In this document: positions 1-39,360 of the stretch, in pieces
How the letters are laid out: each line of letters begins with the position of its first letter
Numbering within the stretch: the first letter of the stretch is position 1
IMG/VR virus record: IMGVR_UViG_3300031922_000033
Location: 1-39,360 of that record
Source of the DNA: a virus
Taxonomy: Duplodnaviria > Caudoviricetes
Reading direction: 5' to 3' (one strand)
DNA: 39,360 nt
Made by a program: the position numbers and the translations under genes
The notes under the pieces: generated by a model
Told to the model about the DNA's origin: nothing
The model's database searches: none
Seen by the model: the letters and a program-made list of their open reading frames with translations, nothing else

Positions 1-51
1 TCTAGTCTTTGGGAAATGGGTAACATTGGTTTTCGTAGCACTAGCACTCAT
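1..51 (-). CDS. 5' end of a gene running off the left edge (MSASATKTNVTHFPKTR...), probable partner of the 48-698 gene
   Basis: ATG at 51 overlaps the TGA stop of the upstream minus-strand gene (ATGA coupling); 17 open codons to the edge. Confidence 0.45.
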   Translation of the reverse strand, partial: MSASATKTNVTHFPKTR

Positions 52-698
52 GTTTTAGTTACCTCACTTATCAATTGTTTGGAATTATCTAATGCTGAAC
101 TATAATGATTAGAAACTTGATTAACAAGTTCATTAAGATGCATGACGATTTCATGATGAACATTGACATGAATTAAAACATTGTCTTGGTTATCCTGAAT
201 ATCAAGATAATATTTTGTCTCGTTTTTGTCAAAAGACAGTTTAATAAAAGTTTCAGGAACAAACTTGAATTCTGAATTTTCAGGCAGATAAGCAGGTAAA
301 CTCATAATCGTATGGACTTTTTGGGGCGAATTCTTTATCGTGCAATTAAAATTAAAACCAAATGCTATTATAGATTGATGTTCAGGGAGAGATTCTAATA
401 TTTGCTTGATAATATTAGGGAATTTGCGTGCTGCTGTTGTGTTCTCAGGCGCTGTTACGTTTACTTGCATTTGTAGCTTAGTATCCATAGAGAGAGCCGT
501 TGTAGGAATAAATGTTGGCACAAAAGAAATTGTAAGCTTTGCTCTTTTATAATTTATAACAGTAGGTGATAAAGGGTCAGGCAAAAATGTTGACTCGGGT
601 ATTTCGCCATCGATTAAAGACCTCAATTTATCAAACTTGAGATCGTTTTTATTTAATTGATCGAAAACAACTACGGTATTCCTAACATCAATGTCCAT
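48..698 (-). CDS. AT-rich accessory (moron) hypothetical protein, ~216 aa, resembling TIGR04255-like proteins
   Basis: ORF with AGGGGA RBS about 6 nt before ATG 698; motif ILESLPEHQSIIAFGFNF; lower GC than phage core; family call tentative. Confidence 0.6.
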   Translation of the reverse strand: MDIDVRNTVVVFDQLNKNDLKFDKLRSLIDGEIPESTFLPDPLSPTVINYKRAKLTISFVPTFIPTTALSMDTKLQMQVNVTAPENTTAARKFPNIIKQILESLPEHQSIIAFGFNFNCTIKNSPQKVHTIMSLPAYLPENSEFKFVPETFIKLSFDKNETKYYLDIQDNQDNVLIHVNVHHEIVMHLNELVNQVSNHYSSALDNSKQLISEVTKT

Positions 699-737
699 AT
701 GCAATCCCCTTTCGCTATAAGCACCCTTATCTTATGT

Positions 738-764
738 ATTCTTCACATTCTTCAAAATTCCTGC
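738..764 (-). promoter_or_regulatory. Sigma-H-type promoter for the 48-698 gene
   Basis: Minus strand GCAGGAATT-N11-GAAGAAT matches the sigma-H consensus RNAGGAWWW-N11/12-RNNGAAT. Confidence 0.55.
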
Positions 765-821
765 TTATTCTTGATTTTTTCTGCATTTATTCTTCAATCC
801 ACTTTCACGTGATCGTTAATA

Positions 822-1256
822 TCATCCCTTAAGCTTATACTCCACCAATTCCTCGTTTATCCCCAACACACTCGCGATATAGCTGTTTGATTCGTATCTC
901 ATCTCTTTCACGTCATGGTCATCAAGGAGCAGCTCCGCAGCAAACTTATTGGCTTCAATTTCATACCGTCCTGTCGGGAACAAAGTATACTCCCTAATAA
1001 AGCATATTGGCTCCGATGAGTGCAACACGGCGTGTCCGAGTTCATGAGCGAGGACAATCATTTGACTGTATTCATCAAGGATTGAATTTACTACTATGAA
1101 CTTGTTACGCAGAATCTTTATGTAATATCCTTTTGTATGAAGCTGGTATTCCTTATGTACAACATTGATATTGAGATATTTCGACATTCTTAAGGGACAT
1201 CTCGTCTCATATTTTCTGACGAGGTGTTTGACACGGGCATGAATATTTTTTGTCAT
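822..1256 (-). CDS. immA: ImmA/IrrE-family metalloprotease (anti-repressor)
   Basis: AHELGHAVLH (HExxH) and EIEANKFAAELL motifs; GGAGGT RBS before ATG 1256; directly downstream of an HTH repressor. Confidence 0.9.
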   Translation of the reverse strand: MTKNIHARVKHLVRKYETRCPLRMSKYLNINVVHKEYQLHTKGYYIKILRNKFIVVNSILDEYSQMIVLAHELGHAVLHSSEPICFIREYTLFPTGRYEIEANKFAAELLLDDHDVKEMRYESNSYIASVLGINEELVEYKLKG

Positions 1257-1267
1257 ACACACCTCCG

Positions 1268-1738
1268 TTATTCGGTATGAGACTTGACTTTTTTCTTCCT
1301 GCCATACTTTTGTTTATTAATCTCTTTAGATTTCCAGAACAGCTCTGTCATATCCCGGAATAACTTTTCTTTGTCTGCATCTGCTACTTCATCGTTCATA
1401 AAGAATGCGTTAGCTTGTTTTGTGAAGTCGTCGTATTGGTTTAAGTCTCGTTTGGTGATTTTGTGCATACGTGAGTATTCATCGCGGATGTTAGGAGGAC
1501 TATTTTCTGGTTTTCTAACATCTGTTTCACCAAGAAGGAATGAGGTGCAAACTCCAAAGTATTCAGCAAAATTACCGAGAGCATCAATTTCAGGGACTCT
1601 TTTACCGTTTTCATATCTAGAAATAGCAGCGGCAGTATAATTCCTGAAGAAACGAGCGTTAAAATCTTTACGCAATTCTTCTTGCGTCATTCCTTTTTCA
1701 TTCCGGAGTTGTTTAAAACGTGCTGCAAATTTTTGCAT
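1268..1738 (-). CDS. XRE-family HTH phage repressor (ImmR/CI-like)
   Basis: RFKQLRNEKGMTQEEL...AISRYENGKRVP...AEYFGVCTSFLLG; AGAGGTGA RBS before ATG 1738; divergent from Cro. Confidence 0.9.
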   Translation of the reverse strand: MQKFAARFKQLRNEKGMTQEELRKDFNARFFRNYTAAAISRYENGKRVPEIDALGNFAEYFGVCTSFLLGETDVRKPENSPPNIRDEYSRMHKITKRDLNQYDDFTKQANAFFMNDEVADADKEKLFRDMTELFWKSKEINKQKYGRKKKVKSHTE

Positions 1739-1830
1739 TATAAAATCACCTCTAACGACAATAATTATAATCCAACTTTCCAATAAAAGAAATATACTTA
1801 CCAACAAAGAAAATAATTTTAAAATACTTG

Positions 1831-1859
1831 TTGACAACTTACCAGTAACGACATATAAT
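1831..1859 (+). promoter_or_regulatory. Early lytic sigma-A promoter
   Basis: Perfect TTGACA (1831-1836)-17 nt-TATAAT (1854-1859) upstream of cro. Confidence 0.9.
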
Positions 1860-1896
1860 AAACTTACCGATAATGGTAAGGAAGGAGTCGGACAAA

Positions 1897-2106
1897 ATGA
1901 GACCGAATTTAAAACTAAAGGCGTTAAGGGTGGGCAGTGGTATGAAGCAAAGGGACATGAGTGTTTTGTTAGGATTAAAGACAGAAGCCCCTTATTGCCA
2001 AAAAGAAAACGGGAAGCGGCAATTCAGCCAACGTGAAATCAGTATTATTGCTGAGCACTTTAACCTAACTGGCAATGACATAAAAAGTATTTTTTTTACC
2101 TCCTAA
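1897..2106 (+). CDS. Cro-like XRE HTH regulator
   Basis: LKALRVGSGMKQRDMSVLLG...YCQKENGKRQFS; AAGGAG RBS; divergent from repressor. Confidence 0.85.
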   Translation: MRPNLKLKALRVGSGMKQRDMSVLLGLKTEAPYCQKENGKRQFSQREISIIAEHFNLTGNDIKSIFFTS

Positions 2107-2150
2107 CTTACCACAAATAGAAAGATTTCTCTGTAGTTCGATTCAAAGAG

Positions 2151-2417
2151 TTTACCTTTAACGCTAAGGAGGAGACAATCCAATGAAGCGCTATACCTTA
2201 TACTACACCAGCGATAAACGGGTTCCCCGTTCAAACATCGGGGACTATCTCCATAGCTACGGTCATGCATCGAGCATCAAGACGATTAAGCAATATGTCA
2301 GCCAAGTGAAACGGGAATTCTCTGCTGATAATCCTAGAGATTTCTTTTATACGGATCAAGAGCACGATTTTTCGCTTGCTCCGGTAAACAGAATTTACCT
2401 TTGACGCTAAGGAGGAG
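2151..2417 (+). repeat. 24-bp direct repeat (23/24 identical) containing the RBS, flanking the 2183-2404 gene
   Basis: TTTACCTTTAACGCTAAGGAGGAG 2151-2174 and TTTACCTTTGACGCTAAGGAGGAG 2394-2417. Confidence 0.9.
2183..2404 (+). CDS. Small early hypothetical protein (73 aa)
   Basis: Strong AAGGAGG RBS; ORF in early operon. Confidence 0.75.
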   Translation: MKRYTLYYTSDKRVPRSNIGDYLHSYGHASSIKTIKQYVSQVKREFSADNPRDFFYTDQEHDFSLAPVNRIYL

Positions 2418-2424
2418 GCTACTC

Positions 2425-2616
2425 ATGCAAACGGCAATTATCAGGACTACCACGGACAAGCGAACAGGGCTGCTACTCGAAGAAAGAATCATCGGCATAC
2501 AGGAAGTAAGTGAGGATGCGTACTATCAACCGCTTGTTGAGATAATCGGCAATCTGGTGATTAGAGACTTTCAAGAAAGGATTGGTGGGCTTAATGGAAA
2601 AGTACAGCATTTTTGA
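2425..2616 (+). CDS. Small early hypothetical protein (63 aa)
   Basis: GGAGGAGG RBS before ATG 2425. Confidence 0.7.
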   Translation: MQTAIIRTTTDKRTGLLLEERIIGIQEVSEDAYYQPLVEIIGNLVIRDFQERIGGLNGKVQHF

Positions 2617-3787
2617 AGGCAATATGGAACGATTAGAAAAGAAGCTGAACCGTATTTCCAATAAGTGCTCTAAATTTGGCTGTTCGTTCTCTTTCACTAA
2701 AATTGGCGAAGAATTCAGAGAAGTTAAGAATGAGTGTGGCAAAAAGGAAACTTTGCGTTTTGTCATCGTGGAGGTTGAAGGAATTGCCCGTCTGAATGGT
2801 TGGCGGTTTATTGCCTCTGTTGAACACACCGAAAAAGGAAACATTATCAACCGTGCTGATTACAGTGTTGAAGTCCCTGAAAGGTTCTATACAGGCGATT
2901 CCGTATGTGAGCATTGCGCAACAAGCAGGATGCGCCGGGACACCTATATTGTAATGAACGAGGCAACAGGCGAGTTCAAGCAGGTCGGAAAATCTTGTTT
3001 GGCTGACTTTACGGGTGGGTTGTCTGCCTCCGCAATCGCAAGTTATTACAGCTACTTTGAAGAACTGGTTCAGGGTGAAACTGTTGACGGTAGCGGCGGT
3101 TTTAGTAAGTATTACGACAAAATTGAAATGCTTCATTTTTTCGCTGAAACTATCCGTCATTTCGGATTCGTGAAAAGATCGGCAGACGAAGAAGGAGGTC
3201 GTTCCAACTATCCCACGGCTGATAGGGCGTTTGATTATTACAGCGTTGCTCATAATGAGTGGATGCTTCCTGAATCACGTAAAGAGTGCAAGGCAGAAAT
3301 GGAACGAGTGAATTTCAATCAGAATTCCCCTGAAGCCATTTCTGACACTAACGCCGCCCTTGTTTGGTTAGCTGAACAAGATACTTCGAACAACTACATT
3401 CATAACTTGAAAACAGTGTGTGATTTAGAATATGTGACTTTCAAGCATCTTGGAATTATGGCTTCTCTTTTTGCTACATGGAAGCGTAAAACCGCCAAAG
3501 CGAAAGAAGGGAAAGAACAGAAAAAGCTTTCCCGCCATGTTGGGGATGTCGGACAAAAGTTCACTTTTAATGTAAATAACTTTAAACTTGTGACTTCTTG
3601 GCAAACAGATTTTGGCACTACCTGTCTTTACAAAATGACCGATGAATCCGGGAATGTTTTTGTTTGGAAAACTTCAAAGTGGATTAAAGAACCTGAAGCG
3701 GTTAAAACCGTTACTGGAACGGTGAAAGCTCATAGTGAATTCGACATGATTCAACAAACCGAACTTACCCGGTGTAAAGTTGCGTAG
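2594..3787 (+). CDS. Early hypothetical protein with CxxC motif and probable C-terminal OB fold
   Basis: 397-aa ORF; CEHC...GKSCL; C-terminal HVGDVGQK...FGTTCLYKMTDESGNVFVWK...GTVKAH beta-rich pattern. Confidence 0.7.
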   Translation: MEKYSIFEGNMERLEKKLNRISNKCSKFGCSFSFTKIGEEFREVKNECGKKETLRFVIVEVEGIARLNGWRFIASVEHTEKGNIINRADYSVEVPERFYTGDSVCEHCATSRMRRDTYIVMNEATGEFKQVGKSCLADFTGGLSASAIASYYSYFEELVQGETVDGSGGFSKYYDKIEMLHFFAETIRHFGFVKRSADEEGGRSNYPTADRAFDYYSVAHNEWMLPESRKECKAEMERVNFNQNSPEAISDTNAALVWLAEQDTSNNYIHNLKTVCDLEYVTFKHLGIMASLFATWKRKTAKAKEGKEQKKLSRHVGDVGQKFTFNVNNFKLVTSWQTDFGTTCLYKMTDESGNVFVWKTSKWIKEPEAVKTVTGTVKAHSEFDMIQQTELTRCKVA

Positions 3788-3803
3788 AAAGGAGGGACTT
3801 ATC

Positions 3804-3998
3804 ATGAAAAAGTGGCGAAAGAGCATCTTCGGCGTAATAGCCTTTGCATCATTCTTCTTAGTGTTAGGCGGCGTGGGGGCAATGGAAACATACAGAATCT
3901 CATTTGAGCAGGGCGTGATGCAGATGTTCGGGTTTATGGTAATTTGCGGTATATGTACGTATCTAGCTGGAGGGTTCACAGAAAGGAGAGAGGATTAA
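3804..3998 (+). CDS. Small two-TM membrane protein
   Basis: GGAGGG RBS; two hydrophobic segments. Confidence 0.7.
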   Translation: MKKWRKSIFGVIAFASFFLVLGGVGAMETYRISFEQGVMQMFGFMVICGICTYLAGGFTERRED

Positions 3999-4150
3999 TG
4001 ACAAATGAAGCGGCGCTGGGATATATGATAGGAGCGGCAAGAAACATTAAAATGTCTGAACGGCACATAGAGCGACTGTTAGCCGCCATGCGTGAGGCTA
4101 TGGATGAACACACCGAAGCAGAGGCGGAACATGAGTATCGAAATTTTTGA
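3998..4150 (+). CDS. Small hypothetical protein (50 aa)
   Basis: TAATG coupling to previous gene; GAGG RBS. Confidence 0.65.
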   Translation: MTNEAALGYMIGAARNIKMSERHIERLLAAMREAMDEHTEAEAEHEYRNF

Positions 4151-4161
4151 GAAGGGAGGGA

Positions 4162-4362
4162 ATGACCATGAATTTGAAGCAAGTGCAGTATCAGGCGGAG
4201 CGTGATTATGATGTAACAGCAAGGCTTTATAAGCGTATTGGCACGCTGGAAAACCGATGTGCACAGTTAGAAATGGACTTTACAACGTTATACGCAATAG
4301 TGGTAAACATAAACAAAGTATTAGCGGAACAAAAAGAAAAGCCGCTTGGGAGCGGCAACTAA
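4162..4362 (+). CDS. Small coiled-coil hypothetical protein
   Basis: GGGAGG RBS; ATG 4162 or 4168. Confidence 0.6.
   Translation: MTMNLKQVQYQAERDYDVTARLYKRIGTLENRCAQLEMDFTTLYAIVVNINKVLAEQKEKPLGSGN
4331..4356 (-). terminator. Intrinsic terminator on minus strand
   Basis: Minus strand GCCGCT-CCCA-AGCGGC followed by TTTTCTTTTT. Confidence 0.65.
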
Positions 4363-4423
4363 ACACAATTACATTATAAACCAAACACTAAAAAATTCAA
4401 TATCAAAGAGAGGATGAGATCAC

Positions 4424-4783
4424 ATGAAACTTTTAATAGAATTAAACCCAACGGAAGCAACTAACTCAATAGTTAGCGGAACTTTGCTGGCTTTACTAGA
4501 AGCTTTCAAGTCAGAAGAGACCCAGCTTAAAACCACGTATACAGAAGCTAAGACTCAAAAAGCAATTAAAGTTAGTCCTGAGCTACTAACAACAATAGCA
4601 CCCGCATCACCCATAACGATAGTCACTATTGAGGAAGTGCGCGAAAAACTGGCTCAGCTAACAAAAGCGGGTAAGCAGGAACAGGTTAGGACACTCTTAG
4701 CTAAACACGGAGCCTCTAAGTTAACAGACATTCCCGCTGACAAGTATCCGATGCTCCTAGAGGAGGCACAGACAATAAAATGA
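4424..4783 (+). CDS. Conserved phage protein usually preceding DUF2800
   Basis: C-terminal TIEEVREKLAQL...VRTLLAKHGASKLTDIPADKYPMLL motif; synteny with DUF2800-DUF2815-PolA. Confidence 0.75.
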   Translation: MKLLIELNPTEATNSIVSGTLLALLEAFKSEETQLKTTYTEAKTQKAIKVSPELLTTIAPASPITIVTIEEVREKLAQLTKAGKQEQVRTLLAKHGASKLTDIPADKYPMLLEEAQTIK

Positions 4784-5923
4784 TACACGCTTTATTAGGA
4801 GCCTCGACATCAAAACGATGGTTGACTTGCACCCCAAGCGCCCGATATGAAGAACGATTTCAAGAGACTCAGAGTACTTATGCAGACGAAGGATCGGCAG
4901 CTCATGCGCTGGCAGAAGCTTTACTATTAGATAATCAGATTAAGCTTCAAAAAGCAAAAAAAAAATGAGTACTACAATCAAGAAATGCAGGAAGCTGTTG
5001 AGATGTACATTGATATCATCAAGGAAAGATACAACGAAGCTCTAAGTCGCAGTCGGGACGCTAAAATGTTCGTCGAACAGAGGCTAAATTTTTCAGAGTG
5101 GGTTCCGGAGGGCTTTGGGACAGGGGACGTTATAATAATAGCCGACGGTATTTTAGAGGTTATAGACTTAAAGTACGGCCAAGGCGTGCCGGTTCAAGCC
5201 AAGGACAATCCACAGCTAAAACTTTACGCTCTCGGTGCTATTCGAGCATTTGACATGCTTTATGACGTATCCGTCATCCGGATGACTGTTATCCAGCCCA
5301 GACTTGATAACATAACTACTTACGAAACCTGGACAGAATCTTTGCTTAATTGGGCCGAAGATTACGTAAAACCCAGGGCGCAGTTAGCATGGGATGGAGC
5401 CGGAGATTATGTATCAGGAGAACACTGCCGATTCTGCCGAGGTAAAGCGGTATGCCGCGCCCGAGCAGATCACAACCTTGAGCTTGCTAAGTATGAATTC
5501 GTACAGGCTTGTGCACTTGATACGCTAGATATAGCAGCTATTCTAGCGCGCATGAATCAGCTTATAGATTGGGTGGCGGACGTTTCAGAATACGCACTGG
5601 AAAGGGCTATACAAGGAACATGTTTTCCTGGTTATAAGCTTGTCGAAGGGCGCAGTAACCGAAAGTATGCAGACCAAGAAAAAGTGGCTCAGAAGCTCAC
5701 GACCGAAGGCTACGAGGAAACTCGTATATTCAAACCGAGAGAGCTTCTGGGCATAACTGAAATGGAAAAACTCGTCGGGAAAAAGAAATTTACGGTACTG
5801 CTTGATGCCCTAATAATTAAGCCGCCTGGCAAACCTGTATTGGTTCCGGAAAGTGACAAACGACCCGAAATCCAAAGTCTAAACACAGCTAATGAAGATT
5901 TTAAAAATGAAAGCGAGGATTAA
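4780..5923 (+). pseudogene. DUF2800 PD-(D/E)XK (Cas4-like) nuclease, split by a one-base frameshift in an A10 run
   Basis: N-part HALLGAS..RWLTCTPS..EGSAAH (4780-4968) and C-part GTGD...IDLKYG...QLKLYALG...HCRFC (4985-5923); deleting one A of 4956-4965 fuses them (AKKNEYYNQEMQ). Confidence 0.85.
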
Positions 5924-5927
5924 TTCA

Positions 5928-6485
5928 ATGAGTGAACAAACAACTAAAGTAGTAACAGGGAAAGTTAGATTCAGCTACGCAAACGTATGGAAGCCTAAGG
6001 CTATAAACGACGGCCAGGAGCCTAAATATAGCGTATGCCTACTCATTCCGAAAAGCGATACCGTAACCGTTAACAAAATCCAGAGTGCTATAGAAGCAGC
6101 CATAGGGGCAGGTAAAAACAAACTAGCTGACAAAAACGGGAAAATCATCAAGGGAGGATTAAAATTACCTCTACGTGATGGTGACATCGAACGACCGGAT
6201 GATGATGCGTATGCAAACTGTTGGTTCCTAAATGCTAACAGTACACAGAGGCCCGGCATCGTTGACGCCGCTCGAAATGAGATTTTGGATGAAACGGAGT
6301 TTTACTCAGGTTGCTACGGACGAGCAAGCGTTAACCTGTTCGCATTTAATACGAACGGCAACAAAGGCATAGGCTGCGGGCTGCAAAATCTGCAAAAACT
6401 CGCAGACGGGCCAGCGTTTAACGGTCGATCCAAAGCGGAAGATGACTTTGATGAATACGAAATTTTTGATGATTTCTTAAGTTAA
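5928..6485 (+). CDS. DUF2815 single-stranded DNA-binding protein (T7 gp2.5-like)
   Basis: VRFSY...KYSVCLLIPK...LPLRDGD...FYSGCYGRAS; acidic C-terminal tail. Confidence 0.9.
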   Translation: MSEQTTKVVTGKVRFSYANVWKPKAINDGQEPKYSVCLLIPKSDTVTVNKIQSAIEAAIGAGKNKLADKNGKIIKGGLKLPLRDGDIERPDDDAYANCWFLNANSTQRPGIVDAARNEILDETEFYSGCYGRASVNLFAFNTNGNKGIGCGLQNLQKLADGPAFNGRSKAEDDFDEYEIFDDFLS

Positions 6486-6748
6486 TGGTTTAGCTGATAC
6501 ATTTCGACATCGCTTACAAGCATGCCAGACACTACATCGGTTTTACTGATAATTTAAATAAGCGCCTCTGTGCTCATAGTAACGGCAGAGGCGCAAGACT
6601 CTTACAAGTTATTGAAGAAGCTGGCATCACCTATCAAATCGCAAGGATCTGGGAAGATGGCGACCGTAATCTCGAACGGAAGCTAAAAAACAGGAAAAAA
6701 GCAAGCGGTCTATGCCCAATCTGTAGAGGAGATATAAAGAAATTATGA
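6485..6748 (+). pseudogene. GIY-YIG-like endonuclease with in-frame TAG at codon 3 (absent from the ORF track)
   Basis: MV*LIHFDIAYKHARHYIGFTDNLNKRLCAHSNGRGARLL...ERKLK...LCPIC; TAATG overlap with SSB stop and ATGA overlap with PolA start. Confidence 0.8.
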
Positions 6749-8682
6749 GAACGCTATCCCTCGATATAGAAACTTACTCAGGCACAGATCTTATCAAGCA
6801 TGGAGTATATCGATACGTAGAAGATCCTGAATTTACGCTATTGTTGATAGCATATGCGGTTGACGATGAGCCTGTCAGTCTAATAGATATTACAACCGGC
6901 CCATCGCCAACCCTTGATGAATTAAAGGCTTTATTATGTGACGCTCAGATCATAAAAATAGCCTATAATGCAAACTTTGAGCGCGTTTGTCTATCAGCGT
7001 TTTTTAATTTAAAGTTGCCACTGGAGCAGTGGAGATGCACAGCTGTTCAAGCCGCGTCTTTAAGCCTTCCGCGGACACTTGCGGCGGTAACTAATGTTAT
7101 GGGCTTACCGGAAGATAAGCGAAAGCTAGACATAGGTAAGAGCTTAATTCAGTATTTCTGCAAACCTTCGAGAAGTAATGGCGGCAAGAGAAACACGTCT
7201 GACCGTGACCCTGCAAAATGGGAAACGTTCAAGGAATATTGCAAACAAGACGTTGAGGTTGAACGCACGGTGCGAACTAGACTTGAGCGTTTTCCGCTTT
7301 TAGCCGAGGAATGGAAGCTGTGGATTCTCGATCAGCGAATCAATGATAAAGGCGTCAAGATCGACCGCATACTTGTATCAGAGGCTATACAGTGCAGCGA
7401 AGCTCATAGAGCCAAACTGGAAGCCGAGGCGATAGCGCTAACCAACCTTGAAAATCCCAACAGCTTACCGAAGCTAAAGGCGTGGCTGAGTTCGGCTACA
7501 GATAGCATAGTCACGGATTTAACCAAAGCGGCCATACCAGAACTTATAAAGTCAACAGATAACTATAAAGTTAAGCGCATTTTGAAAATCCGACAGGAGC
7601 TCGGAAAAACATCAGTCAGCAAATATCAAGCAATCGAACGAGTAGTCAATGCGGATAGTCGTGCACGGGGCTTATATCGCTTCTACGGAGCAAGTAGGAC
7701 AGGACGCTGGGCCGGACAGCTGATACAAACTCAAAACTTGGCGCAAAACAAACTAGCTGACCTCGCCTTAGCGCGACAGCTATTGCGCGAAAGCAGGCAC
7801 GACGATTTAGAAATGCTTTATGGTAATGTTCAGGATACACTTTCACAGCTGATACGTACCGCTTTCATTCCCGACAAAGACAAGGTTTTATACGTGCTTG
7901 ATTTTAGTGCGATAGAAGCGAGAGTTCTATCGTGGTTAGCCGATGAACGCTGGCGCATGGATGTCTTCAGAGAACACGGCCAAATATACGAGGCTTCGGC
8001 AAGTAGAATGTTTCATGTACCTATTGAAAGAATTCGAAAAGGGCTACCGGAATACGAATTACGCCAAAAAGGCAAAATTGCGGAATTAGCGCTTGGCTAT
8101 GGGGGCGCAGTAGGAGCTTTAATCGCTATGGGTGCGCTACGGATGGGACTGTCAGAGGATGAGCTGCCAAAGCTTGTAAGTGCTTGGAGAGCCAGCAACC
8201 CCGCAATAAAAGCATTTTGGTGGGGTGTAGAAAATAAAGTGCGAAACACAATACAGGATAACCGTACAACAGAAATACAAGGTCTAAGGTTTAGTTATGA
8301 GTCAGGTTTTCTTTTCATACGTCTCCCAAGTGGCCGCCGATTGGCTTACTCGAAACCTAGAATAGAAGGGGATGAAATAACATATGAGGGTGTCGAGCAA
8401 GGGAAAAAAGTTTGGGGTAGGATAAAGACCTACGGCGCTAAATTGGTTGAAAATATCGTGCAAGCAATAAGTCGCGACTGTCTAGCCGTTAGTATGACAG
8501 CTCTCGCTGAAAAAGATTACGCAATAGTCAGCCATGTACATGATGAAGTGGTCATTGAAGCTGAACAATCACAAGACGCATTAGAAAACATGAAAGAGAT
8601 CATGAGTATAACACCGACCTGGGCCGCCGGCCTACCACTTCGTGTGGAGGGTTTTGTATGTGACTTCTATCAAAAAGGATGA
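6745..8682 (+). CDS. polA: Family A DNA polymerase with 3'-5' exonuclease domain
   Basis: ExoI LDIETYS; TGRW; motif A DFSAIEARV; motif B RQKGKIAELALGYG; motif C HVHDE. Confidence 0.95.
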   Translation: MRTLSLDIETYSGTDLIKHGVYRYVEDPEFTLLLIAYAVDDEPVSLIDITTGPSPTLDELKALLCDAQIIKIAYNANFERVCLSAFFNLKLPLEQWRCTAVQAASLSLPRTLAAVTNVMGLPEDKRKLDIGKSLIQYFCKPSRSNGGKRNTSDRDPAKWETFKEYCKQDVEVERTVRTRLERFPLLAEEWKLWILDQRINDKGVKIDRILVSEAIQCSEAHRAKLEAEAIALTNLENPNSLPKLKAWLSSATDSIVTDLTKAAIPELIKSTDNYKVKRILKIRQELGKTSVSKYQAIERVVNADSRARGLYRFYGASRTGRWAGQLIQTQNLAQNKLADLALARQLLRESRHDDLEMLYGNVQDTLSQLIRTAFIPDKDKVLYVLDFSAIEARVLSWLADERWRMDVFREHGQIYEASASRMFHVPIERIRKGLPEYELRQKGKIAELALGYGGAVGALIAMGALRMGLSEDELPKLVSAWRASNPAIKAFWWGVENKVRNTIQDNRTTEIQGLRFSYESGFLFIRLPSGRRLAYSKPRIEGDEITYEGVEQGKKVWGRIKTYGAKLVENIVQAISRDCLAVSMTALAEKDYAIVSHVHDEVVIEAEQSQDALENMKEIMSITPTWAAGLPLRVEGFVCDFYQKG

Positions 8683-8701
8683 AAAAGGGGGTATACGCGA
8701 A

Positions 8702-8902
8702 ATGGATATAAACTTTGAAGTTCAAAAGATTGCCGATCTGATACAAACAACACTCAAAGATTATAGCGCACAGTTAAAGTTGATAGCACAAGAGCCGCCA
8801 GAGGGTAGCGAAGACAGACACATACAGCTTCATTACGCTAAGCATGTTCTATACGCATTACAGCGCGCACATGAAACCTTTCAGGAGGAGTTATGGCGAT
8901 AA
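8702..8902 (+). CDS. Small helical protein (66 aa), paralog of 13384-13587
   Basis: GGGGGT RBS before ATG 8702; shared EVQK...L(K/R)D...PE...YA...RA.E.F...WR pattern. Confidence 0.7.
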   Translation: MDINFEVQKIADLIQTTLKDYSAQLKLIAQEPPEGSEDRHIQLHYAKHVLYALQRAHETFQEELWR

Positions 8903-11310
8903 ACGCATCGAGCATTATTATTAAGCATGATGGACAAGTATGGATAGCGACAGGTCAAAATCGCAAGTCTACACAGTGGAGAAATCTCGAACTCCACTGG
9001 TCAGAACTACTAAACAAGCTTTGCTTCACTACCAGAACAAGAGAGACGTATACAGAATACAAGAAAATGTCTAAAGACGCCCAGGCAGACGTTAAAGATG
9101 TCGGGGGGTTCGTCGGTGGTATGCTCAAAAGTGGGCGGCGAAAAACAGGAAGCGTTGCGTGGCGGTCTTTGTTAACTCTTGATGCTGATTTTGCCCCAGT
9201 GGCTTTATGGAATACAGTTGAAATGTTATTTGGTAACGCAATTGCACTGTATTCAACGCACAGCCATAATCCGGAAACGCCAAGGTTAAGACTGGTCGCC
9301 CCTTTCTCACGGCCGGTTCAACCTGATGAATACAAAGCCATTAGCCGATTCTTAGCGGCAGAAATCGGTATTGATTTTTTCGATGATTCAACATTCGAGG
9401 CCGAACGCTTGATGTATTGGCCGAGCACATCAATTGATGGCGAGTACGTATTCAAATACTTAGACGGTCCTTGGATAGACCCAGACAGAATACTGCAAAC
9501 GCATCCTTACTGGAGCGATACAAGCACCTGGCCGGAGTCATCAAGGACAAAGCGGACTCGGGAAAAACACGCAGAAAAACAAGGGGATCCCCGAACGAAA
9601 CCGGGAGCGATCGGCGCTTTTTGTCGCACATACTCAATCACCTCGGCGATAGAAAAATACTTGCCGGATGTGTATGTTGCATGTGATATGGCAAACAGAT
9701 ACACCTTCAAAAACGGAACCACAGCCGCCGGTTTAGTAGTATATGACGACGACTTATTCGCGTATTCATATCACGGCACTGATCCAGCCGGCGGCCAGCT
9801 ATGTAATGCGTTCGATCTAGTCCGGATACACAAATTTAATCAACTAGACGAGGATTCAAAATTCGATACGCCTGTAAACAGATTGCCATCTTATAAAGCG
9901 ATGCTCGATTGGGCTGTTCAGGATGAAGCAGTCAGAATTGAATTAGCTTCGTCAAAGCTAAACGACGCCCAAGTCGATTTTAATGCACCCCAAGGAGAAA
10001 AAGAAGGGGAAACAGATAACACTTGGAAAGCTAAGTTGTCTTACAACGAACGCGGAGAGCTGCGGCCTACAATCCACAACGCTGTTATGATTCTGAGGAA
10101 CGATCCTGCGCTTAAAACTTGTCCCGGCTACGATGAATTTACACGGCGGGCTATGCTGAGAAACTCTCCACCTTGGCGGGTAATAAAAGAGCCCACACAA
10201 TGGATAGATACAGATGATGCCGGATTAAGGCATTACCTCGAACGAGTATATGGCTTGAAGGGCAGGGAGAACATTCAGGATGCGCTCGAATTAGTAATCC
10301 ACGAAAACAAATATCATCCGATAAGAGAATACCTCGACTTGATAAAATGGGATGGGGTAAGGCGTCTTGATACATTGCTGATTGATTATCTGGGGGCCGA
10401 AGATATGCCATACACGAGAGAAGTAACAAGAAAGTGGATGGTTGCAGGTACGGCTCGAATTAGAAATCCCGGGTGCAAATTCGATAACATGTTAATACTT
10501 GTCGGATCTCAGGGATTAGGCAAGAGTCAATTTATTAGCCGATTAGCTGTGCATCCATCTTGGTTCACAGACAGCATGTCACAATTCGATAACAGCAAAG
10601 AGTCGATGGAGCAACTTGTCGGCAAATGGCTGGTCGAAGTCGGTGAGTTATCAGTCATGAAACGCGCTGAAGTGGAGCATGTGAAAGTTTTTCTAACTAA
10701 GCAGGATGATAGCTATAGACCTTCATATGGAAGAAGACAAGAGACTTTCCAACGGCAGTGTATTTTTGCTGGTACAACGAACAGAGACGATTTTTTGCAG
10801 GATGCGACAGGTAATAGGCGCTTCTGGCCTGTAGAAGTAACAGACGCATCGAGAATGTGGAAACATCTTAGACCGGATGTAATCGACCAACTGTGGGCAG
10901 AGGCAGACATGTATAGAGCATCAGGTGAAGAATTGTACCTAGAAAATGATATTAATCAAACGGCAATGGATCAACAGAACAGATACACCGAGCTGGGCGG
11001 CAAGATGGGTGTAGCAGAAGACTTCCTAGCTAGAAAACTACCAGCAAATTGGGACGACAGAACAATTAAAGAAAAATTAGAGTGGCTAAATGGCTACAGC
11101 TTTGACACTGCTGAAGGTATTGCACCAAGGACAAAAATATCAGGAGTCGAATTATATGTCGAGTGTTTTAACGGACGAATAGAGAACTATCGAAAACAAG
11201 ACGCCCACGAGATGTCTGACATACTGAGACGTTTAGGCTGGAAAAAAGCACAAGCTGCTCAACGTAGAAACGAATACGGAAAGCAGAGGTATTTTTATAA
11301 CAATGTTTAA
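8893..11310 (+). CDS. Primase-helicase (VirE/VapE family)
   Basis: N-terminal primase-like LTLDAD...YSTHSH...RLRL; P-loop GSQGLGKS; GTTN...DATGNRRFWP. Confidence 0.9.
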   Translation: MAINASSIIIKHDGQVWIATGQNRKSTQWRNLELHWSELLNKLCFTTRTRETYTEYKKMSKDAQADVKDVGGFVGGMLKSGRRKTGSVAWRSLLTLDADFAPVALWNTVEMLFGNAIALYSTHSHNPETPRLRLVAPFSRPVQPDEYKAISRFLAAEIGIDFFDDSTFEAERLMYWPSTSIDGEYVFKYLDGPWIDPDRILQTHPYWSDTSTWPESSRTKRTREKHAEKQGDPRTKPGAIGAFCRTYSITSAIEKYLPDVYVACDMANRYTFKNGTTAAGLVVYDDDLFAYSYHGTDPAGGQLCNAFDLVRIHKFNQLDEDSKFDTPVNRLPSYKAMLDWAVQDEAVRIELASSKLNDAQVDFNAPQGEKEGETDNTWKAKLSYNERGELRPTIHNAVMILRNDPALKTCPGYDEFTRRAMLRNSPPWRVIKEPTQWIDTDDAGLRHYLERVYGLKGRENIQDALELVIHENKYHPIREYLDLIKWDGVRRLDTLLIDYLGAEDMPYTREVTRKWMVAGTARIRNPGCKFDNMLILVGSQGLGKSQFISRLAVHPSWFTDSMSQFDNSKESMEQLVGKWLVEVGELSVMKRAEVEHVKVFLTKQDDSYRPSYGRRQETFQRQCIFAGTTNRDDFLQDATGNRRFWPVEVTDASRMWKHLRPDVIDQLWAEADMYRASGEELYLENDINQTAMDQQNRYTELGGKMGVAEDFLARKLPANWDDRTIKEKLEWLNGYSFDTAEGIAPRTKISGVELYVECFNGRIENYRKQDAHEMSDILRRLGWKKAQAAQRRNEYGKQRYFYNNV

Positions 11311-11411
11311 TTCGACAAAATTAGACAAAGTTAGGCAGCGTTCGCATAAGTGTGAAAAGCCTATAGAAAGCTTTACTTTTCGGTCTAACCAGCTTATAAG
11401 TGTTGAAAATC

Positions 11412-11712
11412 TTGTTCCGTTTGTTCCTTTGTTCCCGTTTTGCCTAATTAAGCTTTTAAAATCTTTCAAAAACTTTGTTCCGCTTGTTCCGTTTGTTCCA
11501 CAAGAAATCTCTACTTTGTTCCGCTTGTTTTCTTGTTCCGGTTTTGTTCCATTAAAAAGCTTGATTTTTCAATGTTTTCAGGCTCTGGAACAAACGGAAC
11601 AAAATATATCCAATAGATATATTTTTATAATAGGGGAGAAGGAAATACAGGTGAGCGCCCACATGCGTGTCTGCGCGCGAGAGAATTTATGTTTCTTTTG
11701 TTCTTTTGTTCC
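11412..11712. repeat. Putative replication origin with TTGTTCC iterons
   Basis: 10 direct TTGTTCC copies (11412, 11421, 11429, 11475, 11484, 11493, 11516, 11533, 11544, 11706) plus 2 inverted GGAACAA (11587, 11596) and an AT-rich tract, directly after the primase-helicase. Confidence 0.75.
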
Positions 11713-11726
11713 ACGAGGACTAAATC

Positions 11727-12005
11727 ATGACTGAAAAAACAGTTGAAAAGGCTTTAGTGAAGCGGGTATTGGGGCTGGGAGGGCTAGCTATAAAGTTTGT
11801 TCCAGGTGGAACAAACGGTATGCCTGATAGATTGATTCTGCTTCCTGGTGGGCGAGTGGCTTTTGTGGAGTGTAAACGGCCCGGAGAAAAAGTTTCAAAA
11901 ATACAGGAATATCGGATACAGCAACTTCGGCAGTTAGGTTTCTTAGTATGGATTGTAGATAGCGTTAATGAAATTGAGAAATTTGTAATGGAGATGATGT
12001 CATGA
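11727..12005 (+). CDS. VRR-NUC domain nuclease
   Basis: EKTVEKAL...GMPDRLILLPGGRVAFVECKRPG. Confidence 0.9.
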   Translation: MTEKTVEKALVKRVLGLGGLAIKFVPGGTNGMPDRLILLPGGRVAFVECKRPGEKVSKIQEYRIQQLRQLGFLVWIVDSVNEIEKFVMEMMS

Positions 12006-13387
12006 AGTTCGTTCCATATCAGTATCAGGAATACGCAAAATCGAGGATCGTTGAGCAGGAGGTCTCTGGACTGTTTTTAGATATGGGGCTTGGCAAGACG
12101 GTTATCACACTGACTGCGATAAATGAGTTGATGTTTGATCACTTCAGCGTTGCCCGAGTATTAGTGATAGCGCCTCTTAGAGTAGCCGAGGCTGTTTGGC
12201 CGATAGAGGTGCAAAAATGGGATCATCTTAAGCATCTACGTGTGGTTAAAATCTTAGGTGATGCAAATAAGCGCCTCGATGCGCTGAGACAAGATGCGGA
12301 TATATATGTTATCAATCGTGAAAATGTTCAGTGGCTAGTACAAACCGTTAAGAGGTGGTTTTTTGATATGGTTGTAATTGACGAGCTATCCAGTTTTAAG
12401 TCGCCTAAGGCTCAGAGATTCAGATCGCTACGGAAAGTACGCCCCTTGATTACTAGAGTGGTTGGGTTAACGGGCACGCCCGTGCCTAATGGGCTTGTGG
12501 ACTTGTGGTCACAGATCTATCTGCTTGATCGCGGCTTCAGGCTAGGGTCTACACTGGGAGCATACAGGGATAGGTATTTTAAGCCTGGGCGTCGTAATGG
12601 AAATGTGATTTTTGAATGGCTGCCTCGCAAGGATGCAGAAGAAGCAATATACGATAAGCTTAAAGATTTATGTATCAGCATGAGGGCGCAAGATTGGCTT
12701 GAGATGCCTGAACGTATTGATAGAGTTCTTAAAGTTCAGCTTAGTGCTGAAGCGCTTAAACAATATGCGCAGCTTGAAAGAGATTTAATACTGAAGTTAC
12801 GAGATAGTGTTATTACAGCCAGCAATTCCGCAGTTGTGGCGGGCAAACTGCAACAGTTTGCACAGGGGGCAATATATACAGAGGCTGAATGGGTATGTAT
12901 ACACGATACGAAATTAGAAGCTCTTGAAGATTTACTGGAAGAAGCAAACGGAAGACCGGTTTTAGTATTTTATTGGTATAAACATGATGCATCACGTATA
13001 AACGCTTGGCTGAAGTTAAAAGGCTTTAATTCTCGGTTATTGAACACAGCTAAAGATATTAGTGATTGGAATCTAGGAGAGATTCCGGTACTGCTAGCGC
13101 ATCCCGCAAGTGCCGGTCACGGTCTTAATTTGCAGGCCGGAGGCAATATTATTATCTGGTTTGGGCTTACGTGGAGCCTCGAACTCTATCAACAAGCAAA
13201 CGCACGTTTATACAGACAAGGGCAGAAAGAGTCAGTTATTGTGCATCATCTTGTCGCTGCCGGGACGATAGATGAAATCATTATGATGGCATTAGAAAGT
13301 AAGAATGCGGGACAAGATTCATTACTAAGTGCTGTTAAAGCAAAGATTGAAAGTTATAAATTATTAGAAAGAGAGGATGTGCTATGA
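12002..13387 (+). CDS. SNF2-family helicase
   Basis: DMGLGKT, VIDELS, LTGTP, SAGHGLNLQ, QANARLYRQGQ. Confidence 0.95.
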   Translation: MKFVPYQYQEYAKSRIVEQEVSGLFLDMGLGKTVITLTAINELMFDHFSVARVLVIAPLRVAEAVWPIEVQKWDHLKHLRVVKILGDANKRLDALRQDADIYVINRENVQWLVQTVKRWFFDMVVIDELSSFKSPKAQRFRSLRKVRPLITRVVGLTGTPVPNGLVDLWSQIYLLDRGFRLGSTLGAYRDRYFKPGRRNGNVIFEWLPRKDAEEAIYDKLKDLCISMRAQDWLEMPERIDRVLKVQLSAEALKQYAQLERDLILKLRDSVITASNSAVVAGKLQQFAQGAIYTEAEWVCIHDTKLEALEDLLEEANGRPVLVFYWYKHDASRINAWLKLKGFNSRLLNTAKDISDWNLGEIPVLLAHPASAGHGLNLQAGGNIIIWFGLTWSLELYQQANARLYRQGQKESVIVHHLVAAGTIDEIIMMALESKNAGQDSLLSAVKAKIESYKLLEREDVL

Positions 13388-13587
13388 ACAAACAGGATGT
13401 GATAGAGGTTCAAAAAACACTTGATGATTTCATGCTGTGCTTGCGAGATTTTGAAGCGAAAATAACTTGTATTATTGAGGCGACGCCAGAAGAAGAGAAG
13501 GACAATAGCTATTACATATACGCTTGCCAGGGTAGATATATGATAAGACGCGCAAAAGAAGCCTTTTTAGATGTTATGTGGAGGTGA
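13384..13587 (+). CDS. Small helical protein (67 aa), paralog of 8702-8902
   Basis: ATGA coupling to helicase; alignment to 8702-8902. Confidence 0.75.
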   Translation: MNKQDVIEVQKTLDDFMLCLRDFEAKITCIIEATPEEEKDNSYYIYACQGRYMIRRAKEAFLDVMWR

Positions 13588-13593
13588 ACGCAA

Positions 13594-13824
13594 ATGAAGA
13601 AGTGGGGAGAGAAACAAACAAAAAACGAAATTAAAATTGCGGCTGATGAACTAAGAAAGGCTTACGATCGATTTAACAATGCGATCGGGTATAAACAAGT
13701 TAAGGCTGCTTGTTATGAATTACGGGCTGCTGAATTAAAGCTAGGCGACGCTGTTGATTGCGCAAAACAATCGATACAAGGATTAACTCTTATAGAAGGG
13801 AGGGGGAAAAATGAACAAATCTGA
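13594..13824 (+). CDS. YaaL/DUF2508-like small protein
   Basis: AYDRFNNA...AACYELRAAE pattern; GGAGGT RBS. Confidence 0.55.
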   Translation: MKKWGEKQTKNEIKIAADELRKAYDRFNNAIGYKQVKAACYELRAAELKLGDAVDCAKQSIQGLTLIEGRGKNEQI

Positions 13825-14245
13825 TTGGATAGTTGAACAGTTTGAAATTGAATGGCGGCGTTATTTACTTGATAAGTTCAAACCGCTTCTGACTAAATTG
13901 AACAAAGCTGCCGACGAACAAATAAAAGCGGCAGAAGCCCGACAAGCTGAAATTCGTGAAATATATCCTACGTATGAAGCGGCGCATGAAGCCTATGGGT
14001 ATGCTTACATTACAGAAGATGAGTACCGTTCAATCGTGGAAATGTTTGAAACAAAGAAGGTTACCCCAACGACAGTCGCACGGGACGAATTAAAAAGCTT
14101 AATGGCCCGTTATAGGCGGGAAATAAAAAACTTTGAGTTTGAAACCCTACCTGAAGCTGAAAAACAATTAATACGGACCCGACAGGATCAATATAGACAG
14201 GAACATGAAAGGAGAATGGAATCATGGCGAGAAACACAGAACTGA
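13811..14245 (+). CDS. Hypothetical helical protein
   Basis: 144-aa ORF with GGGAGG RBS. Confidence 0.7.
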   Translation: MNKSDWIVEQFEIEWRRYLLDKFKPLLTKLNKAADEQIKAAEARQAEIREIYPTYEAAHEAYGYAYITEDEYRSIVEMFETKKVTPTTVARDELKSLMARYRREIKNFEFETLPEAEKQLIRTRQDQYRQEHERRMESWRETQN

Positions 14246-14574
14246 TTGACGCAACGCTTTGCTTCATAATGTCTGACTGTTTTGCTTACAAGCCAAAGAA
14301 ATGTATCGCATTGAAACACAAAAAATGCGAGGGCTGCAATTTTTATAAGACAAAAATGTTGCATGAAACGGATTGTGCGAAAGCTGCAGCTCGGATGAAT
14401 GCGATGGATTTATGCGAGCGAGAGTTTATATTTGCTAAGTATTTTACTAAAGCTGAACCAAAACAGGCTCGAAAACAAGCTCGAAAACAAGCTCGGAAGA
14501 GGAGTGTTGACAGTGACACAGTATATAGACTGGATACTCTACAACCTGCCGGCACTGCGTGCTCAGATAGATGA
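14224..14574 (+). CDS. Cys-rich hypothetical protein with a KQAR x3 repeat
   Basis: DCFAY...CIAL...CEGCNFYKT; 12-bp tandem repeat at 14461-14496. Confidence 0.65.
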   Translation: MARNTELIDATLCFIMSDCFAYKPKKCIALKHKKCEGCNFYKTKMLHETDCAKAAARMNAMDLCEREFIFAKYFTKAEPKQARKQARKQARKRSVDSDTVYRLDTLQPAGTACSDR

Positions 14575-14959
14575 TATTGAAACGCAAAATTCAACATCGT
14601 TAGTAATACTTGGCCAAAACGTGAAGAGCAAAAACAGCTCAGTCGAGAGAGTTGCAGTCAAGCGAGCTGCCATATCTGCTGTGCTTGATGCAGTGGAACG
14701 AAGCATAAAATCTCTACACCCGGAGCAGCGCAAAATCTACCGCATGAAATATAGAGCAGGGATGAGTTATAAACAAATCGGACGGAAGCTATATATCAGC
14801 GAAGAAACCGTAGGGCGACGTATGACTGAAATCCGGGCTATTATCACACAGCATGTACAGCAGGTTTCAAAGAGCGAAATGAAGGAATTTCAGCATTATT
14901 TTAATCACGAAATTGACGGTTTTTTGACGATTAAAAAATCCTTAGAAACCGTGAAATGA
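14513..14959 (+). CDS. Late transcription activator with sigma70 region-4-like HTH (ArpU/RinA-like)
   Basis: LHPEQRKIYRMKY..GMSYKQIGRKLYISEETV; last gene before terminase; GTG start inferred from GAGGAG RBS. Confidence 0.8.
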   Translation: MTQYIDWILYNLPALRAQIDDIETQNSTSLVILGQNVKSKNSSVERVAVKRAAISAVLDAVERSIKSLHPEQRKIYRMKYRAGMSYKQIGRKLYISEETVGRRMTEIRAIITQHVQQVSKSEMKEFQHYFNHEIDGFLTIKKSLETVK

Positions 14960-14974
14960 CGGGCTTTCTCGGGT

Positions 14975-14997
14975 GTCACAATTTTCGCAATTGTGAC
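14975..14997. repeat. Perfect 9-bp inverted repeat (terminator or operator)
   Basis: GTCACAATT-TTCGC-AATTGTGAC followed by a T-rich tract. Confidence 0.6.
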
Positions 14998-15071
14998 GGT
15001 TATTTTAAGCGTTTTGGGCTTGCATTTTGACGGCTCTATGATAATATTTTGTATGATGCCAGAAGTGTCGA

Positions 15072-15100
15072 AAGGCCGTCCAAAGGGGCGGCTTTTGTGT
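15072..15100 (+). terminator. Intrinsic terminator upstream of terS
   Basis: GGCCGTCC-AAAG-GGGCGGCT followed by TTTGTGTT. Confidence 0.65.
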
Positions 15101-15115
15101 TGAGATGGCGAAGTC

Positions 15116-15154
15116 AAGACAGACAGAAAAGACAGACAGAAAAGACAGACAGAC
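15116..15154 (+). repeat. 13-bp tandem repeat x3 upstream of terS (candidate packaging signal)
   Basis: AAGACAGACAGAA, AAGACAGACAGAA, AAGACAGACAGAC. Confidence 0.75.
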
Positions 15155-15172
15155 AAAGGGAGGCGGATTGCA

Positions 15173-15685
15173 ATGCCGGTTGGGTACAGCTCCCGGTGCC
15201 GGGTATGCAGTTCACCGCACCGGGTAGAGATAGAAAAATGGTGTAAAACAGAAGGATTAAGCACACGGACAGCAAGTTTGCGGCTTCTGCAAACCTGTGG
15301 TGAAAAGATAAGTCATCACTCGGTTAATAAGCATATGAACGAGCACTTTGATATCAGAGCAGAGGCCCGGGAACAACATCAGAAAAGCCAGCAGCATTTT
15401 CATGGCTTTGTCGAAAAACAACTTTCTGATATCGAGATGCTGGAGCAAACGGCTGCCGAAAACTATGAGCTTGCTCAAGCTACAGTGGCTTGGTTGCGTG
15501 AGTTGATAGAGCAGCGTAAAAACCCGCCGCTTGCCTTAGTCCAGCTACGGGAAAAACTCCAAGCCGAGATGCGCCAAGCCATGCGGACGAAAGCCGAATT
15601 CTTGGGCGATGATCCACAGTCGCGTCTGGTAGATGTGTTTAGGGATATGTGGGGCGATGTAGATGATGCAGATGCTGACGCCTGA
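15173..15685 (+). CDS. Terminase small subunit
   Basis: Directly before the large terminase; CRVC plus HTH-like N-terminus, coiled-coil body. Confidence 0.7.
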   Translation: MPVGYSSRCRVCSSPHRVEIEKWCKTEGLSTRTASLRLLQTCGEKISHHSVNKHMNEHFDIRAEAREQHQKSQQHFHGFVEKQLSDIEMLEQTAAENYELAQATVAWLRELIEQRKNPPLALVQLREKLQAEMRQAMRTKAEFLGDDPQSRLVDVFRDMWGDVDDADADA

Positions 15686-17015
15686 ACGTGAACGGGTAGT
15701 CAAAGATAACCTGAAACGCTGTAGAAACGACAAAATCTATTTCGCAGATAAAATTCTTGGGATTAACCTTACGGGCAAGCAAGCTGATGCAGTTAGCTTA
15801 GGAGGTAGAGTGTCTGCCAAAGTTGCCGGTCGGCGCTTCGGTAAGTCTTTGACAACGCTGACTGATATGCTACATGAATGTGCGACAAAAAAACAGCAGC
15901 GATGGTATGTTACAGCGCCGTCAATTGATCAGGCAAAGATATATTTCAGCGAAATAGAGCAGTTTTTGGGCAATCCGAAACTGCCGTTCTCGCTTCTGGT
16001 ACCGGAGAAGAAATTCAAGCTTAGCCCATTTCCGGAAGTTGAACTAATAAACGGCAGTAGGATTATGGCGCGTTCAACGGCTAGGGACGGCATATATCTG
16101 CGAGGCAAAGGCGCGGATGGCGTAGTAATCACAGAAGCGGCTTTTGTGAAGGACAGGGTTTATACAGACGTTATCAGGGCGATGGTGCTGGATCGCAAAG
16201 GCAAAATTCGTGCTGAGAGCACACCGAACGGCAGTCAGGGCTACGTTTACCAGCTTTACAAGCAAGGTTTAAGTGATGAGAACGGGTACTATCGCAGCTT
16301 TCACGCTACGGCTTATGATAATGCTCGGCTTGACAAAAACGAGATAGAGCAAATTCGCAAAGAGATTCCTGAGCTTGCATTTCGCGTTGAGTACTTGGCA
16401 GAGTTCGTGGATGACGACACGATCGTCTTCCCGTGGGTAGTGCTGCAGGAGATATTCGACGACTACGTACCAAAGGCGACGCCGGAAACTGGCCGCAGAT
16501 ACACTATCGGCGTAGATCTGGCAAAGTACCAAGACTATACGGTGATAACAGTCTTGGATGTTACGCAGCCACCTTTTACGCTGACAGACTGGCACCGCTA
16601 CCGGGGCAGGCTGTACGGTGATATTGTTGCTCAAGTGAATGAGTTACAGCAAAAATATCTGGCGACAGTGTACTTGGATGCTACAGGAGTAGGGGATCCA
16701 GTTGCCGAGCAAATTAGAAACTGTCATCCGTTTGTATTTACACAGCGCAGCAGGGAAGAGCTTATCTCTAATCTGATTGTTCAAGCGGAACAGAAAAGAA
16801 TACTCTTGCCGGCAGGGAATACGATTTTACGAGATGAGTTGCGTTATTTTCAGCGTATACGACACGGCTCTAACGTCAGGCCAGAAGCTCCACAGGGTGG
16901 ATACGATGATTGCGTGATGAGTTTAGCGCTGGCGTGCTGGCCGATGCGCATAGGCGCGGGCGCACTGTCGAAAGAAACGAAACTGCTATTCAAGGAGGCA
17001 AGCTTATATGCTTGA
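15663..17015 (+). CDS. terL: Terminase large subunit
   Basis: Walker A GRRFGKS, STPNG coupling motif, nuclease GVDLA, DATGVG, DDCVMSLALA. Confidence 0.95.
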   Translation: MMQMLTPERERVVKDNLKRCRNDKIYFADKILGINLTGKQADAVSLGGRVSAKVAGRRFGKSLTTLTDMLHECATKKQQRWYVTAPSIDQAKIYFSEIEQFLGNPKLPFSLLVPEKKFKLSPFPEVELINGSRIMARSTARDGIYLRGKGADGVVITEAAFVKDRVYTDVIRAMVLDRKGKIRAESTPNGSQGYVYQLYKQGLSDENGYYRSFHATAYDNARLDKNEIEQIRKEIPELAFRVEYLAEFVDDDTIVFPWVVLQEIFDDYVPKATPETGRRYTIGVDLAKYQDYTVITVLDVTQPPFTLTDWHRYRGRLYGDIVAQVNELQQKYLATVYLDATGVGDPVAEQIRNCHPFVFTQRSREELISNLIVQAEQKRILLPAGNTILRDELRYFQRIRHGSNVRPEAPQGGYDDCVMSLALACWPMRIGAGALSKETKLLFKEASLYA

Positions 17016-18453
17016 AGCATTACAGAAAACATGGCGACGACTAGTTGGCGAAACTTCAGTATTACGTGATTGGCGTGCCGGGAACTGGGGTTATCAATTC
17101 TCTAGGCCTTATACGCTTGATTCCAGTCGCGTTGATTATACATTAGCTCGTGAGCTGTATCGGAATGTTAACGATAAATACAAGCTCGGAGCAGCTTTCG
17201 CCAAGCCGGTTATTAATACGACAGCCGGGTTTATGGGCGCTCCTGCGTTTACGTATTCCGACATAGAGGCCGACCAGGTGTTAGAGCAAGCTGCGCAGAA
17301 GTGGACGGGCAAGATTCTGCGCATTAACCGCAACACGCTCCGGGATGGAGATGTGTTTGCGCGAATTGTGCGTGTTCCCGGTAGATTTGACAATAAACAA
17401 ATATTTGATTTGACACTTGTCCCGCCGGAGTGGGTAACGCCGATTATTGATCCATTGACTGGTGCTTGGCAAACGCTGATTATTCGTCATCCGGTCGTTG
17501 TGACTGACAACACCGGTAGGAAGACTGGTGATTACAGCATAATCGAGACGTTGACGCCGCGAGAACGGATTATCGAAGCTGATAGTCGAGCGCCGGCAGA
17601 GCTGCGACAGAGGAACGGAACAGAGCCGAATCCCTGGGGCTTTATTCCGGTGGTACATTTCAGGAATGAGGCTGAGGAAAACCAGCTTTTCGGATGCAGC
17701 GAAATTGAGCCGATAGAACCGTTCATGAAAGCGTATCATGATACGATGTTTAATGCTGTACAGGGCTCGAAGCTGTTCAGCCGACCAAAGACTAAGTTTG
17801 CGCTTAAAGATGTCCAAAAATTCTTGAATGACAACTTTGACGCAGCGGAGATTCAGTCAGGGAAGTTGAAATTCGCAGACAAAGAAATATTTCTGATGCA
17901 GGAGAACGACAATGTGTCGTTCATCACGGCGGACAGCGGACTGTCAGGGATAACGACGTTGTTGAAATTTATTTTCCGCTGTTTGGTTGACGTTTCCGAA
18001 ACCCCTGAATTTGCGTTTGGTACAGCCGTTTCGAGCAGCAAGGCCAGCGTTTCCGAACAGATGGTTCCTCTTGCTAGGAAGATTCGCCGCAAGAGGGGCA
18101 TGTTTGAGGAATATTACGGTGAGCTGGCTGGCATGTTTCTTGCGATGTGGGGCAAAGTTGAAAATCGAAGACTGCAATCTTATGACGTGGATATCTCATG
18201 GGAGGAGTTGTCGCCAAAAGCGGATAGTGAAATCGTGGCAAGTGTAAAAACTTTAGCGGAAGGTCTTGTCACCGCAGTAGAGGGGAATTTAATTTCTTTG
18301 GATTCCGCATCTGAATTTTTACGTGGCTACATCCCAACAATGTTACCATACGTGAACAGTTTAGGAGATGATGAAAGAGGGAAAATTGCAAAATCTCTTC
18401 TTTGGAGAAAAAGGCTAGAAGATGGCGAGGGCTGGCCGGAGGGTGATGAATGA
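17008..18453 (+). CDS. Portal protein
   Basis: 481 aa after terL; NPWGFIPVVHFRN...GCSEI SPP1-like portal motif. Confidence 0.9.
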   Translation: MLEALQKTWRRLVGETSVLRDWRAGNWGYQFSRPYTLDSSRVDYTLARELYRNVNDKYKLGAAFAKPVINTTAGFMGAPAFTYSDIEADQVLEQAAQKWTGKILRINRNTLRDGDVFARIVRVPGRFDNKQIFDLTLVPPEWVTPIIDPLTGAWQTLIIRHPVVVTDNTGRKTGDYSIIETLTPRERIIEADSRAPAELRQRNGTEPNPWGFIPVVHFRNEAEENQLFGCSEIEPIEPFMKAYHDTMFNAVQGSKLFSRPKTKFALKDVQKFLNDNFDAAEIQSGKLKFADKEIFLMQENDNVSFITADSGLSGITTLLKFIFRCLVDVSETPEFAFGTAVSSSKASVSEQMVPLARKIRRKRGMFEEYYGELAGMFLAMWGKVENRRLQSYDVDISWEELSPKADSEIVASVKTLAEGLVTAVEGNLISLDSASEFLRGYIPTMLPYVNSLGDDERGKIAKSLLWRKRLEDGEGWPEGDE

Positions 18454-19952
18454 GCACGGTTGGAAGGCTCTCAGGGAGCGAAGAATACGCTCAATACTTG
18501 TTGCGTGCTAGACGTGAATTTGAGCAAGGTCACGCAGCAACATTACGCCAAGTGCGGGATGTATATCGTCGGGCGGCAGAAGGAATACGTGATGATATTA
18601 CTAAGTTAACGCCGGGAACGTTGCGTCATGCGCATTTAACAGCACTTCAGAAAAACTTGGACGACAGAGCGGCACAGATGAGCAAGGATGTGCTGGCTGC
18701 CACGCATCAAGGCATCTGGATGGCGAGCGGAGCGGGAAGCAAGGGTGTCCAGCAAGTAACACAACATATGCTGGGAGACGCTTTCCCTGAACCGGCAGTC
18801 AAAAGATTGTTCGCCGGAATCAACGAGAGAGCGACATTAGCGATGTTGGCAAGGACACGACGGGACGGTTTGAAGATATCTGACAGGGTGTGGCGTACAA
18901 GCGAAAACGCAAGGAACAACATACGGCGCATCGTAGAAGATGCAGTGGTACGTGGACAAGATTCGAGAAAGACGGCCAGACAAGTACAGCAGTATCTGCA
19001 GCCGGGAGTGTGGAAAGCGCATAAATTAGAGACACGCAGACGATTAGGAGTAGGCACGGACGTCAGCTATCAGGCGATGAGGTTAGCTCGAACTGAGATG
19101 AACAATGCGTTCCATGAGGGTATGATAGCGGCGAATCAGCATAGCCCGGGGTATCGAGGGATATACTGGCGATTAAGTGCAGCGCGAGTGATGCCAATTC
19201 CTGATGTATGTGATGATATGGCTGCGGATTTAAGCCACGGCGAGCCGGGATTCTACCCGAAAGGGAAAGAGCCGGTGAGACCACATCCCCAGTGCTTATG
19301 CCATATTTTGGGAAATTACGAGAATCCCGAACAGTTCGCCGAACGGCTGCGTGGTTGGCAACGAAACCCCAGTTTGCACCCGGATATTGAAAAGTGGTAT
19401 AATGAGGATGCAAGGCGGTTCATGGGACGAACGGTTATAACAATACCGCCCATGATGTCATTAGAACGAGAGATTAACAGGGTCGAAAGGGAAATTGAAG
19501 GGCTGCCACATGAACGCGCATACGCATTGAACAAAGACGGAGATGTAATGCTTTTCAAAGACGGTTCAAAAAGTGAGATTGAGTTTACACGACAAGAGTA
19601 TTTGAAAATAAAAGATTCTGTGTTTACACATAATCATCCAACGGGGGGCGTGTCGTTTTCAGATTCTGACGTAGTAGCTGCAATAATTTTTGATGTGCAG
19701 GAAATGCGAGCCGTAAGCGTCAAACAGCCATATGTGCATCGGCTAATCAGACCACAGACAGGGTGGAATTTGGATCCTGGTGAAGTCCGGGAAAAATATA
19801 AAGAAATAAATCAGGAAATAAGAAAACAGTTTCAGCAAGCAATTAATCTTGGGTTGAAAACAGTAGAAGAAGCAACAAAAGAGACCAATCATGAAATTAT
19901 GACAATACTGGCGCGAGAATTAAATTTGATTTATATCAGGGAGGCGAGATAA
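18450..19952 (+). CDS. MuF/SPP1 gp7-like minor head protein with C-terminal JAB/MPN-like domain
   Basis: RLARTE...DVCD...PHPQCLC MuF motifs; C-terminal ER...FTHNHPTGGVSFSDSD. Confidence 0.85.
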   Translation: MSTVGRLSGSEEYAQYLLRARREFEQGHAATLRQVRDVYRRAAEGIRDDITKLTPGTLRHAHLTALQKNLDDRAAQMSKDVLAATHQGIWMASGAGSKGVQQVTQHMLGDAFPEPAVKRLFAGINERATLAMLARTRRDGLKISDRVWRTSENARNNIRRIVEDAVVRGQDSRKTARQVQQYLQPGVWKAHKLETRRRLGVGTDVSYQAMRLARTEMNNAFHEGMIAANQHSPGYRGIYWRLSAARVMPIPDVCDDMAADLSHGEPGFYPKGKEPVRPHPQCLCHILGNYENPEQFAERLRGWQRNPSLHPDIEKWYNEDARRFMGRTVITIPPMMSLEREINRVEREIEGLPHERAYALNKDGDVMLFKDGSKSEIEFTRQEYLKIKDSVFTHNHPTGGVSFSDSDVVAAIIFDVQEMRAVSVKQPYVHRLIRPQTGWNLDPGEVREKYKEINQEIRKQFQQAINLGLKTVEEATKETNHEIMTILARELNLIYIREAR

Positions 19953-20182
19953 TGAGAACCGCAGACGGTGGTTGGATTTTGGACGATAGAAGCATTGATT
20001 ATCCGATTTTTGGCTTGCAGTGTGTTAACTGCAAGCATTTCAGCATAGAGCCGCCGGAAGATAACATCGGCTCTAAATGCTCGGCTTTCGCTCGAATTCC
20101 GCGTGAGATTCTGGAAGGGAAGCATAACCATACGCAGCCCTTTCCCGGAGACGGAGGAATAAGGTATGAGCCAATTCAATAG
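19952..20182 (+). CDS. Small Cys/His protein, candidate immunity partner of the MuF extension
   Basis: TAATG coupling; CVNCKH...CSAF..IP.EIL.G.HNH..P.PGD.GI.YEP. Confidence 0.7.
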   Translation: MRTADGGWILDDRSIDYPIFGLQCVNCKHFSIEPPEDNIGSKCSAFARIPREILEGKHNHTQPFPGDGGIRYEPIQ

Positions 20183-20432
20183 CGGAGAGCTCCCAAAAGG
20201 CATGACAATACCAGAAGCAGAATCAGAGGCATCGGAAATAAAACAACCGGTGCCTCTTCATTTGGGGCGAGGAAATTATGTAGCAGCAATATATCAAGCA
20301 TTGGGCATATTGCCGGTGGAAATCAGAGTTGACGAGTGCATTATAACCGAGCGGCACGGGCAGGAGCCGGAAGTCCGGCTGGTGCTGCGAATAGTGGGTG
20401 AGAGGGGGATAGCCGATGGCGATAACGATTAA
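20166..20432 (+). CDS. Hypothetical protein
   Basis: Fills the gap between head genes; start uncertain. Confidence 0.5.
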   Translation: MSQFNSGELPKGMTIPEAESEASEIKQPVPLHLGRGNYVAAIYQALGILPVEIRVDECIITERHGQEPEVRLVLRIVGERGIADGDND

Positions 20433-21912
20433 CAATAAAAACGTACCGGGAACTGCATGGAGTGAGATTAATAAGACAGAGCTGCGGAATCGACTGCAGA
20501 CGGCGCTTGAGGAAGGCGTTGCCGGGGTTGCGGATGCTATTCGGGAATGTTATGCGGTTATTCGTGGGGAGACGTTAGAGGATGCCCCATCGGAAAACTG
20601 GGTCATGCCCCACCACAATCTGAATCGCAATAACGTGCTCGTCTTGTTACGCTCTGGGCTAATCGCTGCAGCAGGAGCGCTCGCAGGAGCACGGGCAGAA
20701 CCTGACTTGACAGCCGAACAAAAGCGTCAGGCAGCGAGGCATCTGTTAAGACACTACAGACAGCAGGAAATTAATTTGCAACCCCCACAATCGATCATCG
20801 ATCTGGCCAGGGAAGGCGAGATGACACATTTTGAGGGACGAATAGTTGGCGAAATGCGACCTGCTGATGTACCGCTCGCACCGGGCGTTAATCTGCTTGC
20901 ACTTAAAGCTGCAGATGCCGATCCGATGGAAGTTGTCGTTGAAATCCCGTCAGGCTTGTCAGCTCGGGGCTGGGAATACGGCAAAGTTGTTATACGACAC
21001 TTGGCAGGACAGATCATGCAAAAACCCGTAGCCGGTTATCTAGGTCATCAGAAATCCGAGAACTTGGACTATGAGTTTCCGACACCTGTTACACACTGGG
21101 TTGGGGCAATTTATCGTGATGGCAGCGCGTTTGTCCGCGGCGTTGTGGACAAAGCGGCGTCAGACCTCAAACGGTGGATACGTGCGAATGCTATAAACCA
21201 GGTGAGCATCTACGGATACATGACGACGGAAGAGAGAGATGGTAGAACCCATGTTACCAGCATTGAGCTGTTGAGTATAGATTGGGTGCCCTTGGACCGT
21301 GCAGGGATGAACACCCGGGTTGTAGCGGTAGGAGAAATGAATAACAGAGGGAGGACAGAAACAATGACACTAGCAGAAATTTTTGGCGAATTGCGTAAGT
21401 TGGGCATCAAACCTGCGCAGATACTGGGCGAAATGGGCTGGGATGCAAAGACAGTTGCAAAAGAGATGAACTGGGAATTTGAGAAGATTGCCAGCGAAAT
21501 CGGAAGCGAGCAGTGGAAAAGCGCGGAAGAAGCGCAGGAAGTGTTGGGGGAAGTCCGAGAAGCACTGAAGCTAAACAAGGAATCTAAAAATGCAGATATC
21601 CTCGCAGCGGTCAAAACGGCGCACGAGGCGCAGAGCAAACTTCTGACAGCAGAGCATGACAGGCTGGTGGACAAGGTTATCGGCGAGATGGTATCCACAG
21701 AGCTCGCCAGACCCCTTGTCAAAAGAATGTTGAAGATCGACGCGGCAGCAGACGAAACGGCAATCAAAGCCGCAGTGGGCGAGATGCTCAAGGATGAAAC
21801 ACTAAAAAAGGCATTGGGTGAGATTTTCAAAGATACGTCAATCACACCGAAGTCTGCAGAACGCGGGATTACACATAGTGGCAACTATACAACGAAGAAA
21901 GTTTCGATTTAA
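20416..21912 (+). CDS. Prohead protease/scaffold fusion
   Basis: GYLGH and QVSIYG protease-like motifs, helical C-terminal scaffold with repeated GEM; position before capsid. Confidence 0.75.
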   Translation: MAITINNKNVPGTAWSEINKTELRNRLQTALEEGVAGVADAIRECYAVIRGETLEDAPSENWVMPHHNLNRNNVLVLLRSGLIAAAGALAGARAEPDLTAEQKRQAARHLLRHYRQQEINLQPPQSIIDLAREGEMTHFEGRIVGEMRPADVPLAPGVNLLALKAADADPMEVVVEIPSGLSARGWEYGKVVIRHLAGQIMQKPVAGYLGHQKSENLDYEFPTPVTHWVGAIYRDGSAFVRGVVDKAASDLKRWIRANAINQVSIYGYMTTEERDGRTHVTSIELLSIDWVPLDRAGMNTRVVAVGEMNNRGRTETMTLAEIFGELRKLGIKPAQILGEMGWDAKTVAKEMNWEFEKIASEIGSEQWKSAEEAQEVLGEVREALKLNKESKNADILAAVKTAHEAQSKLLTAEHDRLVDKVIGEMVSTELARPLVKRMLKIDAAADETAIKAAVGEMLKDETLKKALGEIFKDTSITPKSAERGITHSGNYTTKKVSI

Positions 21913-21927
21913 GGGAGGTAGTTTAAG

Positions 21928-22290
21928 ATGGCAGAATTAGGAGTACCGGTAACAATTCACCCGGTGGTCAGAGCAAAAGTTAGCGATGGTAAATCGGTTG
22001 TAGTAACAGCGCCAACAGGCGGGACGGTCGCAGGATTGTTTTATCTGGTTGGGGGCTGGTTTGGAGCTGCATTCGCAACAGTTGCGGCAGGTAGTTTAGC
22101 AGCTCTCAATATCGAGCAGGCAGAGTATGAAAGCACCCAAATCGAGGGGTCATTTACAGCAGGTGTACTCCTGTACTGGAATGCGGGGACAAGTAGGTTT
22201 ACTACGACAGTCGGGACTAACAGACTTGTAGGGCGAGTGATTGAACCAATCACAGGCGGAGTCAGGTTTATTCTTGGGCCGCAGGCATAA
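21928..22290 (+). CDS. Capsid decoration/cement protein (DUF2190-like)
   Basis: 120-aa Gly/Ala/Val-rich protein between scaffold and capsid. Confidence 0.7.
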   Translation: MAELGVPVTIHPVVRAKVSDGKSVVVTAPTGGTVAGLFYLVGGWFGAAFATVAAGSLAALNIEQAEYESTQIEGSFTAGVLLYWNAGTSRFTTTVGTNRLVGRVIEPITGGVRFILGPQA

Positions 22291-22304
22291 GGAGGGATAG
22301 ACAA

Positions 22305-23324
22305 ATGAGAACAATTAGTAAAGAATCACTACTTGCCGCGAGGAGGCAAGGAACCCATGAATACCAAGTCCCGTTTATTCTCAACGGGAAAGTCGAAAAC
22401 GTCGTGAAGAAGATCACCAATGGGGAGATGGAAACATTCCAGCTCTCGAAGCCGATTGGAGAAATGATAACAAGCAGTGGCCTAGAGCAGTTCAAAGACT
22501 TGCTAAGAAAAGTCGTCCTTGATGTTGAGCTAGGCCGGGAGTTTCAGCCGATAATGTATACTCCAATCTACGAGAATATCACAGATGTTAACTTTCCGCG
22601 TGTGATAGATGCAAAGTGGGCACTGCGTGGGAAAGTCGTCTTCACTGAGTGGATGGAGGGAAGAGAAGTTCGATTCGGTACTCTCGAGGTATCTCAAGGG
22701 CCGACAGCTCGGATTCTAACATTTACTGCAGGGTTCGAGTACTCGAAGGAGATTGTCGACTTCAACGAGAGTTTCAGGGTGGAACTACTAAATCGCAGTA
22801 TAGGTGAGGCGCACAATGCATTGCTTAATCACATTCACCTATCTCCGATCTTAACATTCACCTACCCATCTGGGAATAGAACTGCATATATCGCACCTCC
22901 AGCAGGAGAACCTGCATGGGTAGGAGTGCACAATACGATTATAGCCGCTCAGAAAACAGCGACGACAGCAAAGAGGGCTGGTACAGTCTTGCTTGCTAAT
23001 AGCGTGATGAGATCAGAGATCGAGCTTGCACTTGGCGGAGGGCATCTCGTCAATGGAACTCAGTATAGAGCTATTGGTGGGATTGCAACGGTGATCTACT
23101 ACGACGATGAACCCGAATTTGAGTATACAGGAGTCGCAGCAAACAGAGCATATCTGATACGTCCGCGCAGAGGGTTCAAAGAGCTTGTGAAGCAGGACTT
23201 GCGGGTAGAGGCACAGGCAGGTGACTTGAGCCGTCTAGTCGAGGAGCAGATAGTAGCTTATGCACACAGGGGTGTCTTTGCAGCAGTTCAAGAAAATGTT
23301 CAAGAGTTAACAATCACACCATAA
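22305..23324 (+). CDS. Major capsid protein
   Basis: 339 aa, strong RBS, position; HK97-like EG.EV.FG pattern. Confidence 0.8.
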   Translation: MRTISKESLLAARRQGTHEYQVPFILNGKVENVVKKITNGEMETFQLSKPIGEMITSSGLEQFKDLLRKVVLDVELGREFQPIMYTPIYENITDVNFPRVIDAKWALRGKVVFTEWMEGREVRFGTLEVSQGPTARILTFTAGFEYSKEIVDFNESFRVELLNRSIGEAHNALLNHIHLSPILTFTYPSGNRTAYIAPPAGEPAWVGVHNTIIAAQKTATTAKRAGTVLLANSVMRSEIELALGGGHLVNGTQYRAIGGIATVIYYDDEPEFEYTGVAANRAYLIRPRRGFKELVKQDLRVEAQAGDLSRLVEEQIVAYAHRGVFAAVQENVQELTITP

Positions 23325-23339
23325 AGGAGGGATTACGTC

Positions 23340-23699
23340 ATGACGGTAACGCAGGACAGCAGAGAAATATTGCGAGAACTGATTGACGAGACTATCCCGT
23401 TAGGCGGGACTGATGCAGACACGCGTTTTTCGGATTCACAAATTGACGCTATGTTGTCAGCTGCGACTGATATAAATGCAGCCGCAGCTATTGGCTGGCG
23501 ACTAAAAGCTGTAAGGGCTATGTCTGAACGCGGTGGGCTTGAGGGGAGCAAAGCTGGTGACGAGCAACATACGTTTGTATCTTTGGAAGTCTATCGTGAT
23601 CATTGCTTGATGATGGCTAAGATGTACTCAGATATGGTACGAGGGACAGGCTCTAAGGCGCTTGGGTACTGCTTGCCTTCTGTATTGGGGGTGGAGTAA
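23340..23699 (+). CDS. Head-tail adaptor
   Basis: LRELID...FSDSQIDAML...AAAIGW pattern; synteny. Confidence 0.7.
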   Translation: MTVTQDSREILRELIDETIPLGGTDADTRFSDSQIDAMLSAATDINAAAAIGWRLKAVRAMSERGGLEGSKAGDEQHTFVSLEVYRDHCLMMAKMYSDMVRGTGSKALGYCLPSVLGVE

Positions 23700-24091
23700 T
23701 GACTCCTCTCGTAGAATCGCACATAAATGTTCAGAGAAAAGCAAATCAGTTGCTCATCGAAGAGAATTCTGTTGTAATTACGATAGAGAGAACAGCGTTT
23801 GTTCAGAACGCTTCTGGGGGAAGAGATGAGCAGGTGAGCGTACTCCCGTCTTTTCGTGGGCGTATCGTACCATCGAAACAGCAAACGAGAAAAGTTCAGG
23901 ATGAAGCTGGAGAGATGCAAACATCGGCTTGGGTTCTTATCGCGCCTTGGAATGCTGAAGTAAGAGCCGGATCAGGGATCATCGATACGTTTCAAGCCGA
24001 TGGGAGGAATTTTCAGGTCATGCGTGTTATTCCGCGCAGATTTGCAAACCAGATTTACGCCATACACGCAGTACTGGAAGAGGTGAAATAG
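23699..24091 (+). CDS. Head closure protein
   Basis: Synteny, size, beta-rich. Confidence 0.6.
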   Translation: MTPLVESHINVQRKANQLLIEENSVVITIERTAFVQNASGGRDEQVSVLPSFRGRIVPSKQQTRKVQDEAGEMQTSAWVLIAPWNAEVRAGSGIIDTFQADGRNFQVMRVIPRRFANQIYAIHAVLEEVK

Positions 24092-24427
24092 ATGTCCACA
24101 GGTGCGGCAAAAGTCAATAAGAACCTGGACGACTGGGCTGATAGGCAACGAGCGGCGGTGATTATGCTCGCAAAGAACTGGGCAGGACAACTTGAGGGAA
24201 GGGCAAAAGCAAACGCAAAGTGGACAGATAGGACAAGTAACGCTCGGAACGGGCTGTTCGGCTCGACAGGAATTGCAGGGAATGAAGTTCAGATTTATCT
24301 CGGTCATTCAGTCGAGTACGGAATATTTCTGGAATTAGCGAATGATGGGAGATTTGCTATTTTGAAACCGACTCTTGATGCGGCGATACCGGAAATCAAC
24401 AGGGATTATAAGAAATTATGGGAGTAG
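24092..24427 (+). CDS. Neck protein (HK97 gp10-like)
   Basis: WTDRTSNARNGL...VEYGIFLE...ILKPT. Confidence 0.75.
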   Translation: MSTGAAKVNKNLDDWADRQRAAVIMLAKNWAGQLEGRAKANAKWTDRTSNARNGLFGSTGIAGNEVQIYLGHSVEYGIFLELANDGRFAILKPTLDAAIPEINRDYKKLWE

Positions 24428-24433
24428 TGAGAG

Positions 24434-24832
24434 ATGTCTTTACGTCGTGCGATAATTCAACAAATAAAAAATCAGGCTCATGGGCTAGGTGGCAGAGTAT
24501 ATCAGGCGTTTTTAGCGCCGGTTAATACTCAAACACCCTATGCGACTGTAAAATTAGCAACCGAGCGTCAAGCAACGAATATTACGTTTGCAGGATCTCA
24601 AACAGTCGAGATATATCTGTATCGTGGGCTTGACAGTTACGTCAATCTTGACGCTATTCGGCAAGATGTTGTTAAAGCGTTGAACGGTGTGGTTATCACA
24701 GACGTTGAAAGCGGTGCACGGTTTGTCCTTCGTTGGGTTGGGAGCGTAGGAGACGTGGTTGACGAGGAACGAAAACTAATAGGCGCTGTGGTCAGCTTTG
24801 ACGCAGCGATAATACATGAAAGGGGTAGATAA
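24434..24832 (+). CDS. Tail terminator
   Basis: RVY...TPY motif; synteny. Confidence 0.65.
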   Translation: MSLRRAIIQQIKNQAHGLGGRVYQAFLAPVNTQTPYATVKLATERQATNITFAGSQTVEIYLYRGLDSYVNLDAIRQDVVKALNGVVITDVESGARFVLRWVGSVGDVVDEERKLIGAVVSFDAAIIHERGR

Positions 24833-24835
24833 CAA

Positions 24836-25165
24836 ATGTCAGTTTTATTAGCTGTACAGGAAATCACAGGTATGGGGGGAGCACCCGCGTTTGTTGCGGC
24901 GGCTGCGGCAGGTAATCACTTTATCAACGATGGACGGGTGACGTTAGAGTTCGTTAACGCGCACACAGCGCCAATTACAGTCACGATTAATTCAATCGCG
25001 CCATGCAACCAAGGATTCGATCATGATCTTGTGTTTGCTGTGCCTAATGCGACGCGATGGAGAACACCGCCACTTGATCCGGGTAGGTTTAATAACGCAG
25101 CAGGGCATACGTCAATCACATATTCGTTGGTAACAGCGCTGACCGTTGGCGCATTCAGGGCATAA
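24836..25165 (+). CDS. Small virion structural protein
   Basis: 109-aa beta-rich ORF before tail tube. Confidence 0.6.
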   Translation: MSVLLAVQEITGMGGAPAFVAAAAAGNHFINDGRVTLEFVNAHTAPITVTINSIAPCNQGFDHDLVFAVPNATRWRTPPLDPGRFNNAAGHTSITYSLVTALTVGAFRA

Positions 25166-25179
25166 AGGAGGGATAATCA

Positions 25180-25773
25180 ATGGCAACTCAAGTCAGAACA
25201 GGTTACCTGTATGGCTGCCGAGGGTTAGTAATCACACCATTAACGGCAGCAGGGGCGATGCCGGCATCGCCAGCGAGATTTGGTATACGGACGGCACAGA
25301 CAGTGGGTGAAGAGATCACTTATGCCGAAGGCGAGCAATCTCAGCAGCGTGGAGGCGACAGAATACTTGCGGTCAGAGAAGAGGAGGATGTCGTTATCGG
25401 TGCGGCACTTACATTTCGCGATGCAAGGTTCGACGCACGTGCAACGGTTATAATGGCTGGTGGTACGTTGATAGAATCGGGCGGTGTGGTTGTGGGATGG
25501 AGAGCTCCGACGATAGCGGCACAGGGAACGAGGATTCCGTTCATGGCCGAGGTGTTCGTGGAGAACTACCTTGCGAATGGTGTGCTTCATGGGTTTGTTA
25601 GAACTACGTACCCGCTGTGTTTTGGAAGAATTCCTTCTGTCACATATGAAGACCAGGCATGGGCATCTCCTGAATTCGCAATCAGAGTTCGTGAGAATAC
25701 TGCGCTTGCTCCGGCACTGCCAGTTATTAGTAAGGAATTTGTAGACACACTCCCTGTTGAACTTACCGCTTAA
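25180..25773 (+). CDS. Major tail (tube) protein
   Basis: 197 aa, AAGGAGG RBS, precedes chaperones and tape measure. Confidence 0.75.
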   Translation: MATQVRTGYLYGCRGLVITPLTAAGAMPASPARFGIRTAQTVGEEITYAEGEQSQQRGGDRILAVREEEDVVIGAALTFRDARFDARATVIMAGGTLIESGGVVVGWRAPTIAAQGTRIPFMAEVFVENYLANGVLHGFVRTTYPLCFGRIPSVTYEDQAWASPEFAIRVRENTALAPALPVISKEFVDTLPVELTA

Positions 25774-25782
25774 GGAGGAATA

Positions 25783-26202
25783 ATGTCTAAGAAAATAACT
25801 ACGCTGGAAGAAATCAAAGCGCAAACCGAGCCCGAAGTCATTACGATACCGGGCTTTCGGCCTGCTACGACAATTAACGTGCAGATTCGATATGTTGACT
25901 TGACTCCGGCAATTCTGGCAACAAATATCAGCAATCCGCTTTTGGCTTTGGCATATCAAAAAGCGCGGGAAGGCAAGACGGAAGCGGAAATAGCAGCAGA
26001 AATTAATCGCTCAGTACCGGAGAAAGACGCTGAGAAAGTCTTGCAAGCCCTGAATGTCTTGGCGAAACAGGCGCTAGTAAGTCCGACATACGACGAATTA
26101 ACGGCTATTGCGCCTTTAAACGCTGAACAGCTGGCGGCGATCTACCTGTATATGCTGTATGGCGAGCGGGGCGAAGGATTGTCCACGTTTCGTCCTAAGT
26201 GA
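25783..26202 (+). CDS. Tail assembly chaperone (gpG-like)
   Basis: Position between tube and tape measure; ends STFRPK. Confidence 0.75.
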   Translation: MSKKITTLEEIKAQTEPEVITIPGFRPATTINVQIRYVDLTPAILATNISNPLLALAYQKAREGKTEAEIAAEINRSVPEKDAEKVLQALNVLAKQALVSPTYDELTAIAPLNAEQLAAIYLYMLYGERGEGLSTFRPK

Positions 26203-26371
26203 CGGATTTGAACGTTTAGTCGGTGTAGCTACGTTTTACAACTGCAGACCATCAGAGTTTTTCTCTTTATCAGGCTTACAAGCATTTATGCTTGATGAAG
26301 CGGCGGCACATTATACACTGGAAAGACGTAGGCTTGATAACGCGGGAAAGGAGGGCGACAAATGGCCGTAG
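26188..26371 (+). CDS. gpT-like chaperone extension reached by probable +1 frameshift
   Basis: Overlapping +1-frame ORF (…VATFYNCRPSEF…AFMLDEAA) with TTT CGT C at 26188-26194. Confidence 0.65.
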
Positions 26372-28800
26372 ACCTTGGGACGATATATGCGAGCTTGGGA
26401 CTGCGCATGGACAGGTTTGTACAGGCGAAGGAACAAGCGAAAATCCATATTACCGCTCTCGAACGCAGAATGATCCAGATGGAAGAAGCATCAAATCTGC
26501 TTGCTAAAGGTGTACTTGCAGCAGGCGCGGCGATGGGTGCAGCAGGGATGTATTCAATACACATGGCTGCACAGATGGAACAGGCTGAGATTGCGTTTGG
26601 TACTCTTCTTGGCTCAGGAGAAAAAGCTAAGGAGTTCCTGGATGATTTGGCGACTTTTGCAGCCAGAACGCCGTTTGACCTTCCGGGACTCAGACAAAGC
26701 AGTAGGATGCTCTTGGCGTTTGGATTTCAGGCAGAAGAGATAATTCCGATGATGACTGCTGTCGGTGATAGCGTAGCAGCATTAGGTGGCGGGACGTTCG
26801 AGATACAGCGTGTTGTGAGAGCACTTGGACAGATGCAAGCAAAAGGACGAGTTTCCAGCCAAGAGATGATGCAATTAGCTGAGTTAGGCGTTCCTGCTTG
26901 GGAGATGCTTGCAAAAGAGATTGGTGTCAGTGTGCCGGAAGCCATGAAATTAGCTGAACAAGGTGCTATTGATGGAATGACTGGTGTTAATGCTCTGGTT
27001 ACCGCAATGGGGCAGCGTTTCGAAGGAGCGATGGACGATCAGTCAAAATCGATACTCGGTATGTGGTCAACGATAATGGATAACCTCAATATCACTGCGG
27101 CGCATACTGGAAACGCACTGATTGAGGCGTTTGACATATCTGATCACATGCAAAACGCTATCGAAGCGCTCGATGAACTACGTATAACGATGGAAGCTTT
27201 TGCTAAGGTTGTTGAAGAGCGAGGGATAGCAGCAGCATTTACAGAATTGTTTGGCCCTGGTACAACCACGGCCGTTTTAGCATTAGGAGGCGCTATATTA
27301 ACCGGACTTGTTCCATCTATCTATGCGGCAACCAAAGCCTTATGGTTGAAGTTTGCAGCATTAGCAGCATTGAAACCGTGGTTGCTGGTTGGTGCGGCGG
27401 CGGGAGGAATTCTGGCAGCGTCAATGATCGCACAGACAGAAGCTACTCGGGGAAGTAACAAGTCTCTTCAAGACCACATCGATGAACTAAGAAGGCAGCA
27501 AAGCAATACTCGGCAATCGACCACAGAGACTCGAGGGCTAAGGACGGAGCTTCGGAATACAGGGCGTACGGCACAAACGACAGGACGGAACATCGCAGAC
27601 GCAGCACGAGAAGCGCAAAACGCAATTCAGACTGCGACTCGCAGAATTGACAGGTTGCATGATGCGCTCGTTAACGCTTTGCGTCGGAAGTATAGCAGAG
27701 AGCGGGATATTGCATTAAGTCACTTAGACGAAATATATCGCGCAAGGCGAAGAACGATCGAGCAGCAACTTGACGCATTAGACGAGGGCGCACGACAAGA
27801 AGATCATACTCGAAATATGGGAGAAAAGCAGGATGCCTTGAGCTTACTTCAACGTGAGTTGATGTATGAAACAGATATGCGGCGCAGAGCGGATATCCAA
27901 AATAGGATTGCAGAACTGCAAAAAGAAATTAACGAAGAGACACGCAGGTTTGAGCGTGAAAGCGAACGAAACAGGCTACAAGAGCAGTTAGAAGCACTAG
28001 GCGAAGAAGAGACAAATGTTAAGACTGCTACAGAAAATATATGGGATAAAAGGCTCGAAGACGCAAAACTCGGAGGAGAAGCAGAAAAACTTATTATAGC
28101 CGGGAACCAGCAAGCGATTCTTGAGTTGCTTAAAACATATGGTGATGGGTGGCGTGATATCGGCGCAACATTCGGTCAGCGGTTAATTGAAGGAATGGGC
28201 ACATACCCGGAAGAACTTAGAAATATGGTCGTGGGAGCGTTGAATGACGTTAGAGCTGCTGCTGATGGCACGATTGCAAGGTTGCGACTAGTAGCTGAAG
28301 AAGGCACAAGAGCAGCACAGGCGGGCGCGGGTGTAGGTGTGGGCGTAGGACGTACACCAGCTCGGGTTGACAGGCTGACACTGGAAGAACAGCATCGGCA
28401 AAGACAACAAGCGGAACAGCAAGCAATGCAAGAATATATTCAGAGAGCAGGACGAGTACAAACACCAAGGCAAGAAACCGCTATGCAAAGACACCTTCAA
28501 GGGGTAGCGGCAAGACCGGCAGTTATAGGCGCAAGACCTGAACCTTCGCTAATTAATCAACTAACCGATGCTTACAATCGGCACGTGGCGATACCCTTAT
28601 CGCGTGTTCTGGAAAACTTAGCAGGCGGTGCCGGACTGATTCGAAGACGTGAGCCTGAACGACCGGATGCAGTGACACATACTGGGCCGCTGATAAACAT
28701 TCAGACAATGAATGTGCGTAAAGAAGATGATATTCAAAACATAAGCAGGAATTTACACCGACAGATTCAGTCGGGCACTAGGGCGAGAGGGGGCAGATAA
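26362..28800 (+). CDS. Tape measure protein
   Basis: 812 aa, MAVDLGTIYASL start, FAARTPF...ALGQMQAKG tape-measure domain, coiled coils, hydrophobic segments. Confidence 0.92.
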   Translation: MAVDLGTIYASLGLRMDRFVQAKEQAKIHITALERRMIQMEEASNLLAKGVLAAGAAMGAAGMYSIHMAAQMEQAEIAFGTLLGSGEKAKEFLDDLATFAARTPFDLPGLRQSSRMLLAFGFQAEEIIPMMTAVGDSVAALGGGTFEIQRVVRALGQMQAKGRVSSQEMMQLAELGVPAWEMLAKEIGVSVPEAMKLAEQGAIDGMTGVNALVTAMGQRFEGAMDDQSKSILGMWSTIMDNLNITAAHTGNALIEAFDISDHMQNAIEALDELRITMEAFAKVVEERGIAAAFTELFGPGTTTAVLALGGAILTGLVPSIYAATKALWLKFAALAALKPWLLVGAAAGGILAASMIAQTEATRGSNKSLQDHIDELRRQQSNTRQSTTETRGLRTELRNTGRTAQTTGRNIADAAREAQNAIQTATRRIDRLHDALVNALRRKYSRERDIALSHLDEIYRARRRTIEQQLDALDEGARQEDHTRNMGEKQDALSLLQRELMYETDMRRRADIQNRIAELQKEINEETRRFERESERNRLQEQLEALGEEETNVKTATENIWDKRLEDAKLGGEAEKLIIAGNQQAILELLKTYGDGWRDIGATFGQRLIEGMGTYPEELRNMVVGALNDVRAAADGTIARLRLVAEEGTRAAQAGAGVGVGVGRTPARVDRLTLEEQHRQRQQAEQQAMQEYIQRAGRVQTPRQETAMQRHLQGVAARPAVIGARPEPSLINQLTDAYNRHVAIPLSRVLENLAGGAGLIRRREPERPDAVTHTGPLINIQTMNVRKEDDIQNISRNLHRQIQSGTRARGGR

Positions 28801-28803
28801 GAG

Positions 28804-29577
28804 GTGAGCCACTTTTCTTTTGCAGGTGAACACTCGACTCTCTATCATGTTCGGATGCTCAAATCTGAAGAGTCGATACTCCCTCCTACCCGTGATAAGG
28901 TTATTTTGTTGCCCGGTAGACATGGCGCATTGAGAATGTTGCCAGACTTGGGAGAGCGTCACATCACACTCGAGTGTTGGCTTGATGTTGATACAATCCC
29001 GTTCATCGAGGGGCAGAGACAGGAAAGGCTTCGTGCAGTCGCCGCATGGCTTAATCCGCTGCGTGGAGTTCAGAAACTAATATTTGATTATGATACCGAC
29101 AAGTATTTTGACGCAATCGTTACTTCGCAGGGGATAAACTCACGTATAGAAGTACATCAGGGGATTTTCCCTGTGGAGTTTGTCTGTCCTGACCCATTCT
29201 ATTATGATGCGGCCCCGGATGTCGTGACAATAGCTGTATCTCCTCATCAGCATAATCAGCGCGGCACAGCACCGGCGGATCCTTTACTCAGATTACAGGG
29301 AGTATCGCTTGGTGGTTCGCAGAGGCTAATAATCCAAATTGGTACGCTGTCTGTCACATATACGGGGGCATTAGCTGCAGGAAACTGGTTGGAGATAGAC
29401 TGTCAGGCAAAGACAGTGTTTCGAGTAGTTGGAGCAACACGGACAAGGGTGCTTGCGCTTTTAGAGCGTCCTGTCTTTCCACAGCTTGCGCCCGGCATAA
29501 ATACGATAACGATAACTGCAACGGGTGGGGCAACTTGGTCACGCCTAGACATCCACTGCCGGAATAGATGGCTTTAG
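28804..29577 (+). CDS. Distal tail protein (Dit)
   Basis: FSFAG start, LIFDYDTDKYF, FVCPDPFYY, LAPGIN, ends RNRWL. Confidence 0.88.
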   Translation: MSHFSFAGEHSTLYHVRMLKSEESILPPTRDKVILLPGRHGALRMLPDLGERHITLECWLDVDTIPFIEGQRQERLRAVAAWLNPLRGVQKLIFDYDTDKYFDAIVTSQGINSRIEVHQGIFPVEFVCPDPFYYDAAPDVVTIAVSPHQHNQRGTAPADPLLRLQGVSLGGSQRLIIQIGTLSVTYTGALAAGNWLEIDCQAKTVFRVVGATRTRVLALLERPVFPQLAPGINTITITATGGATWSRLDIHCRNRWL

Positions 29578-29607
29578 TCGCCCTCGTGCGGGGGCGTGGA
29601 TTGAAAA
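29577..29607 (+). CRISPR. Solitary type I-C CRISPR repeat within the late operon
   Basis: GTCGCCCTCGTGCGGGGGCGTGGATTGAAAA: GTCGC 5' end, 7-bp stem CGCCCTC/GGGGGCG, GTGGATTGAAA 3' handle; same family as the repeats at 39202 and 39261. Confidence 0.85.
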
Positions 29608-29637
29608 AAACAAACAAACAAGCAAGGAGGCGAAATT

Positions 29638-30642
29638 ATGGCGCAAACACCGTTTAAGAGAATAGAGAGCCGTGAAATTTACGGTGCTGATATCTCCGGT
29701 CTGCAAGACGCCATAAACAAGATGGAGGCTGTTTTGGATATGCTGACGACGAGTGTGACGAATCATTCATTACTAGCGGTATCTGATCAGCCTGAACCTG
29801 CACTGCATCGCAGGATATACGAAGGAACGATCCGTAATTGGCTAGAGACTCCTGTACCGGTAATCAGACGGGACGGTGTGGTTGTGTCACCTGCTGAATA
29901 TATTCTCTATGCAGCACAAGGAATGATTGTCTTTAATCAGCAGCAAACATTAGGCGTCGGGATTACAGCCGATTTCACACATATTCGTGCGGAATCGCCA
30001 CTGTCAGGGCATGTCGGCGCGGGTGGAGGCGTTCACTCGGCGGCTTCACATGCAGCAGCAGGTTTTATGTCGGCGACAGACAAAGTGGTTTTTGATGCTT
30101 GGTCGGAACTGTATCTATCGCAACGTCAGATAGGCCGATACATGGGTAGTAATATTACCGGTGGAACAGAGACGATGACGGTAGCAGCAAATCAGTTTGA
30201 TGTAACGAACTTTTATCTTCCATTTACCATGACATTTGACAGAATCATGGTTCGAGTAATGACTGCTGTAGCCGGGAATTGCAGAATAGGAGTTTACGCT
30301 AGTGATCCGGCAACTTTTTATCCGACTACACGTTTGTTAAACGCAGGTATAGTGACAACAGGTACGACCGGAGACAGAGAACTAACGATTAATCTCACAC
30401 TAACCCGTGGATGGTATTGGCTGGCACGTTTGCATGATGCCGCTCCCGGACTTCTTGGAATATCCGGAGCAGCTATGCCCGCAACTATGCTCAGAATGCC
30501 ATTCGACCCTGCGTTTTCGGGATTCGTTACGAATTTCCGAATCGCTCGTACTTATGCCGAAGATTTGCCAGAACTGTTTCCGGGTGGAGCAATCGCTCGA
30601 ACAGGAGGACAAGTGGCTGTATTTCTCAGGAGGGCTGCATAG
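29638..30642 (+). CDS. Tail fibre/baseplate protein, candidate receptor-binding protein
   Basis: After Dit; HSAASHAAAGFMSATDK tail-fibre repeat motif; beta-rich C-terminal domain. Confidence 0.7.
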   Translation: MAQTPFKRIESREIYGADISGLQDAINKMEAVLDMLTTSVTNHSLLAVSDQPEPALHRRIYEGTIRNWLETPVPVIRRDGVVVSPAEYILYAAQGMIVFNQQQTLGVGITADFTHIRAESPLSGHVGAGGGVHSAASHAAAGFMSATDKVVFDAWSELYLSQRQIGRYMGSNITGGTETMTVAANQFDVTNFYLPFTMTFDRIMVRVMTAVAGNCRIGVYASDPATFYPTTRLLNAGIVTTGTTGDRELTINLTLTRGWYWLARLHDAAPGLLGISGAAMPATMLRMPFDPAFSGFVTNFRIARTYAEDLPELFPGGAIARTGGQVAVFLRRAA

Positions 30643-32103
30643 ATGTACAATGTTGGCAATCTTTATAATACGGGTGATCAATACAACATTATACAGCAAT
30701 TGTGGAAGCCGCCAGCATGGTATACACATCTTGGCCATGCGTTGCCGATTCTCGTTAATGCTCAGCTAAGACCAGAAGTTTTACTTTACGCTGCATATGA
30801 GATATTTACGGACGAGCAGCTCGCAGGCGAAGATAAGCTTACGTTCAGACTACCGCATCCCATGCCATCAGAAATGACGGTTGGTGTATTAATTGACTTG
30901 GCCGGAAAGATTTACCGAGTGACAATTATATCGGCTCGTGAAGATGAGCAAGGGACACGTTTTGTAGAAGTCGAGGCATGGGCGCTCTGGTATGATTTGA
31001 TTAAGATGCCGGAATTACCGGCTCAAGAATGGATAGGAGCATCAATATCAGAGATTTTAGATTGGCTTTTACCGGGTTCAAGGTGGACAGCGCATGGAAT
31101 CACAGTTACATCTCGGCGCAATCTGCGTTGGGGCGGGGGCAGTAACCGTCTGGAATGCCTAAGGGCAATGGAAAGAGTTTTTAATGCTGAAATAAAGTGG
31201 GATACAGTAAATCGAATCATATCTGTCGCATCGGCGGTTGGACCAGAGACGGGCTTGTTCTTTCTGAGAGGGAAGAATCTTCGTACGGCTGAGTCAGAAA
31301 TAAGTTTCGTTGATACAGTACATCGGCTCTATCCACGCGGACATAGAGGGTTGACGATTTCTACAGTCAATAATGGTTTGCCGTATCTGGAAGTGCCGAG
31401 TCCTTATGATCCGCCACCATCTGCTGTACTGGTAGCCGAAGAATTCACAGACCCACATCAGTTGAAGGAGTACGCAGAGATAGTATTCGCTACTATGAAT
31501 ACTCCGCAAGTGAATTATACATGCGGAATTGTTGATTTATCTGCGATGCCTGGTTATGAAGAAGAGACAATCAGGCTCGGCGATGTGGTAACAGTATTTG
31601 ACGAAGGTGCGGGTATCAATATCAAGACTCGTGTTGTCCGGATGCGTTACAGTGTAGAAGAGCCGTGGAATAGCGAGATAGAGCTGGCGACGATACGGCA
31701 AGATTTAAGTAGCACACTTGAAAATATGCAGCGAGATACCGCGCGATTCGAAGCAGCGGACACCATTAGCTCGCAGGACATCGCTCAGCTTATGGTGTTC
31801 AACCATCTGCTTAATTCTCGTGCTGATGATGGATTTGCGTACTGGGTGAACGACGGGTGGGAAGTCGATAATACACGTGGGTTCTCAGGCCCCGCTTCCT
31901 TCCGTGCTGTTGGGCAGCCTGGCATATCAAAGACTTTGCTTCAAACAGTCTGGCCGGCACATAGGGAAAACTATGTTATCAGCTTGCGGGCGCTGCTTGA
32001 GAATGTATCAGTAGGAGCTCTAGGCCGCTTAGGCGTGGAGGTTGTCGTTCATTACACAGACGGAACAAGCGAAATTCACTTCATTTCATTGTTGGGGGTA
32101 TAA
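30643..32103 (+). CDS. Tail spike/hub protein (Tal-like, prophage endopeptidase-tail family)
   Basis: GKNL...TVHRLYPRG..GL, IRLGDVVTV...RVV motifs. Confidence 0.8.
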   Translation: MYNVGNLYNTGDQYNIIQQLWKPPAWYTHLGHALPILVNAQLRPEVLLYAAYEIFTDEQLAGEDKLTFRLPHPMPSEMTVGVLIDLAGKIYRVTIISAREDEQGTRFVEVEAWALWYDLIKMPELPAQEWIGASISEILDWLLPGSRWTAHGITVTSRRNLRWGGGSNRLECLRAMERVFNAEIKWDTVNRIISVASAVGPETGLFFLRGKNLRTAESEISFVDTVHRLYPRGHRGLTISTVNNGLPYLEVPSPYDPPPSAVLVAEEFTDPHQLKEYAEIVFATMNTPQVNYTCGIVDLSAMPGYEEETIRLGDVVTVFDEGAGINIKTRVVRMRYSVEEPWNSEIELATIRQDLSSTLENMQRDTARFEAADTISSQDIAQLMVFNHLLNSRADDGFAYWVNDGWEVDNTRGFSGPASFRAVGQPGISKTLLQTVWPAHRENYVISLRALLENVSVGALGRLGVEVVVHYTDGTSEIHFISLLGV

Positions 32104-32105
32104 AT

Positions 32106-32294
32106 ATGTGGCAATCGTTAGTGATGATTATACCCACTCCGGGGACAAAGACAGTCGCAAAAGTAGATATTAGGCTATGCGCTGAGGATATGGCTGGTAA
32201 TGTCAATATGACTGATGTGATGTTTCAGGGCGGGGTGCTGGCTACTATCTGGAGCGGACATACGGCAGAAATCAGATTCTCATTTGAACAGTGA
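32106..32294 (+). CDS. Small tail protein
   Basis: TDVMFQGG motif echoed by TDLMLQEG in the next gene. Confidence 0.65.
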   Translation: MWQSLVMIIPTPGTKTVAKVDIRLCAEDMAGNVNMTDVMFQGGVLATIWSGHTAEIRFSFEQ

Positions 32295-32300
32295 GGCATT

Positions 32301-32930
32301 ATGAAAAGATACTTCAACCGGATTGATATCAAAGAAAAAAGCAAGCGTGTTCAGAGAATTGATTTTAGGCCTGTTGTGCAGAATGCTACCGGTATAGTCA
32401 CCCTGACAGACTTGATGCTTCAAGAAGGAGCGCAGTTATCTGGACATCTTCCGGCAACTCGTGAAATGTTACGAAGATTGAGAGAGAACAACCTACCAGC
32501 AGGGCCTAAGTTCTTCAATGCTCTCATTCGAGGGCGACAGACGTTAATAATTCCGAATCGGGGTGCATGGAGGACAGTCGTTCTTAATGCGCCTGTAGTG
32601 CCAACAGCGATTGACTTTACAGTACTGGCGAAAACTGCAATACCCGCTGGGATGCAGTTTTCTCATTTTTATAGAACAAGGCGTTTGTCGTATGGGAATC
32701 CGCTGATAGCAGGGGATATGTTTGAATTCTTAGCCAGCCAAAGGGTAGTCAGACATAACGGAATACCGACAAGATTCTACACCGGCTTTTTTCACCAGTG
32801 CGCAGCAGGTAATTCACGTTTCAATATTGATTTGATGGCCGAAGGGGCGACTATCCGGCCACAGCCGACAGCAAGAATTCTAATAGAAATACAAGAATGG
32901 GAATTAGCGAGTGGGGGTAGAAGATTATGA
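32301..32930 (+). CDS. Tail protein
   Basis: 209-aa ORF in tail module. Confidence 0.65.
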   Translation: MKRYFNRIDIKEKSKRVQRIDFRPVVQNATGIVTLTDLMLQEGAQLSGHLPATREMLRRLRENNLPAGPKFFNALIRGRQTLIIPNRGAWRTVVLNAPVVPTAIDFTVLAKTAIPAGMQFSHFYRTRRLSYGNPLIAGDMFEFLASQRVVRHNGIPTRFYTGFFHQCAAGNSRFNIDLMAEGATIRPQPTARILIEIQEWELASGGRRL

Positions 32931-35434
32931 GTCTGCGTGCACAAGGGAATACAGTCATGTCGTGGACATTCTTAAAGACTGCCCGTGCTCGTCAGGAGTG
33001 GTGGGATCATGGAGATAAGTTTACTACTCTTGGCTTGTTTGATTTTCTTGTGCCGGATAACACAGGCCAGCTTGTAGGGACAATCCCGCAAGCTGATTTA
33101 GACAGAATAGCGCGATGGCCGAATACTCAGTATCTGCTGACAGTACGTAACGACGGCATCCTGCCAAGATTTGAAGCTATAGTCAACAATACCGGAGGTG
33201 CGCAGGATAGGTTTATCAGTGATTTGCACCGCATACTCGACATGTATCCATTTGCTGCCGGTGTGGATGTAGACTTAGAAAAAGGACCGAATGATAATCC
33301 CGATGGGGTCATTCTCTTAGCGAGACGAATCTACAACAGTATTAAAGCTCGCCCTGCTCAGCGTTATGTGCATTGGTGTTTACCGCCGATGACCGGCGAT
33401 AGAACGCCATTTTGGGAACGATGGTGTGACTACAAGCGCATGGAGCCTTACTTTGATTCAGCTATCATCATGAGCTATGCGTTTGCGTGGTCTGGAAGTG
33501 CTCCAGGGCCTATAAGTCCTATGTGGTGGCTAGAAGACATCTACGATTACGCTATAACGAGAATCCCGTCTGAGAAGATTCGTCTAGGGATTGTCGGGTT
33601 TGGCTTCCGATGGCAGATATACCGCAATCTTATTGAAGGTGAGATGTATCGGGGACGAAGCCTGTCATATTTTGCGGCTCTGGATTGGCAGCAGGGACTC
33701 GATATTCACCATGACAATCAATCGCCTATCCCGTTCGCCGGCTATCACGACCATGATAGTCTAAGTCCGTTTCTGATGCTGCATGTATACGATTTTTTAG
33801 AAGGACGGGATGCATCAAGCATCCAAGAGCCAGCTAGAGGAGTCTCAGGTTCTGTTGGAGGGACAAGACGAGATTATCTCATAACATACGAAAAGACGCC
33901 TGTGTACGACTTTCAGGGGACTATTATAGACCGAACAGGCGACAGCTTCGATGAAGTATCAGGAGCTATGACTGTTGGAGTTGGCTGGATTGCACCGAGA
34001 GAACCACAATTATTGCCTCCTCCACCGGGTTCACCGCCTAATACGCCTTCGACATGGGAAGATGACGGGCTGGCAATATTCAAATTCGACGTGGCGATTT
34101 CGGGAACTTACCAGCTGGTAGTAAGAGCTAATGCTCCGTGGTGGAGCATGCAGCTTCTTCAAGTACGTCTGAATGGCAGCGGTTTGCAAGTCGGAACGTT
34201 TCCAGATTGGTATCCATTGCACCGACGAATTCATTGGTTGTCCTTGGGGACTCATAATTTACTGGCGGGAGAAAATATGCTGGAAGTCCACGGCAGCGGC
34301 AGTCAGAATGGAACACAGTTTTGGGGATTTAGAATTTGTAGCAGTTTCGGCATGAGCATGACCGGAGGGGGCGGGACTTATACCCTGATGCCGCGTAGAT
34401 TCAAAGCGCTAAATGGTGCTTGGGTATTGCCTGCAAACTTCATCTTGACGGCTGAGGTTTTACGTCACGATCCTGAACATGCATGGGTTTGGTATGACGA
34501 CTTCAGGGACGATACAATGGCATTTTACCGCAGAAGCGGAGGTACCTGGAGTATTGATACTTATATCGAGCGAAGAGTATTGATACAATCCGATGCGGCT
34601 TCCGAAGATGCACAAATTCATCTTTCGTACTATGCGTTTAGCGACTTGAATATTCGAGCAAGAATGCGGATGACTGTCGGGAATGGGACGATGGGAATAG
34701 TGTTTAAAGCGCAGGGATTCAGTGATCTGTATCTGTTCTTGCTAAGGCGCAGTACTCAGACAGCAGAACTTTGGCATAGGGTAGCCGGGGTGTGGACGAA
34801 GATTGCGGCTGATGTAGTACAGACGGTTAACCTAGACACTTCATACACGCTCAGAGTTCGAAGCAGAGGGAATGAGCTCAGGTGTTGGGTTGGCGATAAT
34901 CGAGTATTTAATGTTTCCGCAGCTCTCCCGACTTCTGGAGGGTTCGGAATCCGTACCAGCGGAGCAGCGATCGAGTGCGGGCTGCTTGACGCAGGGGACC
35001 CATATGTGTTTGTCCCTCAAGAAGCGGTGGATATAATAACGCCCGCAGGTCAAACATTGGAGTATGGAAGAATTCCTCGTACAGGAGTAACGTGGCTTCA
35101 GCCGTGGGAGTACTTTCGATATACCGGTGCTGGCGAAGAGCGCGATACCAGAACAGAAGAGATTTCACTTGACTTCGATTATGCTCATACTCCGGCATTC
35201 GCAGGATTTGAGGATAATCGGTTAATGACGGTTAAGCTCCGTGACCGTGGCATCTGGGTGTCAAAATTATATCTTGGCGATGCCTTGGGATTCAGTATCG
35301 TTCATTACTCAGATGCGGAGCACTTTCATCTAATTAGAAATCTGGCGAAACATCGCTGGGGACTGAAGGGGGTGGCTTGGTGGACATTGGGATTGCAGGA
35401 TTCCCGAGTACTTACGGGGATTCCTGTATTTTGA
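32927..35434 (+). CDS. Virion-associated GH18 glycoside hydrolase with inserted beta-sandwich domains
   Basis: GVDVDLE (DxDxE), IMSY, PGPISP, and C-terminal GLKGVAWWTLG closing the barrel after a long insertion. Confidence 0.85.
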   Translation: MSLRAQGNTVMSWTFLKTARARQEWWDHGDKFTTLGLFDFLVPDNTGQLVGTIPQADLDRIARWPNTQYLLTVRNDGILPRFEAIVNNTGGAQDRFISDLHRILDMYPFAAGVDVDLEKGPNDNPDGVILLARRIYNSIKARPAQRYVHWCLPPMTGDRTPFWERWCDYKRMEPYFDSAIIMSYAFAWSGSAPGPISPMWWLEDIYDYAITRIPSEKIRLGIVGFGFRWQIYRNLIEGEMYRGRSLSYFAALDWQQGLDIHHDNQSPIPFAGYHDHDSLSPFLMLHVYDFLEGRDASSIQEPARGVSGSVGGTRRDYLITYEKTPVYDFQGTIIDRTGDSFDEVSGAMTVGVGWIAPREPQLLPPPPGSPPNTPSTWEDDGLAIFKFDVAISGTYQLVVRANAPWWSMQLLQVRLNGSGLQVGTFPDWYPLHRRIHWLSLGTHNLLAGENMLEVHGSGSQNGTQFWGFRICSSFGMSMTGGGGTYTLMPRRFKALNGAWVLPANFILTAEVLRHDPEHAWVWYDDFRDDTMAFYRRSGGTWSIDTYIERRVLIQSDAASEDAQIHLSYYAFSDLNIRARMRMTVGNGTMGIVFKAQGFSDLYLFLLRRSTQTAELWHRVAGVWTKIAADVVQTVNLDTSYTLRVRSRGNELRCWVGDNRVFNVSAALPTSGGFGIRTSGAAIECGLLDAGDPYVFVPQEAVDIITPAGQTLEYGRIPRTGVTWLQPWEYFRYTGAGEERDTRTEEISLDFDYAHTPAFAGFEDNRLMTVKLRDRGIWVSKLYLGDALGFSIVHYSDAEHFHLIRNLAKHRWGLKGVAWWTLGLQDSRVLTGIPVF

Positions 35435-35499
35435 AGGGAGGTGGTTTAGGAATTTTGGTGCTTTATCAAAGAATTTATTAAAAAAAAGGAGTGTTCAAA

Positions 35500-36105
35500 A
35501 TGTCGTGGTTAGAACATCATAGAAGGTTTTGTGTTAACAGGTCGAATCAAACAATTTCCGTAAGAGCTCCTGTAAATGACCCTCAAGGACCAATCGTAGG
35601 CACTATTAGACCGGGAGATTTCTTTCGATGGGAGGGAGTAAGGCTTTTTGGAACGTGGGGTGCTGATAATAGAGTAGAGGTGCATTTTAGAGACGCTACT
35701 GGGAGATTTACTGTTGGAGGCTTTGGGTTTACAGCTGTTCAAGATCAGCCAAATTTCTATGCTCCTGTGGCAAACTTCCGTAGGTTAAATGTATCGTGGA
35801 ACGGGATGACTTTGAATGTTTTTGAAATTCAGAATCGTCCAGTAGAGCTTGTAAATTCAAATGGAATTTTAATACAGACATTGCTTCTAGGTACTAGAAT
35901 CGGAGTCAATGGGATAGGGGTTATGGGAACGGCTCTGTTTTCACATTGGATTGCACATGCTGTATTAAGGACCCCAGGTGAGCACTTACCTGAACAATGG
36001 CAATGGGCTGATGTAGTGAATAATCAACACGGCTTTGTCAATACCGGTTTGAGTATTGCGAATCGTGCGGAAACAATTTCTATCCGTACTAATCTAGTAC
36101 CCTAA
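35500..36105 (+). CDS. Accessory hypothetical protein, possibly two SH3-like domains
   Basis: AAGGAG RBS before ATG 35500; IVGTIRPGD and IQTLLLGT segments. Confidence 0.65.
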   Translation: MSWLEHHRRFCVNRSNQTISVRAPVNDPQGPIVGTIRPGDFFRWEGVRLFGTWGADNRVEVHFRDATGRFTVGGFGFTAVQDQPNFYAPVANFRRLNVSWNGMTLNVFEIQNRPVELVNSNGILIQTLLLGTRIGVNGIGVMGTALFSHWIAHAVLRTPGEHLPEQWQWADVVNNQHGFVNTGLSIANRAETISIRTNLVP

Positions 36106-36720
36106 TGAGGTATAAAGATTAAGCGGATGTGACCAAGGGTAATCATTGGTCATACGAGTAGCCCAGGAGTCAAGGATATTCATGTCGCTATCAAGCACAA
36201 GATGAATTTGAATGACATCTGAGCCTGTATAGAACCAGATCTCACGCCAATAAGCGTTGTCAAGACTGAGTAATAGCTGTGTTTCATCTGCAGTATGCTG
36301 CGCCAAAAAAGCCACTTGATCTTCACTAGGTCCGGATGCGTGTTCATATCTGCCGAATTCTTCTTCAAGCTGGGCAAGAAAGTCAGGATGGGGGTAGTCC
36401 AGCATAAATGCTTGGGCTACTTCCTTACTGTACATGGAACCGCCTTCTCCCCAGTTTACGATTGAAGAGAGCTCAACACAGCGTACGATTTTAATTTGCT
36501 CTTCAACAGGAAGATCACTAACAGCGACACCAGTGTAATCTTTTTCTACTTCAATCGCCTCGGGAGCAGGATTATTATCCGGTTGTTTATCAGGTATGGG
36601 CGGGGGTTGAGCCAAATAAGAGACAGTGCATCCGCTTAGAAAAACGAGGATAGCGGATAACAACACAGCGAAAATCACAACCAACCAAAGCTTTTTGGTT
36701 CTTGAAAGTGTAAACCTCAT
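36094..36720 (-). CDS. Lipoprotein
   Basis: AAGGAGGT RBS; signal peptide with lipobox LSGC; Pro-rich linker; acidic domain. Confidence 0.8.
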   Translation of the reverse strand: MRFTLSRTKKLWLVVIFAVLLSAILVFLSGCTVSYLAQPPPIPDKQPDNNPAPEAIEVEKDYTGVAVSDLPVEEQIKIVRCVELSSIVNWGEGGSMYSKEVAQAFMLDYPHPDFLAQLEEEFGRYEHASGPSEDQVAFLAQHTADETQLLLSLDNAYWREIWFYTGSDVIQIHLVLDSDMNILDSWATRMTNDYPWSHPLNLYTSLGY

Positions 36721-36725
36721 ATTTA

Positions 36726-38003
36726 TTACCTCCTTGTGATTGTTGTCTTGATCGACTTCCACATGTCGTCCGGTACTAAGCCTAGTCGCCAAAGGGATAT
36801 CCCTTGTAACCGATAACGTTTAGCAACTCCGATTTTTTCAAGGATGCTCTCACTTGTTTCACTGTGAGCAGATATGGCTAAAATCAGTTTTTCTGCGGGA
36901 ACAACCTCAAGCGCCATCTCCACTGCCCGCACCACCCGGTTAAGCGGTTCAGGCCTTGGTCCGTAATCGTGCGCCATGATAATGATTCGGTCGGCCAGCT
37001 TGCCAAGTGCTTCATAATCGTATCCTCGATATGAGCTGTTCGGAGGATGAATTGTAAGCGTCAGGGTTTTCCCTGCGTCTCTGAGTGGTTGTGATAGCAT
37101 GGCAATAAAGCGGGTAAAGCTGTCACGGATCTGTAGTTGCGTATCTCCTGAAGCGTACCTGCCTAAGCCTTCTAGGTTTAGATTAACGCCGTGATACAAA
37201 GATGACTCTTGTACAATAGCGGCAACTGTGCGAGACATGGCCTGTTCATTGCTAAGAAAAGCGGTAAGAAACCCGTCACGGTTTGTCTCGTGAACGACCA
37301 TCTCTGTTCTGAGTCCGAATTCTTTTGCTCTGGAAAGTACTATTTCCCAATTGGGTGGGCGTAACCAAAAATGTCGTGAAGTGCGGCGGGTTAAAAGGTT
37401 GCCTTGTTCGTCTATAGTGTACCAGCCTAACGCCAATTCTCTTACAATGTCGGTGTTGCCTGGGGCTATTTCAGGAAAAGGAGCACCAAAAAGATCTAAC
37501 CAGCTGCTTGCTGCTCCAGCACCTAAAGCGTAAAAGCCAATAACGTTTATGTTGCGAGGTGGGGAACTGATGTGTATAGTGCGGGTTTCCGAGACCCAGT
37601 TTACCTTACAGCCAAATGCTTCACTGAAAAATCTCAACGGTACAAGCGTCCGGCCATTAACGATAATCGGAGGTGTATCGAGTGTTAATGGCTGGTCATT
37701 TACCATAGCAATTTTATTGTTAGCCTGAAGTGTAATTCTTGTATTGCCGTCGCTGGCTGAGATGGTGCGTGTATTGCTGTCCCAGCTTACGTTTATGTTT
37801 ATAGCTTCTGCGATTAATCGAAAAGGTACAAAAGTTCTACCGTTTACAATCTGCGGAGGCACATCAAAGCGTACCGGCAAGCCATCCAATAAAACGGTAA
37901 CAACTGGGGAATTGGCCATTGCCTGTTGATATGGTGGCACGGACAAAGATATGATAATAACAAATAGAAGTGTAGTTATTTTGAAAGCTGCTGCTCTTCT
38001 CAT
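36726..38003 (-). CDS. Exported copper-amine-oxidase-N-terminal (stalk) domain plus degenerate GH18 domain protein
   Basis: Signal peptide; GRTFVPFRLIAE and GRTLVPLRFFSE repeats; GH18 features GVNLNLE, YDY, IMAHDY, GISLWRLG. Confidence 0.85.
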   Translation of the reverse strand: MRRAAAFKITTLLFVIIISLSVPPYQQAMANSPVVTVLLDGLPVRFDVPPQIVNGRTFVPFRLIAEAININVSWDSNTRTISASDGNTRITLQANNKIAMVNDQPLTLDTPPIIVNGRTLVPLRFFSEAFGCKVNWVSETRTIHISSPPRNINVIGFYALGAGAASSWLDLFGAPFPEIAPGNTDIVRELALGWYTIDEQGNLLTRRTSRHFWLRPPNWEIVLSRAKEFGLRTEMVVHETNRDGFLTAFLSNEQAMSRTVAAIVQESSLYHGVNLNLEGLGRYASGDTQLQIRDSFTRFIAMLSQPLRDAGKTLTLTIHPPNSSYRGYDYEALGKLADRIIIMAHDYGPRPEPLNRVVRAVEMALEVVPAEKLILAISAHSETSESILEKIGVAKRYRLQGISLWRLGLVPDDMWKSIKTTITRR

Positions 38004-38026
38004 CGCTATACCCCCCTCTACTGGTT

Positions 38027-38055
38027 ATTTTACTTCATATCTACAGAGCAGTAAA
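38027..38055 (-). promoter_or_regulatory. Possible sigma-A promoter of the minus-strand cassette
   Basis: Minus strand TTTACT-17 nt-TAAAAT upstream of RBS and ATG 38003. Confidence 0.4.
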
Positions 38056-38111
38056 GCTAATTTTGGCAAGATGAAAATATTTTTAACATATGGGAAGGGA
38101 GAAATTAATTA

Positions 38112-38309
38112 ATGACAAGTTTAGAAGTGGTGACAGCAAAACATGAGGAAAGAATATCGCAAATTGAGGAGTATGTAGACAAACAGAACGGGCGGTTGGA
38201 GCGTATTGAGTCGAAGCTCGATAGGCTCTATCTGTGGTTAGTAGGGTTAATGGGGGGAATCATAGCGAGTTTGGCGTTGCTGATTATCAATATATCAGCA
38301 GGGAGGTGA
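38112..38309 (+). CDS. XhlA-like holin-associated protein
   Basis: Coiled coil plus a single C-terminal TM; start of lysis cassette. Confidence 0.7.
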   Translation: MTSLEVVTAKHEERISQIEEYVDKQNGRLERIESKLDRLYLWLVGLMGGIIASLALLIINISAGR

Positions 38310-38314
38310 AAGAG

Positions 38315-38509
38315 ATGGAAATAAACGAATACGATGTAAACAAACCTTTTTGGAGATCGAAACGGTGGTGGTTAGCTGTGATCGCAGTGTTAATACCAAT
38401 CGCAAGTCATGCGCTCGGCTGGGAGCTGGATACAGGCGAAATCATGGCGGTAATCACACCGATAGTGGTGTATATCCTTGGGCAGTCGTATGTCGATGCG
38501 AAGCATTGA
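38315..38509 (+). CDS. Holin
   Basis: GGAGGT RBS; WRSKRWW, two TMs, YILGQSYVDA. Confidence 0.8.
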   Translation: MEINEYDVNKPFWRSKRWWLAVIAVLIPIASHALGWELDTGEIMAVITPIVVYILGQSYVDAKH

Positions 38510-38529
38510 GAGAGAGGTGGTGAAAAGTT

Positions 38530-39126
38530 ATGCAGATTATAGATACAAACTTGATCACGAAACCTATCGCAAGAAGACGTATTACTAGTAGAATAGTCGT
38601 TCATCATACAGCCGGGGCAGATCATAGCGCAGCAGAAATTCATCGTATGCATTTAAACCGTGGTTTTAGCGGAATCGGTTATCACTATATCGTCCGGACT
38701 AATGGCTCAATCGAACGTGGTAGACCTGAAGAGCTGCGTGGAGCTCACGCTGGGAAGGCGAATGCTGATAGCATCGGAATAGGCTTAACGGGTAACTTTG
38801 AAAAACGGGTACCGGCAACGGCTCAGATGGACGCTCTGGCGTGGCTCATCGGGGACATACGGCAGCGACGTGGACGAGATATTACTGTGATACGTCATAG
38901 TGACGTTATGGCGACACTGTGTCCGGGCAAGTTGTTTCCTTGGGCACAATTGATGGAGAGATTACAATATCGGGAATATGTAGTCCAGCCCGGCGACACG
39001 CTGTGGTCGATAGCGGCGGCACAACTTGGTAACGGGACACGGCATCTAGAGATCCGTGAGCTGAATAGACTGACCTCGAATGCCATCTCGGTGGGACAGA
39101 AATTGAAAATCCCACGTCTGGAGTAA
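38530..39126 (+). CDS. Endolysin: Amidase_2 N-acetylmuramoyl-L-alanine amidase plus LysM
   Basis: IVVHHTA, IGYHY, GAHA, SIGI, HSD...T.CPG; YVVQPGDTLWSIA LysM. Confidence 0.95.
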   Translation: MQIIDTNLITKPIARRRITSRIVVHHTAGADHSAAEIHRMHLNRGFSGIGYHYIVRTNGSIERGRPEELRGAHAGKANADSIGIGLTGNFEKRVPATAQMDALAWLIGDIRQRRGRDITVIRHSDVMATLCPGKLFPWAQLMERLQYREYVVQPGDTLWSIAAAQLGNGTRHLEIRELNRLTSNAISVGQKLKIPRLE

Positions 39127-39158
39127 GTAAGAATTACCGTTGTATGCGATATTAATTA

Positions 39159-39187
39159 TAGACATCTTTTGGTCTTTATAGTACACT
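39159..39187 (+). promoter_or_regulatory. Sigma-A promoter of the mini-array
   Basis: TAGACA (39159-39164)-17 nt-TACACT (39182-39187), 14 nt before repeat 1. Confidence 0.7.
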
Positions 39188-39201
39188 ACAATCAGTGGGT
39201 G

Positions 39202-39292
39202 GTCGCCTCTAATGGGTGGGGCGTGGATTGAAACTATAAATTATTTATGCAACGAGGGTGGTCGCCCCTTACGCAGGGGCGTGGATTGAAAC
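39202..39292 (+). CRISPR. Type I-C CRISPR mini-array: two repeats, one 26-nt spacer, no cas genes
   Basis: R1 GTCGCCTCTAATGGGTGGGGCGTGGATTGAAAC (39202-39234); spacer TATAAATTATTTATGCAACGAGGGTG (39235-39260); R2 GTCGCCCCTTACGCAGGGGCGTGGATTGAAAC (39261-39292). Confidence 0.9.
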
Positions 39293-39345
39293 AAGCGAGC
39301 ATGCCTATAACCGCGGATCGATATTGTGACTTTATCATGGTACGG

Positions 39346-39358
39346 CTCGCCTCCACCA
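39346..39358 (+). other. Probable attR core (duplicated 3' end of tmRNA or a tRNA)
   Basis: CTCGCCTCCACCA ends in CCA like an acceptor-stem 3' strand but lacks a preceding T-arm; lies after the lysis genes. Confidence 0.55.
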
Positions 39359-39360
39359 AA

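Follow-up and report, generated by a model that had tools for sequence, protein, structure and literature searches.

A solitary type I-C CRISPR repeat with an adjoining AAAC tract in a phage tail operon: a candidate RNA decoy for host Cas proteins

Camara-Wilpert et al. (2023) defined the RNA anti-CRISPRs (Racrs), the mechanism of which is, in that account, worked out for type I-F only (PMC10651486). Its type I-C example, RacrIC1, lies 11 nt after the acrIC5 stop codon in one bicistronic RNA and is described as inhibiting I-C immunity, and the accompanying catalogue of solitary repeats (SRUs) holds about 1,000 I-C rows, as judged from 2,014 occurrences of 'I-C' at two per row in the rows displayed (PMC10651486). 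Two other kinds of phage element are close to these, namely CRISPR mini-arrays (PMC11656645; bioRxiv 2023.03.03.530964) and the Cracr or crlRNAs, which are presented as phage RNAs that resemble repeats and are loaded with host Cas proteins, type I-C included, and for which the criterion given is at least nine PAM-proximal matches to a cas or toxin promoter (bioRxiv 2024.10.29.618823).

Here we analysed a lone repeat, R1, in a virus record of 39,360 bases that is 86% complete (the whole stretch is called the window below). Judged from its gene content (IrrE-like protease, repressor, replication genes, terminase, portal, tape measure, Dit, Tal-like endopeptidase, holin and amidase), the phage looks like a temperate siphophage. 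R1 is a type I-C repeat of 31 nt on the plus strand (29577–29607), and its first base, G29577, is the final base of the TAG stop codon of the gene encoding the distal tail protein Dit (28804–29577, plus strand; PHROG 33 Dit, E 1.4e-28; Pfam Sipho_tail). It is followed on the same strand by an (AAAC)3-AAGC tract (29608–29623), by the Shine–Dalgarno sequence AAGGAGG (29624–29630) and, 30 nt after the repeat, by the ATG at 29638 of a 334-aa virion gene located between Dit and Tal (29638–30642, plus strand); every coordinate given in the preliminary description was correct. Like RacrIC1, R1 is a lone phage I-C repeat just after a stop codon inside an mRNA, with a subtype that probably matches that of the host. 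Unlike RacrIC1, it lies in a tail operon flanked by Dit and the virion gene, with no acr-like gene beside it and thus without the Racr trait of often being next to an acr; downstream of it come an RBS and a gene that looks essential, and it carries the (AAAC)n tract. The exact 30-nt core of R1 was absent, in both orientations, from the SRU catalogue in the supplements of PMC10651486.

Folded alone, R1 formed a 7-bp stem (29579–29596) with a 4-nt loop in 82% of the ensemble, followed by an 11-nt single-stranded 3′ overhang (29597–29607), the anatomy that characterizes type I-C repeats. Cas5d is described as recognizing the I-C stem and overhang and cutting so as to leave an 11-nt 5′ tag (PMC5965381); in R1 the cut is predicted to fall between 29596 and 29597, and the predicted cut product was nearly unstructured upon folding. 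In contexts of at least 140 nt, six of the seven stem pairs were still predicted with P 0.8–0.98, while the basal pair was mostly open and the base of the stem together with the start of the handle was predicted to pair with Dit codons at 29551–29556 on the plus strand (P ~0.6–0.7). The cut site is therefore predicted to be partly hidden in naked RNA, and access of Cas5d to R1 may depend on translation, since the pairing partner lies within Dit codons. This pairing is probably due to chance, because the repeat-less relative L003 has five of these six bases.

The best match of R1 among array repeats covered 29 of 32 columns (90.6%), with an array variant seen three times, and SRUFinder defines its units by at least 90% identity to a known repeat together with a bit score of at least 41.1. 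A type I-C repeat should be close to those of arrays that adjoin cas8c and cas7, and R3, one of two further repeats in the window, matched its best array repeat at 32/32; the repeat of the probable host was matched by R1 at 27/32 in a hand alignment, and the repeats of other arrays at 28–29/32. R1 falls one base short of the most common array repeat, and its last base is A, an ending seen in 2 of the 2,339 array repeat copies examined. Its 14-nt handle had three exact matches in the window, against a shuffle mean of 0.37 matches with up to two mismatches allowed, and an Rfam search returned no match. The type I-C identity, the sense orientation and the handle proposed in the preliminary description were thus upheld.

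As SRUFinder defines it, R1 is solitary, being intergenic, without a partial repeat within 100 bp and with the next handle 9.6 kb away. Calling it solitary is accurate locally and not for the window, where two more I-C repeats form a mini-array after the endolysin gene (39202–39292, plus strand), made of R2 (33 nt, 39202–39234), a 26-nt spacer and R3 (32 nt, 39261–39292), the latter identical to the repeats of real CRISPR arrays (32/32). R2 and R3 lie one spacer apart, an arrangement that R1 does not have, and a promoter-like site with a 9/12 match directly precedes them (39159–39187, plus strand). With this site and an array-identical repeat, R2–R3 resemble the phage mini-arrays as described (PMC11656645; bioRxiv 2023.03.03.530964), while R1 differs in having no second repeat and no recognizable target; no target of the R2–R3 spacer was found either, and the sequences after R1, R2 and R3 likewise gave none. 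The motif GGGTG precedes both R2 and R3 (region 39159–39326). The idea that the 9.6 kb from R1 to R2 entered as one block was rejected, as gene content and gene order are the same in the related record L001, which has no repeats. At the very end of the record, 39340–39360 resembles the 3′ end of a tRNA or tmRNA and is a possible attachment site; ARAGORN called no tRNA or tmRNA gene in the window.

No promoter-like site was found near R1, as had been stated before, the nearest one on the plus strand being a 9/12 site inside Dit (29180–29208); the scan of the window gave 22 promoter-like sites against 17.8 expected by chance. R1 therefore departs from the SRUs that often lie directly behind their own promoter. 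A role of the R1 hairpin as a terminator was rejected, given that no U tract follows it on either strand and no terminator was called.

The gene after R1, previously called a tail-fibre gene, is a virion gene whose product has a C-terminal β-sandwich in the predicted structure (mean pLDDT 76.6), like the tip domains of phage fibres and spikes. Among known structures, the predicted fold resembles one chain of the capsid of cyanophage A4 as well as domains from collagen-repeat proteins of phages, which makes a fibre or spike role plausible. A viral scan using this protein as the query retrieved no locus, and a protein atlas search retrieved unnamed clusters only. Among the 58 hits to relatives of the gene, six rows were named, and two of the six were labelled Peptococcaceae and Alkaliphilus; for this reason the host is probably a member of the Bacillota. 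Within the gene, the C-terminal half (29986–30506) was far more variable among strains than the N-terminus. Strain variability was also seen at 35491–36105, where a 204-aa ORF was swapped for a segment of similar length in sequencing runs X9 and X11. Two antisense accessory genes, a lipoprotein-like ORF and a copper-amine-oxidase-N/GH18 protein, lie between the tail and lysis modules (36094–38003, minus strand) and are also present in L001.

At the dit junction, where a check of conservation had been suggested in the preliminary description, R1 was absent from all 10 Dit relatives in IMG/VR (48–78% identity), every one of which has the same next gene, with the RBS at the same place in repeat-less relatives, and the gap from the Dit stop codon to that gene was 12–16 nt in the 10 relatives as compared with 60 nt here. 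The handle sequence was not present in any of the five whole records searched. The stretch itself was present in 20 listed sequencing runs from 13 studies, none of them an RNA dataset, and eight runs from eight studies were compared. The 30-nt core of R1 (29577–29606) was unchanged in six of the eight, runs in which every difference in the spanning contigs was accounted for (X2, X4, X8, X9, X10 and X20), and position 29607 was T in X8. The AAAC tract had one unit fewer in X4, and one more in X8, X11 and X16, than in the window, so that the linker from repeat to start codon takes lengths of 26, 30 or 34 nt within this phage (±4 nt among strains); the RBS stayed within ~34 nt of the predicted cut in every strain seen. 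Relatives with an empty site co-occurred in the same runs, as indicated by a loose end at 29636 (X11 and X2) and by a contig 44 nt shorter (X10). Since all 10 Dit relatives and the co-occurring relatives show the empty site, the insertion is a recent event confined to a single lineage. The strains differed from the window by 0–16 substitutions per record and are consequently too close to show selection on R1.

The repeats also point to the CRISPR type of the host. An array from another organism (L145) with a repeat identical to R3 adjoins the I-C genes for Cas7/Csd2 and Cas8c/Csd1. Contigs L148 and L151, which share 22 spacers and represent one array with the R3 repeat, hold a spacer that matches the window at 34/34 within the DNA polymerase gene (6785–6818, minus strand), the only full-length match to the phage among 1,269 unique spacers. 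The usual type I-C PAM is TTC, and the protospacer is flanked 5′ by TCT, with TTC one base further out. Because an array with an R3-identical repeat holds a 34/34 spacer against the phage, the host probably has type I-C CRISPR, evidence that consists of a single spacer with a PAM off by one base on contigs bearing no cas genes. The repeat–spacer junction was found in no GTDB genome, the 61 GTDB stretches with the repeat had no spacer against the phage, and two Bacillota metagenome-assembled genomes gave no Dit match. A contig with a 72%-identical protease gene (L146) carries a lone copy of R3, and two metagenome contigs (L149 and L150) have an R3-identical repeat followed by an AAAC/AAC-rich tract.

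The tract after R1 recurs in other phages. AAAC directly followed 6 of 66 solitary repeats, as opposed to starting 5 of 1,262 array spacers (Fisher p 4.6e-6), a comparison made on a feature picked after seeing R1 and with small numbers; after the trailer repeats of arrays it was found in 0 of 25. A scan of the whole collection for the handle plus AAACAA gave 21 loci, or 17 distinct sequences as sorted by hand, one of which had no stem and one of which lay inside an array; of the remaining 15, nine had an ORF of at least 60 codons starting 18–43 nt downstream and six had none such. The longer sequence AAACAAAC was found after the repeat in eight other viral lineages and one metagenome contig, and at the start of none of 1,398 array spacers. 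In four of the eight lineages (L357, L351, L355 and L359), no gene begins within the spacer window: in L357 a promoter-like site, the repeat and (AAAC)5-AAGC follow one another with the portal gene 172 nt away, in L351 a strong hairpin is predicted ~29 nt after the repeat, and in L355 an AAAC-rich spacer of 37 nt is closed by a second, degenerate repeat to form a mini-array. Other AAAC cases come after terminase or precede tail genes, a major tail gene among them, and the tract follows repeats with different stems and last bases (C, T and A) in unrelated phages. Linkers before gene starts were richer in AAC than ordinary leaders (AAAC in 6 of 12 versus 6 of 75), while solitary repeats with and without a gene start differed weakly in AAC content (p 0.06). 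Its occurrence where there is no RBS at all assigns the tract to the repeat and not to translation. Tetranucleotide slippage, which clearly acts on the tract, could also help to create it. The phage has an A-rich tetranucleotide (GACA) tract at ~15117–15160 as well, ahead of the RBS of the gene before that of the terminase large subunit. Solitary repeats and the bicistronic RacrIC1 are already published, and the AAAC tract is the part that we did not find described: a literature search covering mainly open-access papers and the main text of preprints gave no account of an AAAC-rich spacer or of a natural phage repeat controlling translation.

The preliminary description held that the repeat was so placed that its spacer is the RBS of the next gene, and recognized no described case within a structural operon. 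A scan for a repeat followed by an RBS and ATG returned 11 loci in several unrelated phages, and a scan for the repeat only, over 13 of 64 parts of IMG/VR, gave 124 stretches, of which 123 loci were examined and 66 solitary repeats kept after a stem filter and rough de-duplication (of 76 solo matches, eight with a stem below 5 bp, including the AAAC case L278, and two duplicates were left out). Six of the 66 lacked the flank for the downstream and upstream tests. In the other 60, an RBS and start codon in the sense orientation lay 5–60 nt downstream in 14 as compared with 4 in the mirror position (p 0.031) and within 100 nt in 22 as compared with 5, the repeats facing the same way as the following gene; immediately ahead of the repeat, a stop codon in the sense orientation was found in 15 versus 6 (p 0.064). 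The distance from repeat to start codon was scattered in other phages, from 10 to 43 nt; together with the length variation among the strains and the AAAC tracts lacking an RBS, this speaks against a placement of the repeat for the RBS, without refuting it, as the RBS lies within ~34 nt of the predicted cut in every strain seen. The same layout recurs before portals and before tail genes, including a major tail gene; virion genes flanked 7 of the 14 labelled solitary-repeat loci (44 given) versus 14 of the 26 labelled controls (40 given), as counted by hand with controls that were chance motif hits, mostly inside genes. With no excess over background, a special tie of lone repeats to structural operons was rejected, and the setting of R1, a common one for lone repeats, is ordinary in this respect. 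Taken together, the sense bias, the scattered distances and the lack of a virion-gene excess indicate that lone I-C repeats often ride mRNAs in the sense orientation, anywhere in the genome. At the terminase–portal junction of another phage, the repeat was again absent in three of three relatives (63–67% portal identity, with two sharing an identical junction). Very tight repeat–RBS–ATG cassettes, in which the start codon comes 10–15 nt behind the repeat and a stop codon immediately precedes it, were seen in L234 and L239 (near position 1500), L320 and L321, which are the best candidates for an effect on translation. In L012, L013, L016, L018, L021 and L102, mostly two-repeat mini-arrays, the last I-C repeat abuts the RBS of the next gene, which is an integrase gene in L012.

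We consider, with moderate confidence, that R1 and the AAAC tract constitute a Racr-type RNA decoy that rides the late mRNA and carries a dummy spacer. Having no promoter of its own, R1 would be transcribed from the late operon, Cas5d would cut at the predicted site and keep the 11-nt handle, and Cas7 would load on the unstructured tract, where there is no 3′ hairpin to stop it; a published proposal has Cas5–Cas7 nucleating on the 5′ handle and a 3′ hairpin ending Cas7 polymerization (PMC11127173). Bound to a dummy spacer that targets nothing, Cas proteins would become scarcer for targeting crRNAs during late replication and packaging; in a type I-F system a non-targeting crRNA was reported to reduce interference (PMC10651486). 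The RBS in the coated stretch would be a by-product of insertion at a tight gene junction, with some effect on translation to be expected. Support for such a decoy is indirect and comes from the intact I-C repeat, the probable I-C host that targets the phage, and the AAAC tract common to stand-alone non-coding cassettes. Against it count the divergence of R1 from the probable host repeat, its terminal A, a cut site predicted to be partly hidden in naked RNA, the lack of a flanking acr-like gene, and its timing, given that anti-CRISPRs are usually expressed early and late expression would be poor timing for one. Such late timing, together with strains that show no sign of selection, still allows for a neutral or near-neutral relic, that is, a host repeat captured by recombination and tolerated at a transcribed junction, with the AAAC tract grown by slippage. 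A relic would agree with a recent insert in one lineage, with the gain and loss of whole AAAC units among strains, with the indifference of lone repeats to virion genes and with the similar A-rich tract before the first late gene of this phage, and many chromosomal single repeats were deemed spurious by Shmakov et al. (bioRxiv 2023.03.03.530964). We nevertheless regard it as unlikely: the same tract follows repeats of differing stem and last base in unrelated phages, it is missing after array trailers and AAACAAAC from spacer starts, and solitary repeats share the orientation of the following gene.

A further reading gives the element a role in the mRNA itself, with Cas5d cleavage and Cas7 coating changing how stable the message of the next virion gene is or how well it is translated, so that the make-up of the tail tip would track the CRISPR state of the host. 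The excess of downstream RBS and start codons over the mirror position, the AAC-rich linkers before starts, the recurrence of the layout ahead of other virion genes and the short distance from predicted cut to RBS in all strains argue for it. Precedent is said to come from the Csy4 hairpins engineered by Qi et al. in 2012, in which a CRISPR repeat between cistrons reportedly serves as an RNA processing site and sets operon expression; unlike R1, that design is synthetic and of type I-F, and its nuclease is said to stay on the upstream piece, whereas in the I-C case the handle and bound proteins would go with the downstream, RBS-bearing piece. Such control of the message seems to us quite improbable for R1, considering that the distance from repeat to start scatters both among phages and within this one, that the tract also occurs where no RBS exists, that the ten relatives, which lack the element, have the same protein, and that a sense bias is expected of any decoy borrowing a transcript. 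We give still less weight to a combined reading, in which 'I-C repeat + (AAAC)n' is a convergent portable module that, when placed in an mRNA leader, lets host Cas5d and Cas7 tune the tail-tip protein while they are drained. The least credible reading for R1 is that of a one-repeat guide, the following 34 nt directing host Cascade to a competing phage or, Cracr-like, to a host cas promoter. Phage I-C Cracr arrays are described (bioRxiv 2024.10.29.618823), and sequence resembling the phage's own genes at 24/34 or better followed the repeat in 3 of 36 phage cases versus 2 of 2,512 foreign comparisons, with L015 (27/34) in addition. The 34 nt after R1, on the other hand, are of low complexity and vary in length among strains, match at most 21/34 elsewhere in the window and in 11 related loci, and yielded, across 70 host loci totalling 0.92 Mb (the true host not among them), no recurrent PAM-AAACAAAC site and, unlike Cracrs, no seed for a promoter of cas or toxin genes. 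A one-repeat guide may thus fit some other phages and not the low-complexity sequence of R1.

What makes R1 worth attention is the shared dummy-spacer tract together with ready natural controls, the locus being a natural experiment in which relatives with and without the insert occur in the same samples and the linker takes lengths of 26, 30 and 34 nt. Catalogues of solitary repeats take in the repeat only; in type I-C, the part downstream of the cut should be the one of importance. The recurring (AAAC)n is a concrete candidate for an I-C decoy spacer and would help to tell decoys among the lone repeats from one-repeat guides against related phages. Should host Cas proteins change the translation of the next gene, this would be a new phage use of the CRISPR machinery, and the module reading, if true, would mean natural CRISPR processing controlling phage structural genes. 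In L015 (1176–1209), L241, L253 and L287, the repeat is followed by 34 nt that form a diverged copy, on the same strand, of a gene lying nearby in that phage. The match in L015 is to the end of terL at 27/34, in L241 the phage's own copy is preceded by TTC, and these four may be one-repeat guides against related phages. Several single contigs carry two or three dispersed solitary I-C repeats (L019 and L040, L041 and L042, L066 and L067, L236 and L237, and L243 and L266).

Follow-up and report, generated by a model that had tools for sequence, protein, structure and literature searches.

Results

Two type I-C repeats lie between the lysin gene and a likely attachment core of a phage genome

The window analyzed here is the entire virus record IMGVR_UViG_3300031922_000033 (Duplodnaviria; Caudoviricetes; 39,360 nucleotides), a linear sequence that is approximately 86% complete and encodes a repressor, an ImmA-like protease and replication, head, tail and lysis genes. 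No integrase was detected in the record by a search whose controls were positive in 14 of 14 cases. Where relatives of the lysin, of the ImmA protein and of a tail-region protein are named, they come from Syntrophomonadaceae, Clostridia and Peptococcaceae, and the host is therefore likely a Bacillota anaerobe. Downstream of the lysin gene lies a small unit (Table 1) in which a predicted promoter precedes a degenerate type I-C CRISPR repeat (R1), a spacer-like sequence and a canonical repeat (R2); it begins 32 nt past the lysin stop codon and ends 55 nt short of an 11-nt attachment-like core. All of these parts, including a GGGTG pentamer ahead of the repeats, are present where the first-pass annotation had placed them.

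Table 1. Coordinates of the features discussed in the text (positions in the 39,360-nt window).
Feature	Position	Strand	Description
Remnant of type I-C repeat 3' end (probable)	793..802	-	10 nt; at the site where L017 keeps an intact R2; recognized by eye
Protospacer in DNA polymerase gene	6785..6818	-	Matched 34/34 by the first available spacer of the L019/L022 array
Solitary type I-C repeat	29577..29607	+	Shares its first base with the end of the Dit stop codon
Endolysin (amidase + LysM)	38530..39126	+	Last gene ahead of the mini-array
Predicted sigma-70-type promoter	39159..39187	+	Upstream sequence AT-rich
R1, degenerate type I-C repeat	39202..39234	+	33 nt; hairpin kept, 17-nt 3' end intact
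Predicted mature crRNA-like RNA	39224..39281	+	58 nt: 11-nt handle + 26 nt + 21-nt 3' hairpin
Spacer-like guide	39235..39260	+	26 nt; AT-rich 5' part
R2, canonical type I-C repeat	39261..39292	+	32 nt; exact repeat of host-type arrays
Likely attachment core	39348..39358	+	11 nt identical to the tmRNA 3' end hosting a related provirus

The promoter-like pair consists of TAGACA (39159-39164) and TACACT (39182-39187) separated by a 17-nt gap, and matches the consensus at 9 of 12 positions. Shuffles of the 461-nt region yield 0.8 +/- 0.9 such sites by chance; the match by itself is weak, and its placement alone is suggestive, the -10 hexamer ending 14 nt ahead of R1. We found no terminator between the lysin gene and the unit, such that read-through from the late operon would also be possible. 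Folded alone, each repeat forms a hairpin followed by an 11-nt 3' segment, as in type I-C repeats, with a 6-bp stem and 8-nt loop in R1 (-10.0 kcal/mol) and a 7-bp stem in R2 (-12.9 kcal/mol). Neither repeat is a product of chance: shuffling the window 100 times never produced an R1-shaped pattern, and R2 agrees exactly with the repeat of long arrays. The 3' end of R1 would supply the 11-nt 5' handle of a processed RNA.

The spacer is 69% AT overall and 88% AT over its first 17 nt, a composition resembling promoter DNA that is in keeping with a promoter-directed guide, and its 5' end reads TATAAA, a -10-like hexamer that the earlier annotation overlooked. Its final five nucleotides duplicate the five that precede R1, so that GGGTG stands before both repeats, with six of the seven preceding letters agreeing. 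The TTGCAT hexamer previously read as a -35 element is indeed present on the minus strand of the spacer (39247-39252); we dropped it as promoter evidence, since a single hexamer carries little weight. Rfam returned no match in the window, and ARAGORN predicted no gene.

The unit belongs to the phage

The tmRNA whose 3' end is identical to the attachment-like core was identified in L053, a locus carrying a related provirus, with an E-value of 1.4e-65. Beyond position 39358/39359 the contigs of sequencing runs X2 and X13 show three different continuations, as expected for an attachment junction. The lysin gene and the mini-array are joined on single contigs, with zero differing letters, in runs X2, X3 (to position 39290) and X8, which come from three studies, X2 and X3 possibly being the source of the record itself. 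Run X13 covers the stretch from R2 to the attachment core and leaves R1, the spacer and the 3' half of the lysin gene without cover, a gap that proves nothing. No RNA data set stands among the 23 runs listed, which has no bearing on expression. The location between lysin and core, together with the single-contig joins, indicates that the unit belongs to the phage and occupies its usual accessory site; both the site and the identity of the unit across runs argue for a functional, phage-encoded RNA. The first-pass annotation had stated that its interpretation would fall if the repeats were what is left of a decaying host array beyond the prophage. The location inside the phage, between the lysin gene and a tmRNA-type core, and a spacer of 26 nt, not of normal length, rule out such an origin.

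The closest relative, L039, carries a terminator and an unrelated accessory gene at the site of the unit. A second accessory gene of the window, counter-oriented at 36726-38003 (-) and encoding a copper amine oxidase N-terminal domain and a GH18-like domain, is kept at the same site in L039. The lysin alone as a query retrieved no loci; an alignment search with it retrieved 13 distant ones, and in the closest of these (L001) the lysin gene is followed by a terminator and by no repeat. Searches of viral contigs with three patterns found no relative carrying the same mini-array, and a looser short-spacer pattern recovered three unrelated loci from the same collection, of which two are ordinary arrays and the third is a lone repeat. 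Among annotated phages, matches to the mini-array were at chance level only, and the lack of a relative with the same mini-array in these two collections counts against the guide RNA that we favour. As the earlier annotation had stated, the window lacks recognizable cas genes: no cas family of NCBIfam matched any of the 52 ORFs scanned, and PADLOC gave no match for the eight ORFs close to the repeats.

R2 is the repeat of type I-C arrays, one of which carries a spacer against the phage

All positions of R2 (32/32) agree with the repeat of full CRISPR arrays, and its exact sequence occurs in nine metagenome loci, among them L016 (48 copies), L019, L022 and L023. The L016 array adjoins cas3, cas5c, cas8c and cas7, with cas1c nearby, and the predicted Cas7/Csd2, Cas8c, Cas5c, Cas3 and Cas1c proteins all score above NCBIfam cut-offs. 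The exact occurrence of R2 beside these genes assigns the unit to type I-C, and its identity to the repeat of long arrays argues that the unit addresses such a system. All 87 distinct array spacers, drawn from five loci, measure 33-38 nt compared with 26 nt in the unit, bearing out the earlier observation that the phage spacer is unusually short.

Loci L019, L022 and L023 have spacers in common and thus represent a single array lineage, which we infer to belong to the host of the phage. Their contigs are without flanking genes, and the same repeat is also present in unrelated-looking contigs (L014, L016 and L018), two points that count against the reading we favour. One spacer of this lineage matches the DNA polymerase gene of the phage over its full length (Table 1; E = 1.4e-14; 1 of 38 spacers of the lineage and 1 of 87 overall). 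The TTC motif sits one base further upstream of this protospacer than usual, a displacement that resembles slipped acquisition, and interference at this site may be inefficient. That an array built on the R2 repeat carries a fully matching spacer provides the phage with a motive for counter-defence, and this match argues for an RNA directed at the host CRISPR-Cas system. The repeat family was also abundant in all four runs examined, each of which contains the phage or a relative (bin 39258-39290), which argues in the same direction. Among genome contigs, the exact repeat was found in one genome only, an Elusimicrobiales assembly in which a single degenerate-array copy is present and Cas5 had no match; this assembly is also the single positive among the 21 genomes of its phylum.

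Other occurrences of type I-C repeats were noted in passing. L016 carries an extra, near-exact solitary repeat approximately 3 kb downstream of its array (7072-7105, -); L020 and L021 contain pairs of type I-C repeats, spaced by 82 and 125 nt, in which an A/C-rich stretch resembling that behind the tail repeat of the window (described below) follows the second copy; and the viral contig L026 has a solitary type I-C repeat between small genes (1501-1561, -).

A predicted transcript might be processed into a crRNA-like RNA if R1 is cleaved early

Applying the Cas5c cleavage rule described for type I-C regulatory RNAs (bioRxiv 10.1101/2024.12.27.630466) to a transcript of the unit gives the 58-nt product listed in Table 1. 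Folding of the entire transcript at equilibrium favours an alternative pairing of R1 with the end of the spacer and R2 that is 4-5 kcal/mol better than the two canonical hairpins (transcript ends 39292-39345), a competing long-range pairing made possible by the five bases shared ahead of the repeats and by the 5' arms of the repeats. The predicted probability of the R1 stem is 0.92-0.99 in nascent RNA up to 39245 and around 0.7 up to 39260, falls to at most 0.06 for ends between 39292 and 39345, and is 0.30 if the RNA reaches 39360. As the R1 hairpin is predicted to form only in nascent RNA, processing may be poor, and Cas5c would need to cleave R1 co-transcriptionally. This modelled fold counts against the guide RNA that we favour.

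A fold that conceals R1 and a promoter match near chance level would both suit an inert or decaying remnant, in which repeats were acquired by recombination at the attachment-proximal site and give rise to no useful RNA. The probable decayed repeat elsewhere in the phage (793-802) would fit this explanation too, as would the absence of the repeat 3' end from all 10 related records searched, only two of which are at least 90% complete. We nevertheless regard a remnant as unlikely, as the stem and the complete 17-nt 3' end of R1 persist despite a changed loop, R2 is perfect, the unit is unaltered in three studies, and the presence of repeats at three separate places in a phage targeted by CRISPR resembles repeated gain.

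Searches for a target of the 26-nt guide

The first-pass annotation had expected the guide to show itself by a PAM-flanked seed match; none emerged above chance in the phage, and none in 54 loci or in viral contigs. Within the phage, the best TTN-flanked site agrees at 11 of 15 counted positions, a score reached by 79 of 100 shuffles, in line with the earlier statement that the window holds no convincing protospacer; we rejected self-targeting by the spacer, and likewise by the 26 nt past R2, at this chance level. In the 54 loci (549,155 bases) there was no TTN-flanked seed run of at least 10, a protospacer pattern with 20 specified bases had no match in 2.9 million viral contigs, and a pattern of repeat end plus seed had none in genome contigs, where close genomes were possibly left out; both the viral-contig and the genome-contig scans may omit near genomes. 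That a target was not found in any search run, and that the promoter matches at only 9 of 12 positions, counts against the guide.

The scan itself performed as intended, as it recovered a TTC-flanked 13/15 match for a repeat-spacer-repeat unit of L016. This unit, located between cas3 and cas5 at approximately 16905-16975 (-), consists of a degenerate repeat, a 31-nt spacer and a second repeat, and its match lies at about 17208, directly past the cas3 stop codon and approximately 235 nt upstream of the unit. We interpret it as a CreR-like element, and the repeat family thus appears to use this kind of regulation; by analogy, a cas3-cas5 unit with its own target at a same-repeat locus would support a regulatory guide in the phage. 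The best overall match of the phage spacer in the 549 kb lies in the same locus, between cas7 and the array (L016 13482, -), with a seed run of 10, 15 of 22 matches and ATA in the PAM position. Shuffled spacers reached this run in 11 of 400 cases, and run plus total in 4 of 400. Lacking a TTC PAM, found post hoc and lying outside the host, this leader match is a weak lead.

Two further readings of the guide bear on these searches. Were the phage to borrow Cascade for repression of its own promoter, the target might be sought at window position 548 (+), where a single TTT-flanked seed run covers 10 positions, or in the missing part of a record that is about 86% complete and without integrase. 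Such self-regulation is barely credible, given that site 548 lies within a coding region, that a run of 10 appeared in 1 of 20 shuffles and that a score of 11 appeared in 79 of 100. Competitor-targeting viral mini-arrays typically carry full-length spacers, and the 26-nt guide is shorter than every array spacer examined here. We therefore hold it very unlikely that the guide sends host Cascade to a rival phage or plasmid in superinfection exclusion, a use of viral mini-arrays that is known (PMC6858448; summarized in PMC10120712) and with which a lysogen-expressed position would agree; no match was found in the 2.9 million viral contigs (20 specified bases) or in related phage loci, incomplete as these collections are.

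Further type I-C repeats in the phage and its relatives

A third type I-C repeat of the window, missed by the earlier annotation, lies in the tail operon (region 29577-29637), where an unstructured A/C-rich linker leads from it into the ribosome-binding site of the tail-region gene that comes next. The gap between Dit and this gene spans 60 nt in the window, compared with 12-25 nt for 20 of the 21 related loci considered, a count that includes one locus without a Dit-type end and excludes L045, which has no upstream sequence. None of 22 related loci has a repeat at this gap. We consider the tail-operon repeat a candidate Racr (a lone, decoy-type repeat), or else a Cas5c cut site in late mRNA, and the presence of this additional repeat in the phage and its absence from relatives argues for an anti-CRISPR role of the mini-array.

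In L017, a related prophage fragment, the lysogeny operon contains one lone repeat identical to R2 (2032-2063, -), upstream of a TIGR04255-like gene. A 44-nt flank of this site is identical in the window (region 737-802, -), which on visual inspection also retains the probable 10-nt remnant listed in Table 1; MAFFT did not place the remnant against the repeat. The neighbouring lysogeny-operon gene of the window (48-704, -) encodes an unannotated protein of 218 aa that falls near hypothetical and putative TIGR04255-family clusters in the Atlas (0.91-0.92), and BLASTP found no significant similarity between its product and that of the L017 gene at the same site. On our reading of these sequences, type I-C repeats may have been gained repeatedly in a lineage under type I-C attack.

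These solitary repeats, in the tail operon of the phage and in the lysogeny operon of L017, would make lone decoy-type repeats the rule in the lineage, and thereby lend weight to a pure decoy, in which the processed RNA occupies Cas5c, Cas7 or Cascade and the spacer has no target. Every target search was negative, as a decoy would predict, and the same five nucleotides ahead of both repeats suggest that a lone repeat with its flank was duplicated or recombined, rather than a guide captured; moreover, a lone type I-C repeat RNA, RacrIC1, is described as inhibiting immunity (PMC10651486). Racrs are solitary, however, whereas the two repeats of the unit (starting 59 nt apart, at 39202 and 39261) would yield a full crRNA shape with both handles, and the negative searches did not include the host genome. 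In addition, mimics with a mutated spacer are reported to have lost most or all anti-CRISPR activity (Liu et al., 10.1101/2024.10.29.618823). A pure decoy is thus possible but, in our judgment, doubtful.

A broader scheme would unite the sites into a protein-free RNA counter-defence against type I-C, with the guide silencing the promoter region of the array leader instead of a cas promoter, for which the L016 match is the weak lead, and the Dit-stop repeat acting as a Cascade sponge. Cas5c would then cut the abundant tail mRNA at this repeat, leaving the sponge over the ribosome-binding site of the next gene. We found no literature on a leader-silencing guide or on a Dit-stop repeat sponge, and rate this scheme as a long shot.

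Discussion

The name Cracr has been given to crRNA-like RNAs of viruses that silence promoters of cas or toxin genes, and among the 219 predicted cases are some of type I-C and some from Bacillota hosts (Liu et al., bioRxiv 10.1101/2024.10.29.618823). The unit resembles them in being phage-borne and cas-less, in placing repeat-like sequences around a short spacer and in having its own, here predicted, promoter: it sits among phage genes of a virus record in which none of 52 ORFs matched a cas family, upstream of an attachment-like end, and its 26-nt spacer falls below the 33-38 nt of all 87 array spacers. A further hallmark of the class, a minimum of nine PAM-proximal positions shared with either a host CreA/CreR spacer or a PAM-flanked cas or toxin promoter, was not seen in the loci scanned, among which the host cas locus was not represented. 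The Cracrs reported there as tested are of types V-A, I-E and I-F and the type I-C example given comes from Neisseria (10.1101/2024.10.29.618823), and no acr gene was recognized beside the unit. As that catalogue draws partly on IMG/VR, it may already include this element.

The type I-C regulatory crlRNAs of hosts, among them regulators of Nezha, Gabija and CRISIS (bioRxiv 10.1101/2024.12.27.630466), likewise have an 11-nt handle and a short spacer, and the two-repeat Gabija RNA is given as 57 nt, compared with 58 nt predicted here. By this analogy, a degenerate first repeat followed by a short spacer and a second repeat would be the layout of a type I-C regulatory RNA, which argues for the same function in the phage. 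These crlRNAs and CreR (10.1101/2023.03.10.532045) are described between host cas3 and cas5c, by their target, whereas the unit lies in a cas-less phage. Phage regulatory mini-arrays were also described by Shmakov et al. (PMC10120712), whose prophage mini-arrays share one divergent repeat, a shortened spacer and a proposed repression of the cas promoter; the viral cases given there are of types I-B and I-F and have a matching counterpart in a mini-array of the host, whereas the unit is type I-C. Its sequences had no match in two supplementary files of that study.

RacrIC1 (Camara-Wilpert et al., 2023; PMC10651486) is, like the repeats of this phage, a viral copy of a host type I-C repeat. The tail-operon and L017 repeats fit the Racr pattern as described there, standing directly behind a gene and inside an operon, and in the window only the tail-operon repeat is solitary; the unit differs in having two repeats, and the tail repeat in standing behind a structural gene (Dit) rather than an acr gene. 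None of the three phage repeat sequences was present in nine supplementary files of PMC10651486, including a catalogue of 2,194 rows.

Taken together, we favour the reading of the unit as a Cracr-type RNA anti-CRISPR, competing for Cascade and repressing a promoter of host cas or defence genes, to which we assign a probability of about 0.5; that it is an anti-CRISPR RNA of some kind, guide or decoy alike, we consider distinctly probable. The unit is likely transcribed from its own promoter, and host Cas5c would cut the transcript into the 58-nt crRNA mimic, which would be loaded into host Cascade in competition with genuine crRNAs. A partial seed match likely steers the complex to a host promoter, either that of the cas operon or that of a CRISPR-guarded defence gene, where Cascade would repress without cutting. 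The core of the first-pass interpretation, a phage-borne type I-C element with an abnormally short spacer within the phage, is upheld; the idea itself has precedents in Cracrs, predicted type I-C cases included, and in phage regulatory mini-arrays. The unit belongs to a known class of phage RNA trick and opens no new one.

If a true Cracr, the unit would be a clean type I-C case from a Bacillota-type phage that is itself matched by a documented CRISPR spacer and whose genome has a further repeat of decoy type. As type I-C Cracrs appear in the preprint as predictions and not among the tested cases, the 134-bp unit would offer a compact object for separating guide from decoy. Though no target was found in the loci searched, the unit is real and well formed, and has an unusually direct link to CRISPR pressure on the phage that carries it.
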